The translations under genes were made by a program, and so were the position numbers. From Bacilli bacterium (GTDB lineage Bacteria > Bacillota_I > Bacilli_A > RF39 > UBA660), in contig JAZNOG010000039.1 in assembly GCA_045580645.1 (NCBI GenBank), positions 1 through 43,299 on the forward strand: DNA of 43,299 nt. Direction: 5' to 3'. Below are positions 1-43,299 of this stretch, one piece after another. Under the pieces are notes generated by a model, which saw only the letters and a program-made list of their open reading frames with translations, was not told the DNA's origin and did no database searches. Within the stretch, counting starts at the first letter, position 1; every line of letters starts with the position of its first letter.

Positions 1-1009
1 ATAAAATTTTATCAAAAAAAGGAAACATATAAGAAATAATAACAAAAGGCATAAGAATATAAGAAACATAAGAAATAAAAAATATATTATAAATAACAGA
101 CAAAAAATTAACCTGATAAAAATTATTAACAACAATAGGATAACTAACTAAAAAAGAGATTAAAGAAGTCATAAATAACTGTCTTATCTTACCCTTAAAA
201 TTATTTATAATATCACTAAAAACTATTAAATAAAAAGTTATCAAAAAAGAAAATTGTAACCCAATATTATACAAAAAAAGAGGATTTATAAAAACAATTA
301 TAGATATTGTAAGAAGTAATAAATTAACGGCCTTAACATTTAACTTTAAAATCTTATTCAACATTATAAATATTGTAAGAATAGCGCCTCTTAATATAGA
401 CATAGAATAATTAGTTAAAAACATATAAAAAAGCAAAAATGAAATACTAACTATATAGATAAAAACTTCATTAATTTTAAGCTTTTTAAACAAACTAGAA
501 ATAAGCAAAACAAAAATAGAAATATGAAGCCCAGAAACCGCGAATAAATGACTTATGCCATTTTCTTGATAAGAACTTTTAACATCATCATCAATAAAAT
601 TATTATTACCAAAAATTAAACTATTTATATAAGAAAAAGAAAGTTCAAGTTTTTCACTTCTTTTAATCAAAATATTCTTAAGTTTATAAAAAATATTTTT
701 ACTTTTACTAATTTTTTCTATATTAGTTATTGTTACAACATTATATATTTTTTGATTATAAAGATACCTCTTATAATCAAAAGTATTAGGCACAGTAGCA
801 TTATTAATATCATTTATTTCACCAGAAATCCTAACTCTATCACCAAGAGAAAAATTATTAACAAAATTGTTAATATCATCTTCATAATAATAAGCAAGTA
901 TTTTTTCATTACCCTTTAAACTTAATGTAACCTTGTCATTAGAAATTTTAATATCAGTAATAATAAAATCTTCATTTAAAAAATTATCATAACTACTCTC
1001 ATAATTCAT
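1..1009 (-). CDS. comEC: ComEC/Rec2 DNA-uptake channel, N-terminal part; the gene runs off the left edge
   Basis: The minus-strand frame is open from the ATG at 1009..1007 to base 1. It is missing from the ORF track because it is open-ended. My translation reads MNYESSYDNF...YQENGISHLFAVSGLHISIF..., and GISHLFAVSGLH is the classic ComEC motif. It is multi-TM and lies directly downstream of comEA. The frame stays open up to about 1066, so the true start is uncertain. Confidence 0.8.
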   Translation of the reverse strand, partial: MNYESSYDNFLNEDFIITDIKISNDKVTLSLKGNEKILAYYYEDDINNFVNNFSLGDRVRISGEINDINNATVPNTFDYKRYLYNQKIYNVVTITNIEKISKSKNIFYKLKNILIKRSEKLELSFSYINSLIFGNNNFIDDDVKSSYQENGISHLFAVSGLHISIFVLLISSLFKKLKINEVFIYIVSISFLLFYMFLTNYSMSILRGAILTIFIMLNKILKLNVKAVNLLLLTISIIVFINPLFLYNIGLQFSFLITFYLIVFSDIINNFKGKIRQLFMTSLISFLVSYPIVVNNFYQVNFLSVIYNIFFISYVSYILMPFVIISYMFPFFDKIL

Positions 1010-1067
1010 ATTACTTAGAGCAACAAAGTATAAAAATGCAAAAAACAAAATAATATAATATAAATAA

Positions 1068-1805
1068 TTATGTTGTAATATAATCTTTAATCTGTTCATA
1101 TAAAGAATCCCCTATACCAGAGACATTTTTTATATCTTCTATTAAATTAAAAATACCATTTTTCTCCCTATATTCAATAATACTTAATGCCTTAGATTCT
1201 CCAATACCAGGCAATGTCATAAGTTCTTCTTTACTAGCAGTATTTATTGATATTAAAGAAAAATTTTCATTACCACTATCAATATTTTCTTCATCTTTAG
1301 TATCAACATTCTCAATTGAAACACAAGAATCATTTTGAACACTAGATTGTGTCCCTTTACAAGATTCCTCTTTCAAAACCTCTTCCTTTTTCTTAGTTAC
1401 CCAATTTGCTACATCATTCTTATCATATATTATAATTACCATTTCATCTGTTACTCTAAGACTTAAATTGTTAACACTAGTATCTGCTTTACTAGTAACG
1501 CCACCTGCCAAATTTATGACATCAATAACTCGCTTACCCTCTTCAATCTTATATGTCCCGGGCTTTTTAACTTCGCCCTTAATATCAACATAAAAAAACT
1601 GTGGAACATCTAATACCTCTTCCTTTTCTTCATCTTGCTGCTCTAAAACCAAAACTTCTGCACTCTGATTAAAAAAAGATATATTTTTCTCTATCTTATT
1701 ATTTAAATAATAAAATAAAAATACTTGAAAAATAACAACTACTAAAATAACACCTCCAATCACTAATAATTTCTTTTCTTCCAAAAACTCAAAAAATTTT
1801 TCCAT
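1068..1805 (-). CDS. comEA: ComEA competence DNA receptor (N-terminal TM, SLBB-like core, C-terminal helix-hairpin-helix)
   Basis: The C-terminus LISINTASKEELMTLPGIGESKALSIIEYREKNG...VSGIGDSLYEQI is a tandem HhH. There is an N-terminal TM helix, and the gene is adjacent to comEC. Confidence 0.85.
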   Translation of the reverse strand: MEKFFEFLEEKKLLVIGGVILVVVIFQVFLFYYLNNKIEKNISFFNQSAEVLVLEQQDEEKEEVLDVPQFFYVDIKGEVKKPGTYKIEEGKRVIDVINLAGGVTSKADTSVNNLSLRVTDEMVIIIYDKNDVANWVTKKKEEVLKEESCKGTQSSVQNDSCVSIENVDTKDEENIDSGNENFSLISINTASKEELMTLPGIGESKALSIIEYREKNGIFNLIEDIKNVSGIGDSLYEQIKDYITT

Positions 1806-1852
1806 ATAAAAACCTCCTCATATATATAATTCGCATGAGAAGGCAATTACAC

Positions 1853-2989
1853 CTAAGCTTTTTTCAAATTTTTCATTTTTACTTCATATTGAACTCTCTG
1901 AACAAGTGTTAAAGCAACAATAGTGCTCCAACAAAAACTACCACCATAACTTATAAAAGCAAGAGGAACTCCAGTTATTGGAATAATTCCCATAACGCCA
2001 CCTAAATTAATAATAATATGCAAAAACAAGTATATTGCAACACCATAGCAAATCAAAGAATACAAAGTCCTATTAGAGCATTTTCCAATTGCCACTATTC
2101 TAAGTATCAAAAATATATATAAAAGAAATAACACAACCGCGCCAACAAGTCCCAACTCTTCAACATATATAGCAAAAATAAAGTCAGTATGTGCTTCAGG
2201 CAAATACAAATATTTTTGAGTGCTATCGCCAAGTCCTTTTCCTAATATTCCCCCACTATTCATTGCAATATATGCATTACAAAGTTGATTTCCACTATCC
2301 AAATACCTTTCACAAGGATTTGCAAAATTAAACCTTGCAAGTTTATTAGAATCAAGTATTTTGTCTCCAAAAGCAACTAATACCAAAACTAATAAAACAA
2401 AAGAACAAAATCCTATTAAAAAGACACCTTTCTTTATTCTTTTACTAACAGGAGATAAGAAAAAAATACATAAAGATAAAACTAAAAATATAAAAGCAGT
2501 TCCTAAGTCCTTTTGTAAAACAATAAACAACGTAACTAGATCACAAACTCCTAAAGGCAATAGCATCTTTTTTAAATCATCACTATATTTTTTGTTTTGA
2601 TCATAATAAGTAGCAAGTAAAACAATAATAGCTATTTTTGCAAATTCACTTGGTTGAATTCCAAATCCTTTATAACCAATCCAACCATAAGCTCCATTAA
2701 CCGCAGTTCCATATAAAAATAAACAAACTAAAATAATTGATATAGCAATCATAACAATCCAAGATACCACAGAATATGTTTTACTATTAAATCTTATAAT
2801 AAATAAAGACAAAATAATACCAGATATTAAAAAAATAAGTTGTTTAACAAAATAAACACTAGGACTAGCGTCATTCAACATATAAGCTGTTACATTTGAA
2901 GCAGAATATATCATAATAAGCCCAAGAGAAAATAAAATAATTGTTACAATTAAAAGTCTTTTATCTAAATTTTTCAATATTTTTATCAT
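1853..2989 (-). CDS. SEDS-family peptidoglycan polymerase (FtsW/RodA/SpoVE)
   Basis: A roughly 10-TM protein with SEDS-like stretches: NSGGILGKGLG, PEAHTDFIFA, GIIPITGVPLAFISYGGS. The paralogue cannot be assigned from sequence alone. Confidence 0.9.
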   Translation of the reverse strand: MIKILKNLDKRLLIVTIILFSLGLIMIYSASNVTAYMLNDASPSVYFVKQLIFLISGIILSLFIIRFNSKTYSVVSWIVMIAISIILVCLFLYGTAVNGAYGWIGYKGFGIQPSEFAKIAIIVLLATYYDQNKKYSDDLKKMLLPLGVCDLVTLFIVLQKDLGTAFIFLVLSLCIFFLSPVSKRIKKGVFLIGFCSFVLLVLVLVAFGDKILDSNKLARFNFANPCERYLDSGNQLCNAYIAMNSGGILGKGLGDSTQKYLYLPEAHTDFIFAIYVEELGLVGAVVLFLLYIFLILRIVAIGKCSNRTLYSLICYGVAIYLFLHIIINLGGVMGIIPITGVPLAFISYGGSFCWSTIVALTLVQRVQYEVKMKNLKKA

Positions 2990-3108
2990 ACAATTACCTC
3001 ATTATAATCATAACATATTTAAAAAAAAATTAAAATATATAGATTTTTGTAATGTCAAAAAATGACTAATTTAATAAACTATATTAGATAAGTAAAAGGA
3101 GGATGTTT

Positions 3109-3282
3109 ATGTATTATTACGGAAATTCATACGGATACGGTAATGCAGGCGGATGCTGTGGCGGTTCTCAAGTAAATAGTTGCTATGGAGGAAACTACGG
3201 TGGATATGGCAATGGATATGCAATTATACTAGTTTTATTTATTCTGTTAATAATCATATTAGGATGCAGAAACTGGAACTAG
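3109..3282 (+). CDS. YjcZ-family tiny sporulation membrane peptide (57 aa), absent from the ORF track
   Basis: The SD AAAGGAGG sits 6 nt before the ATG at 3109. Translation: MYYYGNSYGYGNAGGCCGGSQVNSCYGGNYGGYGNGYAILLVLFILLIIILGCRNWN. It has a Gly/Tyr-rich head and an (A/F)(I/L)LLVLFILLII tail, as in the YjcZ/TIGR01732 family. A perfect 10-bp terminator follows. Confidence 0.7.
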   Translation: MYYYGNSYGYGNAGGCCGGSQVNSCYGGNYGGYGNGYAIILVLFILLIIILGCRNWN

Positions 3283-3295
3283 TATGATTTATTAA

Positions 3296-3328
3296 AAAGA
3301 AATAGCAACCCTATTTCTTTTTTTTTAT
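3296..3328 (+). terminator. Intrinsic terminator after the yjcZ-like ORF
   Basis: aaagaaatag (3296-3305) pairs perfectly with ctatttcttt (3311-3320) around the loop caacc, followed by a T-run. Confidence 0.8.
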
Positions 3329-3365
3329 TTTTGTGTTACAATATACATGTTTTTGAGGTGGTATT

Positions 3366-3917
3366 ATGTTAACAAATAAAGATATTTTAGATGAAAAAGA
3401 TAAAAGATTAAGACTAATTAGTAAAGAAGTTACATTTCCTTTAACAAATGAAGATAAAAAAAATATTGACTTAATGATTGAATATTTAACTAATAGTCAA
3501 ATTGATAAATTAGCAAAAAAATATGATTTAAGACCAGGAATGGGTCTTGCTGCTATTCAACTTGGAATAGATAAAAGATATATCGTAATAGTGCATGAAC
3601 AAGATATAAAAGAAACATTTAATACTTACGTAGTAATAAACCCTAAAATAATATCTACATCAGAAGAAATGATTTATGTAGAAGAAGGAGAAGGTTGTTT
3701 AAGTGTTAATCGCGAATGCGAAGGAATTGTCCCAAGACATGCAAGAGTAACTGTTGAAGGTTATGATATAGATGGAAATAAAATAAAGATAAGAGCAAGA
3801 GAAGAACTTGCAATTGCATTCCAACATGAAATAGATCATTTAAATGGAATATTATTTATTGATAAAATTGACAAAGATGACCCTTATAAATATGAAGATG
3901 TTTATCGTTCAATATAA
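3366..3917 (+). CDS. def: Peptide deformylase
   Basis: Motifs GLAAIQLG, EGEGCLSV and HEIDHLNG. Confidence 0.95.
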   Translation: MLTNKDILDEKDKRLRLISKEVTFPLTNEDKKNIDLMIEYLTNSQIDKLAKKYDLRPGMGLAAIQLGIDKRYIVIVHEQDIKETFNTYVVINPKIISTSEEMIYVEEGEGCLSVNRECEGIVPRHARVTVEGYDIDGNKIKIRAREELAIAFQHEIDHLNGILFIDKIDKDDPYKYEDVYRSI

Positions 3918-3948
3918 AAAAATTATACAATCAAGTATAATTTTTTTT
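3916..3948. terminator. Bidirectional terminator between convergent def and dut
   Basis: aattatac (3921-3928) pairs with gtataatt (3935-3942). An A-run lies upstream and a T-run downstream. Confidence 0.7.
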
Positions 3949-4384
3949 AATTCTTACCTGTTGAACCAAATCCACCATCACCACGAATAGTTTGATCAAG
4001 TTCATCTGTTTCTACAAAATTAACTTTTAAATATGGCTGAATTACCATCTGAGCTATTCTATCACCATTTTTTATAACTCTAACTTCCTGAGACTGATTA
4101 TACATAGAAGCAAGAACTTCCCCGCGATAATCAGAATCGATAACAGCAACCTTATTTGCAGGTGCAAGACCTTCCCTTGTTGCAAGACCACTTCTTGCAT
4201 ATATAAATCCTGCATAACCTGTTGGAATTTCCAAAGCTATTCCAAGTGGAATAAGTTTTGTTTCAAAAGGATTTAAAATAACATCTTCCTCTAAACAAGC
4301 ATATAAATCAAACCCTGCAGAAAATTCTGTCCCATATGTAGGAATAACAGCATTATTTCTCATTTTTTTTATTTTCATATCCAT
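3947..4384 (-). CDS. dut: dUTP diphosphatase
   Basis: Motifs SAGFDLYA, ARSGLA, IDSDYRGE and GGFGSTG. The start is probably the ATG at 4384 or 4378, with a GGTGGA SD upstream, rather than the ORF-track start at 4405. Confidence 0.9.
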   Translation of the reverse strand: MDMKIKKMRNNAVIPTYGTEFSAGFDLYACLEEDVILNPFETKLIPLGIALEIPTGYAGFIYARSGLATREGLAPANKVAVIDSDYRGEVLASMYNQSQEVRVIKNGDRIAQMVIQPYLKVNFVETDELDQTIRGDGGFGSTGKN

Positions 4385-4385
4385 A

Positions 4386-7322
4386 CTAATCCACCAACTT
4401 AACACTTACTAATTTAGAAACACCAGACTCTTGCATAGTAATACCATATAACGTATTAGCGTATTCCATAGTTTTCTTTTTATGAGTTATTATAATAAGT
4501 TGAGTCTTATTAACATACTTTTTAAGATATGCCCCCACTCTATCAACATTTGCTTCATCAAGAGCAGCTTCAACCTCGTCAAATAAACAAAATGGAATTC
4601 TCTTGATATTCAAAATAGCAAATAATAAACTAATCGCTGTTAATGTTTTTTCACCACCTGATAAAAGAGAAATGCTAGATATTTTCTTTCCAGGAGGAGT
4701 TACCATAATATCAATACCAGTTTCTAAAATATTATCTTTATCAGTAAGCTTTAATTTAGCTTCTCCACCTCCAAATAAATCTTTAAATACCTTATCAAAT
4801 TCTATTTCAATTTCCTTAAAAGTCTTAACAAATTCTTGTTTCATAACTTCATCAAGTTCATCAATAATATTAAGTAAAGTTTCCATAGCATTACCTAAAT
4901 CACTACTTTGCTTTGTTAGAAAATCATACCTTGCACTTATTCTTTCATATTCCTCAATTGAAGAAATATTAACATCACCTAATTTTTTAATAACACCTTT
5001 TAAATCATTTACAATACGTCTTGCAACATCTACCTCTATTTCAAGAATATAATTAGCTCTAGCTTTTTCAAAAGTCATAGAATAAACTTCACTTAAAGTA
5101 GAAAGCATATTATCCATTTTAACGCTTATTTTAGTATTACTAATCTCATAATCCTTAAGCTTATTTTCAAGTTCCCTCAAATTAGAATTATCAAGTCTAA
5201 ATTTAGCCTGAAGTTCATCAACATAAGAAGCTAACTTATCCTTCTCTGAAGTTAAAACTCCAACTTTTTTCTCTAAATCTTCTCTTTTGTTCAATACTTC
5301 ATAATACTTACTAATAACCTTATCTTCTTCACTAGATAAAGTATTATTTTGAACATTTGTTAAACTATTAAGTTCCACTCTTTTTTCTTCATATTCTTTT
5401 ACATATTTATCATAAACAAGTTTCTTACTATCAATTTGTTCTTTTAACAATATTCTTTGTTTTTCATATTCTAGAACCTTAACTTGAAGATTTTTTTCTT
5501 CTCCTAAAACATTATCTAAATCCACTTTTAATTTATCTAATTTCTCAGTTAAATCACTCTTTTTAGACGTTAAATTTGAAAGTTCATATTTTTCAGAAAT
5601 AATAGATTTTACTTTAACAGTTCCACCAGTAATAGAACCACCTACATTTAAAACTTCACCAGTTAAAGTAACTATTCTATACTTATTATTAATCTTTTTT
5701 GCTAGTTTATTAGCATTATCAATATTATCCACTAATAAAACATTGCCAAGTTGATTATAAACAATATTTTCATATAATTTGTCAAAAGTTAACAAATTAG
5801 CAAAAACATCTATAAAGCCTTCACTTTCTCTCAAAATTTCTAAAGTTTCTTCTTCTACGAAACGCTTCTTTATAACATCAAGAGGAAAAAAAGTAACTCT
5901 TCCTAAATTATTTTCCTTTAAATAATTAATAGCGCCTTTTGCACAGTTTGGATTATCTACAACAACATAATCTTTCGCACCACCTAAAGCAACCTCTAAA
6001 GCAAGACTATATTCATCAGAAGTTTCAATTAATTTAGCAATAACATTATGAATACCTTTTAATTTTGGATTAGATAAAACCTTCTTCGCATTTAAAGAAA
6101 TATTTCCTCCTTGTTCAATATAATCAGTTAATGATTTTATTTTATATTCTAAACCATTAATTTCTTGTGATAAAGAAGAATAACTTTTTTCTAAATCCGT
6201 TCTAAACAATCTTTTATCCTTAAGTAAATTATTATTTTCTAAAATAACATCACTAATTGAAACATAATCTTTATTTATAATATCAATATCAGTTTTTAAA
6301 GACAAAATTTTATTATTAAGTAATAAAGTTTGTTCCTTTAAGTTAACAATATTATCGTGAACTCTCATATCAGAAGAATCATACTTACTTCTTTCTTTAA
6401 TAATATTCTTTTGTCCATTAAGTCTTTCTTCTTCCTTAGAAAGTTCTAAAAGTTCATTATTTAATTTATATAATTCATCACTTAATTTTGTAAGTTCCTG
6501 TTTTTTATTTTCTAAAGCAATATCACTATTAACAGAATTTGTATTAAGCTTAATTATTTCATTCTGAATTTCTTCAATTAAAGAACTATTTTTTTGATAA
6601 TCATTATTCAAATTTTCTAAATCGTTAGCAATTAAAGAAATTTCAATATTTTCTAATTTTTCCCTTGCCTCTAAATATTTTTTAGCTTTCTCACTTTGTT
6701 CTTTTAAAGGTTCAATTTGAGTATCAAGTTCAACCATAATATCTTTTACCCTTGTCAAATTCTCATTTGTTTTTTCAAGTCTCTTTAAAGCCTCTTCTTT
6801 TCTCTTCTTATACTTTAAAACTCCAGCAGCCTCTTCAAAAATAGTTCTTCTCTCAAATGGAGAATCACTAACTACCTTATCTACTTCGCCTTGAGAAATA
6901 ATATTAAAAGCATATCTTCCCATACCACTATCTAAAAACAAATCATATATATCTTTTAAACGACATTTTTCATTATTCAAATAATATTCATTTTCACCAC
7001 TTCTATAAACCTTACGGGTAATCGAAATCTCTGTCCAAGGATAGTTTAAATAAGAATCACTATTATCAAAAACTAAAGAAACAGATGCTAAATTAAGAGG
7101 ATTACGAGACTTACTACCAGTAAAAATAACATCAGTCATATTATTAGAACCACGAAGATTTTTAACAGACTGTTCACCAAGCACCCATTTTACAGCATCA
7201 ACAATATTACTTTTTCCAGAACCATTTGGACCAACTATACAAGTAATATTATTATCCAAACTAATATTTATTTTATCTGCAAAAGATTTAAAACCAGAAA
7301 TCTTTATTTCTTTCAAATACAT
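4386..7322 (-). CDS. smc: Chromosome condensation/segregation ATPase SMC (978 aa)
   Basis: MYLKEIKISGFKSF..GPNGSGKSN (Walker A), a hinge around GGAKDYVVVD..GRVTFFPLD, LSGGEKTLTAISLLFAI (signature) and FCLFDEVEAALD (Walker B). The start is set at the ATG at 7322 (MYLKEI) rather than 7391. Confidence 0.95.
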   Translation of the reverse strand: MYLKEIKISGFKSFADKINISLDNNITCIVGPNGSGKSNIVDAVKWVLGEQSVKNLRGSNNMTDVIFTGSKSRNPLNLASVSLVFDNSDSYLNYPWTEISITRKVYRSGENEYYLNNEKCRLKDIYDLFLDSGMGRYAFNIISQGEVDKVVSDSPFERRTIFEEAAGVLKYKKRKEEALKRLEKTNENLTRVKDIMVELDTQIEPLKEQSEKAKKYLEAREKLENIEISLIANDLENLNNDYQKNSSLIEEIQNEIIKLNTNSVNSDIALENKKQELTKLSDELYKLNNELLELSKEEERLNGQKNIIKERSKYDSSDMRVHDNIVNLKEQTLLLNNKILSLKTDIDIINKDYVSISDVILENNNLLKDKRLFRTDLEKSYSSLSQEINGLEYKIKSLTDYIEQGGNISLNAKKVLSNPKLKGIHNVIAKLIETSDEYSLALEVALGGAKDYVVVDNPNCAKGAINYLKENNLGRVTFFPLDVIKKRFVEEETLEILRESEGFIDVFANLLTFDKLYENIVYNQLGNVLLVDNIDNANKLAKKINNKYRIVTLTGEVLNVGGSITGGTVKVKSIISEKYELSNLTSKKSDLTEKLDKLKVDLDNVLGEEKNLQVKVLEYEKQRILLKEQIDSKKLVYDKYVKEYEEKRVELNSLTNVQNNTLSSEEDKVISKYYEVLNKREDLEKKVGVLTSEKDKLASYVDELQAKFRLDNSNLRELENKLKDYEISNTKISVKMDNMLSTLSEVYSMTFEKARANYILEIEVDVARRIVNDLKGVIKKLGDVNISSIEEYERISARYDFLTKQSSDLGNAMETLLNIIDELDEVMKQEFVKTFKEIEIEFDKVFKDLFGGGEAKLKLTDKDNILETGIDIMVTPPGKKISSISLLSGGEKTLTAISLLFAILNIKRIPFCLFDEVEAALDEANVDRVGAYLKKYVNKTQLIIITHKKKTMEYANTLYGITMQESGVSKLVSVKLVD

Positions 7323-7414
7323 ATTAACACCTTCTATCATTACTAAAATAATTATATCAAATTTATCAAAATAATAAAATAATAATAACAAAAATTAAAA
7401 ATTATTAACTTTTT

Positions 7415-7444
7415 TTGCGCAAAAATTAAAAACTATGCTACAAT
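7415..7444 (+). promoter_or_regulatory. Sigma-A type promoter for the 166-aa gene and gmk
   Basis: TTGCGC (7415-7420), an 18-nt spacer, then TGcTACAAT (extended -10, with TACAAT at 7439-7444). Confidence 0.5.
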
Positions 7445-7467
7445 GAAATACACAGGAGGTAAAAATT

Positions 7468-7968
7468 ATGAGTAAAAGAAGAATAAATTTTGAAGAAACT
7501 TTTGAACAACAATTAAGGAGATTTTTGGATGGAGAACCAAAAAATATAGATCCACTAAAAGAAATTCCACAACCTAAAATCACAATATATGTATTAGAAA
7601 CAGAAGAAAATAACATATATTTTGATACATTACAAGAACAAATAGAATATATCAAAAATAACAAAGACAAAAAATTCAATTCATTTAAAATTGAATATTT
7701 AGGATATGTAGCAGGAAGACACGATGTAATTAGAACTACAAGAGCAAAAAACGAACAATTTATGTTAACCCCTACTGACAACACAAAATATGAAGTATAT
7801 AGCGAAAAAAGAAGTTTTTACACAGGAAACTATATATGGGAAGAAAACCAAGGCAGCTTAAAATCAATATATGATGAACTAAAAAAACGTGGTATTAAAT
7901 TATCATTTGATGTATATGATAATGAATACATAAAAATTAATAAAATGGTTAGAGTTAAAAATATATAA
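7468..7968 (+). CDS. Hypothetical protein (166 aa), no recognisable motif
   Basis: A strong SD (AGGAGGT) precedes the ATG. The gene is compact and is followed closely by gmk. Confidence 0.6.
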   Translation: MSKRRINFEETFEQQLRRFLDGEPKNIDPLKEIPQPKITIYVLETEENNIYFDTLQEQIEYIKNNKDKKFNSFKIEYLGYVAGRHDVIRTTRAKNEQFMLTPTDNTKYEVYSEKRSFYTGNYIWEENQGSLKSIYDELKKRGIKLSFDVYDNEYIKINKMVRVKNI

Positions 7969-7985
7969 TTTAACAGGAGCAAAAA

Positions 7986-8552
7986 ATGAAAAAAGGTAAC
8001 CTAATTGTTATATCTGGACCATCCGGTTCAGGTAAAAGCACAATAAGAGAAAATATTATAAAAAATAATTCAAATATCTGGTATTCAATTTCAATGACAA
8101 CAAGAAATAAAAGAATAAATGAAACAGATGGCATAGACTACTATTTTGTAAATAAAGAAAAATTTAAAGAAGAAATAAAAAATAATAATTTTTATGAATA
8201 TGCAGAAGTATATCAGGATATTTTCTATGGAACACCAAAATCAAAAGTAAATGAAATGTTAGAAAAAGGCTATGACGTAATATTAGAAATAGATGTAGAA
8301 GGCGCACTTAATATTAAAAAACAAAAAAATGATGCCATTTTAATATATATTATGCCACCAAGTATTGAAGAACTTGAAAAAAGATTAAGAAAAAGAAAAA
8401 CAGAAAGTGAAGAAAAAATAATAGAAAGAATAAATAAAGCCAAATTTGAAATATCATTTAAAGATAAATACGATTATATTGTTACAAATGACAATATAGA
8501 TACAGCAATCAAAGAAGTAGAAAACATCATAAAAAAAAGAAGTTATTTATAA
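7986..8552 (+). CDS. gmk: Guanylate kinase
   Basis: GPSGSGKST P-loop, the SMTTR motif, and typical length. Confidence 0.93.
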   Translation: MKKGNLIVISGPSGSGKSTIRENIIKNNSNIWYSISMTTRNKRINETDGIDYYFVNKEKFKEEIKNNNFYEYAEVYQDIFYGTPKSKVNEMLEKGYDVILEIDVEGALNIKKQKNDAILIYIMPPSIEELEKRLRKRKTESEEKIIERINKAKFEISFKDKYDYIVTNDNIDTAIKEVENIIKKRSYL

Positions 8553-8558
8553 AACTTC

Positions 8559-9227
8559 TTATTTTTTTGCCAAAATAGAAAGTGCAGATTTTGCAGCTTC
8601 TTGTTCTGCCTCTTTTTTAGAACCCCCAATACCCTCACCAAAAACAATATCATCTACTTTAACAACAACTTTAAAAACTCTTTCATGGGCTGGACCAGAT
8701 TCTTCTAATAATTCATAAACTAAAGATCGTTGATCAGTTTGAACAGCTTCCTGTAAAACAGATTTATAATCACTAAATAACATAATATTTTCATCCTCAA
8801 TATAAGGAACAATTATCTTAAGTGCTACATCTTTTGCTTTTTCAAAACCTAAATCCAAGTAAATAGCAGCAATAAAAGCCTCAAAAACATCAGCTAAAAT
8901 AGCCTTTTTATGAGTCCCACCACTTCTTTGTTCACCTTTTCCAACTTGAATATAATTACTAAAACCTAAGTCATTAGCGTATTCATATAAAGCATTTTCA
9001 CAAACATAACTAGCTCTAATCTTAGTCATTTCTCCTTCTTTATACTTTTTTGCATTATATAAATAATCAGAAACAACTAAATCAACAATAGTATCCCCCA
9101 AAAATTCTAAAGTTTCATAAGAATAAGAAAGATTATGTTCATAAGCATATGAAGTATGAATAAAAGCCTGTTCATATAAAAATATATTCTTAAAATCTAT
9201 ATCTAGTTTTCTTAATAATTCTATCAT
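8559..9227 (-). CDS. rnc: Ribonuclease III
   Basis: ETLEFLGD signature and a C-terminal dsRBD (GGSKKEAEQEAAKSAL). The start is set at MIELLRK (9227), which has a GGTGA SD. Confidence 0.93.
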   Translation of the reverse strand: MIELLRKLDIDFKNIFLYEQAFIHTSYAYEHNLSYSYETLEFLGDTIVDLVVSDYLYNAKKYKEGEMTKIRASYVCENALYEYANDLGFSNYIQVGKGEQRSGGTHKKAILADVFEAFIAAIYLDLGFEKAKDVALKIIVPYIEDENIMLFSDYKSVLQEAVQTDQRSLVYELLEESGPAHERVFKVVVKVDDIVFGEGIGGSKKEAEQEAAKSALSILAKK

Positions 9228-9325
9228 ATAAATCACCTGTCTATAAATATAACACAAAATTAACAATTTTAAAACTATATTGATAAAATTTAAATTTAAT
9301 AGTAAAATAATATTGGTGAATGTTT

Positions 9326-9544
9326 ATGAAACATATCTTTATATTTTTCATAAAAATATATCAGAAAATTCCAGGACCATGGCATGCTTCGTGCAAACAC
9401 ATACCAACATGCTCAAATTATGCAATTGAAGCATTTAAAGTCCACGGAAGTATAAAAGGACTATACTTAACAATAAAAAGAATATTAAAATGTAATCCCC
9501 TAAATAAAGGTGGTTTTGACCCAGTCCCACAAAAAAAGGAGTAA
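9326..9544 (+). CDS. yidD: Membrane protein insertion efficiency factor YidD
   Basis: [16 protein letters not shown]...G..L...RILKCNP motif. A GGTGA SD precedes the ATG at 9326. Confidence 0.85.
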
Positions 9545-9546
9545 AT

Positions 9547-10410
9547 ATGAAAAAAATAATAACAATTTTAATAACTATAATTATACTAATCGGCACTACT
9601 GGATGTATAAAAAGAGATAAAATGGAAGATATCAACATAATAACCACAATATATCCACTTGAATATGTAATAAATAGACTTTATGGAGAAAGTTCTGACA
9701 TTACAAGTATTTATCCAAGAGGTATAACTATAAACGAATATGAATTTACTAATAAACAATTTGAAGATTTTAGTAAACAAGATTTATTTATATATAATGG
9801 AAAATCAGATGAAAGAGAATATGCAACAACAATGCTTAATATGAATAATGATTTAAAAATAATTGATGCATCTTATGGAATAGATATTATAAATAAAAAT
9901 ACAGACATCTGGTTAAATCCATCAAACATCTTAATGATTGCACAAAATATAAGAAATGAATTAAAAGAATTAATTACTAATCCATATATAATAAAAGAAA
10001 TAAATAACCAATATGATCTATTAAAAGTAGATATATCTGAACTAGATACAGAATACAAAAAAACTGCAGATAATAGCAGTGACAAAAGAATCATTAGTAG
10101 TGATGAAACACTAAAATTTTTAGAAAAATATGGTTTTACTGTTATTAATTTAACAGAAAACAAAGAAATCAAACAAAACAATTTAGAACTTGCTAAAAGC
10201 TTATTAAAAAACAAAGAATTAGAATATATCTTCATTTGTAATAACGTAAGTAGTGATACAATAAACAATCTAACTAAAAGCTATAACGCTAAAATAATAA
10301 ATTTTAAAACTGCTGAAATAATTACCGAAAAAGATATAGAAAACAATGAAGATTATTTATCAATCATGCATAATAATATTGAACTTTTAAAACAAGAAAC
10401 ATACCAATAA
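9547..10410 (+). CDS. ZnuA/PsaA/TroA-like (cluster A-I) solute-binding lipoprotein, orphan and with substituted metal ligands
   Basis: Signal peptide with lipobox (LIGTTGC). The backbone matches PsaA/ZnuA by eye (TTIYPLEYV, DLFIYNG, DIWLNPSN..IAQNI, EDYLSIMHNNIELL). No ABC ATPase or permease is adjacent. Confidence 0.65.
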   Translation: MKKIITILITIIILIGTTGCIKRDKMEDINIITTIYPLEYVINRLYGESSDITSIYPRGITINEYEFTNKQFEDFSKQDLFIYNGKSDEREYATTMLNMNNDLKIIDASYGIDIINKNTDIWLNPSNILMIAQNIRNELKELITNPYIIKEINNQYDLLKVDISELDTEYKKTADNSSDKRIISSDETLKFLEKYGFTVINLTENKEIKQNNLELAKSLLKNKELEYIFICNNVSSDTINNLTKSYNAKIINFKTAEIITEKDIENNEDYLSIMHNNIELLKQETYQ

Positions 10411-10437
10411 AATAAAGACTAAATGTCTTTTTTTATT

Positions 10438-10470
10438 ACAAAAAAAACTAATCAATTATACTTGATTAGT
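10438..10470 (-). terminator. Intrinsic terminator of the Zn-ribbon/DUF4352 gene
   Basis: actaatcaa (10447-10455) pairs perfectly with ttgattagt (10462-10470). The stop codon sits in the loop, and a T-run follows on the minus strand. Confidence 0.7.
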
Positions 10471-11382
10471 TTCATCTTCTTTTACATCAATTTTTATTGA
10501 AAATACAGGCTTGACTTTTTCTTCCTCCAAAATATCATTATTTTCATTTTTTGTTTCTAACGAAACATTTTCCTCTTTATACTCATAATAATTAAGCATT
10601 AAACCATTATCACCAATAGGTTCTTCAAATACAATAGAACCAGTTTTTTTACCTCCTATTACTAAATTACCACTATATAAAGCAGTAGAAACATTTACAG
10701 GAGTAAATATTCTATTTTTTTCTTCTCCTAAAGAATTAATCATCTTCCAATCCTTATAACTATATCTAACCTTTTGATCAGAATCATTTTCAAACTCAAT
10801 TGTTACAACCACATATTGATTTCCTTCTTTAGGTTTTTTATAATCAGTCCCCATAGAAGTCCAAACATCAGAAACTTGATAAATAACATCTTTATATTTT
10901 ATCTTATCTCCTTGTTTAAAAACATTGTTATATGTTCCTTCCTTTACAACATTAATATTTCCGATATTAAATAACTTGCTTATACCAAATATAATAAAAT
11001 AAACAATAACAAAAACTATTAAAACAAAAACACAAATTTTTATTATTTTCTTTATTTTTAAATTTCTAACCTCTTTTTTAGTTTTAACTTTACGAGCCAA
11101 AACCTTATTCTTTTTTTTATACTTTTTAATACATTCTTTTATAGAAAATTTATTTCTTTTATTTTCTTTATTTTTTTCCTTTTTCGAATCAATTTGTTTT
11201 TTTACCAATGTATTTTCATTATTTTTTATAATATCATTCTGTTTATTAATTTTATTTTCTTTAACTACAGGTTTTTTAGATTCTTCTTTAATTATTCTAC
11301 ATTTAGTAACATCAGCACCACAATATCTACAAATCTTAGATTTATTTGCGACCTTCTTTTTACACTTCTTACAAACCTTCAT
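10456..11382 (-). CDS. Zinc-ribbon, Lys-rich linker, TM and DUF4352-like extracellular domain protein
   Basis: N-terminal CKKCKKKV..CRYCGADV zinc ribbon, one TM helix (IIKICVFVLIVFVIVYFIIFGI), and a C-terminal stretch GNQYVVVTIEFEN...GGKKTGSIVFE typical of DUF4352. Confidence 0.7.
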   Translation of the reverse strand: MKVCKKCKKKVANKSKICRYCGADVTKCRIIKEESKKPVVKENKINKQNDIIKNNENTLVKKQIDSKKEKNKENKRNKFSIKECIKKYKKKNKVLARKVKTKKEVRNLKIKKIIKICVFVLIVFVIVYFIIFGISKLFNIGNINVVKEGTYNNVFKQGDKIKYKDVIYQVSDVWTSMGTDYKKPKEGNQYVVVTIEFENDSDQKVRYSYKDWKMINSLGEEKNRIFTPVNVSTALYSGNLVIGGKKTGSIVFEEPIGDNGLMLNYYEYKEENVSLETKNENNDILEEEKVKPVFSIKIDVKEDETNQV

Positions 11383-11480
11383 AAAATATTAACCTCCCAG
11401 TATAAATATATTTGGCAAAACAAATAATCTAGCAAAATTATATCACAATTTTAAAAAAAAGTCATTAAACTTAAAACAAA

Positions 11481-12980
11481 TTATATAATTTCTACAATAG
11501 AATTATCCATTTCTAAAGGTTTTTCAACACCCATTATATATAAAATAGAAGGAGCTATATTACTTAAACTACCATTTTTAACCTTATAATTTCTATCACA
11601 AACAATAAAATGAACTAAATTAGTAGTATGTGTAGTTAAAACTTCATTATTTGGGCCTATCATTTCCTCACAATTACCATGATCAGCAGTAACTAACAAG
11701 ATAAAATCATTAGAAATAGCAAGTTCATAAAGCATTCCCAAACACTTATCAACTTCCTCAACCCCTCTTACAGCAGCATCAAAATTACCCGTATGACCAA
11801 CCATATCACCATTTGCTAAATTAACACATATAAAATCATAATTCTCTATTAATGAAGATATTTTTAAAACTACATCTCTAGAACTCATTTCTGGAGCTAA
11901 ATCATATGTTTTTACATCTTTTCTGTCTATCTTTATTTTATCAGTTAAAGAAAAATAAACATCTTTATCTCCATCTAAAAAATGAGTTACATGTGGAAAC
12001 TTAGCTTCCTCTGCTATTCTTAAAACTCTAAGTTTATTATTAAATAATACCTCTCCCAACGTATTGTTAACAACTTCATGTTTAAAAATAGAAGCACATT
12101 TAATCTTATCACTTATAGGCATCATAGTAATAACCTTTAAATTGTCCATTTTTTTAATTTCAAATTCACTAAAATTTTCATCAGTTAAAGATAAAGCAAG
12201 TTGAACTAAACGATCTGGTCTAAAATTAGCAATCAAAAAACAATCATTAGAAGAAACAATTCCATTTATATCAACAATAGTAGGCAAAACAAATTCATCA
12301 AAAACACCTTTTTCATACGAAGAACTTATTATATTATTAATATCACCATTTAATACCCCTTCCCCTTTTACAATAGCATCATAATATAATTTCGTTCTTT
12401 CCCAAATATTTTCCCTATCCATTGCATAATATCTTCCAGAAATACTTGCAATTTTTCCAATACCTATTTTATTTAAATAATCACCTAAATCATTCAAATA
12501 ATTTAAAGCAACATTAGGAAGAGTATCTCTTCCATCAAGCACTACATGAATAAATAAATCAGTAACACCCTTCTCTTTTAAAGCAGATATTAAACTATAT
12601 ACATGACTTATATGAGAATGCACTCCACCATCTGATAACAAAGCAAATATATGGAATTTAGAGTTTTTTTCCTTAACATAGCTAATAGCATCATCTAAAA
12701 CACTATTATTAGATAGTTCTCCATTTTCAATACTCCTACTTATCTTTTCCAAAGTTTGAAGCACAACCCTTCCAGCACCAATAGTTAAATGTCCTACTTC
12801 GGAATTACCCATTTGCCCTTTAGGAAGACCCACTGCTTCACCACTTGCTTCCAATAAAGAATTAGGAAAAGTATTAAGAAACATATCTAAATTCAAAGTA
12901 TTTGCAGCCCTTACAGCATTTCCAAAAACATTTTCACTATAGCCTACCCCATCCAGAATAGCAAGCATTACCTTTTTCAT
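11481..12980 (-). CDS. gpmI: 2,3-bisphosphoglycerate-independent phosphoglycerate mutase
   Basis: AILDGVGYS, GNSEVGHLTIGAGR and TADHGNCE motifs; about 500 aa. Confidence 0.95.
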   Translation of the reverse strand: MKKVMLAILDGVGYSENVFGNAVRAANTLNLDMFLNTFPNSLLEASGEAVGLPKGQMGNSEVGHLTIGAGRVVLQTLEKISRSIENGELSNNSVLDDAISYVKEKNSKFHIFALLSDGGVHSHISHVYSLISALKEKGVTDLFIHVVLDGRDTLPNVALNYLNDLGDYLNKIGIGKIASISGRYYAMDRENIWERTKLYYDAIVKGEGVLNGDINNIISSSYEKGVFDEFVLPTIVDINGIVSSNDCFLIANFRPDRLVQLALSLTDENFSEFEIKKMDNLKVITMMPISDKIKCASIFKHEVVNNTLGEVLFNNKLRVLRIAEEAKFPHVTHFLDGDKDVYFSLTDKIKIDRKDVKTYDLAPEMSSRDVVLKISSLIENYDFICVNLANGDMVGHTGNFDAAVRGVEEVDKCLGMLYELAISNDFILLVTADHGNCEEMIGPNNEVLTTHTTNLVHFIVCDRNYKVKNGSLSNIAPSILYIMGVEKPLEMDNSIVEII

Positions 12981-12984
12981 AAAA

Positions 12985-14256
12985 TCACATACCCTCTGTT
13001 ATACAAAATGCAGCATAATAAGGAATATACTTAACATTTTTAACCATCTTAAAATTCATATCTCCAAATCTAATTGCATTATCTAAATTAAACTTATTCA
13101 TGGTAAGAACTAAACTCTTAGACTTAGTTTTATCATCACCATGAAGTATTTCCATTAAAACTATTTTTCCAGTTCTAGTTTGAACAACTATATCAACTTC
13201 TGCCTTTCCTTCAGAATGATAATGATATATATTAAAACCATTTTGATGAAGTGTAGATACTATATTATTTTCATATAAAACTTCAATTAATTTATTATTT
13301 GTAACAAGTCTATTAGCATTTATATTCATTTTTTTATATAAAAGTCCAGAATCAATGAAATATAACTTAAAATTATCCTCATCCTTAATATTACTTAAAG
13401 GAGAAGTCAAACTAGATAAACGAGAACTTTTTATTAGCATATTATTTTGTTCCATAAATGTAATAGAACCCTCATATTCTTTTGCTCGTGCCCCAGATTT
13501 TATAAGTCCATATTGAAATTTTTTATTATCCTTAAGCAATTGAATCGCCATATTATCATAAACTTCGTTACTACGTTTTATATCAATTAAATTGTCTAAA
13601 CTAAATAATTTATATCTAAATAATTTTGCGTTTTTATCTTGAACAGCACTTAACAAATTATAATCAGCATTATTATGAAACTCTATAATAGCATTTGGAT
13701 ATCCACCAGTTACAATATAATCATTATAAATATCCATAGCAAGACTATGGAAAGGCATAGCTTTGTTATTTTTAAATGACTCTATAATAAATTCAATCAA
13801 TTGTTCTTTTCCAACATATTTTAAATATTCAGGAAAAGAAACCAAAGACATTCTCTTAATACTAACATTTTCTATTTTATTTTTATTTATTAAAGAAATA
13901 TTGTTAGTAATCATAATTACATGATAAGATGAATCATTAAATATTTTTTTAACCATATTTAAAACCTTTTCAGTAACATTATCAAAAACAATTAAACTCT
14001 CTTCCCTTAAAACAGTTTCCAAACTAATTGCAGAAAGCCCCCTAATAAACTTATCTAAAGTAGTATTTTTATCAATAATATAACTAAGTTCCAAGTTTTT
14101 TTCACAATCAAAATAAATGATATTTTTATACTCATTCTTTCCATAGTCTAATACTGAATATGTTTTTCCACAACCATTTATCCCATAAAGCAAAATAGGT
14201 TTCTTATTATTATCTAATTTCCATTTTAGTAATTCATCAGTAATTTTTCGTTCCAT
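12985..14256 (-). CDS. AAA_14/DUF4143-type ATPase of unknown function
   Basis: Walker A (LLYGINGCGKTY), a Walker-B-like LIVFDNV, and a C-terminal restriction-endonuclease-like/DUF4143-type region (AEVDIVV...). It ends with a TGA stop 4 nt before the gpmI ATG. Confidence 0.7.
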   Translation of the reverse strand: MERKITDELLKWKLDNNKKPILLYGINGCGKTYSVLDYGKNEYKNIIYFDCEKNLELSYIIDKNTTLDKFIRGLSAISLETVLREESLIVFDNVTEKVLNMVKKIFNDSSYHVIMITNNISLINKNKIENVSIKRMSLVSFPEYLKYVGKEQLIEFIIESFKNNKAMPFHSLAMDIYNDYIVTGGYPNAIIEFHNNADYNLLSAVQDKNAKLFRYKLFSLDNLIDIKRSNEVYDNMAIQLLKDNKKFQYGLIKSGARAKEYEGSITFMEQNNMLIKSSRLSSLTSPLSNIKDEDNFKLYFIDSGLLYKKMNINANRLVTNNKLIEVLYENNIVSTLHQNGFNIYHYHSEGKAEVDIVVQTRTGKIVLMEILHGDDKTKSKSLVLTMNKFNLDNAIRFGDMNFKMVKNVKYIPYYAAFCITEGM

Positions 14257-14289
14257 AAATTGTTTCCTCCAATCGTTATTCTTAACCTA

Positions 14290-14318
14290 ATTATAAAATA
14301 ACTAAAAAAAATAGTCAA
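14290..14318 (-). promoter_or_regulatory. Sigma-A promoter for the ATPase-gpmI unit
   Basis: On the minus strand: TTGACT (14318-14313), 17 nt, TATAAT (14295-14290). Confidence 0.6.
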
Positions 14319-14320
14319 TG

Positions 14321-14355
14321 ATAAAAAAAATAAAAAAAATGATATTTCTATCATT
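14321..14355 (-). terminator. Intrinsic terminator of spo0A
   Basis: aatgata pairs with tatcatt (14338-14355) immediately after the stop codon, followed by a long T-run on the minus strand. Confidence 0.7.
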
Positions 14356-15126
14356 TTAAACTACTACTTTTCTAAATTCTAAACGAAGTTTATCAGCAAT
14401 GGTTACTATAAATTCTGAATTTGTAGGTTTAGCTTTATCAATATCAACACTATGTCCAAATATACTTTCCATCAAATCCCAATTACCTCTATTCCAACTA
14501 ACTTCAATAGCGTGTCTTATCGCACGTTCTACACGTGAAACTGTTGTTTCATACTTATCCGCTATTTCAGGATATAGTTCCTTTGTTATACCACCAATAA
14601 CATCAGGTCTTTCATATATTATCATAATACCTTCCCTAATATATTGATAACCCTTAATATGTGAAGGCACACCTAATTCATGTAAGATATTTGTAATAGA
14701 AATTTGTAAATTATGATGATATAAATTTATAGACTTATTTTCATATTGACTCATATCCCCAAGTTCTAATATTCTTTTTTCAAGTTCTGGAAGTTCAAAA
14801 GGCTTCAATATAAAATAATTAACACCAAATTCAGAAACCTTTCTAATCATATCTTGTGTATTATAAGAAGTTAAAACTATTACCTTTTTAGATAAATTCA
14901 TTTTATTTATCTCTTCTAAAACAGCAAGACCATCTTTTCTTGGCATAATTAAATCCAACAAAATAATATCAAAATTATTCATATTAGATTTTATTGATTC
15001 TAAACATTCCTCCCCATCATGTGCAACCATCGAAACTTCTATATTTGCGTGACTACTAAAATACTCCTTAACCATTGTGACAAGTTCAACATTGTCATCA
15101 ACTACAAAAAGTTTTATTTTTTCCAT
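14356..15126 (-). CDS. spo0A: Sporulation master response regulator Spo0A
   Basis: Receiver domain ([17 protein letters not shown]) plus the diagnostic Spo0A_C stretch [19 protein letters not shown]...[20 protein letters not shown]. Confidence 0.95.
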
Positions 15127-15169
15127 TCTATTCTCCCTTCATATACTACCACGCAATTTTATTTTACAA

Positions 15170-15224
15170 CAAAAAAAGATTAAATTCTAGAGTATATTTT
15201 ATCTAACTTTGTCGAATTTAATCT
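15170..15224 (-). terminator. Long-stem terminator after tpiA, containing a Spo0A box
   Basis: There are perfect 11-bp arms, agattaaattc (15177-15187) and gaatttaatct (15214-15224), with a T7 run on the minus strand. TTTGTCGAA (15208-15216) contains the 0A-box core TGTCGAA (15210-15216). Confidence 0.6.
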
Positions 15225-15232
15225 TTCTATAA

Positions 15233-15943
15233 CTATTTTACACTATTTAACAAGTTTATAACCTTCGTAGAGTCAGAACTAATCTTTCCTAATAAATAAC
15301 CATCTAATATTTTTATTTTTTCAATAGTCTTAATATTTTTTTCATCAACACTACCACCATATAACACTTTTACATTTACATTATGTGCTCTATAAATAGC
15401 ATTTTTTATCAAATCAACTACTTCAAAAATTTCATCATTAGTAAGAATTTCTCCAGTTCCAATAGCCCAGATAGGTTCATAAGCAAAAACAATATCAGAA
15501 CCAACCTCAACACCACGCAAATATTCTTTAAGTTGTTTCAATATAACATCAGCAGTTTTTTTCATATCTCTTTCTTCTTTAGTTTCTCCAACACAAACAA
15601 TTGGAACAATATTATTAGAAATTGCCTCTTTTATCTTAGAATTTATCATTTTACTACTTTCGTTTAAAAGAAGTTTTCTTTCACTATGACCAACAATAAC
15701 ATATTTTACTCCAATTGATCTAAGTTGAAACCCAGAAACCTCTCCAGTGACAAAACTACTAGATAAATTCTGTGCTCCAAGTTTAAAATTATATTTTCCT
15801 ACAAAAAATGGAATATATATATCACTTGGACATATAACAACATCAATATCTGTCCTAATACTATCTTTAATATCTTTAATATAATCTTTAATACCATAAA
15901 AATCTAAATACATTTTATGATTAAATACAACTAATTTCTTCAT
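15233..15943 (-). CDS. tpiA: Triose-phosphate isomerase
   Basis: VGHSERK and AYEPIWAIGTG motifs. The start is set at MKKLVVFNHK (15943). Confidence 0.93.
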   Translation of the reverse strand: MKKLVVFNHKMYLDFYGIKDYIKDIKDSIRTDIDVVICPSDIYIPFFVGKYNFKLGAQNLSSSFVTGEVSGFQLRSIGVKYVIVGHSERKLLLNESSKMINSKIKEAISNNIVPIVCVGETKEERDMKKTADVILKQLKEYLRGVEVGSDIVFAYEPIWAIGTGEILTNDEIFEVVDLIKNAIYRAHNVNVKVLYGGSVDEKNIKTIEKIKILDGYLLGKISSDSTKVINLLNSVK

Positions 15944-15950
15944 AATACCC

Positions 15951-17132
15951 CTACTTATCACTTATATTTTTAAGACCAGGCAAATCCTTATTAACGAGAT
16001 ATTCTAAAGTTGCCCCCCCTCCAGTAGAAAGGAAAGTAAACTTATCTTCATATCCCAAAACCTTAGCACAACTAACAATATCCCCACCACCTAAAATAGT
16101 AGTTTCAATATTATTAGATATAAAATCCATCAATTCCTTAGTGCCTTCCTTATATTTATCAAATTCATATACACCAAGTGGCCCATTCCAAAATAATGTT
16201 TTAACATTACTTAACTTCTCCTTAAACAACGATATGGTTGATGGTCCTATATCAAGACCCATAAAATTATCATCTACATTATTAATAGAAACAAGTATTT
16301 TTTCACAATCATTGGAAAATTCATTTGAACCATAAAAATCAACAGGCAAAACTATTTTTTCACCATATTTTGTTAATAACTGTTTACAAAAATCCAGTTG
16401 TTCTTCTTCAAAAATAGATTTACCAACATTATAACCTTTAGCTTTTAAAAATGTATACGCCATAGCGCCACCTATAAAAAGATAATCAACTTTTTCTATT
16501 AAAGCACTAATAACAGGTATTTTATCACTTATTTTAGAACCACCCATAACAACTGCAAAAAGCCTATTAGGATTATCAAGTTTATCAAGTTCTTTAAGTT
16601 CTTTTTCAATTAAAAAGCCTACACCAGAATCTAAATAAGTAGAAATTCCTAAATTAGAAGCATGTCCCCTATGAATTGTTCCAAAAGCATCATTTATAAA
16701 TATATCACCAAGAGATGCCCAAAATTTACCAAGTTGTTCATCATTAGAACTTTCCTTTTTACCATTTAAATCTTCAAACCTAGTATTTTCAAGTAAAATT
16801 GCCTCCCCAAATGAAATATTTTTTATTTCTCCTCTAATCTTATCATCACTAGTGTAAGGAACAAAAAGGACTTTATTAGGAATCAAATAATTAAGTTTAT
16901 CATATACAATTTTTAAACTATATTTTTCTTTATCCTCCATAGTTTTAACCTTACCAAAATGCGATAAAATAACTACTTTAGCATTATTATCAAGCAAATA
17001 CTTAATAGTCTTTAAACTAGATTCAATCCTAGTAGAATCTAGAATCTCTCCATTTTTTACACTTACATTAAAATCACATCTTAAAACAACAGTCTTTTTA
17101 TTTAAATTAAAATCTAAAATACTCTTTTTCAT
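15951..17132 (-). CDS. pgk: Phosphoglycerate kinase
   Basis: VLRCDFNV, a glycine-rich ATP site, and STGGGATLEYL at the C-terminus. Confidence 0.95.
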   Translation of the reverse strand: MKKSILDFNLNKKTVVLRCDFNVSVKNGEILDSTRIESSLKTIKYLLDNNAKVVILSHFGKVKTMEDKEKYSLKIVYDKLNYLIPNKVLFVPYTSDDKIRGEIKNISFGEAILLENTRFEDLNGKKESSNDEQLGKFWASLGDIFINDAFGTIHRGHASNLGISTYLDSGVGFLIEKELKELDKLDNPNRLFAVVMGGSKISDKIPVISALIEKVDYLFIGGAMAYTFLKAKGYNVGKSIFEEEQLDFCKQLLTKYGEKIVLPVDFYGSNEFSNDCEKILVSINNVDDNFMGLDIGPSTISLFKEKLSNVKTLFWNGPLGVYEFDKYKEGTKELMDFISNNIETTILGGGDIVSCAKVLGYEDKFTFLSTGGGATLEYLVNKDLPGLKNISDK

Positions 17133-17164
17133 AAATTCTCCTTTACTTTATAATAACACATTTA

Positions 17165-18349
17165 TTATTTTATATCACTAGAACTTCCTTTTTTAATAAC
17201 ATTAAAACCATATTTTTTATTTATATTATCTAAAACTTCATCTATCTTCTCTTCTTTTTCCCTATCAAAATTTTCAAATAAAGAAACTTGATAATTACAA
17301 GAAACACTTAAATCATCTAGTCTTACACCAATAAGTCTAACACTTTCACCTTTCCACATTTGATTTAATAATTCTACACAAACCTCATATATTTCTTTAC
17401 TATTATTTGTTCCATTTTTTATCTTTTTCTGATGAGATTTTCTCCTAAAATTACTATCCTTTAAAATAACACATATAACAGAAGCATATTTACCCTCATC
17501 CCTAAGTCTTTTACTTGTCTTATTAGCTAAAAAAAGTAAATGTGGTAAAAGATCCTTTTTTTCATCAATATCATAACTTAGTGTAATTTCATTACTAATT
17601 CCTTTAACCTCAGTAAAAGTTACTACCTCGCTATCATCTATTCCATTAGCGTGATCCTTTAAATCTCTATAACTATTTTTAAAATACTTAGACAACTTAT
17701 AACTATCATATAATGCTAAATCTCCAATAGTCTTAATTCCCATTGAAACTAACTTTTCACTTGTTTGCTTTCCAACCCCAAATAATTCTCCAATTGGTAA
17801 AATCCACATTTTTTCTTTTATTTCATGTTCATATAAAGTATGAACCTTATCAGGTTTTGAAAAATCAGATGCCATTTTTGCACATAATTTATTATTACCA
17901 ATACCTATATTCACTGAAAAACCAAGTTTTTCCTTAATTTCATCTTTAAGTTTATAAGCAAATTTTACCTCATCACCATAAAGACTCTTAACCTTTCCAT
18001 AATCCATGTAACATTCATCAATTGATGCCACTTCAATATCAGGTGAATAACTTTGAAGCAAAGAAAACAACATATCACTATATTTAGCATATAAATCATG
18101 ATTAGGAGGAAAAGTTTTTAAATTAGGACACTTTCTAAAAGCAGAATAAATAGTTTCTGCAGTAACAACCCCCATTTTCTTAGCAGGATTACTTTTAGCT
18201 AAAACTATTCCAGTTCTTGTTTCCTTAGAACCACATATAATAGAAGGAATATTTCTAATATCTTCTTTATAACCATTTTTTAGCATATCTACTGCAGTCC
18301 AAGATAAAAAAGCATTATTAACATCTATATGAAGTATTATTCTTTCCAT
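17165..18349 (-). CDS. dinB: DNA polymerase IV (Y-family)
   Basis: ILHIDVNNAF and SIDECYMD catalytic motifs, plus an HhH region LPIGELFGVGKQT. Confidence 0.9.
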   Translation of the reverse strand: MERIILHIDVNNAFLSWTAVDMLKNGYKEDIRNIPSIICGSKETRTGIVLAKSNPAKKMGVVTAETIYSAFRKCPNLKTFPPNHDLYAKYSDMLFSLLQSYSPDIEVASIDECYMDYGKVKSLYGDEVKFAYKLKDEIKEKLGFSVNIGIGNNKLCAKMASDFSKPDKVHTLYEHEIKEKMWILPIGELFGVGKQTSEKLVSMGIKTIGDLALYDSYKLSKYFKNSYRDLKDHANGIDDSEVVTFTEVKGISNEITLSYDIDEKKDLLPHLLFLANKTSKRLRDEGKYASVICVILKDSNFRRKSHQKKIKNGTNNSKEIYEVCVELLNQMWKGESVRLIGVRLDDLSVSCNYQVSLFENFDREKEEKIDEVLDNINKKYGFNVIKKGSSSDIK

Positions 18350-18409
18350 AAACATCACAATATAATTATAACAAATGTTCGTATAAAATTCCAGAAAAAA
18401 ATTACTTTT

Positions 18410-19111
18410 TTAAAGTAATTCTCTAACTCTACAAGAAGACCTATAATCTCCTCTTTCATTCTTTATATGTAAACTGAAATCATCTTGAACATCAGTTCTT
18501 ATCCTATCAAGTAATTTAATTAATTCCTCATGATTAAAATTAACATAAAGTCTATTAGTATCTAAATTATAATCAGTATAATTAGGAATTTTATTTGGAT
18601 TATACATATATATTGGTAAATAATAACTTTCATCAGTATACATAACAAAAAGCATACTATAATAACCCTTAATATCTATATTCATACTAGATTTATTGTA
18701 AAAATCTTTTGCAGTTTTTCTATTCAAGGCTTCTCCATATCTTAAAACACTTTCATCATCAAGCAAATGCATTATTTCACACACATATTCACTAGATATT
18801 TCATGTTTTTCAACATACCCCAAAGATTCACATGTTCTTTCCGGATCATATATTAATTGCTTTCCTGTAACATAATCAAACATTGAACCATTTTCTTCAT
18901 AACCTATTACAGGTAAAAAACCAGAAACATGAAAAGAACTATCCCTTCCTTTAGTCATCATCATAACTAAATCTGAAAATTCTTCCTTAAGTAAAGAAGA
19001 ATCAGGAAAATGATTATAATCACATCTTAAAACATCTCTTACTAAAGTATACTTATCAGAAGAAAACTCTCCAACATTTAATAATAAACAATAAAACATT
19101 TTATCTTTCAT
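18410..19111 (-). CDS. Hypothetical cytoplasmic protein (233 aa)
   Basis: A good SD (AAGGGTGG) precedes the ATG at 19111. No TM helix and no motif I recognise. Confidence 0.55.
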   Translation of the reverse strand: MKDKMFYCLLLNVGEFSSDKYTLVRDVLRCDYNHFPDSSLLKEEFSDLVMMMTKGRDSSFHVSGFLPVIGYEENGSMFDYVTGKQLIYDPERTCESLGYVEKHEISSEYVCEIMHLLDDESVLRYGEALNRKTAKDFYNKSSMNIDIKGYYSMLFVMYTDESYYLPIYMYNPNKIPNYTDYNLDTNRLYVNFNHEELIKLLDRIRTDVQDDFSLHIKNERGDYRSSCRVRELL

Positions 19112-19184
19112 AAAACCACCCTTTACGTAGTAATTATAGTATTACAAATCAAAAACAAAGTCAATAAAAAAATATGATATAAAA

Positions 19185-19730
19185 TCATATTTCCATTAAA
19201 TCTTTTTCCTTTTCTTTTACAAGTTCTTCAACTATTTTATTATAGTCATTAACTACATTTTGTAAATTATCAATTGTATTTTTTTCTACATCCTCTGGAA
19301 GCTTACCATCTTTAATATCTTCAATAACATCCCTTCTAATATTTCTAATAGCTATTCTTCCTTCTTCAGCATATTCCTTAACTTGTTTTACAAGTTCTCT
19401 TCTTCTTTCTTCAGTAAGTGGTGGAATAGTAATAAAAACTGATTCTCCATTATTATTTGGAGTAACACCTAAATTAGCTTCAAAAATAGCTTTTTCTATA
19501 GCACCTAAAATAGATCTATCAAAAGGTTTAATATTTAATTGTCTAGCTTCTGGAACAGAAATGGTAGCAAGTTGTTTAACAGGCGTAGGAACACCATAAT
19601 AAGATACCATAACAGAATCTAACATACTAGGATTAGCACGTCCTGCACGAACTGTTGCAAATCTATCTTCTAAATTCACAATTGCTTTATCCATTTTTTC
19701 TCTTGCTAAACTTAAATAATCAATATTCAT
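19185..19730 (-). CDS. frr: Ribosome recycling factor
   Basis: RFATVRAGRANPSMLD and PPLTEERRRELVK. The start is set at the ATG at 19730 with a GAGGAGA SD. The stop is TGA. Confidence 0.93.
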   Translation of the reverse strand: MNIDYLSLAREKMDKAIVNLEDRFATVRAGRANPSMLDSVMVSYYGVPTPVKQLATISVPEARQLNIKPFDRSILGAIEKAIFEANLGVTPNNNGESVFITIPPLTEERRRELVKQVKEYAEEGRIAIRNIRRDVIEDIKDGKLPEDVEKNTIDNLQNVVNDYNKIVEELVKEKEKDLMEI

Positions 19731-19775
19731 ATATTCATCTCTCCTCACATTAATTATACTATTTTAAAAGAAAAA

Positions 19776-19812
19776 AGAAAAGAAAAAATGCTTATTTTTA
19801 AAACTAAGCATT
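19776..19812 (-). terminator. Intrinsic terminator after tsf
   Basis: aatgctta (19787-19794) pairs with taagcatt (19805-19812), followed by a T-rich run on the minus strand. Confidence 0.6.
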
Positions 19813-19817
19813 TTCAA

Positions 19818-20696
19818 CTATCCATTGATTTGATTCATTACTTCTTCAGCAAAATTATCATTTCTTTTTTCAATACCTTCTCCAACTTCATATCTTATCA
19901 TACTGATAACTTCCATTCCATTGTTTTTAGCGTATTGTCCAACAGAAAGACCTGAATCTTTAATAAATGGTTGTTCTACAAGACATACTTCTTTATAGTA
20001 TTTTTTAATACGTCCTTCAACCATTTTTTCTGCTATTTCTGGAGTTTTTCCTTCATTAATAGCTTGTTCCTTATATATTTCTCTTTCTTTATTAAGTGCT
20101 TCTTCTGAAACACTAGAACTATCTAAATATAAAGGATTCATAGCAGCAACATGCATTGCTACATCCTTTGCTACATCTTTATCATTACCTTTTAAAACTG
20201 CAAGTGAAGTAATTCTTCCACCCATATGAGAATAAATTCCAAATACTTCATCATCATTTTTAACTACTTTTTCAAATCTTCTAAAACTAATTTTTTCTCC
20301 GATTTTAGCAGTTAATGCTACTACTGCATCAGCTATTGAAACTTTTTCATCTTCCATAATTTCTTTTTCTGCTTCTTCTATTGTTTTAGCATTACTATCA
20401 AATAAAGTTTTTGCTATATGATGAATTAAAGTTTTAAATTCTTCATTTCTAGCAACAAAATCTGTTTCACAATTTACTTCAACAATAACTCCATTGTTAT
20501 CATTACTTACAGCAAGTGTAAGCCCTTCTGCAGCAATTCTTTCCGCTTTCTTAGCAGCTTTAGAAATACCTTTTTCGCGAAGCCAAGTAATAGCTTCTTC
20601 CATATTTCCGTTAGATTCTTGTAGAGCCTTCTTGCAATCCATCATTCCAGCTCCAGTTTTTTCTCTTAACTCTTTAATATCTTGAGCACTAAACAT
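19818..20696 (-). CDS. tsf: Elongation factor Ts
   Basis: LREKTGAGMMDCKKAL UBA-like N-terminus; typical length. Confidence 0.95.
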   Translation of the reverse strand: MFSAQDIKELREKTGAGMMDCKKALQESNGNMEEAITWLREKGISKAAKKAERIAAEGLTLAVSNDNNGVIVEVNCETDFVARNEEFKTLIHHIAKTLFDSNAKTIEEAEKEIMEDEKVSIADAVVALTAKIGEKISFRRFEKVVKNDDEVFGIYSHMGGRITSLAVLKGNDKDVAKDVAMHVAAMNPLYLDSSSVSEEALNKEREIYKEQAINEGKTPEIAEKMVEGRIKKYYKEVCLVEQPFIKDSGLSVGQYAKNNGMEVISMIRYEVGEGIEKRNDNFAEEVMNQING

Positions 20697-20709
20697 ATCA
20701 AAACTCCTT

Positions 20710-21642
20710 TTATTTTAATTTTTCTATTAATTCAGCTTTTTTCATTGTGCTATAACCTTTAACTTCTTTATCTTTAGCCATTGCTTTTAATTCTGCTAAA
20801 GTTAAATCTTCAAGATTAACACTTTCTTTTACTTCTTCCTTTTTAACTTCCTTTTTTTCATTAGAAGTTTTAACTACTTTTTCTTCTTTCTTTACTTCTT
20901 TTTTAACTTCTTCTTTATCATGAGTTTCATTTTTATATTCAGTTACATAATTAATTACTTCATTACCATTAACTTCTGCAATTGCATTAGTTAAAGCACC
21001 AATAACTAATTTAACAGCTCTAACTGCATCGTCATTAGCAGGAATTACATAATCAACCATATCTGGATCACAATTTGTATCAACAATACCAAATACAGGT
21101 ATTTTTAATTTTCTTGCTTCCTTAATAGCAGTTTCTTCTGCTCTTGGATCAACAATAATAAGTGCATTAGGTAATTTCTTCATTTCTCTGATACCACAAA
21201 GATTTTTATTTAATTTTTCATATTCTTTTTTAATCTTAATAACTTCTTTTTTAGGTAATAATTCTAATACACCATCTTGTTCCATTTTTTCAATTTCTTC
21301 AAGTTTTTTAATTCTACCTCTAATAGTTCTGAAATTAGTTAAAGTTCCACCTAACCATCTTTCATTAACATAATACATGTTAGTTCTCTTAGCAGATTCT
21401 TCCATAGCTTCTTGAGCTTGTTTTTTAGTTCCAACATATAAGAATGTTCCACCATTTTCTGCTATTTCCTTAATTTTTGCATAAGCTTCTTCAATTAACT
21501 TAGCTGTTTTTTGTAAATCAATAATATAAATATCATCTCTTGATGTATAAATATATTCTCTCATTTTAGGATTCCATCTTCTCTTTTGATGTCCAAAATG
21601 AACTCCTGCTTCTAATAAATAATTCATTGACACTACTGTCAT
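20710..21642 (-). CDS. rpsB: 30S ribosomal protein S2 with a roughly 75-aa C-terminal extension (Lys/Glu linker plus Rho_N-like helix-extended-helix)
   Basis: The core is [19 protein letters not shown]... The tail is [15 protein letters not shown]...[31 protein letters not shown]. Confidence 0.93.
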
Positions 21643-21729
21643 TTTAATTCCTCCTTCGTTTTTACCTTCTATTAAATTCCAAATAATATCACCTAATTAG
21701 GCACTAGATATTACAATTCTTTAATATGA

Positions 21730-22251
21730 TTATTTTAAAGCGTTTAATAATTCAGCTTTTTTCATTGTACTATAACCTTCAATATTCTTATTTTTAGCAA
21801 GTTCTTTTAACTCTGCAACTGTCATAGCTTCAATGTTTTTTTCTTCCTTTTTAACTTCTTCTTTTTTTACTGTTTCTTTAACTACTTTTTTGTTTTCTAC
21901 TTTTCCAGTTTTAGCAACTTTTACTAAATTAGCAAAAGCTTCTTTGTCATAAATAGCAAGTTCAGATAACATTTTTCTATTAATTTCAATACCTGCTTTA
22001 TTTAATCCATCGATAAATTTAGAGTAACTAATATCATTAACTCTACACTCAGCATTAATTCTTGTAATCCATAATTTTCTAAAGTTTCTCTTAGTTTGTT
22101 TACGATCACGATATGCATATCTATCAGAATGCATTAATTGTTCTTGTGCAGTTTTATATAATCTATGTTTACTACCAAAATATCCTTCTGCTCTTTTTAA
22201 TACCTTTTTACGTCTTGCACGTGTTGCAACACTATTCTTAACTCTTGTCAT
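21730..22251 (-). CDS. rplT: 50S ribosomal protein L20 with a roughly 58-aa C-terminal extension (Lys/Glu linker plus Rho_N-like motif)
   Basis: The core is [15 protein letters not shown]... The tail is [53 protein letters not shown]. Confidence 0.93.
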
Positions 22252-22268
22252 GTTTTATACCTCCTTTA

Positions 22269-22466
22269 TTATATTACATTCTTGATTCTTTTTAAGTCAG
22301 AATTACTTAATTCAGAACCTTTTCTTTTGTCTCTATTAACTTTTCCAGATTTTTTACCAGTTTTGTGTAAAACTCCTCCTCTAGCTTTAGTAATAGAACC
22401 ACTTTGTCTAATGTTTAAAACTTTTTTGCTGGCTTTATGAGTTTTTGCCTTTACTTTCTTTGCCAT
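22269..22466 (-). CDS. rpmI: 50S ribosomal protein L35
   Basis: A 65-aa basic protein (KTHKASKK..) between infC and rplT. Confidence 0.93.
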   Translation of the reverse strand: MAKKVKAKTHKASKKVLNIRQSGSITKARGGVLHKTGKKSGKVNRDKRKGSELSNSDLKRIKNVI

Positions 22467-22477
22467 ATTTTTTCCTC

Positions 22478-23008
22478 CTACTTTTCTTTTTTTGGTGCAA
22501 GTAACATTGTCATGTTTCTTCCTTCAAGTTTAGCCTTTTGCTCGATAACAGCAATATCTTTAACTCTATCAGAAAATTTATTCATTATTTCTTCTCCAAG
22601 TTCAGGATGAGCCATTTGTCTTCCTTTGAACTTAATACTTAATTTAACCTTATGACCTTTTTCTAAATACTTAGAAGCATTTCTAAGTTTAGTTTCAAAA
22701 TCACCAACATCGATTACTGGTGATAAGCGATATTCCTTAAGTTCAACAGCATTTGCTTGTTGTTTTTTTCTGGCTTCCTTTTGTTTTTTAGCTTTCTCAT
22801 ACTTAAACTTGTTGTAATCCATAATCTTACATACTGCAGGATTTGCATTAGGACTAATTAATACTAAATCAAGCCCTGCATAATTTGAAATAGTTAAAGC
22901 ATCCTTTATAGGTTTAACTCCAAGTTGTTCCCCATTTGGGCCAATTACTAATACATGACTAATTTTAATTTGTTCATTACATAACAAATCATTTTCTTTG
23001 TTAGCTAT
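22478..23008 (-). CDS. infC: Translation initiation factor IF-3, probably starting at an ATA codon
   Basis: NEQIKISHVLVIGPNGEQLGV...KFKGRQMAHPELG. The SD GGAGGTG (23021-23015) lies 6 nt before ATA (23008-23006). The upstream ATG at 23023 overlaps the SD itself. Confidence 0.85.
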   Translation of the reverse strand: MANKENDLLCNEQIKISHVLVIGPNGEQLGVKPIKDALTISNYAGLDLVLISPNANPAVCKIMDYNKFKYEKAKKQKEARKKQQANAVELKEYRLSPVIDVGDFETKLRNASKYLEKGHKVKLSIKFKGRQMAHPELGEEIMNKFSDRVKDIAVIEQKAKLEGRNMTMLLAPKKEK

Positions 23009-23153
23009 ACTAAACACCTCCATAAAATATAAAAAGAATGCGAAATGCATTCTAAAATCCACACCATAAAAACATCATATAAATCATGTCTGGCTTTTGA
23101 CCTACAGCTACTCGCTATCAGGTGGATATAATACATCTCTTTCCTTTTTTACA
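23009..23153 (-). ncRNA. L20-leader-like 5' UTR with an attenuator terminator
   Basis: A roughly 145-nt leader lies between a perfect promoter and the infC SD. The terminator agaatgc/gcattct (23035-23053) plus a T-run sits just before the SD. Upstream complementary segments (AUCCACC ... GGUGUGGAU) also fit. Position and logic match the Firmicute L20 leader. Confidence 0.55.
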
Positions 23154-23159
23154 ATCAAG

Positions 23160-23188
23160 ATTATACTAGTTTTATATGTATTTGTCAA
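23160..23188 (-). promoter_or_regulatory. Consensus sigma-A promoter of infC-rpmI-rplT
   Basis: On the minus strand: TTGACA (23188-23183), 17 nt, TATAAT (23165-23160). Confidence 0.75.
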
Positions 23189-23203
23189 TAAATTTATGCA
23201 ATT

Positions 23204-24427
23204 TTACTGATTTATTGGGAATTTTTTAGTTAATTCAAGAACATCTCTAGATATTTCATCTAAAACTTCTTCATTATCTATATTTTTTAGAGCTTTATCG
23301 ATTAAATTTGCAAGCAGAACAAACTCTTCTTCTTTAAATCCTCTAGTAGTCATCGCAGGAGTTCCAAGTCGAATTCCACTTGTTACATTTGGAGACTCTT
23401 CATCATATGGAATAGTATTCTTATTACATGTAATATAAACTCTATCTAAAACCTTTTCGGCTTCTTTTCCACTGATTCCATAAGAAGATTTTACATCTAA
23501 AAGTAACAAATGATTTTCTGTCCCCCCTGCTACTACTCTAACACCTAAATTGATAAAAGAATCACTAAATACCCTAGCATTTTTAACTACTTGTTTTTGA
23601 TATTCCTTAAATTCATCAGATAATGCTTCATAAAAACATTGTGCCTTTGCACCAATAACGTGCATTAAAGGACCACCTTGAATTCCTGGGAATATTGTTT
23701 TATTTATTTTCTTACTAATTTCTTCATCATTAGTTAAAATTATTCCTCCACGAGGACCTCTAAGTGTTTTATGTGTTGTAGAGGTTACTACATCTGCATA
23801 AGGAACTGGACTAGGATGAACACCCGCTGCAACAAGACCAGCAATATGAGCCATATCTACCATTAAATAAGCACCACATTTATCTGCAATCTCTCTAAAC
23901 CTTTTAAAATCTATAATTTTAGAATAAGCACTACCACCTGCAATAATCATTTTAGGTTTTTCTTCCATAGCAAGTTTTTCAAGTTCCTCATAATCTATTT
24001 CTTCTGTTTCTTTATTAACGTTATAAGAAACAATTTCATAATCAATGCCACTAAAATTTATAAAATGTCCATGAGTTAAATGACCACCATGAGATAAATT
24101 CATGCCCATTACTTTATCACCACGATTTAATAAAGATCTATAAACAGCCATATTTGCACTACTACCTGAATGAGGTTGAACATTTGCATACTTACATTCA
24201 AATAACTCTTTTAAATAATCTATAGCTTTATTTTCAAAAATATCTACATATTCGCATCCACCATAATATCTTCTTCCAGGATACCCTTCTGCATACTTAT
24301 TAGTTAAAATACTTCCTTGAAGAGCAAGAACATCCTTTGATACATAATTTTCAGATGCAATAAGTTCAACATTATTATTTTGCCTTTCCAACTCTTTTTC
24401 TAAAGCTTCTTTTAATACTTTATCCAT
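23204..24427 (-). CDS. glyA: Serine hydroxymethyltransferase
   Basis: [15 protein letters not shown]-lysine motif; [10 protein letters not shown]. Confidence 0.95.
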
Positions 24428-24469
24428 ACTTCAATCATCCTCCATAAACATTATACTATTGAAACAAAA

Positions 24470-24502
24470 TAAAAAAAAGATATATTTTAATTTAATATAT
24501 CT
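24470..24502 (-). terminator. Intrinsic terminator after the 476-aa gene
   Basis: agatatat (24478-24485) pairs with atatatct (24495-24502), followed by T8 on the minus strand. Confidence 0.65.
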
Positions 24503-25931
24503 ATCTTGAACTAACTCTTTTATTATCACTTACATAAGAGACAATTCTTTTTTCTACCTCAATACCCATCAAAGGATTATTTACATCAACATTAGTATTT
24601 CTTTTAGTCATTGACGGATAATTTAAATAATCACTCATTTTTTTCTTGACAAAAACACCAACAATCAAATGATTATTTTCAGAAATATGCTTAACAAGAA
24701 TTCTAATAAAATCACTTTTCAACTTTTTATAACCATTTAATCTAATATCATTACCAGAAAATGTTTCAATATGTTTTTTTGTTAAAATACCCTTTTTAAA
24801 ATCAAATAACAAACTGCCAACCCTAGATAAATATTCCTCAGGAACATCCTTTAAATCTTTTTCAAAATAAGAAACAGAATTTTCATCTACATCTCCAGGA
24901 AAAGCAAAATACAAATTATTAACAGCATCTTCTTCAATTAAATCTTCATATTTTTCACTTTTATATAAACTAATAGAGTTTTCCCTATAATCCCTTAACA
25001 TATTATAAAGTTCAACATATTTATTAAATTCTTTTACACATTCAGTTCTTAAATTTTCATCTAAATAAAATCCTTTTTCATCATAAAAAGAAGAAACTTC
25101 ATATATTTTATCTTGTAATTTTAATAACAAAGAATCAATAACAAATGAAAATCCATTTAAAGAATAATTTTTATCATCTAAAACAACATCATTAGAAAAC
25201 TCTTCAAAATCAAACATAGAAGAATCCATCAAAGAAGCATAACCACCCACTATAAAAGAAAGTTTCTTTTTCTCACTATCCTCTAAAACAGGAAGTTCAA
25301 TTTCTTCATAACCAAAATCAACCATATTTAATATTGAAATAGAATCATCAGTTAAAACAGAATTACTATTAAACATTCTAATGTTTTCAAATAATCTAAT
25401 TTGATCATTAAACTCAAATTCTTTTTCAATTACATCTTTAGATAACATCTCAAGTTCTACATCAGTTAAAGGACAATCACACTTAAAACTTCTAAGTATA
25501 TTTTTATACTTAACAATATCTTCTCTAGAAAATCCATCATATTCTTTTAATTTATTTTCTGAAGATGATAAATCAACAATTAAACGAGATTTAAATTCAT
25601 TTATAAATGTAATAACCCTTTTTATTTCATCAGAATAAAGATCAACACCATTAGAAACATAAGTATTAAAAGCATTTACATTTCTAACTAAATCCCTAAA
25701 AAGATTTTGATATTCACCATTAGTAAATATCTTGTTTATCAATCTACTAATATTATCAAGTTCAACTCCAATAGCAGCATAATCAGTAAGTTCAAAACAC
25801 TCAACTAACTCATTTAAAAGTGTAACTCTTTCATTCAAAACTTCCTTTTCAATATTTTTTTCCTCTAAAAAAAGAAGTCTATTGTTAATAGAAGAAAAAA
25901 GTTTATCAAATAATTCTTTATATTTTTCCAT
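24501..25931 (-). CDS. Hypothetical protein (about 476 aa): helical N-terminal region plus a RelE/ParE-like C-terminal pattern
   Basis: The start is set at MEKYKELF (25931) with a GGTGA SD. The C-terminal part reads YFEKDLKDVPEEY...FSGNDIRLNGYKKLKSDFIRILVKHISENNHLIVGVFVKKK. No homologue recognised. Confidence 0.55.
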   Translation of the reverse strand: MEKYKELFDKLFSSINNRLLFLEEKNIEKEVLNERVTLLNELVECFELTDYAAIGVELDNISRLINKIFTNGEYQNLFRDLVRNVNAFNTYVSNGVDLYSDEIKRVITFINEFKSRLIVDLSSSENKLKEYDGFSREDIVKYKNILRSFKCDCPLTDVELEMLSKDVIEKEFEFNDQIRLFENIRMFNSNSVLTDDSISILNMVDFGYEEIELPVLEDSEKKKLSFIVGGYASLMDSSMFDFEEFSNDVVLDDKNYSLNGFSFVIDSLLLKLQDKIYEVSSFYDEKGFYLDENLRTECVKEFNKYVELYNMLRDYRENSISLYKSEKYEDLIEEDAVNNLYFAFPGDVDENSVSYFEKDLKDVPEEYLSRVGSLLFDFKKGILTKKHIETFSGNDIRLNGYKKLKSDFIRILVKHISENNHLIVGVFVKKKMSDYLNYPSMTKRNTNVDVNNPLMGIEVEKRIVSYVSDNKRVSSR

Positions 25932-26021
25932 AACATCACCATATCCATAATACAATTATACTATAAAAACTAAAAATAGAGAATAGTTTTAAAAACACCA
26001 AATAAAATTAACCAAAAATTA

Positions 26022-26050
26022 TTGTTTTATAAACAATTGTTTGATATAAT
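26022..26050 (+). promoter_or_regulatory. Candidate promoter of the 25-codon ORF
   Basis: TTGTTT (26022-26027), 17 nt, then TGaTATAAT (extended -10, with TATAAT at 26045-26050). Confidence 0.45.
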
Positions 26051-26128
26051 ATTTATGGATACATTTGAAAATATATCAGATGCTTTCCCTTTCAAATATC
26101 ATATGATAAATGAAAGGTGGTGATATTT

Positions 26129-26206
26129 ATGACTAAAAGAGAATTTTCTCTATTTATTATAATATTACTCCTATTTCTAGTTGTAATAATTTTACTTCTT
26201 AAATAG
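26129..26206 (+). CDS. Uncalled 25-aa hydrophobic peptide (candidate type I toxin)
   Basis: The SD GAAAGGTGGTGA precedes the ATG at 26129. Translation: MTKREFSLFIIILLLFLVVIILLLK, stop TAG at 26204-26206. It is too short for the ORF track. Confidence 0.45.
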   Translation: MTKREFSLFIIILLLFLVVIILLLK

Positions 26207-26319
26207 AAAAAGCATCTGATTTCAACATAAGTTGATTTCAGATGCAACCCAAATAAGGGAACGCATTTGATTCCGACAATCAAATGTATTCTTTTTTATT
26301 TTATGCAAGTTTCCTTGAC
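26207..26319 (-). ncRNA. Candidate antisense sRNA convergent with the 25-codon ORF transcript
   Basis: It is bounded by the minus-strand promoter at 26326-26354 and by a 15-position hairpin (13 pairs, 26212-26245) followed by T5 on the minus strand. It overlaps the 3' UTR and terminator (26264-26297) of the plus-strand transcript. Confidence 0.35.
26264..26297 (+). terminator. Candidate terminator of the small-ORF transcript
   Basis: catttgatt (26264-26272) pairs with aatcaaatg (26278-26286), followed by tattcTTTTTT. Confidence 0.45.
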
Positions 26320-26325
26320 ATATTC

Positions 26326-26354
26326 ATAATAACATATTTTCACAATTTTGTCAA
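26326..26354 (-). promoter_or_regulatory. Candidate promoter of the antisense sRNA
   Basis: On the minus strand: TTGACA (26354-26349), 17 nt, then TGtTATTAT (-10 at 26331-26326). Confidence 0.45.
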
Positions 26355-26404
26355 AAATAACATTGCAAAATAAAACCCTCGATAAACAAGGGTAAAATAC
26401 ATAT

Positions 26405-26481
26405 TGGTGGAGAATAAGGGATTCGAACCCTTGACCCCCTGCGTGCAAGGCAGGTGCTCTAGCCAGCTGAGCTAATTCCCC
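26405..26481 (-). tRNA. tRNA-Ala (anticodon UGC), CCA encoded
   Basis: The reverse complement is GGGGAATTAGCTCAGCTGGCTAGAGCACCTGCCTTGCACGCAGGGGGTCAAGGGTTCGAATCCCTTATTCTCCACCA. It folds as a cloverleaf with the G3:U70 alanine identity pair and the anticodon loop CTTGCAC. Confidence 0.95.
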
Positions 26482-26512
26482 AAATATGTCCAAAATTAAT
26501 CGGACATTTTTA

Positions 26513-26540
26513 ATTATACTTATATTTTTTAATTTGTCAA
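26513..26540 (-). promoter_or_regulatory. Sigma-A promoter in front of tRNA-Ala
   Basis: On the minus strand: TTGACA (26540-26535), 16 nt, TATAAT (26518-26513). Confidence 0.6.
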
Positions 26541-26546
26541 GTAATT

Positions 26547-26795
26547 TTATATACTATCTACATTAATTTTTATTAATTTATTATCTCTTGTCCAGCTACT
26601 TGCTTGAACTAAAGTCCTAATAGCGTTAATTACTTTACCATTTTTTCCTATTACTCTAGCCATATCTTCTTCAGATACCATCACTTGAATCAATAAAGTA
26701 TTTTCCTCTTCAGTAGGAAATTCCTTAACAGCAACCATATCTTTATCAACAGTTATAGCTAAAATCAAATCTTCTGTTAACTTCAATAAATCCAT
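26547..26795 (-). CDS. KH-domain RNA-binding protein (YlqC family)
   Basis: VIGKNGKVINAIRTLV GXXG KH motif. It lies directly after rpsP, as in many Firmicutes. Confidence 0.88.
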   Translation of the reverse strand: MDLLKLTEDLILAITVDKDMVAVKEFPTEEENTLLIQVMVSEEDMARVIGKNGKVINAIRTLVQASSWTRDNKLIKINVDSI

Positions 26796-26797
26796 AA

Positions 26798-27070
26798 TTA
26801 CTTACTACTTCTTTCTTCATGGAATTTTTTAAGTATTCCTGCCTTACTAAATAAATCTCTAGTAGTGTCAGTCATAATCGCACCATTTCTTAACCATTTT
26901 AAAGCTACTTCTTCATTGATTTTTACTTCAGCTGGTTCAGTTAAAGGATTATAAAAACCAACTAATTCAAGGTATTCACCATCTCTTGGAGATCTAGAAT
27001 CAGTTGCAACAATACGATAACTTGGTCTTTTCTTTGATCCCATTCTTGTTAATCTTAATTTTACTGCCAT
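26798..27070 (-). CDS. rpsP: 30S ribosomal protein S16
   Basis: [22 protein letters not shown].. Confidence 0.95.
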
Positions 27071-27100
27071 AATTTCACTCCTTCCTCTAATTCATTTAGT

Positions 27101-27146
27101 AGTATAAACCAAAAAATAACGCTTGTCAACCAAAAAATGTTGACAA
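27101..27146 (-). promoter_or_regulatory. rpsP promoter with an inverted repeat over the -35
   Basis: On the minus strand: TTGACA (27129-27124), 17 nt, TATACT (27106-27101). An 8-bp inverted repeat, ttgtcaac (27123-27130) and gttgacaa (27139-27146), overlaps the -35. Confidence 0.55.
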
Positions 27147-27157
27147 TCAAATATATT

Positions 27158-27183
27158 TATAAAAAAAACTCAAAACTGAGTTT
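27158..27183 (-). terminator. Intrinsic terminator of cotE
   Basis: aaactca (27166-27172) pairs with tgagttt (27177-27183), followed by a T-run on the minus strand. Confidence 0.6.
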
Positions 27184-27727
27184 ATTTTTCCTCGTTAATA
27201 AAGTTTTCATCAACATTTTCGCCAATTTCTTTCATTAGTTCTTCCTCTTCATCTTCGTCCAATATTTCATCCCATTCATCTTCTTCTTCATCTACTACAA
27301 TTCTTACCTTTGCATCCCCAACAATTTCAATGCCAAGTTCTTTTTCAACATCATACTCAATATTATTATTTACAATATCTACTTTAGAACAAATAGGTTG
27401 TTTTAAACTCCTAACAATTACTTCTTCATTATTAGAAATATCACTTTCAGCTTTCTTACCAATTGCTAGTAGTTCATCATACTGTATAGTTTGTCTAGAT
27501 ACAACAGTTTTAGTATCATTATCATAAGAATACCAAATATTAACATCACATGAACCTTGAACTCTAACCTTATCCCCTTCCTTAAAACCACTAAACTTAT
27601 GATTTATAATCCAACAACCAAGTATAGTAGTAGGAAGTTCAGTAGGCACTAAAGTATAATGATTAGAAAATGTTTTCTTACCTTTACCAATTACAGTTTT
27701 AGTAACTATTTCTCTATAGCTAGCCAC
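27182..27727 (-). CDS. cotE: Outer spore coat morphogenetic protein CotE
   Basis: SYREIVTKTVIGKGKK...ILGCWIINHKF...DVNIWYSYDNDTKT plus an acidic C-terminal tail. This parallels B. subtilis CotE (EYREIITKAVVAKGRK...ILGGWIINHKY...INVWYSY). A GTG start at 27727 lies 8 nt after the GAGGGG SD. Confidence 0.85.
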   Translation of the reverse strand: MASYREIVTKTVIGKGKKTFSNHYTLVPTELPTTILGCWIINHKFSGFKEGDKVRVQGSCDVNIWYSYDNDTKTVVSRQTIQYDELLAIGKKAESDISNNEEVIVRSLKQPICSKVDIVNNNIEYDVEKELGIEIVGDAKVRIVVDEEEDEWDEILDEDEEEELMKEIGENVDENFINEEK

Positions 27728-27745
27728 GAGAATCACCCCTCAATT

Positions 27746-27773
27746 TAATGTATGCTAAAAACACTAAATTGTT
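27746..27773 (-). promoter_or_regulatory. Mother-cell sigma (sigmaK/sigmaE-like) promoter candidate for cotE
   Basis: On the minus strand: AC, 16 nt, CATACATTA. This fits the sigmaK pattern AC-N16/17-CATAnnnTA and the sigmaE -10 CATACAnT, and sits just upstream of the cotE SD. Confidence 0.4.
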
Positions 27774-27833
27774 GATAAAAAAATATCATTTGAATTTTTC
27801 CACATAAATCTTATCACAATATAAATTACAAAT

Positions 27834-27880
27834 AAAGAAACCAAAATGTAAAGAAACCAAAAGAAACCAAAAGAAACCAA
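27834..27880. repeat. Four copies of AAAGAAACCAAAA, three of them in perfect 10-bp tandem
   Basis: aagaaaccaa occurs three times at 27851-27880, with a fourth copy at 27834-27846. All lie immediately upstream of the -35 at 27894. Confidence 0.8.
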
Positions 27881-27893
27881 AATATTAAATTCA

Positions 27894-27922
27894 TTGACAA
27901 ATAAGCAAAAAAGTAATATAAT
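27894..27922 (+). promoter_or_regulatory. Perfect consensus sigma-A promoter for the 90-aa gene
   Basis: TTGACA (27894-27899), 17 nt, TATAAT (27917-27922). Confidence 0.7.
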
Positions 27923-27948
27923 GAAAACAACAAAAAAAGGGGGGTAAT

Positions 27949-28221
27949 ATGCATAATCAATATATGCCTGACAAAATTTTTCCAATGATTCCAAAATTTG
28001 AAGATAAATCAGAAAAAGAATTATTAGATAAACTTAAAGAAGATTTAATAAAAATAGCAGAAGAACATGGAATTGCAATAACAGAAGAATATGCAATTGA
28101 TATATTAAATGAATTATTAGGAAATAAAGTTCAAATATCAGACACAGAAGATGGATTATTCATTTTAACATCATCATTTAATACTAAATTAGAAGAAATA
28201 GTCTACCAAAGAACAAGATAA
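27949..28221 (+). CDS. Hypothetical small acidic protein (90 aa or shorter)
   Basis: The SD AAGGGGGGT precedes the ATG at 27949, a consensus promoter lies upstream, and a bidirectional terminator lies downstream. Confidence 0.6.
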   Translation: MHNQYMPDKIFPMIPKFEDKSEKELLDKLKEDLIKIAEEHGIAITEEYAIDILNELLGNKVQISDTEDGLFILTSSFNTKLEEIVYQRTR

Positions 28222-28249
28222 AAATCGCAAAAAAATGCGATTTTTTTTA
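28220..28249. terminator. Bidirectional terminator (90-aa gene and miaB)
   Basis: atcgca (28224-28229) pairs with tgcgat (28236-28241), flanked by an A-run and a T8 run. Confidence 0.7.
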
Positions 28250-28265
28250 TATAAAAAGAATATAT

Positions 28266-29681
28266 CTAATCAATACATTCTCCATCTAAACTCCAAGTTT
28301 TAGCGTCCACTATCTTAACATTAACAATTTCTCCTATTATAGAAGAATCACCTGTTAAATTAACTAATTTATTAGTTTCAGTATAACCCATTAAAAGATT
28401 ATTATCCTTTTCACTATAACCTTCTACTAAAACCTTTTGAATAGATCCAATTAACTTTTGATTGTTAATTAAAGCATATTTATTAACAAGTTCATTCAAT
28501 TTATATAATCTTTGTTCTTTTTCTTCTAAAGAAACACTATCCTTCATATTATAAGCAGGAGTTCCAACTCTTTTTGAAAAGATAAAAGTATAAGCTAAAT
28601 CATATTTACATTTTTCTACAACATCTAAAGTATCGTTAAATTGTTCTTCTGTCTCATTTGGAAAACCTACAATAATATCAGTCGTAATAGCAACATTAGG
28701 TATTTTTGTTTTTATTCTTTCAACCAAGTTTAAATATTCTTCCTTAGTATATCTTCTACCCATTATCTTTAACATATCACTATTTCCAGATTGAACAGGC
28801 AAATGAATGCTAGGCATAATATTATCGTATTTTGCTATAACATCTAACATTTCATCAGTAAAATCCCAAGGATGACTAGTCATAAATCTAACTCTTTCTA
28901 TTCCAGTTAAAGCAACATCAGAAAGTAAATTAGCCATGTTATAATCACTATTTAAGTCTTTACCATATGCATTAACATTTTGACCAAGAAGAGTAACTTC
29001 TTTATAACCATCACTTACTAAAGTTCTAACTTCCTCTAATATATCATCTTTGTTTCTACTTCTTTGTTTACCTCTAGTATAAGGAACAATACAATAAGTG
29101 CAAAACTTATCACAACCATACATAATGTTAACAAATGCCTTATATTTACTATTTCTATTAACAGGAAGACCCTCAACAATATTACCTTCAATACTTGGAG
29201 CTTCTACCTTAAGACCTTTTTCCTTAATTGATTGATATACTATTTCACACAATTCCTCTATTTTATGCGTTCCAAGCACAAAATTAAGCCATTTATACTT
29301 ATTAAGTATTTCAGTAGCCACAACCTCTTCTTGAGCCATACAACCCATAAAACCTACAATTAAATCCTTTTTAGTTTGCTTCATATGTTTAATTCTTCCA
29401 AGCATACCAAAAACCTTATTATGAGCATTCTCTCTAATTGAACAAGTATTTAAAATAATTAAATCAGCATCATCCATTTCGATAACTTTCTCATAACCCA
29501 TAAGTTCTAATAAAGCACTTATATTCTCACTTTCATGTTCATTCATTTGACAACCATAAGTTTTAATAAAATACTTTTTATCAACTGCAATATTCTTATA
29601 TTTATCATTAAATTCAAATTCCTTAGTTATAACTTCATTTTTAGTTCTAACTCTTGCTTCTTTTAAATTCGGTAATAACAT
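28266..29681 (-). CDS. miaB: tRNA-i6A37 methylthiotransferase MiaB
   Basis: An N-terminal cluster (YGCQMNEHESE), the radical-SAM motif CDKFCTYCIVPYTRG, and a C-terminal TRAM domain. Confidence 0.9.
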   Translation of the reverse strand: MLLPNLKEARVRTKNEVITKEFEFNDKYKNIAVDKKYFIKTYGCQMNEHESENISALLELMGYEKVIEMDDADLIILNTCSIRENAHNKVFGMLGRIKHMKQTKKDLIVGFMGCMAQEEVVATEILNKYKWLNFVLGTHKIEELCEIVYQSIKEKGLKVEAPSIEGNIVEGLPVNRNSKYKAFVNIMYGCDKFCTYCIVPYTRGKQRSRNKDDILEEVRTLVSDGYKEVTLLGQNVNAYGKDLNSDYNMANLLSDVALTGIERVRFMTSHPWDFTDEMLDVIAKYDNIMPSIHLPVQSGNSDMLKIMGRRYTKEEYLNLVERIKTKIPNVAITTDIIVGFPNETEEQFNDTLDVVEKCKYDLAYTFIFSKRVGTPAYNMKDSVSLEEKEQRLYKLNELVNKYALINNQKLIGSIQKVLVEGYSEKDNNLLMGYTETNKLVNLTGDSSIIGEIVNVKIVDAKTWSLDGECID

Positions 29682-29746
29682 AACATCACTTCCACGTATA
29701 AGATTATAAAAGAAAAAGATAAAATAATCAATATTTTACCTTATCT

Positions 29747-30436
29747 TTAAGCATTTTCTTTAATAACGCCATAAATTAAATCATCAAGCATTTTAGTTTG
29801 ATTATTTTCAAAAGCTTTCTTAATCTCTTCTAAATTACTCTTAATAAAATTTACAAGCTTTTCAAGTTTTGGTAATAATTCTTTTAAAGATAAACTATCA
29901 ATAATTATTTCTAAATTATTTAACTTAGAATACTTACCATAACTATCATTTTTAATATAATTTTCATACAAATTCTTAAAAGATACTAAATCAATGTTAT
30001 TAAATCTTTCATCCTCAAGTATCTTAATTGTTGTATAAATGTAACTATTGTTAATAGATTTGTCAAGTATTGTCTCCCCTTTTTTATTCCTTATATTTGG
30101 TATAAACATATCAATCTTTAAAAGTTGATTTATAATACCCATAACATCCAAATATTTTTTAGTCACAAGTATATGCGCAAATGTATCACCATCATTATTT
30201 TGATGATTTACATTCCATTCTTTTCTCTTCATGTATTTTAATACCAATTCATAAGAACCCTTTTTCAATAAATATGTTAAAACATCATCACCATTTTGAT
30301 TTGTTTCATTTATATCTACTATTCTTTTTGCTAGAATTTTATCCACTAAATCTAAATGTCCTTCATTAATAAGTTCAAATAAATTGAGCGGAACTTCTTC
30401 GCACATCCTTATCGCGCTTTCTTCATCATAAAACAT
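29747..30436 (-). CDS. Ankyrin-repeat protein
   Basis: About three ANK-like repeats, for example NQNGDDVLTYLLKKGSYELVLKYM, NNDGDTFAHILV and NKKGETILDKSI. Confidence 0.65.
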   Translation of the reverse strand: MFYDEESAIRMCEEVPLNLFELINEGHLDLVDKILAKRIVDINETNQNGDDVLTYLLKKGSYELVLKYMKRKEWNVNHQNNDGDTFAHILVTKKYLDVMGIINQLLKIDMFIPNIRNKKGETILDKSINNSYIYTTIKILEDERFNNIDLVSFKNLYENYIKNDSYGKYSKLNNLEIIIDSLSLKELLPKLEKLVNFIKSNLEEIKKAFENNQTKMLDDLIYGVIKENA

Positions 30437-30531
30437 TGTTTACTACACCTCTTTTTCACGTGACAGTTATATATTTTACCAGAAATAGCAAACAATGTCA
30501 AATTTTAAGACGTAAATAAGATGTCAACACC

Positions 30532-32337
30532 TTAATACTTATCAATAATTTCTTGAACAGAGGCCCCTAAATTATCTAATAAAATGTAATCACTAAAACC
30601 ATCATTTAGATAATGTTCTTTAATGCTCTCTTTATCTTTTTCAAGCATTATAACAACAGGAATATTAAAACCTTTAATCTTTTTCATTTCCTTAAACAAT
30701 TCAAAACCAGTCATATTCAAAAGTTCATCACTAATCAATATATAATCATACTTTCTACCTGAATTTAACTTCATAAGAGCATCTTTTCCATTCAACAAAT
30801 ACGAAGCAGTAATTCCATTGCTTTTGAACTTTTTCTTTAATAGACTAATACTATCTTTATCTTCACAAACAACTAAAACAGTTTTTGTTTTTTTAACATA
30901 ATATTCATACTGATCAAGAATAGACATTTTATTCTTTTCTTCACTAACTCTTTGATCAATAACAAGCATCATTTCAAAACCAAGTTCATCATTAGTCTTT
31001 ATCATAAGAGTTCCACCAAGTAGTTTAACTACTTTTTGACATAACTGCATACTCATTTCCTTTTTACCGATATTATTAATATCTTCTTCACTTAATTCAC
31101 CAGTAGAAGAAAGTATCTCATTAATTTCCTCCAAAGACATACCATTTGAAGAACTTTTTATAGAAATAATTAATCTACACACATCAAACCTATCAATAGA
31201 ATCGATCGTAAAATCAATAAATCCATTTTTTGTTCTTTTAACTGCATCTAAAAGAAGTGATAAAACCATTTGTTTAAGTTTAATACTATCACCATATAAA
31301 GATGGAATATTATTACTTATTTTTGTTCTAAACTCTACATTCTTACTTAAACAATTTTTTGCATTTATAACAATTTCATTATATAAATTATTAACATTAT
31401 ATTTATTATTAACAACCCTAAGCTTTTGAGCATCTAAACTATTAACATCTAATACATCATTAACAACAAAATCAAGTTGTTTTATATAATTATCTACTAA
31501 AACAATTCCTTTTTTAAGTTCTTCTTTGGTATTACTAGTTTTAAGTTCATCACATAAATTATGAATCTTAAATAAAGGTCTTCTTACTTCTTGAGTCATT
31601 TCAAATAAGAAATTAGATTTATCCTCATATGTTTGTTCAACTAAAGTTTTATTTTTATACAATTCATCAATCATATACAAATCAGGATTTTCTATTGTAA
31701 AATACATTATTACAGTAACAAACGTTTCCATCGCAGTTATCAAAAGTAATGCGGGATTAATCTTTTGAATAGCAACAACAATAATTATTAAAATAATAAA
31801 AATTAAAACAGGTAAATATTTTTTGCTTTTAATATTCTTATAATTAACAATTGTCATAACAAGCCATGAAAGAATTGATAAAGTAGTAAGAGCATACACC
31901 ACATTCGCACTTGGACCATATGAATATCCAATACCATTTTCACCAAAATAATATAAAGGTAAAGCATATATCAAAATAATTACAAAACCAAATATAGTTA
32001 AAATAATCTTTTTAAACTTCTTATAAGACTTTTCAAATTCTTTATTACTTACCTTATTATATGATATTAAATACACATATAAAGTAAACACTATAACCCA
32101 AGTTGCAAATAAAACAATCAGCGTTTTAGAAACACAATTATTTAAAAAAGGTAATTCCTGAGCATTCATAATAGTTAAAAAACTCATTAAAGCAATAACT
32201 ATATTAAAAAAATTGATTATAAGTAAAAAACTATAAATTCTATTTTCTAAAGTTTTTATCCTCTTTTTAGAAAAAAAACAAATCAACACCAAAAGATTAT
32301 ATACTAAACTAAGTATCGTATAAGCATTATTGGTCAC
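30532..32337 (-). CDS. Multi-TM hybrid histidine-kinase-like protein with degenerate catalytic and receiver motifs
   Basis: It has about 6-7 N-terminal TM helices. A HisKA-like region reads KSNFLFEMTQEVRRPL, with Q where the phospho-His should be. The HATPase-like region is LLLDAVKRT...SSSNGMS...KKEMSMQLCQKVVKLLGG. The REC-like C-terminus is VVCEDKD..ILISDELL..VVIMLEK..DYILLD. GTG start. Confidence 0.75.
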   Translation of the reverse strand: MTNNAYTILSLVYNLLVLICFFSKKRIKTLENRIYSFLLIINFFNIVIALMSFLTIMNAQELPFLNNCVSKTLIVLFATWVIVFTLYVYLISYNKVSNKEFEKSYKKFKKIILTIFGFVIILIYALPLYYFGENGIGYSYGPSANVVYALTTLSILSWLVMTIVNYKNIKSKKYLPVLIFIILIIIVVAIQKINPALLLITAMETFVTVIMYFTIENPDLYMIDELYKNKTLVEQTYEDKSNFLFEMTQEVRRPLFKIHNLCDELKTSNTKEELKKGIVLVDNYIKQLDFVVNDVLDVNSLDAQKLRVVNNKYNVNNLYNEIVINAKNCLSKNVEFRTKISNNIPSLYGDSIKLKQMVLSLLLDAVKRTKNGFIDFTIDSIDRFDVCRLIISIKSSSNGMSLEEINEILSSTGELSEEDINNIGKKEMSMQLCQKVVKLLGGTLMIKTNDELGFEMMLVIDQRVSEEKNKMSILDQYEYYVKKTKTVLVVCEDKDSISLLKKKFKSNGITASYLLNGKDALMKLNSGRKYDYILISDELLNMTGFELFKEMKKIKGFNIPVVIMLEKDKESIKEHYLNDGFSDYILLDNLGASVQEIIDKY

Positions 32338-32417
32338 AATACCACTCCCTTTTTACTATCGTTATTCTATCTAAATTGTAACAAAAAGAGTAGAAAAAGT
32401 CCACTAAAAAAGAACTA

Positions 32418-34346
32418 TTATTTTCTAGTTCTTTGTAATACCATTGATTTTTCTTTTGCTTCCAAAGCTTTATAATCAACTTTTCCTATATTAGTTAAAG
32501 GTATTTCATCTACCTGTTCATAAAAATTAGCAATATCTCTAGTAGGAAGTTTTCTACCAATTTCTGTTTTTAATTCTTCAAGAACTTCTTCATAATCGTC
32601 CTTAAATTCATCTTTTAATACAATATACGCTACTGGATAAGCACCATGTTCATGTTTATCACTAGGTCTACCAACAACTGCTGAAGCATGAACTTTAGGA
32701 TGTCTATTAATTATTTCTTCAATAGCAAAAGGTGGAACATTATGTCCATCAGGACGAATAATAATTCTTTTCATTCTTCCATCAATAAAAATATTACCAT
32801 TTTCATCCATTCTACCCAAATCCTCAGAACGAACCCATTTCTCACCAGTATTAGTAGTAAAAAACACTTTAAAGGAAGCTTTCTCATTATTTAAATAATC
32901 ATTTATCACTGTAGGACAAAGCATAAATATTTCCCCAACTTCTCCATAAGATAGTTCCTCATGTGCATCTATATTAAAATTAGTAAGCTCAATAGCTTCT
33001 CCATTTTCATCAACCATTGGTTTTAAAAATCTAAAATTATCCCCAATCAAAGGAATACCAACACTACCATTTTCATTGCATCTAAAATCTCTAGTATATG
33101 TTGAACAAGAATTAACTTCAGTCATTCCATATCCTTTAGTAACCCTAGCACTACTACCATGTTCGATCAAAAATTTATCAACATCTGCTTCTAAATCAGG
33201 AATCATTCCATCCCCACCAACAATAACATTCTTCAAAAATGAACAATCAAGTTTTTGCATTGATGGATGTTTTATTAAATCAACCATGAAAGCTGGCACC
33301 CCCATTATTGTTTGAGGTTTATGTTTTTTAACAAGACTACCTAACATCTCTGCTTGATTATCAATATTAAATGTTGGAATCATTACTAAGTTTTGTCCAG
33401 TACAAAGTTGTCCATGAATCCCTATTGCAAGACCATAAGCAATAAATGGTGGCATAATAAGCAAAAATTTATCCCCCACTTCTACATTAACAATAGAATC
33501 TGATTGAAAATAAGCCATATTATTAAATGCCTCATTTGAAGATACTGCACCCTTTGGTTCACCACTAGTGCCACTAGTGTAAATAATAACAGAATCCATT
33601 CCTTTTTCATATTCTGCCTTAGTTACTATAGTATCCTTACCATCTTTAATAAAACTTACAAAATCAACATATGAATCTCTATAAGATAAATTCTTCTTAT
33701 AGTTTTTATAACCTTGATCAATAGATTTTTTAATTTCTCTTAAACCAAAAGGTAAAGATTCAAAAGGTGAAACAAATACTGTTTTTTTAAGTTTTGTATC
33801 ATCAATAAGTTCATTTATCTTAGGATAACACTTATCAATTACTACTAAAAATTTAGAATTAGACATATTTATATAATCTTTAAGTTTATCTGTTGGAACA
33901 CGAGGATCAACCATATTTATAGTTGCGCCAATCTTATTTAAAGCATAAATACTATAAATAGTTTCAGGCATTGAAGGCATTGCAACACTTACAACATCAC
34001 CTTTTTTAACGCCCATTTTAACAAAAGCCTTAGCAGTTTCTTCTATTTTCTCTATAAGTTTCTTATAACTTATCCTATTGCCATAATAAGTAATAGCAGT
34101 GCTATTCATATTATTTTTATTACAATGAATCATATAATCATACATGCTCATTAGTGGTAAACTTTGGTCAATTTTTTCATCCCTATAATATTTTAACCAA
34201 ACTTTATCAATGCTAGGAACACCAGTAGAAGGACCATAAATTGTTCCTTCAGCAATTCCTTTCAAATATAAATCCCTTTTTCTTTTTTCTTCTTCACTAA
34301 GTGAACTAATTTTTTCACGATAATCCTTTAAATATTTTATATTCAT
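32418..34346 (-). CDS. AMP-forming acyl-CoA synthetase/ligase (ANL superfamily)
   Basis: YTSGTSGEPKG, GYGMTE and a C-terminal IGKVDYKAL. The start is set at the ATG at 34346 with an AGGGAGG SD. Confidence 0.85.
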   Translation of the reverse strand: MNIKYLKDYREKISSLSEEEKRKRDLYLKGIAEGTIYGPSTGVPSIDKVWLKYYRDEKIDQSLPLMSMYDYMIHCNKNNMNSTAITYYGNRISYKKLIEKIEETAKAFVKMGVKKGDVVSVAMPSMPETIYSIYALNKIGATINMVDPRVPTDKLKDYINMSNSKFLVVIDKCYPKINELIDDTKLKKTVFVSPFESLPFGLREIKKSIDQGYKNYKKNLSYRDSYVDFVSFIKDGKDTIVTKAEYEKGMDSVIIYTSGTSGEPKGAVSSNEAFNNMAYFQSDSIVNVEVGDKFLLIMPPFIAYGLAIGIHGQLCTGQNLVMIPTFNIDNQAEMLGSLVKKHKPQTIMGVPAFMVDLIKHPSMQKLDCSFLKNVIVGGDGMIPDLEADVDKFLIEHGSSARVTKGYGMTEVNSCSTYTRDFRCNENGSVGIPLIGDNFRFLKPMVDENGEAIELTNFNIDAHEELSYGEVGEIFMLCPTVINDYLNNEKASFKVFFTTNTGEKWVRSEDLGRMDENGNIFIDGRMKRIIIRPDGHNVPPFAIEEIINRHPKVHASAVVGRPSDKHEHGAYPVAYIVLKDEFKDDYEEVLEELKTEIGRKLPTRDIANFYEQVDEIPLTNIGKVDYKALEAKEKSMVLQRTRK

Positions 34347-34414
34347 ACCTAACCTCCCTATATTTTTAACATCAATAAACATATCTATCATAGCATATAA
34401 AATAAATAAAAGTC

Positions 34415-34440
34415 AAAAAAAAGAACGATTTTCATCGTCC
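34415..34440 (-). terminator. Intrinsic terminator after tuf
   Basis: On the minus strand ggacgat pairs with atcgttc around the loop gaaa, followed by T8. Confidence 0.7.
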
Positions 34441-34449
34441 TTAAATTTA

Positions 34450-35634
34450 TTATTCAATAATTGCAGATACTGAACCAGCACCAACTGTTCTTCCACCTTC
34501 ACGGATAGAGAATTTAGTTCCTTGTTCAAGTGCAATTGGATGAATTAATTCTACAGTCATTTCTACATTGTCTCCTGGCATAACCATTTCAACTCCTGCT
34601 GGAAGTTCGATAACACCAGTAACGTCTGTAGTTCTGAAATAGAATTGTGGTCTGTAGTTAGCAAAGAATGGGGTATGTCTTCCACCTTCTTCTTTAGATA
34701 ATACATAAACTTGAGCAGTAAATTTCTTATGTGGAGTAACTGATCCTGGTTTAGATAATACTTGTCCACGTTCAACTTCTTCACGAGAAATACCACGTAA
34801 TAATACACCAGCATTGTCTCCTGCTTCAGCATAATCTAAAGATTTTTTGAACATTTCGATACCTGTAACAACAGTTTTCTTAGTATCTTTAATACCAACG
34901 ATTTCAACTTCATCGTTAAGTTTTAATTGTCCACGTTCAACACGTCCTGTAACAACAGTTCCACGTCCAGTGATTGTGAATACATCTTCAATACTCATTA
35001 AGAATGGTTTTTCTGTATCACGTTCTGGAGTTGGAATCCATTCATCAACAGCAGCCATAAGTTCTTTTACTTTTCCTACATATTCAGGATCTCCTTCAAG
35101 AGCTTTTAATGCAGAACCAGTAATAACTGGAGTGTCATCTCCTTCGAATCCATATTCATTTAATAAGTCACGAACTTCCATTTCTACTAATTCTAGTAAT
35201 TCTGGATCATCAACCATATCACATTTATTTAAGAATACAACCATTCTTGGTACTCCTACTTGACGTGATAATAGAATATGTTCTCTTGTTTGAGCCATTG
35301 GACCATCTGTAGCAGCAATAACTAAGATAGCTCCGTCCATTTGAGCAGCACCTGTAATCATGTTTTTAACATAATCGGCATGTCCTGGACAATCTACGTG
35401 AGCATAGTGACGATTGTCAGTTTCATACTCTACGTGAGAAGTGTTAATTGTAATTCCACGTTCCCTTTCTTCTGGAGCTTTATCAATATTTGCATAATCA
35501 ACGAATTGTGCTCCTCCTTGTTCTGCTAAAACTTTTGTAATAGCAGCAGTTAAAGTTGTTTTACCGTGGTCAACGTGACCAATTGTACCTACATTAACAT
35601 GTGGTTTACTACGGTTAAATTTTTCTTTTGCCAT
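34450..35634 (-). CDS. tuf: Elongation factor Tu
   Basis: [22 protein letters not shown]. Confidence 0.98.
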
Positions 35635-35717
35635 AATTTTTTCCTCCTTTTTTAATTACAATATAATTTTATCTAACAATTGATATTTTTTCAACTGTTA
35701 TTATTATTTTTTTTGAA

Positions 35718-37787
35718 TTAATTACCACTTTTTTTGATAATTTCTTCAGCAATATTTCTTGGAACTTCCTCATAATGATCAGGAACCATTTGGAAAGAAC
35801 CTCTACCTTGTGTATTAGATCTAATACTAGTAGCATAACCAAACATTTCAGAAAGTGGAACCATAGCAGCAAATGCTATTGAATTACCTCTTGATTCTTG
35901 TGAAAGTGGTTTTCCACGACGAGAAGTAATATCTCCCATAACATTTCCAAAATATTCTTCTGGAACAACTATATCAACTTTCATGATTGGTTCTAATAAT
36001 ACAGGTTTACATTTATTTTTAGCTTCTTTTAAAGCCATAGAAGCTGCAATCTTAAATGCCATTTCAGATGAGTCTACATCATGGTATGAACCGTCAAATA
36101 ATGTAGCTTTAACATCTATCATTGGATATCCAGCTAAAATACCTGTTTTAAGTGCATCTTGAATTCCTTTATCAGTAACTGGTATATATTCACGAGGAAC
36201 TACACCACCAACTATTGCATCAACAAATTCATATCCTTTATCAGGGTTTGGTTCAAACTTAATCCAAACATGTCCATATTGTCCACGTCCACCTGATTGT
36301 TTAATGTATTTACCTTCACAATCTCCTGCACAAGTAAGTGTTTCACGATAAGCAACTTGTGGTTTACCAACATTAGCTTCAACATGGAACTCTCTTCTCA
36401 TACGATCTACTAATACATCTAAGTGTAACTCACCGATACCTGCAATAATTGTTTGAGCAGTTTCAGGATCTGTTCTAACTCTAAATGTTGGATCTTCTTC
36501 AGCAAGTTTTTGTAAAGCAATAGCCATCTTATCTTGATCTGCTTTTGACTTAGGTTCAATAGCAAGTTCAATTACTGGGGCTGGAACTTCAATAGATTCA
36601 AGAATAATTGGTTTCTTTTCATCACATAAAGTATCTCCAGTAGTAGTATTTTTAAGGCCTACAGCTGCTGCTATATCACCAGTCCATACTTCTGATATTT
36701 CAGTTCTATCATTCGCGTGCATTTGAAGAATACGACCAATTCTTTCTTTAACATCTTTAGTAGAGTTAAGAACATAACTACCACTAGTTAAATGTCCAGA
36801 GTAAACTCTAAAGAATGTAAGTCTACCAACAAATGGATCTGTCATAACCTTAAATGCTAAAGCACTAAATGGTTCTGAATCAGAAACTTTTCTTTCATCT
36901 TCTTCACCTTTTAATGTAACACCCTTAACAGATGGAACATCAAGTGGAGATGGTAAATAATCAATAACAGCATCAAGCAATAACTTAACACCCTTATTTC
37001 CTAAAGCAGTTCCACACATAACTGGGAAGAATTCTGCTCTTAAAACTCCAGTTCTAATTGCTTTTTTAATCATTTCTACACTAACTTCTTCACCTTCAAG
37101 GTATTTTTCCATTAGTTCATCATCAAATTCAGCAATAGCTTCTAAAAGTTCAGTTCTTTTTTCTTCAACTATATCTTTTAAATCTGCTGGAATTTCAATT
37201 TCTGTATAATTTTCTTCTGGATTACCATCAAAATGATAAGCTTTTCTAGTTATTAAATCAACAACACCATCAAACTCATTTTCAGCGCCAATTGGCCATT
37301 CAATAGGTTTAGCATTAACTGCAAATCTACTATCAATTGATTTTAATGTATAATTGAAATCTGCTCCCATCTTATCCATTTTGTTAACAAAGATAATTCT
37401 AGGAACATTATATTCACTAGCTTGTCTCCAAACAGTTTCAGTTTGAGGTTCAACACCAGCTTGAGCATCTAATAGTGTAACTGCACCATCTAGAACTCTT
37501 AAACTTCTTTGAACTTCAACAGTAAAGTCTACGTGTCCTGGAGTATCGATAATATTATATCTATAACCTTTCCAGAAAGCAGTAGTAGCGGCACTAGTAA
37601 TAGTAATACCACGTTCTTTCTCTTGTTCCATCCAGTCCATTTGAGAAGCACCATCATGAGTTTCTCCTATTTTGTGGATTTTCTTAGTGTGAAATAAAAT
37701 ACGTTCAGTAGAAGTAGTTTTACCGGCATCAATATGTGCCATGATACCAAAATTTCTAGTTTTTTCTAAACTTGTATCTCTTGCCAT
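35718..37787 (-). CDS. fusA: Elongation factor G
   Basis: [21 protein letters not shown]; 689 aa. Confidence 0.98.
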
Positions 37788-37799
37788 ACTTTATTCCTC

Positions 37800-38267
37800 C
37801 TACCATCTATAATGTGCAAATGCCTTATTAGCTTCTGCCATTCTGTGAGTATCTTCACGTTTTTTAACTGAAGCTCCTATTCCATTTGAAGCATCAATAA
37901 TTTCATTTGCTAACTTTTCAGCCATACCTTTACCGCCTCTAAGTCTTGCATAATTAACTAACCATCTAAGTCCTAAAACTTGAGCTCTTTCTTCAGAAAC
38001 TTCAATTGGAACTTGATAATTAGAGCCACCAACACGACGAGATTTAACTTCAAGTGCTGGTTTTATATTTTCAAGTGCTTGATTAAATACTTCCATTGGT
38101 TCTTTACCAGTTTTTTCTTTAATCATGTTAAATGCATCATATAAGATTTTTTCTGATTTACCACGTTTTCCATCTATCATCATAGAGTTAATTAACTTAG
38201 TAACAACTTTAGATTTGTATATTGGATCTGGTAAAACATCTCTCTTAACTGCACGTTTCTTACGCAT
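37800..38267 (-). CDS. rpsG: 30S ribosomal protein S7
   Basis: Typical S7 sequence ending in [10 protein letters not shown]. Confidence 0.97.
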
Positions 38268-38285
38268 ATTTATCCTCCTTTATTA

Positions 38286-38696
38286 TTATTTTCCTTTTTT
38301 AGTTCCATATTTAGAACGAGCTTGTTTACGGTCTTTAACCCCTTGAGTATCCATTGTTCCACGAACAACATGATAACGAACACCGATTAAGTCTTTAACA
38401 CGACCACCACGAATTAGAACAACACTATGTTCTTGTAAGTTATGTCCTTCTCCAGGAATATAAGCATCCACTTCTTTACCATTACTTAAACGAACACGAG
38501 CATATTTTCTCAAAGCTGAGTTTGGTTTTTTAGGTGTCTTAGTTCCTACACGAATACATACCCCACGTTTTTGTGGTGAAGGTATTTCATAAGATTTCTT
38601 CTCTAATGTATTAGTTCTAATTCCTAATACTGGAGATTTACTCTTTCTAACCTTATCAGTTCTCTTTTTTCTAACAAGTTGATTTATTGTTGGCAT
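38286..38696 (-). CDS. rpsL: 30S ribosomal protein S12
   Basis: [10 protein letters not shown]... and KKPNSALRK. Confidence 0.97.
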
Positions 38697-38789
38697 AACG
38701 TCTCCTTTCTACACATATCCAGGTGTATCTTTTTTCATTTTTTTAAATAGGCCTGCCTAAACACACCTAAATAAAATTCAAACACCAGT

Positions 38790-38818
38790 AATATATCACT
38801 AAGTAACAAATTTGTCAA
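38790..38818 (-). promoter_or_regulatory. str-operon promoter
   Basis: On the minus strand: TTGACA (38818-38813), 17 nt, TATATT (38795-38790). Confidence 0.6.
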
Positions 38819-38894
38819 TTAGTTTTAGTTATTTTTTTATTTTTTACAATCACTCTAATAATATATGCAAAAAATAACTTTTAATAAACAAAAA

Positions 38895-39815
38895 CTACCA
38901 TCCTTTATCTAAATCGAAATATTTTGAATAATCATAACTAATTTGCTTACCACTTTTAGTATCAATCCATCCTTTAAAAGAATGAGACCAATTAGTTAAT
39001 TCCAAAGAACTTTTACCCCTTAATTTTTTTAGCACTTTATCCATTGTATTTAATTCTTCAGAAGAAAACAAACTATTATCACACTCCAAAATCGGCTTAA
39101 ATAAAATATAATCTTCTTCATTATTTACAATTTCTACATAATTATGTTTAATTAAAAAATTAAGACAAGCATCCTTTTTATCAATAACCGGTCCATAATC
39201 ACCATGTGCATATTTTAAATTAGTAATAGAACTTCCTCTTTCCTTAAAAGACTCAAAATCAATAGCAAAAAGATTTTTCATTATTTGGGTTCTTGTTAAA
39301 TAATTATCTTTTAGAACATACAAAAATACATTAACAGTTTTAATATCAATCTCTAATTTTATTAAATCCAAAATCTTAAAATAAATTTTATCATCTATTT
39401 TATTTCTATTACTATTCAAAATCTTTAAAAATTCAGCCTTATTATTTTCAATACTCTTATAAATAGAAATATACTGATTTTGAGGCAAAGACATAGCATT
39501 TTCATACCTAGTAACAGTTTTTTTACTCCAGTTTAAAGCAGAAGCAAAAAGTTCTTGAGATAGATTATAAAATTTTCTTATTTCTTTTAACTTTTCAAAA
39601 CTTAATCCATTTAATTTTAAATACTCATTATAAATTAAATAAAAAGACTCATTTAAATTAGCATTAACTAACTCATTGCCACAACAAGAACAAATGAAAA
39701 CTTCTTCCTTAACACATACATCACTTCCACGAACAGTATAAATATTTTCTACATTTTTTTTATCATAAGAAACATCCTTATCACAAAAAAAACAATAAAC
39801 TTTTTTATCCATCAT
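38895..39815 (-). CDS. Fusion antitoxin: MqsA-like Zn-ribbon plus XRE-HTH N-terminus, and a Panacea (DUF4065/SocA-like) C-terminus
   Basis: The N-terminus is CFFCDK...FICSCCGNE, then IRKFYNLSQELFASAL..SKKTVTRYENAMSLP, following the pattern of E. coli MqsA. The C-terminus is LTRTQIMKNLFAIDFESFKERGSSITNLKYAHGDYGPVI...LELTNWSHSFKGW, typical of DUF4065. Confidence 0.75.
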   Translation of the reverse strand: MMDKKVYCFFCDKDVSYDKKNVENIYTVRGSDVCVKEEVFICSCCGNELVNANLNESFYLIYNEYLKLNGLSFEKLKEIRKFYNLSQELFASALNWSKKTVTRYENAMSLPQNQYISIYKSIENNKAEFLKILNSNRNKIDDKIYFKILDLIKLEIDIKTVNVFLYVLKDNYLTRTQIMKNLFAIDFESFKERGSSITNLKYAHGDYGPVIDKKDACLNFLIKHNYVEIVNNEEDYILFKPILECDNSLFSSEELNTMDKVLKKLRGKSSLELTNWSHSFKGWIDTKSGKQISYDYSKYFDLDKGW

Positions 39816-39827
39816 AACACCTCACAA

Positions 39828-40187
39828 CTAATAACTTTCATGAAAAGAAATACATATAATACCTCTACCATTCATCGTTAATTTAATATAAACCATCTTA
39901 CTATTTATTAACTTTTTAAAAATATAAACTTCAGAATTCATATCTCTAGAAAAATCAAAATCCCTATCCACTTTAATATAATCAGAAACTTCTAATTTAT
40001 AAACATGATCCCATATTTCTTTAACATTCATAATTCCTATATCAATCAAAGCTTGTTTAGCAGAAATAATTTTCCCATTCGTTTTTATCTTTCTATATCC
40101 TACAAAATAACAATTACCCTTTCTTATTTCTCTCTTACATATATTTAAAAAAGATTTTACTGCACTTAAATCAAGAACACTTAACAT
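39828..40187 (-). CDS. MqsR-like toxin (119 aa)
   Basis: By-eye alignment to E. coli MqsR: LSAVKSFL vs LSQVKKLV, KLEVSDYIKVD vs GLSESDFYKSM, EVYIFKKL vs DVYRPRL, and VYIKLT..IICISFHE vs VYLKIT..LIVSFKE. The toxin-first gene order and the 12-nt gap to the antitoxin match mqsRA. Confidence 0.6.
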   Translation of the reverse strand: MLSVLDLSAVKSFLNICKREIRKGNCYFVGYRKIKTNGKIISAKQALIDIGIMNVKEIWDHVYKLEVSDYIKVDRDFDFSRDMNSEVYIFKKLINSKMVYIKLTMNGRGIICISFHESY

Positions 40188-40207
40188 CCTACCTCCTGAA
40201 AAAATCT

Positions 40208-40252
40208 ATAACAAGATAACAACATTATAAAGTATTTCAAAATTGGTGTCAA
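40208..40252 (-). promoter_or_regulatory. Consensus promoter plus direct-repeat operator candidate of the TA module
   Basis: On the minus strand: TTGACA (40252-40247), 17 nt, TATAAT (40229-40224). This is followed by TTGTTAT c TTGTTAT (40222-40208), which lies before the SD. Confidence 0.65.
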
Positions 40253-40312
40253 CTGTCTCCAAAAAAATAAAATAAAAAAGATTTAGCATTACAACCAAAT
40301 CCATTCTTCATT

Positions 40313-40603
40313 CTACATATGTCTAGTTCTTTCATATGATTTAAAATTATCATGACTTTCCAAACGTTTTTTCTCTTCCACAGCAGTTTTCTCGCGTCTA
40401 TTCCAAAAATCTGCAAAAAGTATATGTATAGCAGCATCATAATAATCAAAACGTAAAGAAAAGTAATTTTCCCCATCTTTAATCAGCTCAAGCAAAATAA
40501 AAGCCACTTCTTTACAACTTAAAGCTAAACTAATAATACTCATAGCTTTATAAAATTTAATTTTTTTATCAATTTTATCTAATCTTTCAAAACCCTCTTG
40601 CAC
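40313..40603 (-). CDS. Hypothetical 96-aa helical protein
   Basis: GTG start with the SD AAAGGAGTG 5 nt upstream. It has its own TTGATT-17-TATAAT promoter (40656-40628) and a weak hairpin plus long T-run downstream. Confidence 0.55.
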   Translation of the reverse strand: MQEGFERLDKIDKKIKFYKAMSIISLALSCKEVAFILLELIKDGENYFSLRFDYYDAAIHILFADFWNRREKTAVEEKKRLESHDNFKSYERTRHM

Positions 40604-40659
40604 AATAACACTCCTTTCAATTTAGATATTATATCTTAAAAATATATAATAATCAATAA

Positions 40660-41859
40660 TTATTTTATTTTAATAACCATCTTTCTAATGAAAACAAAAA
40701 CAAAAATTATCAAAAACAAAACACACAAAACTAAAATAACTACACCAACATTTCCTTTAAGATATTTAAAAATATCAAAATGAATATCATCTTCTAAATA
40801 TAACTTTATTTCATCAAGAACTTCTCCATCATAATATATAAATAAACTACCAATATAATCCCCTTTTTCAAAAGAATTATCAATAACTTCATAACCAACA
40901 TACTCTGTCTTTATATCTTTCTCATAATCATTTTCTAAATAATAACTATAATATTTATTACTCTTTAAATATATTTTTTCTTCTTTTAAATACTTAGTAT
41001 CAAGTTCTTTTAAAATATCATTACTAGAAATAATAACTTGATAACCATAATTATTCATATAATATTCATAAATCTTTTTAGAATCAACAAAATGATTAGG
41101 AACATTACTAGCATTTAAGGTAATAAGCATATAATTAACATCATTATAAGAAGCAATTGAAGCTAAACAATAACCTGCTTTTACATCATTACCGGTCTTG
41201 CCTCCAATTAAATAAGGCATTGAAATATCAAACTTATCAAAATAATAATCTATTGTATGTTCTAACAAAACACCTGATGCATTATAAGATAAAGTTCTTA
41301 CAATTTTATTAAAAACTTCATTATTTAAAGCATATTTAAACAAAATATATATATCCCTAGCAGTAGAATAATTTTTCTTATCATCAAGTCCAGTTGTATT
41401 TGCAAAATGAGTATTAGTCATACCAAGTTCTTTTGCCTTTTTATTCATTTCATTAACAAAATTATTAACAGAACCAAAAGTAAGCCTAGCTAAAGCATTC
41501 GCACAATCTCCACCACTAGAAAGTAAAAGACCATGCAACAAATCCATATAAGAATAATTAGTATTAAGTTTTAACCCAGAAAGTTGAACATCATAAGCAA
41601 AATCTTTAACATCAGCATAAATTATTTTTCCCTTAGAATTTAAATCCTGAACATTTTCCAATACCACAATTGCAGTCATTATCTTAGTTAAAGAAGCAAT
41701 ATAAGTCTTTTCATCTATATTTTTTTCATACAAAAAACTATCATCATTTAAATTAACTAATAAAACCTTTTCACTATCAAGTTTAAAACTAACAGCTAAA
41801 ACATTAAAAGGCACCATAAAAAGTAACAAAAATACAATAATTTTAATAAAATGTTTCAT
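40660..41859 (-). CDS. D-alanyl-D-alanine carboxypeptidase (PBP5/DacB/DacF type) with a C-terminal membrane anchor
   Basis: SLTKIMT (SxxK), GGKTGN (KTG), a signal peptide and a C-terminal TM helix. The start is set at MKHFIK (41859). Confidence 0.88.
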   Translation of the reverse strand: MKHFIKIIVFLLLFMVPFNVLAVSFKLDSEKVLLVNLNDDSFLYEKNIDEKTYIASLTKIMTAIVVLENVQDLNSKGKIIYADVKDFAYDVQLSGLKLNTNYSYMDLLHGLLLSSGGDCANALARLTFGSVNNFVNEMNKKAKELGMTNTHFANTTGLDDKKNYSTARDIYILFKYALNNEVFNKIVRTLSYNASGVLLEHTIDYYFDKFDISMPYLIGGKTGNDVKAGYCLASIASYNDVNYMLITLNASNVPNHFVDSKKIYEYYMNNYGYQVIISSNDILKELDTKYLKEEKIYLKSNKYYSYYLENDYEKDIKTEYVGYEVIDNSFEKGDYIGSLFIYYDGEVLDEIKLYLEDDIHFDIFKYLKGNVGVVILVLCVLFLIIFVFVFIRKMVIKIK

Positions 41860-41895
41860 AATAAGCTCCATCATAATATAACTAAATAAATTATA

Positions 41896-41928
41896 TCAAA
41901 AAAAGACTTAGTATTAAAACTAAATCTT
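41896..41928 (-). terminator. Terminator after paralogue 1 (repeated unit)
   Basis: aagacttagt pairs with actaaatctt (one mismatch), followed by T7 on the minus strand. The same arms recur at 42812-42836. Confidence 0.6.
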
Positions 41929-41933
41929 ATATT

Positions 41934-42737
41934 TTATGCACCTTGATAATCATCAAACCAAATATTAAAATAAAAACCACACATTCCTTTATATTCATAT
42001 TTTACATTTGAAGATTTACAATTTACTTTTTCTACTAAAATTTTCGAATAATCAATATCATTATTACTTAAATCAAATTTTTCTTCATAAACATTAAAAG
42101 TATAGTTGGATAATTTTTCATAACTATTGCGTGAAATAATTCCATTTACAATATTGTCAAAATTAACTTTTCCCTCTTCATAAGAACTCATACTAATTTC
42201 TCGTTCTAATTTTTGTGATGATAAAATAAATAAATTAGCACCTGAAGCATTTGCAGCAGATATCATAAAATAATCTTTATATGTATGAATACTATAGTCA
42301 TATGAATTAGAAATAATATTTACTTCTGCAACAAACTTATCATCTAAATAAATAGAAAGTGATTTTTCATAATTATTATTAGATTCGTCATAAGCACCTA
42401 CTTTCAAAACTAATTCATAAGATTTTTCATTTAATTTAAAATTATTTACAACTATATTATGTTCAATTGTCGAATAATCAAAATTATCATCATATTGCAT
42501 AATAAGTTCTTGCTGTTCACTTTCAAAATCTATACTAGCAATAATATTTACTTCTTCATTATCTACATCAGTTTCATCATTTGATTGATTAACATCATTC
42601 TTATCAACTACATCGTCTTTACTAAAATACTTATCAATAACAAAATAGCTACCAAAACCCACTAGTAATAAACCAATAATAATAGATAAAATTATTATTA
42701 ATTTCTTTCTTTTTTTATTTTCCATATTTTTTACCAA
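41934..42737 (-). CDS. Membrane-anchored hypothetical protein, paralogue 1
   Basis: N-terminal KKRKK plus a TM helix, then an acidic linker. It shares SIYLDDKFVAEV with DIYLDNNFVGSF in the next gene. The start is uncertain (TTG at 42737 or ATG at 42725). Confidence 0.6.
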   Translation of the reverse strand: MVKNMENKKRKKLIIILSIIIGLLLVGFGSYFVIDKYFSKDDVVDKNDVNQSNDETDVDNEEVNIIASIDFESEQQELIMQYDDNFDYSTIEHNIVVNNFKLNEKSYELVLKVGAYDESNNNYEKSLSIYLDDKFVAEVNIISNSYDYSIHTYKDYFMISAANASGANLFILSSQKLEREISMSSYEEGKVNFDNIVNGIISRNSYEKLSNYTFNVYEEKFDLSNNDIDYSKILVEKVNCKSSNVKYEYKGMCGFYFNIWFDDYQGA

Positions 42738-42806
42738 CCTCTCTTATATTTTAATAATACCAAAAAAAACAATATTTTTCAAACATAAATTCCACAATTA
42801 TGTAAA

Positions 42807-42836
42807 TAAAAAAGACTTAGTATTGCACTAAATCTT
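42807..42836 (-). terminator. Terminator after paralogue 2 (repeated unit)
   Basis: aagacttagt (42812-42821) pairs with actaaatctt (42827-42836), followed by a T-run on the minus strand. Confidence 0.6.
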
Positions 42837-42844
42837 AAAACATT

Positions 42845-43299
42845 TTAAGCACATTGCGACCCTTCAGGTAAAGGAGTATTAAAATAAGCACTGCATGTAC
42901 ATCCATAATTTGCCGGATTAGTGCAAGATATAGAATCATCAAATTCAGTCGTTATATTAATATCACCATTTAAATCAATATTATCTAAAAGATTATATAT
43001 TACTAAATTTTTATCATCTTTAACCTTATAACTTCTAGAAATTAAACCTTGGTCTAAATTCATATAATACCTACCTGAATACATTCCAGTAATTTCCGAA
43101 TAATATATATCATGTTCATCAAAAATAACACCGTGTTCTCCATAAGTAGTTCCTAAAAACAATAATACATAATCATTATAAATATAAATACTGGAATAAT
43201 TAAAGAAAATACTAATTGTCGTAACAAAAGACCCAACGAAATTATTATCTAAATATATGTCTACTGTTTTATAATAATCAATAACGTTTATAAATAATA
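42845..43299 (-). CDS. Hypothetical protein, paralogue 2, 5' end beyond the window
   Basis: The frame stays open from 43162 up to 43299 (..VDIYLDNNFVGSFVTTISIFFNYSSIYIYNDYVLLFLGTTYGEHG..), so the TTG start in the track is probably internal. The C-terminus is Cys-rich: CTNPANYGCTCSAYFNTPLPEGSQCA. Confidence 0.6.
   Translation of the reverse strand, partial: LFINVIDYYKTVDIYLDNNFVGSFVTTISIFFNYSSIYIYNDYVLLFLGTTYGEHGVIFDEHDIYYSEITGMYSGRYYMNLDQGLISRSYKVKDDKNLVIYNLLDNIDLNGDINITTEFDDSISCTNPANYGCTCSAYFNTPLPEGSQCA

Follow-up and report, generated by a model that had tools for sequence, protein, structure and literature searches.

The N-terminal helical subdomain of Rho (Pfam Rho_N, PF07498) and the domain described here belong to the same helix-extended loop-helix (HeH) family, and a profile of the protein tails discussed below aligns with approximately residues 12-90 in three Rho structures. 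Here, unlike in Rho, the domain forms the C-terminal end of a ribosomal protein, follows a disordered linker and is accompanied neither by an OB fold nor by a RecA-type ATPase. SAP domains (PF02037), which bind DNA or RNA and occur mainly in eukaryotes, are of the same HeH fold class, and those of the Ku70 C-terminus (1jjr, 1jeq) and of yeast Tho1 (1h1j, 4uzw) have the conserved pattern of hydrophobic and Lys residues in common with the tails. The best functional analogue, which we set beside our proteins by its published description, is Arabidopsis RHON1 (At1g06190): its Rho-N domain of about 40 aa is likewise located at the C-terminus of an unrelated protein, and the isolated 40-aa domain binds ssRNA, including fragments of 16S and 23S (PMC3458557). 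RHON1 differs from the present proteins in being a plant chloroplast protein and a partner of RNase E, and is not ribosomal.

In the genome-reduced Mollicute Mycoplasma pneumoniae, 11 of the 52 ribosomal proteins carry extensions, which the part of the report cited here describes as lineage-specific and mostly disordered, with functions that are largely unknown and with an effect on fitness when disrupted (Xue et al., 2022; PMC9534751). The same part of that report describes neither a common folded domain on both subunits nor an exchange between genes (PMC9534751). Among curated models, NF011109 (PRK14537), '50S ribosomal protein L20/unknown domain fusion protein', represents an L20 with an extra C-terminal region; it covers L20 only and gives no function. 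The models NF051451 and NF051450 ('S2' and 'L20, sunset domain variant') concern the same two proteins as those studied here, with a different small C-terminal domain, which suggests that the S2 and L20 positions accept tethered domains repeatedly. In Flavobacteriia, bL21 (e.g. that of Allomuricauda sp. NBRC 101325, P0508) has the same build of core, low-complexity linker and terminal Rho_N module, the last being 64-80% identical to an S2 tail of the related clade in which rplT and rpsB are not adjacent (BLASTP, over 80-95% of a 44-residue query; see below); it differs in being another ribosomal protein, in another phylum, with a linker rich in Ala, Lys and Pro and not in Lys and Glu. Tailed S2 and L20 proteins are partly catalogued in databases; no paper on an S2 or L20 with a Rho_N or SAP tail was found in the literature on Rho_N, SAP and sunset domains and on RF39 extensions.

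uS2 and bL20 each carry a C-terminal HeH domain

The window, that is, the whole stretch of DNA analysed, is a contig of 43,299 nt from a Bacilli bacterium, in which rplT and rpsB are neighbours. The features to which we refer are the following:

20710..21642, minus strand: rpsB, coding for uS2 with a C-terminal extension (ORF of 310 aa plus stop)
20947..21642, minus strand: uS2 core, residues 1-232 (Pfam and NCBIfam matches; confident in AF2)
20815..20946, minus strand: Lys/Glu-rich linker of S2, residues 233-276 (AF2 pLDDT <50 at 235-274)
20713..20814, minus strand: HeH module of S2, Rho_N type, residues 277-310 (Pfam Rho_N and AF2)
20710-20712, minus strand: rpsB stop codon
21730..22251, minus strand: rplT, coding for bL20 with a C-terminal extension (ORF of 173 aa plus stop)
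21832..21900, minus strand: Lys/Glu-rich linker of L20, residues 118-140 (AF2 pLDDT <50 at 120-138)
21733..21831, minus strand: HeH module of L20, Rho_N type, residues 141-173 (Pfam Rho_N and AF2)
21730-21732, minus strand: rplT stop codon
21643..21729, minus strand: rplT-rpsB intergenic region with a structured RNA, a candidate rpsB leader (RNAalifold)
20729..20748, plus strand: shared 20-mer, copy at the rpsB 3' end (exact match; encodes TMKKAEL on the minus strand)
21749..21768, plus strand: shared 20-mer, copy at the rplT 3' end (exact match)

The sizes of the two ORFs agree with those in the earlier note on this DNA, and the peptides that it quoted were found in both proteins. uS2 and bL20 each consist of a normal core, a disordered linker and a folded C-terminal HeH domain of 33 aa, of the Rho_N/SAP class. 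The cores were matched by Pfam Ribosomal_S2 (residues 9-223, 327.9 bits) and Ribosomal_L20 (residues 3-109, 150.4 bits), and both proteins passed as bacterial equivalogs, S2 by TIGR01011 (rpsB_bact; 335.9 bits, cut-off 76.3) and L20 by TIGR01032 (157 bits, cut-off 65.65). The earlier note had also recognised a Rho_N-like module, related to HeH and SAP domains, behind a Lys/Glu linker on both proteins. Pfam Rho_N was found above its gathering cut-off of 24.9 in S2 (residues 277-309, 34.0 bits) as well as in L20 (residues 141-172, 36.5 bits), and the isolated tails scored 38.5 and 37.5 bits, respectively. The SAP and LEM searches that the note had proposed alongside gave no support at this level: Pfam SAP reached 15.5-20.0 bits on the two tails (gathering cut-off 23.9), and Pfam HeH/LEM (PF12949) 16.8-19.8 bits on the L20 tail (cut-off 28.9), the S2 tail being unlisted. 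When the PDB was searched with the tail profile, Rho N-termini (7oqh, 3e-7; 8hsj, 6e-5; 3l0o, 1e-3) and the SAP domains of Ku70 (1jjr, 9e-11, summed over two stretches of 22 bits each; 1jeq, 4e-3) and Tho1 (6e-3) were all matched. Judged from these sequence comparisons, the relation of the tails to SAP domains holds only at the level of clan or fold. AF2 predicts helices at residues 282-291 and 302-309 of the S2 module (pLDDT 83-85) and at 145-154 and 165-172 of the L20 module (pLDDT 78-79), so that in the models both have the helix-extended loop-helix fold of a Rho_N domain; the invariant positions of the module include an MKK pair directly N-terminal to helix 2.

The tailed proteins were also considered as forms of Rho and rejected as such. 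The NCBIfam rho models aligned with only 35 residues and scored 14.5-17 bits, where the cut-offs are 315 and 509; only Ribosomal_S2 or Ribosomal_L20 and Rho_N were found in S2 and L20, and transcription termination by them is impossible. The window L20 scored 166.7 bits with NF011109 (cut-off 187), and is not a member by the NCBI rule, while both tails alone align to approximately positions 153-224 of this model. The sunset models covered core and linker only, NF051451 in S2 at positions 1-265 of 382 (295.3 bits, cut-off 710) and NF051450 in L20 at positions 1-151 of 219 (136 bits, cut-off 375); their terminal positions are unmatched, and the terminal domain of the window proteins is therefore a different one. 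A profile search of 1.84 billion representatives returned 12,476 matches, of which the best 150 were ordered by copy number; they are mainly unrelated multi-copy HeH proteins, and SAP was also matched in 113 of the 136 top module-bearing proteins. The search thus demonstrates that the HeH module class is very widespread, but it tells little about ribosomes. No further carrier of the module was found with a home-made HMM in any ORF of the window and of 80 related loci (see below). One extra match of that HMM was the rplT tail of locus L009, separated from its core by Ns.

The linkers measure about 44 aa in S2 and 23 aa in L20 of the window. That of S2 ranges from 38 to 127 aa among 71 orthologues, contains 25% Lys and 22% Glu with a net charge near 0, and is unalignable between genomes; that of L20 ranges from 20 to 60 aa among 32 orthologues. 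The linker is free to vary in length and sequence, while the module is under purifying selection. The rplT-rpsB intergenic region contains a conserved structured RNA: from 51 aligned loci, RNAalifold predicted 18 pairs, of which 14 show compensatory changes. The element also precedes rpsB at loci that lack a neighbouring rplT, and had no match in Rfam, either at the gathering score or at E<=1; it is a candidate rpsB leader.

Age and reality of the fusions

Both fusions are old and lineage-wide in uncultured AT-rich gut Bacilli. PF07498 was detected in all of the 120 best L20 and all of the 120 best S2 homologue clusters. We also examined 81 S2 genes (80 loci from related gut MAGs and the window), of which 78 have the module, two have a basic tail and one is cut at the contig end; these MAGs are presumably all RF39-like, uncultured AT-rich gut Bacilli. 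L20 with Rho_N is likewise found where rpsB is not adjacent (loci L083-L085, which come from other assemblies than the S2 loci). Both fusions are older than the divergence of the two large clades that were sampled, in one of which rplT and rpsB lie apart. In that non-adjacent clade, the S2 core is 83% and the module 74% identical, and the two covary (r=0.66). Loss of the HeH module affects L20 in at least five of 38 genomes and S2 in two of 80; five L20 and two S2 genes have a lysine-rich, low-complexity K/T/A or K/V/A tail in its place.

Low-complexity K/E coding sequence and a repeated module can mislead assemblers, and the earlier note had named sequencing or frameshift errors as a way in which the tails could prove not to belong to the cores. 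Short-contig proteins with the tail on S16, Jag, EF-Ts or unrelated N-termini, and odd joints in Logan contigs, point in the same direction. That foreign ORFs were fused onto S2 and L20 by such errors is, however, already refuted, and we take its probability to be practically nil: the in-frame architecture recurs in hundreds of independent assemblies; in a contig from another public run, possibly of the same sample as the window's assembly, tsf and the S2 tail, linker and end of the core are covered without gaps; in a related strain, indels within the L20 linker keep the frame (-1/+1; -1/-2); and the module is under purifying selection. The fusions are real. Fusions of the tail with S16, Jag_N, EF-Ts and others, each seen in one contig of 0.5-1.8 kb, were not accepted, and several are plainly mis-called C-terminal fragments of S2. 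As a practical warning, the repeated module leads to chimeric short contigs and to odd 'fusion proteins' in metagenome catalogues.

Exchange of modules between rplT and rpsB

In the window, the ends of rpsB and rplT form a direct repeat of 135 nt, 1020 nt apart and 72% identical. The 20-mer AATTCAGCTTTTTTCATTGT occurs exactly twice in the window, at 20729-20748 and at 21749-21768 (chance expectation 0.01 matches; two or more in 0 of 100 shuffles), and is followed in both gene ends by one mismatch and then by CTATAACCTT, with 30 of 31 nt in common. The positions and the continuation past the mismatch are exactly those that had been noticed before. The motifs had also been called nearly the same; the modules are indeed homologous, but the wording was somewhat generous, since 22 of the 36 residues (61%) are identical between S2 and L20, and the DNA identity is 73-77%, according to which stretch is compared.

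The earlier note had taken this likeness as the sign of a recent duplication of the module between the two genes. The common run of 30 nt would suit a recent copy in this genome, and the same codon is used at 17 of the 22 identical residues, marginally more than the 13-14 that codon bias predicts; with general codon usage the expectation is 12.8 (P=0.04), but with the usage of highly expressed genes the excess has P=0.12. Moreover, the window L20 reads GYSTMKK, as does S2, while the form in 93 of the 120 close L20 clusters is GYTSMKK; a very short conversion patch might account for this. Against a recent copy stand the modest identity of the modules (61% in protein, 73% in nucleotides) and the fact that the 33-nt segment holding the 20-mer is identical at 27-31 of 33 nt between any two tails of the clade, orthologous or paralogous. 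The 5' part of the window L20 tail is closer to the orthologous L20 of locus L001 (49 of 60 nt) than to its own S2 tail (38 of 60 nt), and the sub-clade of the window keeps distinct tail types, S2 having type A in 120 of 120 clusters and L20 type C in 116 of 120. Because the modules have been kept distinct in this sub-lineage, we attribute the similarity of their DNA to conservation and codon bias, not to recent copying; the claim of a recent duplication in the window is already largely refuted, and we consider it very unlikely. A micro-conversion from GYTS to GYST in the window L20 was considered separately and not adopted, as two substitutions suffice and all tails are almost the same in this segment.

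Exchange between the neighbouring genes is nevertheless real in the relatives. The nucleotide identity of the S2 and L20 modules is 97% in locus L022, 96% in L011 and 92% in L075, and falls outside the module to 45-57% in the linker and to 22-38% past the stop codon. Tails of S2 and L20 are more alike within a genome (identity 0.68) than between genomes (0.56), a value of 0.68 being reached in 0 of 10,000 permutations. On the tree of S2 cores the tail type changes at least about seven times, and S2 tails of a type other than A are found in 15 of 39 genomes with adjacent rplT and rpsB, against one of 38 in which the genes are not adjacent. In the adjacent clade the module (57% identity) is uncoupled from the S2 core (r=0.28). 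The relatives show near-identical tracts, sharp borders and conflict with the tree, the signs by which gene conversion is recognised; in the window itself, the modules, at 73% nucleotide identity and with the codon test at P=0.04-0.12, do not show them. In relatives with adjacent genes, the rplT and rpsB modules overwrite each other repeatedly by gene conversion, in both directions. In this clade a rearrangement has set rplT directly upstream of rpsB, and the modules are direct repeats about 1 kb apart. The locus offers a clean natural case in which segments of two essential genes that are not homologous have repeatedly undergone gene conversion.

Possible roles of the tethered domain

By analogy with the systems described above, we favour, with a probability of about 55%, the reading that the tail is a tethered nucleic-acid-binding arm, the fusions being old and the modules swapped by conversion in relatives but distinct in the window. 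Each tail would extend as a flexible arm from the solvent face of its own subunit, and the terminal HeH domain would bind nucleic acid with low specificity; nascent or messenger RNA, the subunit's own rRNA during assembly and the AT-rich chromosome are candidate ligands. If the S2 and L20 tails are functionally interchangeable, they would have one common ligand; this common ligand follows only from their interchangeability, which could also be neutral. The replacement of HeH by lysine-rich tails is expected if a general polyanion binder suffices. One point against this reading is that the basic character of the module is mild and that the linker is neutral overall, not basic. The main RNA-binding site of Rho is the OB fold and not the N-terminal helix bundle, so that homology to Rho_N argues only weakly for RNA binding.

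Contacts with proteins, too, are made by SAP and HeH domains, and the modules could instead be handles that attach 30S and 50S to one and the same protein, or to one another. Possible partners are an RNase or degradosome component, RNA polymerase or a Nus factor, a hibernation factor and a membrane or cytoskeletal anchor, and the effect would be to recruit a factor, or to cluster or pair ribosomes. Tails that are alike within a genome and freely swapped look as if one partner must fit both; within the non-adjacent clade, S2 and L20 tails have the same substitution, ELR for ELK, 'KKQEL' is present in both tails of locus L029, and RHON1, too, works in a complex with RNase E. The L20 tails with ELR were, however, chosen for their likeness to the S2 tail, so that the common signature is partly a bias of the search. 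A polyanion ligand also fits better with genomes in which simple lysine-rich tails replace the module, the closest solved relatives are the nucleic-acid-binding SAP and Rho_N domains, and no partner gene conserved beside the locus was found at the loci examined. On balance, we regard a protein partner as rather unlikely.

Alternatively, the tail might have no specific ligand at all and be a passenger or spacer, acting as a charged 'entropic bristle' or solubility aid, or a neutral addition that spreads by gene conversion. The unconstrained length and sequence of the linker, together with the losses of the module counted above, would agree with this, and mostly disordered extensions of ribosomal proteins with no known function are common in bacteria, to go by the part of the M. 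pneumoniae study cited here (PMC9534751). A mere passenger would hardly be expected, however, to stay conserved at 74% identity, against 83% for the S2 core, in a clade without conversion, to have invariant residues, to be retained in nearly all of the 81 S2 genes and in all 240 top protein clusters, or to have a closely similar counterpart on bL21 in another phylum, and we find this explanation distinctly improbable.

Returning to the tethered nucleic-acid-binding arm, a bolder form of it would be that the HeH modules on uS2 and bL20, and on Flavobacteriia bL21, are matched ribosome 'handles' for one ligand, kept alike by selection and not only by proximity. We offer this as a speculation that is unlikely to hold. 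If it were true, the handles would keep ribosomes, or subunits under assembly, attached to the AT-rich chromosome or to nascent transcripts, giving these reduced-genome gut bacteria a built-in coupling of translation to transcription or a spatial organisation of their ribosomes, possibly as a stand-in for lost S1-type mRNA capture or coupling factors.

Many bacterial ribosomal proteins have extensions, and hardly any of these has been explained. The tails described here do not consist of disorder alone: one protein of either subunit ends in a folded domain that can be recognised as belonging to a nucleic-acid-binding class, and this domain has been conserved in a large group of uncultured bacteria of the animal and human gut. 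The domain can be exchanged between two genes, sometimes gives way to a lysine-rich tail, and has a closely similar counterpart on bL21 in another phylum. Together, these features raise a testable question, namely how a ribosome may benefit from a tethered RNA- or DNA-binding arm.

Domain make-up and occurrence of the tailed S2 and L20 proteins

The genes for S2 and L20 belong to a compact set of six translation genes, all on the minus strand of the window, the G+C content of which is 24-34%:

22478-23062, minus strand: infC, translation-gene cluster
22269-22466, minus strand: rpmI, translation-gene cluster
21730-22251, minus strand: rplT, coding for bL20 (173 aa)
20710-21642, minus strand: rpsB, coding for uS2 (310 aa)
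19818-20696, minus strand: tsf, translation-gene cluster
19185-19748, minus strand: frr, translation-gene cluster

Separate operons in most bacteria, infC-rpmI-rplT and rpsB-tsf-frr are joined in one cluster (19185-23062) in the window and in 38 of 80 related loci, most of the others having no rplT inside 4 kb of rpsB; the joining looks like a single rearrangement marking a sub-clade. The related loci, obtained by scanning one genome per species, come nearly all from metagenome-assembled genomes of uncultured gut 'Bacilli', 'Tenericutes' or 'Mycoplasma' (human, rabbit, ruminant, bird), and include Acholeplasma sp. CAG:878, Candidatus Coprosoma and Candidatus Fimihabitans, names which we take to be assigned to the RF39 order.

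The Pfam models place the core of S2 at residues 9-223 and that of L20 at residues 3-109, and Rho_N (PF07498; gathering cut-off, 24.9 bits) at the extreme C-terminus of both proteins, at residues 277-309 of S2 (34.0 bits) and 141-172 of L20 (36.5 bits). The SAP and HeH/LEM models of Pfam overlap the same residues, with scores under their cut-offs. A 20-mer within the tails has exactly two copies in the window (20729-20748 and 21749-21768; 0.01 expected by chance), and the ends of rpsB and rplT form a 135-nt direct repeat with 72% identity and a spacing of 1020 nt. The earlier note had proposed, from the sequence alone, that S2 and L20 share a charged linker and a Rho_N-like C-terminal module, and both the Rho_N search and the repeated 20-mer bear this out.

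The same build, Ribosomal_L20 plus Rho_N or Ribosomal_S2 plus Rho_N, was found in 120 of the 120 best homologue clusters of L20 (76-96% identical, 168-179 aa) and in 120 of the 120 best of S2 (299-524 aa), which rules out an assembly or frameshift error as the source of the tails. A split between tails and cores by such errors, raised in the earlier note, is also excluded by contigs of other public runs, which span the S2 tail without gaps, and by linker indels in the L20 of a related strain, which keep the frame.

Some homologues depart from this build. P0121 (524 aa) and P0123 (452 aa), two S2 homologues encoded on contigs of about 2.6 kb, repeat the C-terminal half of the core internally, ahead of linker and module; a tandem-repeat artefact of the assembly is the probable cause. 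In eight further proteins (P0392, P0393, P0394, P0396, P0399, P0400, P0408 and P0434) the tail follows S16, Jag_N, EF-Ts or unrelated N-termini, each such joint on a single short contig of 0.5-1.8 kb, and in Logan contigs the tail of rpsB is linked to that of rplT. The repeated module has most likely produced these joints as chimeras of assembly or gene calling; a genuine fusion of the tail to S16 or Jag may be among them.

In AlphaFold2 models made from alignments of relatives, the cores of S2 and L20 are confident, the linkers have a pLDDT below 50 (residues 235-274 of S2 and 120-138 of L20) and the module is predicted to form two helices with an extended loop between them (282-291 and 302-309 in S2, pLDDT 83-85; 145-154 and 165-172 in L20, pLDDT 78-79). 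Over the orthologues, the linkers measure 38-127 aa in S2 (median 70) and 20-60 aa in L20 (median 46); both consist mostly of K, E, V and T, with a net charge close to zero. An alignment of 59 modules has four invariant columns, one Leu, one Ala and the Lys-Lys directly before helix 2, and a fifth that is nearly so. When compared with solved structures, the module profile matches three Rho factors, at their N-termini, as well as Ku70 and Tho1, in the SAP domain of each. In a library of 1.84 billion proteins it matched 12,476 representative proteins, the top-scoring of which are multi-copy HeH proteins of many kinds, all also Rho_N by Pfam; the module is thus a member of a mobile and very common class of domains.

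Age of the fusions and exchange of the modules

A quick tree of the S2 cores of 81 genomes is weakly resolved (support below 80% at 39 of 78 inner branches), so that counts of changes on it are approximate. It has two large groups: a non-adjacent group of 39 loci, with no rplT within 4 kb of rpsB, and an adjacent group of 41 loci, including the window, with rplT directly upstream of rpsB. The S2 module is present in both, and the L20 module is also carried by L20 proteins whose cores are typical of the non-adjacent group; where the contig is long, what comes after such an rplT is not rpsB but unrelated genes (Rce1-like, Fic, Mur ligase and others). Both fusions are therefore older than the rearrangement that joined the genes.

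The modules of the window belong to distinct sequence classes, type A ('KGYSTMKK') in S2, found in 120 of the 120 best S2 clusters of its sub-clade, and type C ('EGY(T/S)(S/T)MKK') in L20, found in 116 of the 120 best L20 clusters. They are identical at 22 of 36 residues and at 73% of nucleotides. The codon too is shared at 17 of these 22 residues, where 12.8 would be expected from general codon usage (P=0.04) and 14.1 from that of highly expressed genes (P=0.12). Whichever two tails of the clade are compared, orthologues or paralogues, the 33-nt stretch that contains the 20-mer is identical at 27-31 of 33 positions, and upstream of it the L20 tail of the window matches the L20 tail of the related locus L001 at 49 of 60 positions, against 38 of 60 for its own S2 tail. 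These comparisons attribute the DNA match in the window to a strongly conserved peptide and extreme codon bias rather than to a recent copy, although a very short conversion patch, from GYTS to GYST, may be present in its L20. The tail fusions are ancient in the lineage, and the recent duplication put forward in the earlier note does not hold for the window itself; what does hold is an exchange of modules in its relatives.

In the related loci L022, L011 and L075 the S2 and L20 modules are 97%, 96% and 92% identical in DNA, against 45-57% in the linker just upstream and 22-38% just beyond the stop codon, and in L081, of the window's wider clade, S2 sequence has overwritten the 3' half of the L20 module only. 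Exchange has gone both ways: S2 tails have gained L20-type modules (types B and C), the S2 tail type changing at least seven times on the S2-core tree (an approximate count), and the L20 proteins of L022, L023 and L066 carry the S2-type module (type A). S2 tails other than type A were seen in 15 of the 39 genomes where the genes are adjacent and in 1 of the 38 where they are not. S2 and L20 tails are more alike within than between genomes (identity 0.68 against 0.56; 0 of 10,000 permutations as high, in a test that ignores phylogeny). The S2 module follows the core in the non-adjacent clade (core 83%, module 74% identity; r=0.66) and is uncoupled from it in the adjacent clade (85% and 57%; r=0.28). 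Taken together, the sequence comparisons indicate that the tail modules are homogenised by gene conversion in these relatives. In the non-adjacent clade, an 'ELR' signature is common to L20 and S2 tails, a hint that the two may change in concert even where the genes are not neighbours; the hint is weak, since those L20 proteins were found by their likeness to an S2 tail.

A structured RNA upstream of rpsB

The interval between rplT and rpsB is occupied by a further element:

21643-21729, minus strand: conserved structured RNA directly upstream of rpsB, also found in the 90 nt upstream of rpsB in loci L003-L077

It forms a nested two-helix hairpin around an invariant core, CTAGTGCC...GGTG, and 14 of the 18 pairs predicted by RNAalifold over 51 loci show compensatory changes. 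The element stays with rpsB where rplT is not adjacent, and is there preceded by a TATAAT box. A search of Rfam gave no match, and the element is probably an S2 autoregulatory leader so far absent from that database.

Replacements, parallels and putative function of the tails

Seven genes, five for L20 (L013, L014, L020, L025 and L038) and two for S2 (L074 and L079), end not in the HeH module but in a lysine-rich, low-complexity tail of K/T/A or K/V/A; such tails (e.g. ...KKTTTKKTTAKKTTKKEEK and ...KKAPAKKVVAKVAKKTVKK) recall those of histone H1. SAP and Rho_N domains bind nucleic acids, and both ribosomal proteins lie on the solvent side of their subunits, S2 on the 30S and L20 on the 50S. 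A long flexible linker with a small folded domain at its end would make of each tail an arm, probably one binding nucleic acids with low specificity and the same ligand for both subunits; candidate ligands are RNA, whether messenger, nascent or that of the assembling ribosome itself, and the AT-rich chromosome. The Rho-N domain at the C-terminus of Arabidopsis RHON1, 40 aa long, binds ssRNA when isolated, including fragments of rRNA (PMC3458557).

The main rival explanation is that the tails bind a shared protein partner or self-associate. We favour a nucleic-acid-binding arm because of the domain class, the tethered design, the free exchange of modules and the lysine-rich nature of the replacements; by analogy, nucleic-acid binding by the S2 and L20 tails is probable. 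That the tail is a neutral passenger is unlikely, since the module is conserved. The extensions of ribosomal proteins in M. pneumoniae are described as common, mostly disordered, obscure in function and relevant to fitness (PMC9534751); the S2 and L20 case differs from what is described there in having one folded domain common to both subunits.

The literature searched yielded no papers on fusions of S2 or L20 to Rho_N tails, and the feature is catalogued in databases but undescribed in that literature. NCBIfam NF011109 is named 'L20/unknown domain fusion protein'; the L20 of the window scores 166.7 bits, short of 187, and both tails of the window align to the C-terminal part of the model. Two models named 'sunset domain variant', NF051451 and NF051450, cover precisely these two proteins, S2 and L20, but have another small domain at the C-terminus; the proteins of the window match them in core and linker only. 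These two positions thus seem to accept tethered small domains repeatedly, and the 'sunset' models point to a wider pattern of mini-domains tethered to ribosomal proteins. A further case is bL21 of Flavobacteriia, whose C-terminus is a Rho_N module preceded by a linker rich in Ala, Lys and Pro (P0442, P0468 and P0508; e.g. in Allomuricauda sp. NBRC 101325, on a 1.6-Mb contig). BLASTP with a 44-residue query, an S2 tail from the non-adjacent clade, gave 64-80% identity to this module over 80-95% of the query length; either the module has crossed between phyla or it is under very strong constraint.

Follow-up and report, generated by a model that had tools for sequence, protein, structure and literature searches.

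[quoted passage not shown]

Introduction

The gap beside a tRNA-Ala gene in the genome of an uncultured member of the Bacilli (GenBank assembly GCA_045580645.1, contig JAZNOG010000039.1; the whole stretch of 43,299 nt that was analysed is referred to here as the window) was described in a sequence-only reading as a candidate type I toxin-antitoxin locus, in which a short hydrophobic peptide is encoded on the plus strand and an antisense RNA gene converges on it from the minus strand. This raises the question whether the gap indeed holds such a gene pair and, if so, whether it stands alone. [quoted passage not shown]

The gap appears to be one copy of a gene pair that is common to many uncultured gut Bacilli and that has escaped annotation. 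The pair is predicted to consist of a 25-residue membrane peptide with a self-closing mRNA and a convergent gene for a small antisense RNA. We estimate the probability at roughly three in four that the locus belongs to a hitherto undescribed multi-copy family with type I toxin-antitoxin anatomy, carried by uncultured gut Bacilli with small genomes.

A family of repeated modules

A search of the host genome (1.1 Mb, 27% GC) against itself revealed that the 3' part of the locus is repeated at 84-95% identity. Ten paralogous modules were recognized, eight of them intact, one with a frameshift (C57, second copy) and one without the 5' half (C59), and the genome contains two tandem module pairs. 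Among 41 relatives, 21 gave module matches by BLASTN, with up to 16 per genome. Since the genome contains the whole arrangement ten times and relatives contain it at hundreds of sites, the locus is better regarded as a member of a large family than as a singleton.

The distribution of this family was explored with conserved parts of the module, one end of which, a 48-nt motif, is far better conserved than the rest. A scan for exact matches to a conserved 24-nt core, in which each species was represented by one genome, detected at least 120 stretches; the matches listed were all from uncultured gut MAGs labelled Bacilli, Tenericutes, Mollicutes, Mycoplasma sp. or Erysipelotrichaceae, and the sources of the matches listed were rabbit, goat, chicken, mouse and human. 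Within the taxonomic family, the antisense-side motif was found in 138 of 401 sampled genomes and in 96 of 214 genera, against 0 for a reversed-pattern control, with up to 12 module copies per genome and tandem arrays in some. Apart from the tRNA and chance matches, no Rfam family matched the locus at E ≤ 10, and a further 10 loci, paralogous or related to it, likewise gave no family. Literature searches yielded no description of this module family. The comparisons that the family allows establish the peptide ORF, the helices and both promoters, as well as the family itself.

The homologue set was gathered via the antisense-side motif. In about 17 of 126 loci, the 5' half of the toxin gene is gone while the antisense gene and the 3' UTR are kept, and several other loci carry frameshifts or stops. 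Such decay of a toxin gene next to a retained antisense gene fits a toxin-antitoxin pair, and is partly a sampling bias because the loci were collected through the antisense side.

Layout of the locus and the toxin promoter

The features of the locus are collected in Table 1. On the plus strand, the extended -10 element was read as claimed; the -35 hexamer ahead of it is weak, with 3/6 matches. The leader, for which a length of roughly 70 nt had been proposed, measures 72 nt from about position 26057 up to the ATG at 26129, and the terminator at the other end of the transcript was recovered as a hairpin followed by six T residues. A simple scan calls neither this plus-strand promoter nor either of the two AT-rich terminators, and conservation across the family backs all of these elements as probable signals. 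By a strict rule, TATAAT followed by GGA 6-7 nt further on is present in 98 of 141 module copies, and the covarying 5' helix of the mRNA starts exactly at the GG, 6-7 nt past the -10 element. The predicted mRNA of about 240 nt has a minimum free energy (MFE) of -79.9 kcal/mol, as compared to -36.8 +/- 3.9 for shuffled sequences (z = -11.1).

Table 1 Features of the locus (positions in the window)
Feature	Position	Strand	Remarks
Toxin promoter	26022-26050	+	-35-like TTGTTT 26022-26027, 17-nt spacer, extended -10 TGATATAAT 26042-26050
Predicted toxin mRNA, ~240 nt	26057-26297	+	From GGA start to terminator U-run
5' clamp segment A	26057-26068	+	Partner 26280-26291 (A', terminator 3' arm); MFE fold
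5' clamp segment B	26075-26091	+	Partner 26255-26271 (B', terminator 5' arm)
Anti-SD with SD	26088-26120	+	CCTTTC 26088-26093 with GAAAGG 26112-26117; MFE fold
Peptide ORF	26129-26206	+	MTKREFSLFIIILLLFLVVIILLLK; basic N-terminus, one hydrophobic span, C-terminal Lys
Predicted antisense (antitoxin) RNA, ~115 nt	26205-26321	-	Based on promoter position, fold and terminator
Post-stop hairpin 26212-26245 with preceding A-run 26207-26211	26207-26245	-	Predicted intrinsic terminator of the antisense RNA
mRNA terminator hairpin 26259-26272/26278-26291 with U6 26292-26297	26255-26297	+	Arms double as 3' partners of the clamp
Antisense 5'-terminal hairpin	26303-26321	-	AUGUCAAG-GAAA-CUUGCAU, one bulged U
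Antisense promoter	26326-26354	-	TTGACA, 17 nt, TGtTATTAT; 11/12 + TG
tRNA-Ala 26405-26481 with terminator 26375-26393	26375-26481	-	Upstream of and co-oriented with the antisense gene

The spacer of the toxin promoter contains a palindrome, AAACAATTGTTT, at 26031-26042. Control by the SOS system via this palindrome, which resembles the Gram-positive LexA box GAAC-N4-GTTC, was considered and rejected: genome-wide, it is confined to three toxin promoters, and thus is not an SOS box. The combination of palindrome and -10 element occurs at three sites in the genome, all of them toxin promoters. No LexA was found in the genome, where the sole PF01726 match is HrcA, accompanied by a CIRCE element, and the sole PF00717 match is a signal peptidase.

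The peptide gene

The ORF proposed for the 25-residue peptide is preceded by an SD sequence as described, the core of which extends to position 26120, 8 nt upstream of the ATG. In the subfamily to which the window's copy belongs, the length of 25 codons is kept in all 14 loci, the pN/pS ratio is 0.18, and the numbers of variable columns at codon positions 1, 2 and 3 are 11, 4 and 16, position 2 being the least variable. The remaining subfamilies have pN/pS values of 0.20-0.47. Among 97 distinct modules with a recognizable start, 90 possess an intact, SD-preceded ORF of 24-33 codons. This pattern of variation shows that the ORF is a real coding gene under purifying selection. The sequence-only reading had suggested related genomes as a check on conservation of the ORF and on further copies of the peptide and its hairpins; the ORF proved to be kept under purifying selection and the module to recur widely.

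The encoded peptides fall into five subfamilies with a shared plan, consisting of Met, three to five mostly basic residues and a hydrophobic span of about 18 residues, followed in most subfamilies by a terminal Lys. Peptides of all five types gave no Pfam or NCBIfam family above cut-off. Seven peptides were looked up as exact sequences in a collection of 15 billion proteins and none was present, which indicates that gene callers miss them. One further ORF for a small hydrophobic product (window positions 909-814, minus strand) was discarded; it lies out of frame within a larger gene.

Structure of the toxin mRNA

Two structural elements had been proposed for the leader. One is a hairpin between ATTTGAAA (26063-26070) and TTTCAAAT (26090-26097). 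These segments are indeed perfectly complementary, but the hairpin is intact in just 3 of the 14 loci of the subfamily and does not take part in the MFE fold, and it was rejected as the main structure. Folding and covariation rather suggest that the dominant structure of the mRNA is a clamp between its 5' and 3' regions that engages both arms of the terminator (segments A and B in Table 1); in the MFE fold, 26075-26083 is paired with 26263-26271 of the terminator 5' arm.

Covariation was examined in an alignment of 65 diverse modules, with column shuffles and partners slid by 1-3 columns as controls. The two clamp helices are paired in 84% and 91% of the cases, as compared to 35-45% in the slid controls, and 21 of 29 pairs have changed on both sides. 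The covariation score of the clamp is 0.33, against 0.18 after column shuffling (0 of 500 shuffles reach 0.33) and 0.07-0.10 for slid partners. Ensembles calculated with ViennaRNA for 90 modules gave 16-29 expected clamp base pairs in each, with about 25 being typical. The duplex of leader and 3' UTR has a mean energy of -34.0 +/- 3.7 kcal/mol for cognate combinations, -21.2 for non-cognate combinations and -12.4 for shuffled leaders. Read on the plus strand, the clamp cells contain 145 G-U against 34 A-C combinations. This excess of G-U implies selection on the plus-strand RNA, unlike what a DNA inverted repeat would give. The covariation thus supports a structure in which the first ~35 nt of the mRNA engage the two terminator arms of the same transcript. 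The terminator hairpin itself is paired in 74% of the cases, and in 11 of its 14 pairs both partners have changed; since terminator and clamp occupy the same nucleotides, they are mutually exclusive alternatives.

The other proposed leader element, CCTTTC with its complementarity to the SD core GAAAGG, is present as claimed and forms in the MFE fold. Sequestration of the SD was borne out by folding, in that the SD is paired in every modelled state, with a predicted unpaired probability of 0.17-0.19 at the locus and a mean of about 0.22-0.25 over 90 modules. In the predicted folds, the toxin mRNA is structured for restrained translation by the SD/anti-SD helix together with the covarying 5'-3' clamp. 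A switch in which the clamp frees the SD and the antisense RNA sequesters it again was rejected: over the 90 modules, SD accessibility was 0.22 in the nascent state, 0.25 at full length and 0.22 with the 3' UTR blocked, without a consistent change. No activating step for translation was identified in these three states.

The antisense gene

The minus-strand promoter was recovered by a promoter scan with the score given in Table 1, and the long hairpin downstream of it was found as described, followed by U5 (26211-26207). The full complementarity to the 3' UTR of the peptide mRNA that had been proposed for the predicted RNA between these elements extends over about 90 nt. Its fold is more stable than that of shuffled sequences (z = -4.8).

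Throughout the family, an antisense promoter scoring at least 9/12 is present in 116 of 135 distinct loci, as compared to 20 +/- 3.7 in shuffled sequences, and most loci below this threshold score 8/12. Of the promoters found, 114 have the TG extension and 105 a 17-nt spacer, and the -10 element ends 8 nt ahead of the CAAG of the 5' hairpin in 104 loci. The -35 element drifts (TTGATA, TTGACA, TTGTCA, TTGCAA), with TTGnnA being retained. The 5'-terminal hairpin of the antisense RNA lies outside the overlap with the mRNA and is the best-conserved piece of the module; it occurs in the compensatory variants GCAAG/CTTGC, GTAAG/CTTAC and GAAGA/TCTTC. At the other end, the post-stop hairpin is paired in 68% of the cases, with 12 of 15 pairs changed on both sides, and the A-run before it is retained whether coding or not.

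A-C cells are more frequent than G-U cells in both of the 3' hairpins (89 vs 52 for the post-stop hairpin, 136 vs 63 for the other). A plus-strand A-C combination is a G-U pair on the minus strand, and these hairpins are therefore better formed in minus-strand RNA. This wobble bias provides indirect support for the existence of the antisense RNA. By analogy with bsrG/SR4 and txpA/RatA, both the toxin mRNA and the antisense RNA are probably made.

Linkage to tRNA genes

Of 128 modules, 38 (30%) have a tRNA gene located at most 250 nt past the antisense promoter, and in all of these it is on the antisense strand. The location of modules immediately downstream of tRNA genes with the same orientation as the antisense RNA is a new observation. 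It was missed by the sequence-only reading that the tRNA-adjacent position of the window's copy is, judged from these comparisons, a family trait. The linked modules involve nine different tRNA species. The distance between tRNA and motif is most often about 82 nt, and 88 nt for the tRNA-Ala in the window. The antisense genes in question are positioned some 80-90 nt past the tRNA 3' end, after or within the trailer/terminator, and the usual order is tRNA, trailer hairpin, terminator hairpin with the -35 element in its loop, -10 element and antisense RNA.

Related trailers, GATTGATA...ACTCGAAC...GTTCGAGTTTT, are found on tRNA genes that have no module, and the module therefore seems to be situated inside or just past a standard tRNA terminator. 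In two congeners, the orthologous tRNA-Ala/KH/rpsP block is conserved at 85% identity and the module is absent beyond the tRNA terminator. The module is thus accessory, and its presence varies between close relatives.

The antitoxin gene could be functionally coupled to tRNA genes, with the 5' end of the mRNA serving as a built-in weaker copy of the antitoxin on the terminator arms. We regard this as a rather doubtful proposition. Growth rate and the stringent response control the transcription of tRNA genes. If the coupling is real, the supply of antitoxin would be tied to tRNA transcription and hence to these controls, a fall in tRNA transcription would release the toxin, and the module would spread by settling in the flanks of tRNA terminators.

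Comparison with known systems

[quoted passage not shown] The closest known architecture is that of bsrG/SR4, which is located on the SPbeta prophage of Bacillus subtilis. In the bsrG mRNA, nucleotides 1-35 pair with nucleotides 232-262 to form helix P1, the SD is held in a helix, and SR4 frees the 5' end from P1; binding of SR4 at the 3' end of bsrG promotes RNase III-dependent decay (PMC3834814). The module shares with this system a short hydrophobic peptide, an SD in a short helix, pairing of the first ~35 nt of the mRNA to the 3' region, and a convergent antisense RNA that is complementary to the 3' end. Because of this precedent, the proposed role of the 5' end as an intramolecular competitor is not new. 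No similarity in sequence or profile was found via Rfam, Pfam and NCBIfam, and the two systems differ in that the clamp of the module makes use of the terminator arms, whereas helix P1 of bsrG precedes the terminator. Furthermore, the antisense RNA of the module overlaps the ORF by the stop codon at most and has a strongly conserved 5' domain, folding of 90 modules does not predict a tightening of the SD helix upon antisense binding, and the modules reside on the chromosome in multiple copies, often in linkage with tRNA genes.

The Gram-positive families have a toxin mRNA and an antisense RNA that are convergently transcribed with overlapping 3' ends (T1TAdb paper, PMC8594479). This is also what the module has in common with txpA/RatA, bsrE/SR5 and yonT/SR6 of B. 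subtilis, with the difference that its peptides are shorter (25-33 aa) and have basic residues at both ends. In the known 3'-overlapping families the antisense RNA overlaps the ORF (PMC8594479), whereas that of the module stops at the stop codon. No Rfam antitoxin family, RatA included, and no TxpA-like protein family was matched. The likeness to txpA/RatA and bsrG/SR4 noted in the sequence-only reading is therefore one of architecture and not of sequence homology, as judged via Rfam, Pfam and NCBIfam profiles.

With hok/Sok and AapA1/IsoA1, only the principle of folding back is shared. In these systems, long-distance pairing between the 5' and 3' ends closes the full-length toxin mRNA, which thereby stays stable and translationally inert; the antisense RNA is directed against the 5' leader, the translation-initiation region or, in hok/Sok, an overlapping reading frame, and trimming of the 3' end activates the mRNA. 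The antisense gene of the module, in contrast, is wholly within the toxin 3' UTR, and its RNA would target the 3' region that is occupied by the mRNA 5' end. No match of the peptides to the Hok family was found in Pfam or NCBIfam. The par system (Fst/RNA I-RNA II) of the Enterococcus faecalis plasmid pAD1 likewise is a type I system from Firmicutes, in which the convergent RNAs have a terminator region in common and the SD is held in a helix. The peptides of the module match neither Fst nor other toxin families in Pfam and NCBIfam, and its antisense RNA nearly repeats the sequence of the mRNA 5' end and is not complementary to it. The par RNAs interact via repeats in their 5' regions that lie outside the overlap (PMC8594479).

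With respect to what was known, the module would be an unannotated family of a known kind, namely type I toxin-antitoxin systems with 3'-overlapping antisense RNAs. The terminator-arm clamp, the high copy number, the conserved antisense 5' domain and the tRNA linkage distinguish it from bsrG/SR4.

Proposed mechanism

According to the explanation that we favour, transcription from the extended -10 promoter would yield the ~240-nt mRNA, in which the strong SD for the 25-residue single-span peptide is held in a local helix with the upstream CCUUUC. Upon termination, the first ~35 nt would pair with both terminator arms to form a clamp of about 29 bp with an energy of -35 kcal/mol, which is imperfect and rich in G-U pairs, buries both ends of the mRNA and may create a stable silent pool. 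The promoter at 26354-26326 would direct synthesis of an antisense RNA of about 115 nt, which runs from its GAAA-capped 5' hairpin to the complement of the post-stop hairpin. Since this RNA complements the 3' UTR exactly within the clamp region, it amounts there to a perfected version of the mRNA 5' end. For the same 62 nt, the perfect antisense duplex has an energy of -103.7 kcal/mol against -34.9 for the clamp, from which it follows that the antisense RNA should displace the mRNA 5' end; the result would be a duplex of about 90 bp. Cleavage of this duplex by RNase III would deprive the mRNA of its protective 3' structure and result in its decay. A gene for RNase III is present in the genome (window positions 8805-9182). 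Both the action of this enzyme on the duplex and the toxicity of the peptide are suggested by analogy with bsrG/SR4 and txpA/RatA.

Alternative explanations

The peptide may also be a harmless small membrane protein, e.g. a transporter or membrane modulator, that is tuned by a cis-antisense RNA without forming part of a toxin-antitoxin pair. Clear selection on the ORF would be compatible with this, as is the lack of a match to any toxin family. It is more difficult to reconcile with the presence of up to 12 divergent copies in genomes of about 1 Mb, often in tandem and each with its own matched antisense gene, with the variation in presence between congeners, and with the decay of toxin genes at loci where the antisense gene is kept. 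Repression is moreover layered, consisting of SD sequestration, the clamp and the antisense RNA. All of these features are typical of type I toxins and unusual in housekeeping small proteins, and a harmless peptide is an unlikely explanation.

The copy number, the tandem arrangement and the variable presence are also what could be expected of a non-autonomous mobile or recombining DNA element that resides in tRNA or terminator flanks, with the ORF and the hairpins as by-products. The fixed distance from tRNA 3' ends of 30% of the copies agrees with such an element, as does the far better conservation of one end, the 48-nt motif. By-products would not account for an ORF that keeps its length under purifying selection, for a G-U excess in the clamp that points to selection on plus-strand RNA, or for two promoters that hold their positions while the -35 sequences drift; the copies inspected, moreover, lack terminal inverted repeats, target duplications and genes for a transposase or integrase. 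Mobility and a toxin-antitoxin function are compatible, and as an explanation that replaces the latter a mobile element seems quite improbable. It could further be argued that the minus strand carries no separate small RNA gene, in which case the hairpins would act only as terminators in both directions, serving the peptide gene and the tRNA, and the conserved motif would be bound by a protein or mark a site of processing. A hairpin with an A-run on one side and a T-run on the other can indeed terminate transcription in both directions, and the tRNA gene is directly upstream. Nevertheless, a -35 element, 17-nt spacer and TG-extended -10 element are found at a fixed distance from the 5' hairpin in 116 of 135 loci, whether a tRNA gene is nearby or not, most tRNA-linked loci have a separate terminator between the tRNA and the -10 element, and the minus-strand wobble bias of both 3' hairpins suits a folded minus-strand RNA. 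The absence of a separate small RNA gene is therefore considered very improbable.

Significance

The module family, although invisible to gene callers, Rfam, Pfam and NCBIfam, is present in one third of the sampled genomes of a clade. The carriers form a large group of uncultured gut Bacilli with reduced genomes, in which up to a dozen copies per megabase occur. The modules deserve annotation in MAGs, where their repeats may also break assemblies.

The comparative support for the RNA anatomy of the module is unusually clear. The five subfamilies of the peptide, together with hundreds of matched mRNA/antisense pairs in which covariation is evident, provide a comparative data set that may be used for studying the co-evolution and mutual specificity of toxin mRNA, self-clamp and antisense RNA. 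The linkage to tRNA genes, finally, raises the testable possibility that the supply of the antitoxin, or the spread of the module, is tied to tRNA genes.

tRNA genes beside the antisense RNA gene

In 38 of the 128 modules (30%), a tRNA gene lies directly upstream on the antisense side. The linked tRNA gene has the same orientation as the antisense RNA in every case, and the most frequent distance is about 82 nt; in many of these modules the loop of a terminator hairpin holds the −35 element of the antisense promoter. The spacing is much tighter in another copy in the window's own genome (G000, contig C6, ~11990-12020), where the antisense 5' hairpin and the 3' end (CCA) of the tRNA are just ~15 nt apart. 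The antisense side is without a proper −35 in this copy, and here the antisense RNA may be produced as a tRNA co-transcript.

At the loci of relatives, a trailer of the form GATTGATAnnAAACTCGAAC-loop-GTTCGAGTTTT is common to many tRNA genes of the clade. It is a common terminator, present with or without a module downstream. At locus L053, the trailer hairpin of a tRNA-Leu gene is separated from the antisense promoter hairpin by an insertion of AAAGCAAATATA repeated five times in tandem.

Presence, absence and decay of modules

The orthologous tRNA-Ala site of two congeners carries neither the module nor the orphan ORF of 484 aa that adjoins it in the window. Decayed modules occur at a number of loci. 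The orphan antisense loci have lost the toxin promoter to deletion, together with the 5' half of the ORF, but retain an intact 3' UTR and antisense promoter; at L076 the terminator region is joined directly to the leader and both the ORF and the post-stop hairpin are gone. Two modules stand in tandem on contig C57 of G000 (2345-3250); the ORF of the second (MKKRNFVIKVLKNNLHHF...) has a 1-nt frameshift, and this copy is therefore a pseudogene or a sequencing error.

Features of the window, its genome (G000) and the collected module loci (L)
Feature	Location	Strand	Remark
Orphan ORF, 484 aa	window 24501-25955	−	directly upstream of module
RNase III gene	window 8805-9182	−	PF14622, E = 6e-36
Palindrome sites	window 26031-26043; G000:C6 ~12327; G000:C52 ~16238
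tRNA linkage of modules	window 26375-26481 and loci L033-L138
Orphan antisense loci	L012 (819-1213), L017, L037, L072-L074, L082, L086, L090, L094, L110, L111, L121, L129, L136, L143; G000:C59 ~17030-17554

Possible control of the toxin gene

Immediately 5' of the toxin −10 lies a palindrome, RAAC-N4-GTTTG, which is kept in several module subfamilies and, genome-wide, is restricted to three toxin promoters. Judged by its sequence, it looks like an operator. LexA was looked for as its partner, and none is encoded in the genome. The same search met hrcA (G000:C21, 7690-8750), the promoter of which carries a textbook CIRCE element (TTAGCACT-N9-AGTGCTAA). As to the RNA level, the window also encodes RNase III, the enzyme that would be expected to cleave a duplex of toxin mRNA and antisense RNA.

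Follow-up and report, generated by a model that had tools for sequence, protein, structure and literature searches.

What is the two-gene cassette that separates dac, a gene for a D-Ala-D-Ala carboxypeptidase, from the rpsL promoter in a Bacilli bacterium of the UBA660 lineage, and how might its two products act on each other? We analysed a stretch of 43,299 nucleotides (contig JAZNOG010000039.1 of assembly GCA_045580645.1, hereafter the window), for which a first-pass annotation from the sequence alone had proposed a toxin-antitoxin (TA) module: an MqsR-like toxin gene, a 12-nt gap, and a gene fusing an MqsA-type antitoxin to a Panacea domain, all behind a perfect promoter of their own and without mobility genes. 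Very probably, the locus is a type II TA cassette of the MqsR:PanA class that was inserted between dac and the rpsL promoter, with an RNase as toxin, the ZBD of the antitoxin as neutraliser, its helix-turn-helix (HTH) as repressor, and Panacea in a regulatory or sensory role. The features of the locus, in the direction of transcription, are as follows.

40625..40648, minus strand: left of the two copies of an imperfect ~20-nt direct repeat, TTATATATTTTTAAGATATAATAT (aligns to sister contig L065)
38877..40625, minus strand: inserted segment of about 1.75 kb holding orf96, the TA promoter and candidate operator, toxin and antitoxin (absent from sister contigs; ends approximate to about 20 nt)
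40313..40603, minus strand: orf96, an orphan inside the inserted segment, with GTG start and Shine-Dalgarno GAAAGGAG
40243..40262, minus strand: operator candidate TTGGAGACAGTTGACACCAA, near-palindromic (core 40245..40260) and overlapping the -35 box (from conservation)
40224..40252, minus strand: sigma-70-type promoter TTGACA-17-TATAAT (same layout in relatives)
40208..40222, minus strand: tandem heptamer TTGTTATcTTGTTAT in the 5' leader, not conserved
40192..40197, minus strand: Shine-Dalgarno AGGAGG of the toxin gene (read from the sequence)
39828..40187, minus strand: toxin gene, 119 aa, MqsR-like RNase of the PanA-associated MqsR clade (predicted from PF15723, AF2 model, hhalign residue mapping and conservation)
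39816..39827, minus strand: 12 nt between the genes, with GAGGTG as Shine-Dalgarno of the antitoxin (from the sequence)
38895..39815, minus strand: antitoxin gene, 306 aa
39672..39803, minus strand: MqsA-type zinc ribbon (C8, C11, C42, C45), antitoxin residues ~5-48 (Cys conservation, TIGR03830, model)
39411..39614, minus strand: XRE-type HTH, antitoxin residues ~68-135 (PF01381, fold matches)
38916..39344, minus strand: Panacea (DUF4065/SocA-like) domain, antitoxin residues ~158-300 (PF13274, model)
38858..38878, minus strand: right copy of the imperfect direct repeat, TTATTTTTTGCATATATTAT (aligns to L065)

The proposed layout stands: an ORF check finds both minus-strand ORFs intact at these positions, separated by 12 nt, and all of the protein motifs quoted in the first-pass annotation occur in the translations. 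The antitoxin starts with ATG-ATG, and the public gene call takes the second ATG, giving 305 aa. The promoter agrees with the consensus at 12 of 12 positions (40252..40224) and is the top-scoring promoter match of the region; as a class, consensus-like promoter sites are not enriched (19 found vs 18.8 expected). The placement is also as described, with a PF00768 match identifying dac on one side, the rpsL promoter and gene on the other, and no mobility genes among the annotated ORFs of the window. The window holds no further paralogues of either gene, an Rfam scan of 38000..41000 gave no match, and avoidance of GCU, the cleavage site of E. coli MqsR, was uninformative (5.6 and 8.7 sites per kb in the TA genes vs 9.5 for the strand).

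That the cassette is an insertion upstream of the str operon is borne out by two sister contigs (L065 and L066), in which S12 is identical to that of the window and the site is empty, dac being followed directly by the rpsL promoter. Both are collinear with the window on either flank (274/278 nt identical on the rpsL side, 88% at the 3' end of dac), and because they pair an identical S12 gene with an empty site, the window carries an insertion of about 1.75 kb. Its two ends align to a single copy, TTTATATTTTTTCACATATATTAT, in L065; the flanking repeat may represent a duplicated target or a site of recombination, or alternatively may have arisen by chance in AT-rich DNA. Exact-pattern scans of metagenomes for the occupied site, with orf96 and with the antitoxin/rpsL junction, found nothing. 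We considered orf96 as a third TA component and rejected it: it has no Pfam, PHROG or PADLOC match, no homologues besides itself among 5.8 billion proteins, and no counterpart in the flanks of related loci, and it is probably not part of the TA system.

The toxin matches the Pfam MqsR family PF15723 (E=1.8e-5) with 25.5 bits vs a cut-off of 26.2, just 0.7 bits under the gathering threshold, in an alignment spanning profile positions 24-95 of 95. Among 35 close toxin relatives, 31 match PF15723 at E<=0.001, and these match no other family. A fold comparison was needed because PDB sequence searches, whether by the single toxin sequence or by a profile of 35 sequences, failed to retrieve MqsR and returned only chance matches to PARP1 and S3. 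The AlphaFold (AF2) model (pLDDT 87.7, pTM 0.81) has the RelE/MqsR alpha-beta fold, and in a Foldseek search of the PDB its top two matches are E. coli MqsR chains (3hi2_B and 3hi2_D; probability 1.00, TM 0.61 by query and 0.73-0.78 by target, Foldseek E-value only 1.7e-3), with the next match at an E-value about 10 times worse and a TM of 0.36. Such a fold prediction had been set beforehand as a test of the MqsR-like reading, which comes through it. Because the PDB sequence and profile searches miss MqsR and hhalign aligns the two proteins with low probability, the assignment rests on Pfam and the predicted fold. E. coli MqsR requires K56, Q68, Y81 and K96 for toxicity (PMC2791442). By hhalign, K72 (at least 90% conserved) corresponds to K56, the invariant Y100 to Y81, and H116, an invariant His, to K96, with Q68 left in a gap; K72, Y100 and H116 are candidate active-site residues.

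The antitoxin divides into the parts that had been read from its sequence, an MqsA-type zinc ribbon and XRE HTH followed by a Panacea/DUF4065 half. NCBIfam TIGR03830 matches residues 8-129 above its cut-off (62.9 bits vs 61.8); the score of the protein with the Pfam MqsA model PF15731 is below the cut-off (18.4 vs 30), and this model is matched by 97 of 100 wider relatives. All four cysteines of the CxxC...CxxC ribbon occur in each of 32 close relatives, their conservation in 100 distant ones is 90% or higher, and PF01381 (HTH) matches at residues 76-111. In the profile search that had been proposed for the C-terminal half, PF13274 (Panacea) matches residues 178-283 at E=1.5e-14, scoring 55.3 bits where the cut-off is 25.7 and spanning profile positions 1-112 of 113. 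The model of the antitoxin (pLDDT 90.6, and about 86-98 in the Panacea region) shows a beta-ribbon over residues 6-42 and the two-domain fold of MqsA, and its top Foldseek match is full-length MqsA (3gn5_A; E=1.4e-4, probability 1.00, 131 alignment columns for the 132-residue target), with a low TM-score because the orientation of the domains is flexible. Its HTH fold also matches that of HigA2 (rmsd 1.0 Å), and a PDB sequence search with the antitoxin alone found only HigA2-type HTHs.

Co-occurrence of the two genes in other genomes, named beforehand as a test of the pair, is seen in 38 of 41 related genome loci, where a toxin match lies upstream of the antitoxin gene; 3 of the 38 are only partial matches, and in most of the 38 the match covers almost all of the toxin, with 12-40 nt between its end and the antitoxin match. 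In all three contig sets examined, the toxin match is directly upstream of the antitoxin gene. The reading of the module as a toxin-first type II TA pair is supported. A survey of the fusion architecture, which the first-pass annotation had called for, found at least 232 clusters of ZBD-HTH-Panacea proteins at 50% identity, and all 100 representatives sampled from the wider family match TIGR03830 as well as PF13274. The nearest annotated plasmid homologues of the antitoxin are proteins of C. estertheticum (29% identity over 98% of the length) and B. cereus (30% over the N-terminal 145 aa).

For the operator, the annotation had pointed to the TTGTTAT repeat, a proposal that we reject: the repeat is absent from the homologous promoters of relatives, and 15 of 100 shuffles of the AT-rich window contain a TTGTTATcTTGTTAT-type repeat with at most 1 mismatch. 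The near-palindrome over the -35 box is the better candidate. The window sequence TTGGAGACAGTTGACACCAA differs at 2 positions from a family consensus 16-mer, GGTGACAATTGACACC. Of 39 distinct upstream regions, taken from relatives with protein identities of only 40-79%, 38 keep this 16-mer, and its consensus bases are complementary in 7 of the 8 mirrored position pairs (for 6 of these 7 in 27 or more of 38 sequences, and for the central pair in 25). Each locus has one such site, which in every case lies over the -35 box and precedes the start codon of the toxin by 49-90 nt; the 16-mer occurs nowhere else in 413 kb, and once in the window vs 0.02 sites expected by chance. It is retained even at L017, where the antitoxin is an orphan. 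The -35 hexamer itself makes up part of the conserved 16-mer. No other direct repeats or longer inverted repeats were reported in 40150..40330.

The same annotation had taken the combination of toxin and fusion antitoxin to be uncharacterised, and this does not hold. Among the annotated toxin domains beside Panacea antitoxins, MqsR-like is the most frequent (n=90) in Kurata et al. (2022; PMC8832971), who also describe a toxic Herbaspirillum MqsR:PanA pair whose PanA fails to rescue E. coli. MqsR:PanA pairs in which the antitoxin has the ZBD(MqsA)-HTH-Panacea layout were validated, and dissected by truncation, in Ernits et al. (2023; PMC10440598), with representatives from Bacillus fungorum (WP_099686063.1/WP_099686064.1) and Lactobacillus rossiae (WP_017263062.1/WP_017263061.1). 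The window cassette is a further member of this published, validated architecture, already named by RefSeq annotation. Nor is there support for a toxin opposed by two antitoxin solutions at once: in the B. fungorum system, the ZBD or ZBD-HTH of PanA neutralises, whereas Panacea or HTH-Panacea does not (PMC10440598). The window pair shares with the Ernits et al. class its Firmicutes hosts, the order of zinc ribbon, HTH and Panacea in one polypeptide, and the MqsR-type partner. The window pair belongs to a clade of uncultured low-GC gut Bacilli, and its antitoxin has 306 aa vs 349 aa in B. fungorum PanA. Both toxins carry a conserved Tyr in the last-but-one strand (Y100 here, Y97 in B. fungorum MqsR, where its substitution abolishes toxicity; PMC10440598). 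With E. coli MqsR/MqsA (3HI2, 3GN5), the cassette shares the toxin-first operon, the predicted RelE-like toxin fold, equivalents of K56 and Y81, the N-terminal Zn ribbon and C-terminal XRE HTH of MqsA, and a candidate palindromic operator in its own promoter. Sequence identity to that pair is about 15-18%, the window toxin exceeds MqsR by 21 aa, has a long N-terminal helix and carries His for K96, the antitoxin has an extra Panacea domain of about 150 aa, and the candidate operator is a single GGTGACAATTGACACC site over the -35 box vs AACCT-N3-AGGTT in E. coli (PMC4894380). Single-domain PanA/PanT pairs also place a PF13274 domain in a conserved two-gene TA locus (PMC8832971), with Panacea as the neutraliser there and the zinc ribbon expected to be so in the window protein. 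SocA of the Caulobacter type VI system SocA/SocB contains a Panacea domain as well, but is a ClpXP adaptor for a replication-blocking toxin of a different family and has neither ZBD nor HTH.

These comparisons bear on two readings that would divide the work between the proteins differently. The toxin could be catalytically inactive or have another activity, leaving the pair mainly as a transcription-factor module, as the His at the place of Lys96, the unalignable Q68 and the Pfam score under the cut-off would allow. We think this quite unlikely, since H116 is invariant and lies within an ISFH[EK] motif common to toxins that adjoin MqsA-Panacea genes on Clostridium and Bacillus plasmids, a combination that speaks for selection and against decay. 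Among RelE-superfamily RNases, His often serves as general acid/base. Toxicity is moreover established for the related toxins of B. fungorum and L. rossiae (PMC10440598). Still less probable in our judgement is that Panacea is the functional antitoxin, by direct binding or as a ClpXP adaptor in the manner of SocA, with the MqsA part serving only as repressor. Stand-alone Panacea domains do bind and neutralise toxins directly (PMC8832971, PMC10440598), and SocA carries the same domain; against this, in the B. fungorum truncations the ZBD suffices, the zinc-ribbon cysteines are invariant, and the NCBIfam SocA model NF047745 gives no match to the window antitoxin at E<=1 (and matches only 8 of 100 wider relatives).

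Two further readings concern what the cassette is for. It may primarily serve abortive infection or phage defence, with Panacea sensing a phage product or infection cue and freeing MqsR allosterically; this would be compatible with the TA mechanism, and we regard it as a tentative possibility. Ernits et al. favour a sensor role for Panacea in multidomain PanAs (PMC10440598), E. coli MqsRA has been described as a phage-defence system (PMC13409141), the phage protein family phrog_10390 matches the three-domain antitoxin over its full length (E=5.9e-22), and relatives adjoin Mrr_cat and, on a Clostridium plasmid, AbiEi and an N6-methylase. However, no PADLOC model matches the toxin and only weak HTH-level ones match the antitoxin, a relative is found in only 1 of 50,697 phage records, the neighbours in the window are housekeeping genes, and the literature, in its accessible text, offers no phage-protection data for any MqsR:PanA pair. 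Just as tentatively, the cassette may be a module by which mobile elements ensure addiction or stabilisation, one that landed in the chromosome and does nothing there beyond its own maintenance. The pair moves as a unit among unrelated neighbourhoods (T4SS/TraG genes, including the coupling-protein and lysozyme genes of a conjugative element, priA-HSP20, Mrr), has relatives on Bacillus and Clostridium plasmids, occupies in the window a site that is empty in the sister contigs, and has left decayed copies in which the toxin is lost or truncated (L017, L029, L015, L035, L038). Yet neither the insert nor the window contains mobility genes, both window genes are intact and keep every family-invariant residue, and the pair is found widely among gut Bacilli with small genomes, which tend to shed useless DNA.

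As a type II TA cassette of the MqsR:PanA class, by analogy with its homologues, the locus would work as follows. The RelE-fold endoribonuclease would cut mRNA and arrest growth until bound and neutralised by the N-terminal zinc ribbon of the antitoxin; the XRE HTH would dimerise and repress the operon, most likely through the near-palindrome over the -35 box; and the C-terminal Panacea domain would probably not neutralise the toxin, acting instead in a regulatory or sensory role that controls the timing of toxin release. A literature search found no work after 2023 on the role of Panacea. No terminator was found between the antitoxin and rpsL by pattern scan, and the fold there is not better than that of shuffles (z=-0.69). 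On a more speculative reading, which we consider improbable, Panacea would in this clade be a sensor of phage or stress cues that unlocks ribbon-bound MqsR allosterically, and the single conserved operator over the -35 box would let the perfect-consensus promoter fire once the antitoxin is lost; with no terminator before rpsL in this genome, transcription would then also run into the S12-S7-EF-G-EF-Tu operon.

With the architecture already published, the cassette carries little weight as a discovery. It does provide a single, sharply conserved candidate operator and, where E. coli MqsR has its catalytic Lys, an invariant His, both of which are easy to test, and the occupied and empty sites by the str operon are a clean example of a TA cassette inserting without a mobility gene. 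The MqsR:PanA clade of the cassette is a common one among uncultured gut Bacilli with small genomes (about 40 species-level genomes), and if the read-through reading is true, activation of the toxin would in this organism be coupled to transcription of translation genes.

Both open reading frames (ORFs) of the cassette are present on the minus strand where the first-pass annotation had placed them, and they lie among the following features of the window, all on the minus strand:

40313..40603, orphan ORF of 96 aa with a GTG start and a good Shine-Dalgarno sequence, upstream of the cassette promoter
40252..40224, TTGACA-17-TATAAT promoter, 12/12 match to consensus
40208..40222, heptamer repeat TTGTTATcTTGTTAT in the leader
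39828..40187, toxin gene, 119 aa
38895..39815, antitoxin gene, 306 aa
38818..38790, rpsL promoter

The 12-nt gap between the two genes contains a GAGGTG ribosome-binding site, and the antitoxin begins ATG-ATG, the second ATG being used by the public gene call (305 aa). The only Pfam match of the toxin is MqsR_toxin (E=1.8e-5, 25.5 bits, slightly below the 26.2 cut-off), and 31 of 35 close relatives match this model and no other. Plain sequence and profile searches with the toxin did not retrieve MqsR from the PDB; its confident AlphaFold model (pLDDT 87.7, pTM 0.81) is matched best by the two E. coli MqsR chains of 3HI2 (probability 1.00, target TM 0.73-0.78), the runner-up having a ten-fold worse E-value and a TM of 0.36. 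The antitoxin clears the NCBIfam MqsA-family model TIGR03830 (62.9 vs 61.8 bits, residues 8-129), Pfam HTH_3 (residues 76-111), and Panacea PF13274 (55.3 vs 25.7 bits, residues 178-283), all four of its zinc-ribbon cysteines are invariant, and its model (pLDDT 90.6) is closest in the PDB to full-length E. coli MqsA (3GN5). It also matches the phage protein family phrog_10390 over its full length. The first-pass domain reading, an MqsR toxin opposite a zinc ribbon, helix-turn-helix (HTH) and Panacea fusion, is therefore correct.

Toxicity of E. coli MqsR requires K56, Q68, Y81, and K96 (PMC2791442). In a profile alignment, K56, Y81, and K96 correspond to K72, Y100, and H116 of the toxin, and Q68 has no alignable counterpart; across 35 family members Y100 and H116 never vary, and conservation of K72 is at least 90%. 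The C-terminal motif ISFH[EK] (residues 113-117, window 39837..39851) is invariant within the clade and places a histidine at the position of the catalytic Lys96 of E. coli MqsR. The same motif occurs in toxins adjoining MqsA-Panacea genes on Bacillus and Clostridium plasmids.

The first-pass annotation had known of no characterization of this combination, but such fusions have been validated and truncated (Ernits et al., 2023; PMC10440598), and the argument for novelty therefore falls. Kurata et al. (2022; PMC8832971) report MqsR-like as the commonest annotated toxin domain beside Panacea antitoxins (n=90), count N-terminal HTH domains in 343 PanAs, and date the MqsR-DUF4065 link to 2013. The MqsR:PanA pairs that Ernits et al. 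validated come from Bacillus fungorum and Lactobacillus rossiae, and their antitoxins are annotated 'Panacea; ZBD (MqsA); HTH'. For B. fungorum the authors report that the zinc-binding domain (ZBD) or ZBD-HTH neutralizes the toxin, that Panacea or HTH-Panacea fails to do so, and that substitution of Y97 abolishes toxicity; they propose Panacea as a sensor.

The pair recurs in other genomes, a point on which the first-pass reading had been made to depend. Clustering at 90% identity gives about 143 antitoxin and 89 toxin clusters, nearly all from gut metagenomes. Scanning one genome per species yielded 41 loci with antitoxins 40-64% identical, mainly in uncultured Bacilli, 'Tenericutes'/Mollicutes MAGs, Ca. 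Pelethosoma, and Ca. Onthocola; a toxin match lies upstream of the antitoxin gene in 38 of them, in most cases at near-full length and ending 12-40 nt before the antitoxin match. The toxin is undetectable in three of the 41 and only partially matched in three more, the usual picture of toxin-antitoxin decay. At locus L017 (2694..3004) the toxin gene is cleanly missing and the orphan antitoxin keeps the operator/promoter GGTGACAGTTGACACC 42 nt before it; truncated antitoxins or partial toxin matches at L029, L015, L035, and L038 suggest decaying copies. More widely, 232 clusters (50% identity) reached E<=1e-30 when 1.84 billion representatives were searched exhaustively with the profile; among 150 listed, most proteins are 320-350 aa, with matches covering the N-terminal half, the C-terminal half, or the whole profile. 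TIGR03830 and PF13274 occur together in all 100 wider-family representatives sampled. The fusion is also carried by Bacillus cereus-group megaplasmids and Clostridium plasmids, under the RefSeq names 'type II TA system antitoxin MqsA family protein' or 'SocA domain-containing protein'. On the Clostridium estertheticum plasmid pCF008-B (L063, 2498..4019), the MqsR-like gene (112 aa, annotated as hypothetical; 92% hhalign probability against the toxin family) comes after the MqsA-Panacea gene, and gene order in the wider family thus varies; AbiEi-family and N6-DNA-methylase genes are nearby.

The surrounding genes vary between loci, from T4SS coupling-protein and lysozyme genes to priA-HSP20 and an Mrr-like nuclease, and the rpsL neighbor was found at none of the related loci. 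One widespread variant (antitoxin P0050, 132 contigs; L001-L004), beside T4SS coupling-protein (TraG/TrwB) and M23-peptidase/lysozyme genes, probably sits on an integrative conjugative element. In the window, the cassette is flanked by the D-Ala-D-Ala carboxypeptidase gene dac (PF00768) and rpsL-rpsG-fusA-tuf; the remaining annotated ORFs are mainly housekeeping (SMC, SHMT, iPGM, a MiaB-like radical-SAM enzyme), and none has a mobility function. Bacteria seldom carry ankyrin repeats; a 229-aa ankyrin-repeat protein (Ank_2/Ank_4; 29747..30436, minus) is encoded beside a hybrid histidine-kinase/receiver protein.

Two metagenome contigs with an S12 protein identical to the window's (L065, L066) are 99% identical to it through the rpsL promoter and 88% through the dac 3' end. 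In both, the rpsL promoter comes immediately after dac, and the window therefore carries a surplus of about 1.75 kb (approximately 40625..38877) comprising the 96-aa ORF and the cassette operon, with a roughly 20-nt imperfect direct repeat on both sides and no mobility gene within. The varied cassette contexts elsewhere favor insertion in the window over deletion from the sister contigs. The 96-aa ORF finds only itself among 5.8 billion proteins, and Pfam, PHROG, and PADLOC gave it no match. The stretch from the antitoxin stop codon to the rpsL promoter (38697..38894, minus) has no predicted intrinsic terminator, and transcription from the perfect-consensus cassette promoter could therefore read through into the str operon.

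Almost no intergenic sequence is common to the window and its relatives. The exception is a near-invariant 16-mer, GGTGACAATTGACACC, with the -35 hexamer as its 3' part. Of 39 distinct upstream regions of relatives, 38 contain it, once per locus and 49-90 nt ahead of the toxin start codon; it occurs nowhere else in 413 kb. The window copy, GGAGACAGTTGACACC (40245..40260), has two mismatches (0.02 chance matches expected). Consensus bases are complementary in seven of eight mirrored position pairs, six of these in at least 27 of the 38 sequences and the central pair in 25. Because the 5' half, GGTGACA, is not part of the -35 box, its conservation calls for more than promoter function. On sequence grounds, the 16-mer is the best operator candidate for the dimeric HTH; its sequence is unlike the E. 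coli MqsA site AACCT-N3-AGGTT (PMC4894380). The TTGTTAT repeat, the first-pass operator candidate, is not conserved in relatives and is weak against chance. In many relatives an ATG-TAA or ATG-TAG 'start-stop' directly precedes the toxin Shine-Dalgarno sequence, and 9 of 39 upstream regions contain a mini-ORF of at most six codons preceded by its own GAAAGGAG (leader features at L001, L008, L011-L013, L020, L022, L024, L025, L032, L035, and L043). These may provide translational control of the toxin in the relatives; the window has no such feature.

Taken together, the cassette is very probably a functional type II MqsR:PanA system, in which, by analogy with characterized systems, the toxin would be an RNase neutralized by the zinc ribbon, the HTH would autorepress the operon through the predicted palindrome over the -35 box, and Panacea would have a regulatory or sensory part. 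It falls wholly within the known MqsR:PanA class, with nothing beyond it, and its biological role could be phage defense, or it could be a selfish stabilization module stranded in the chromosome.
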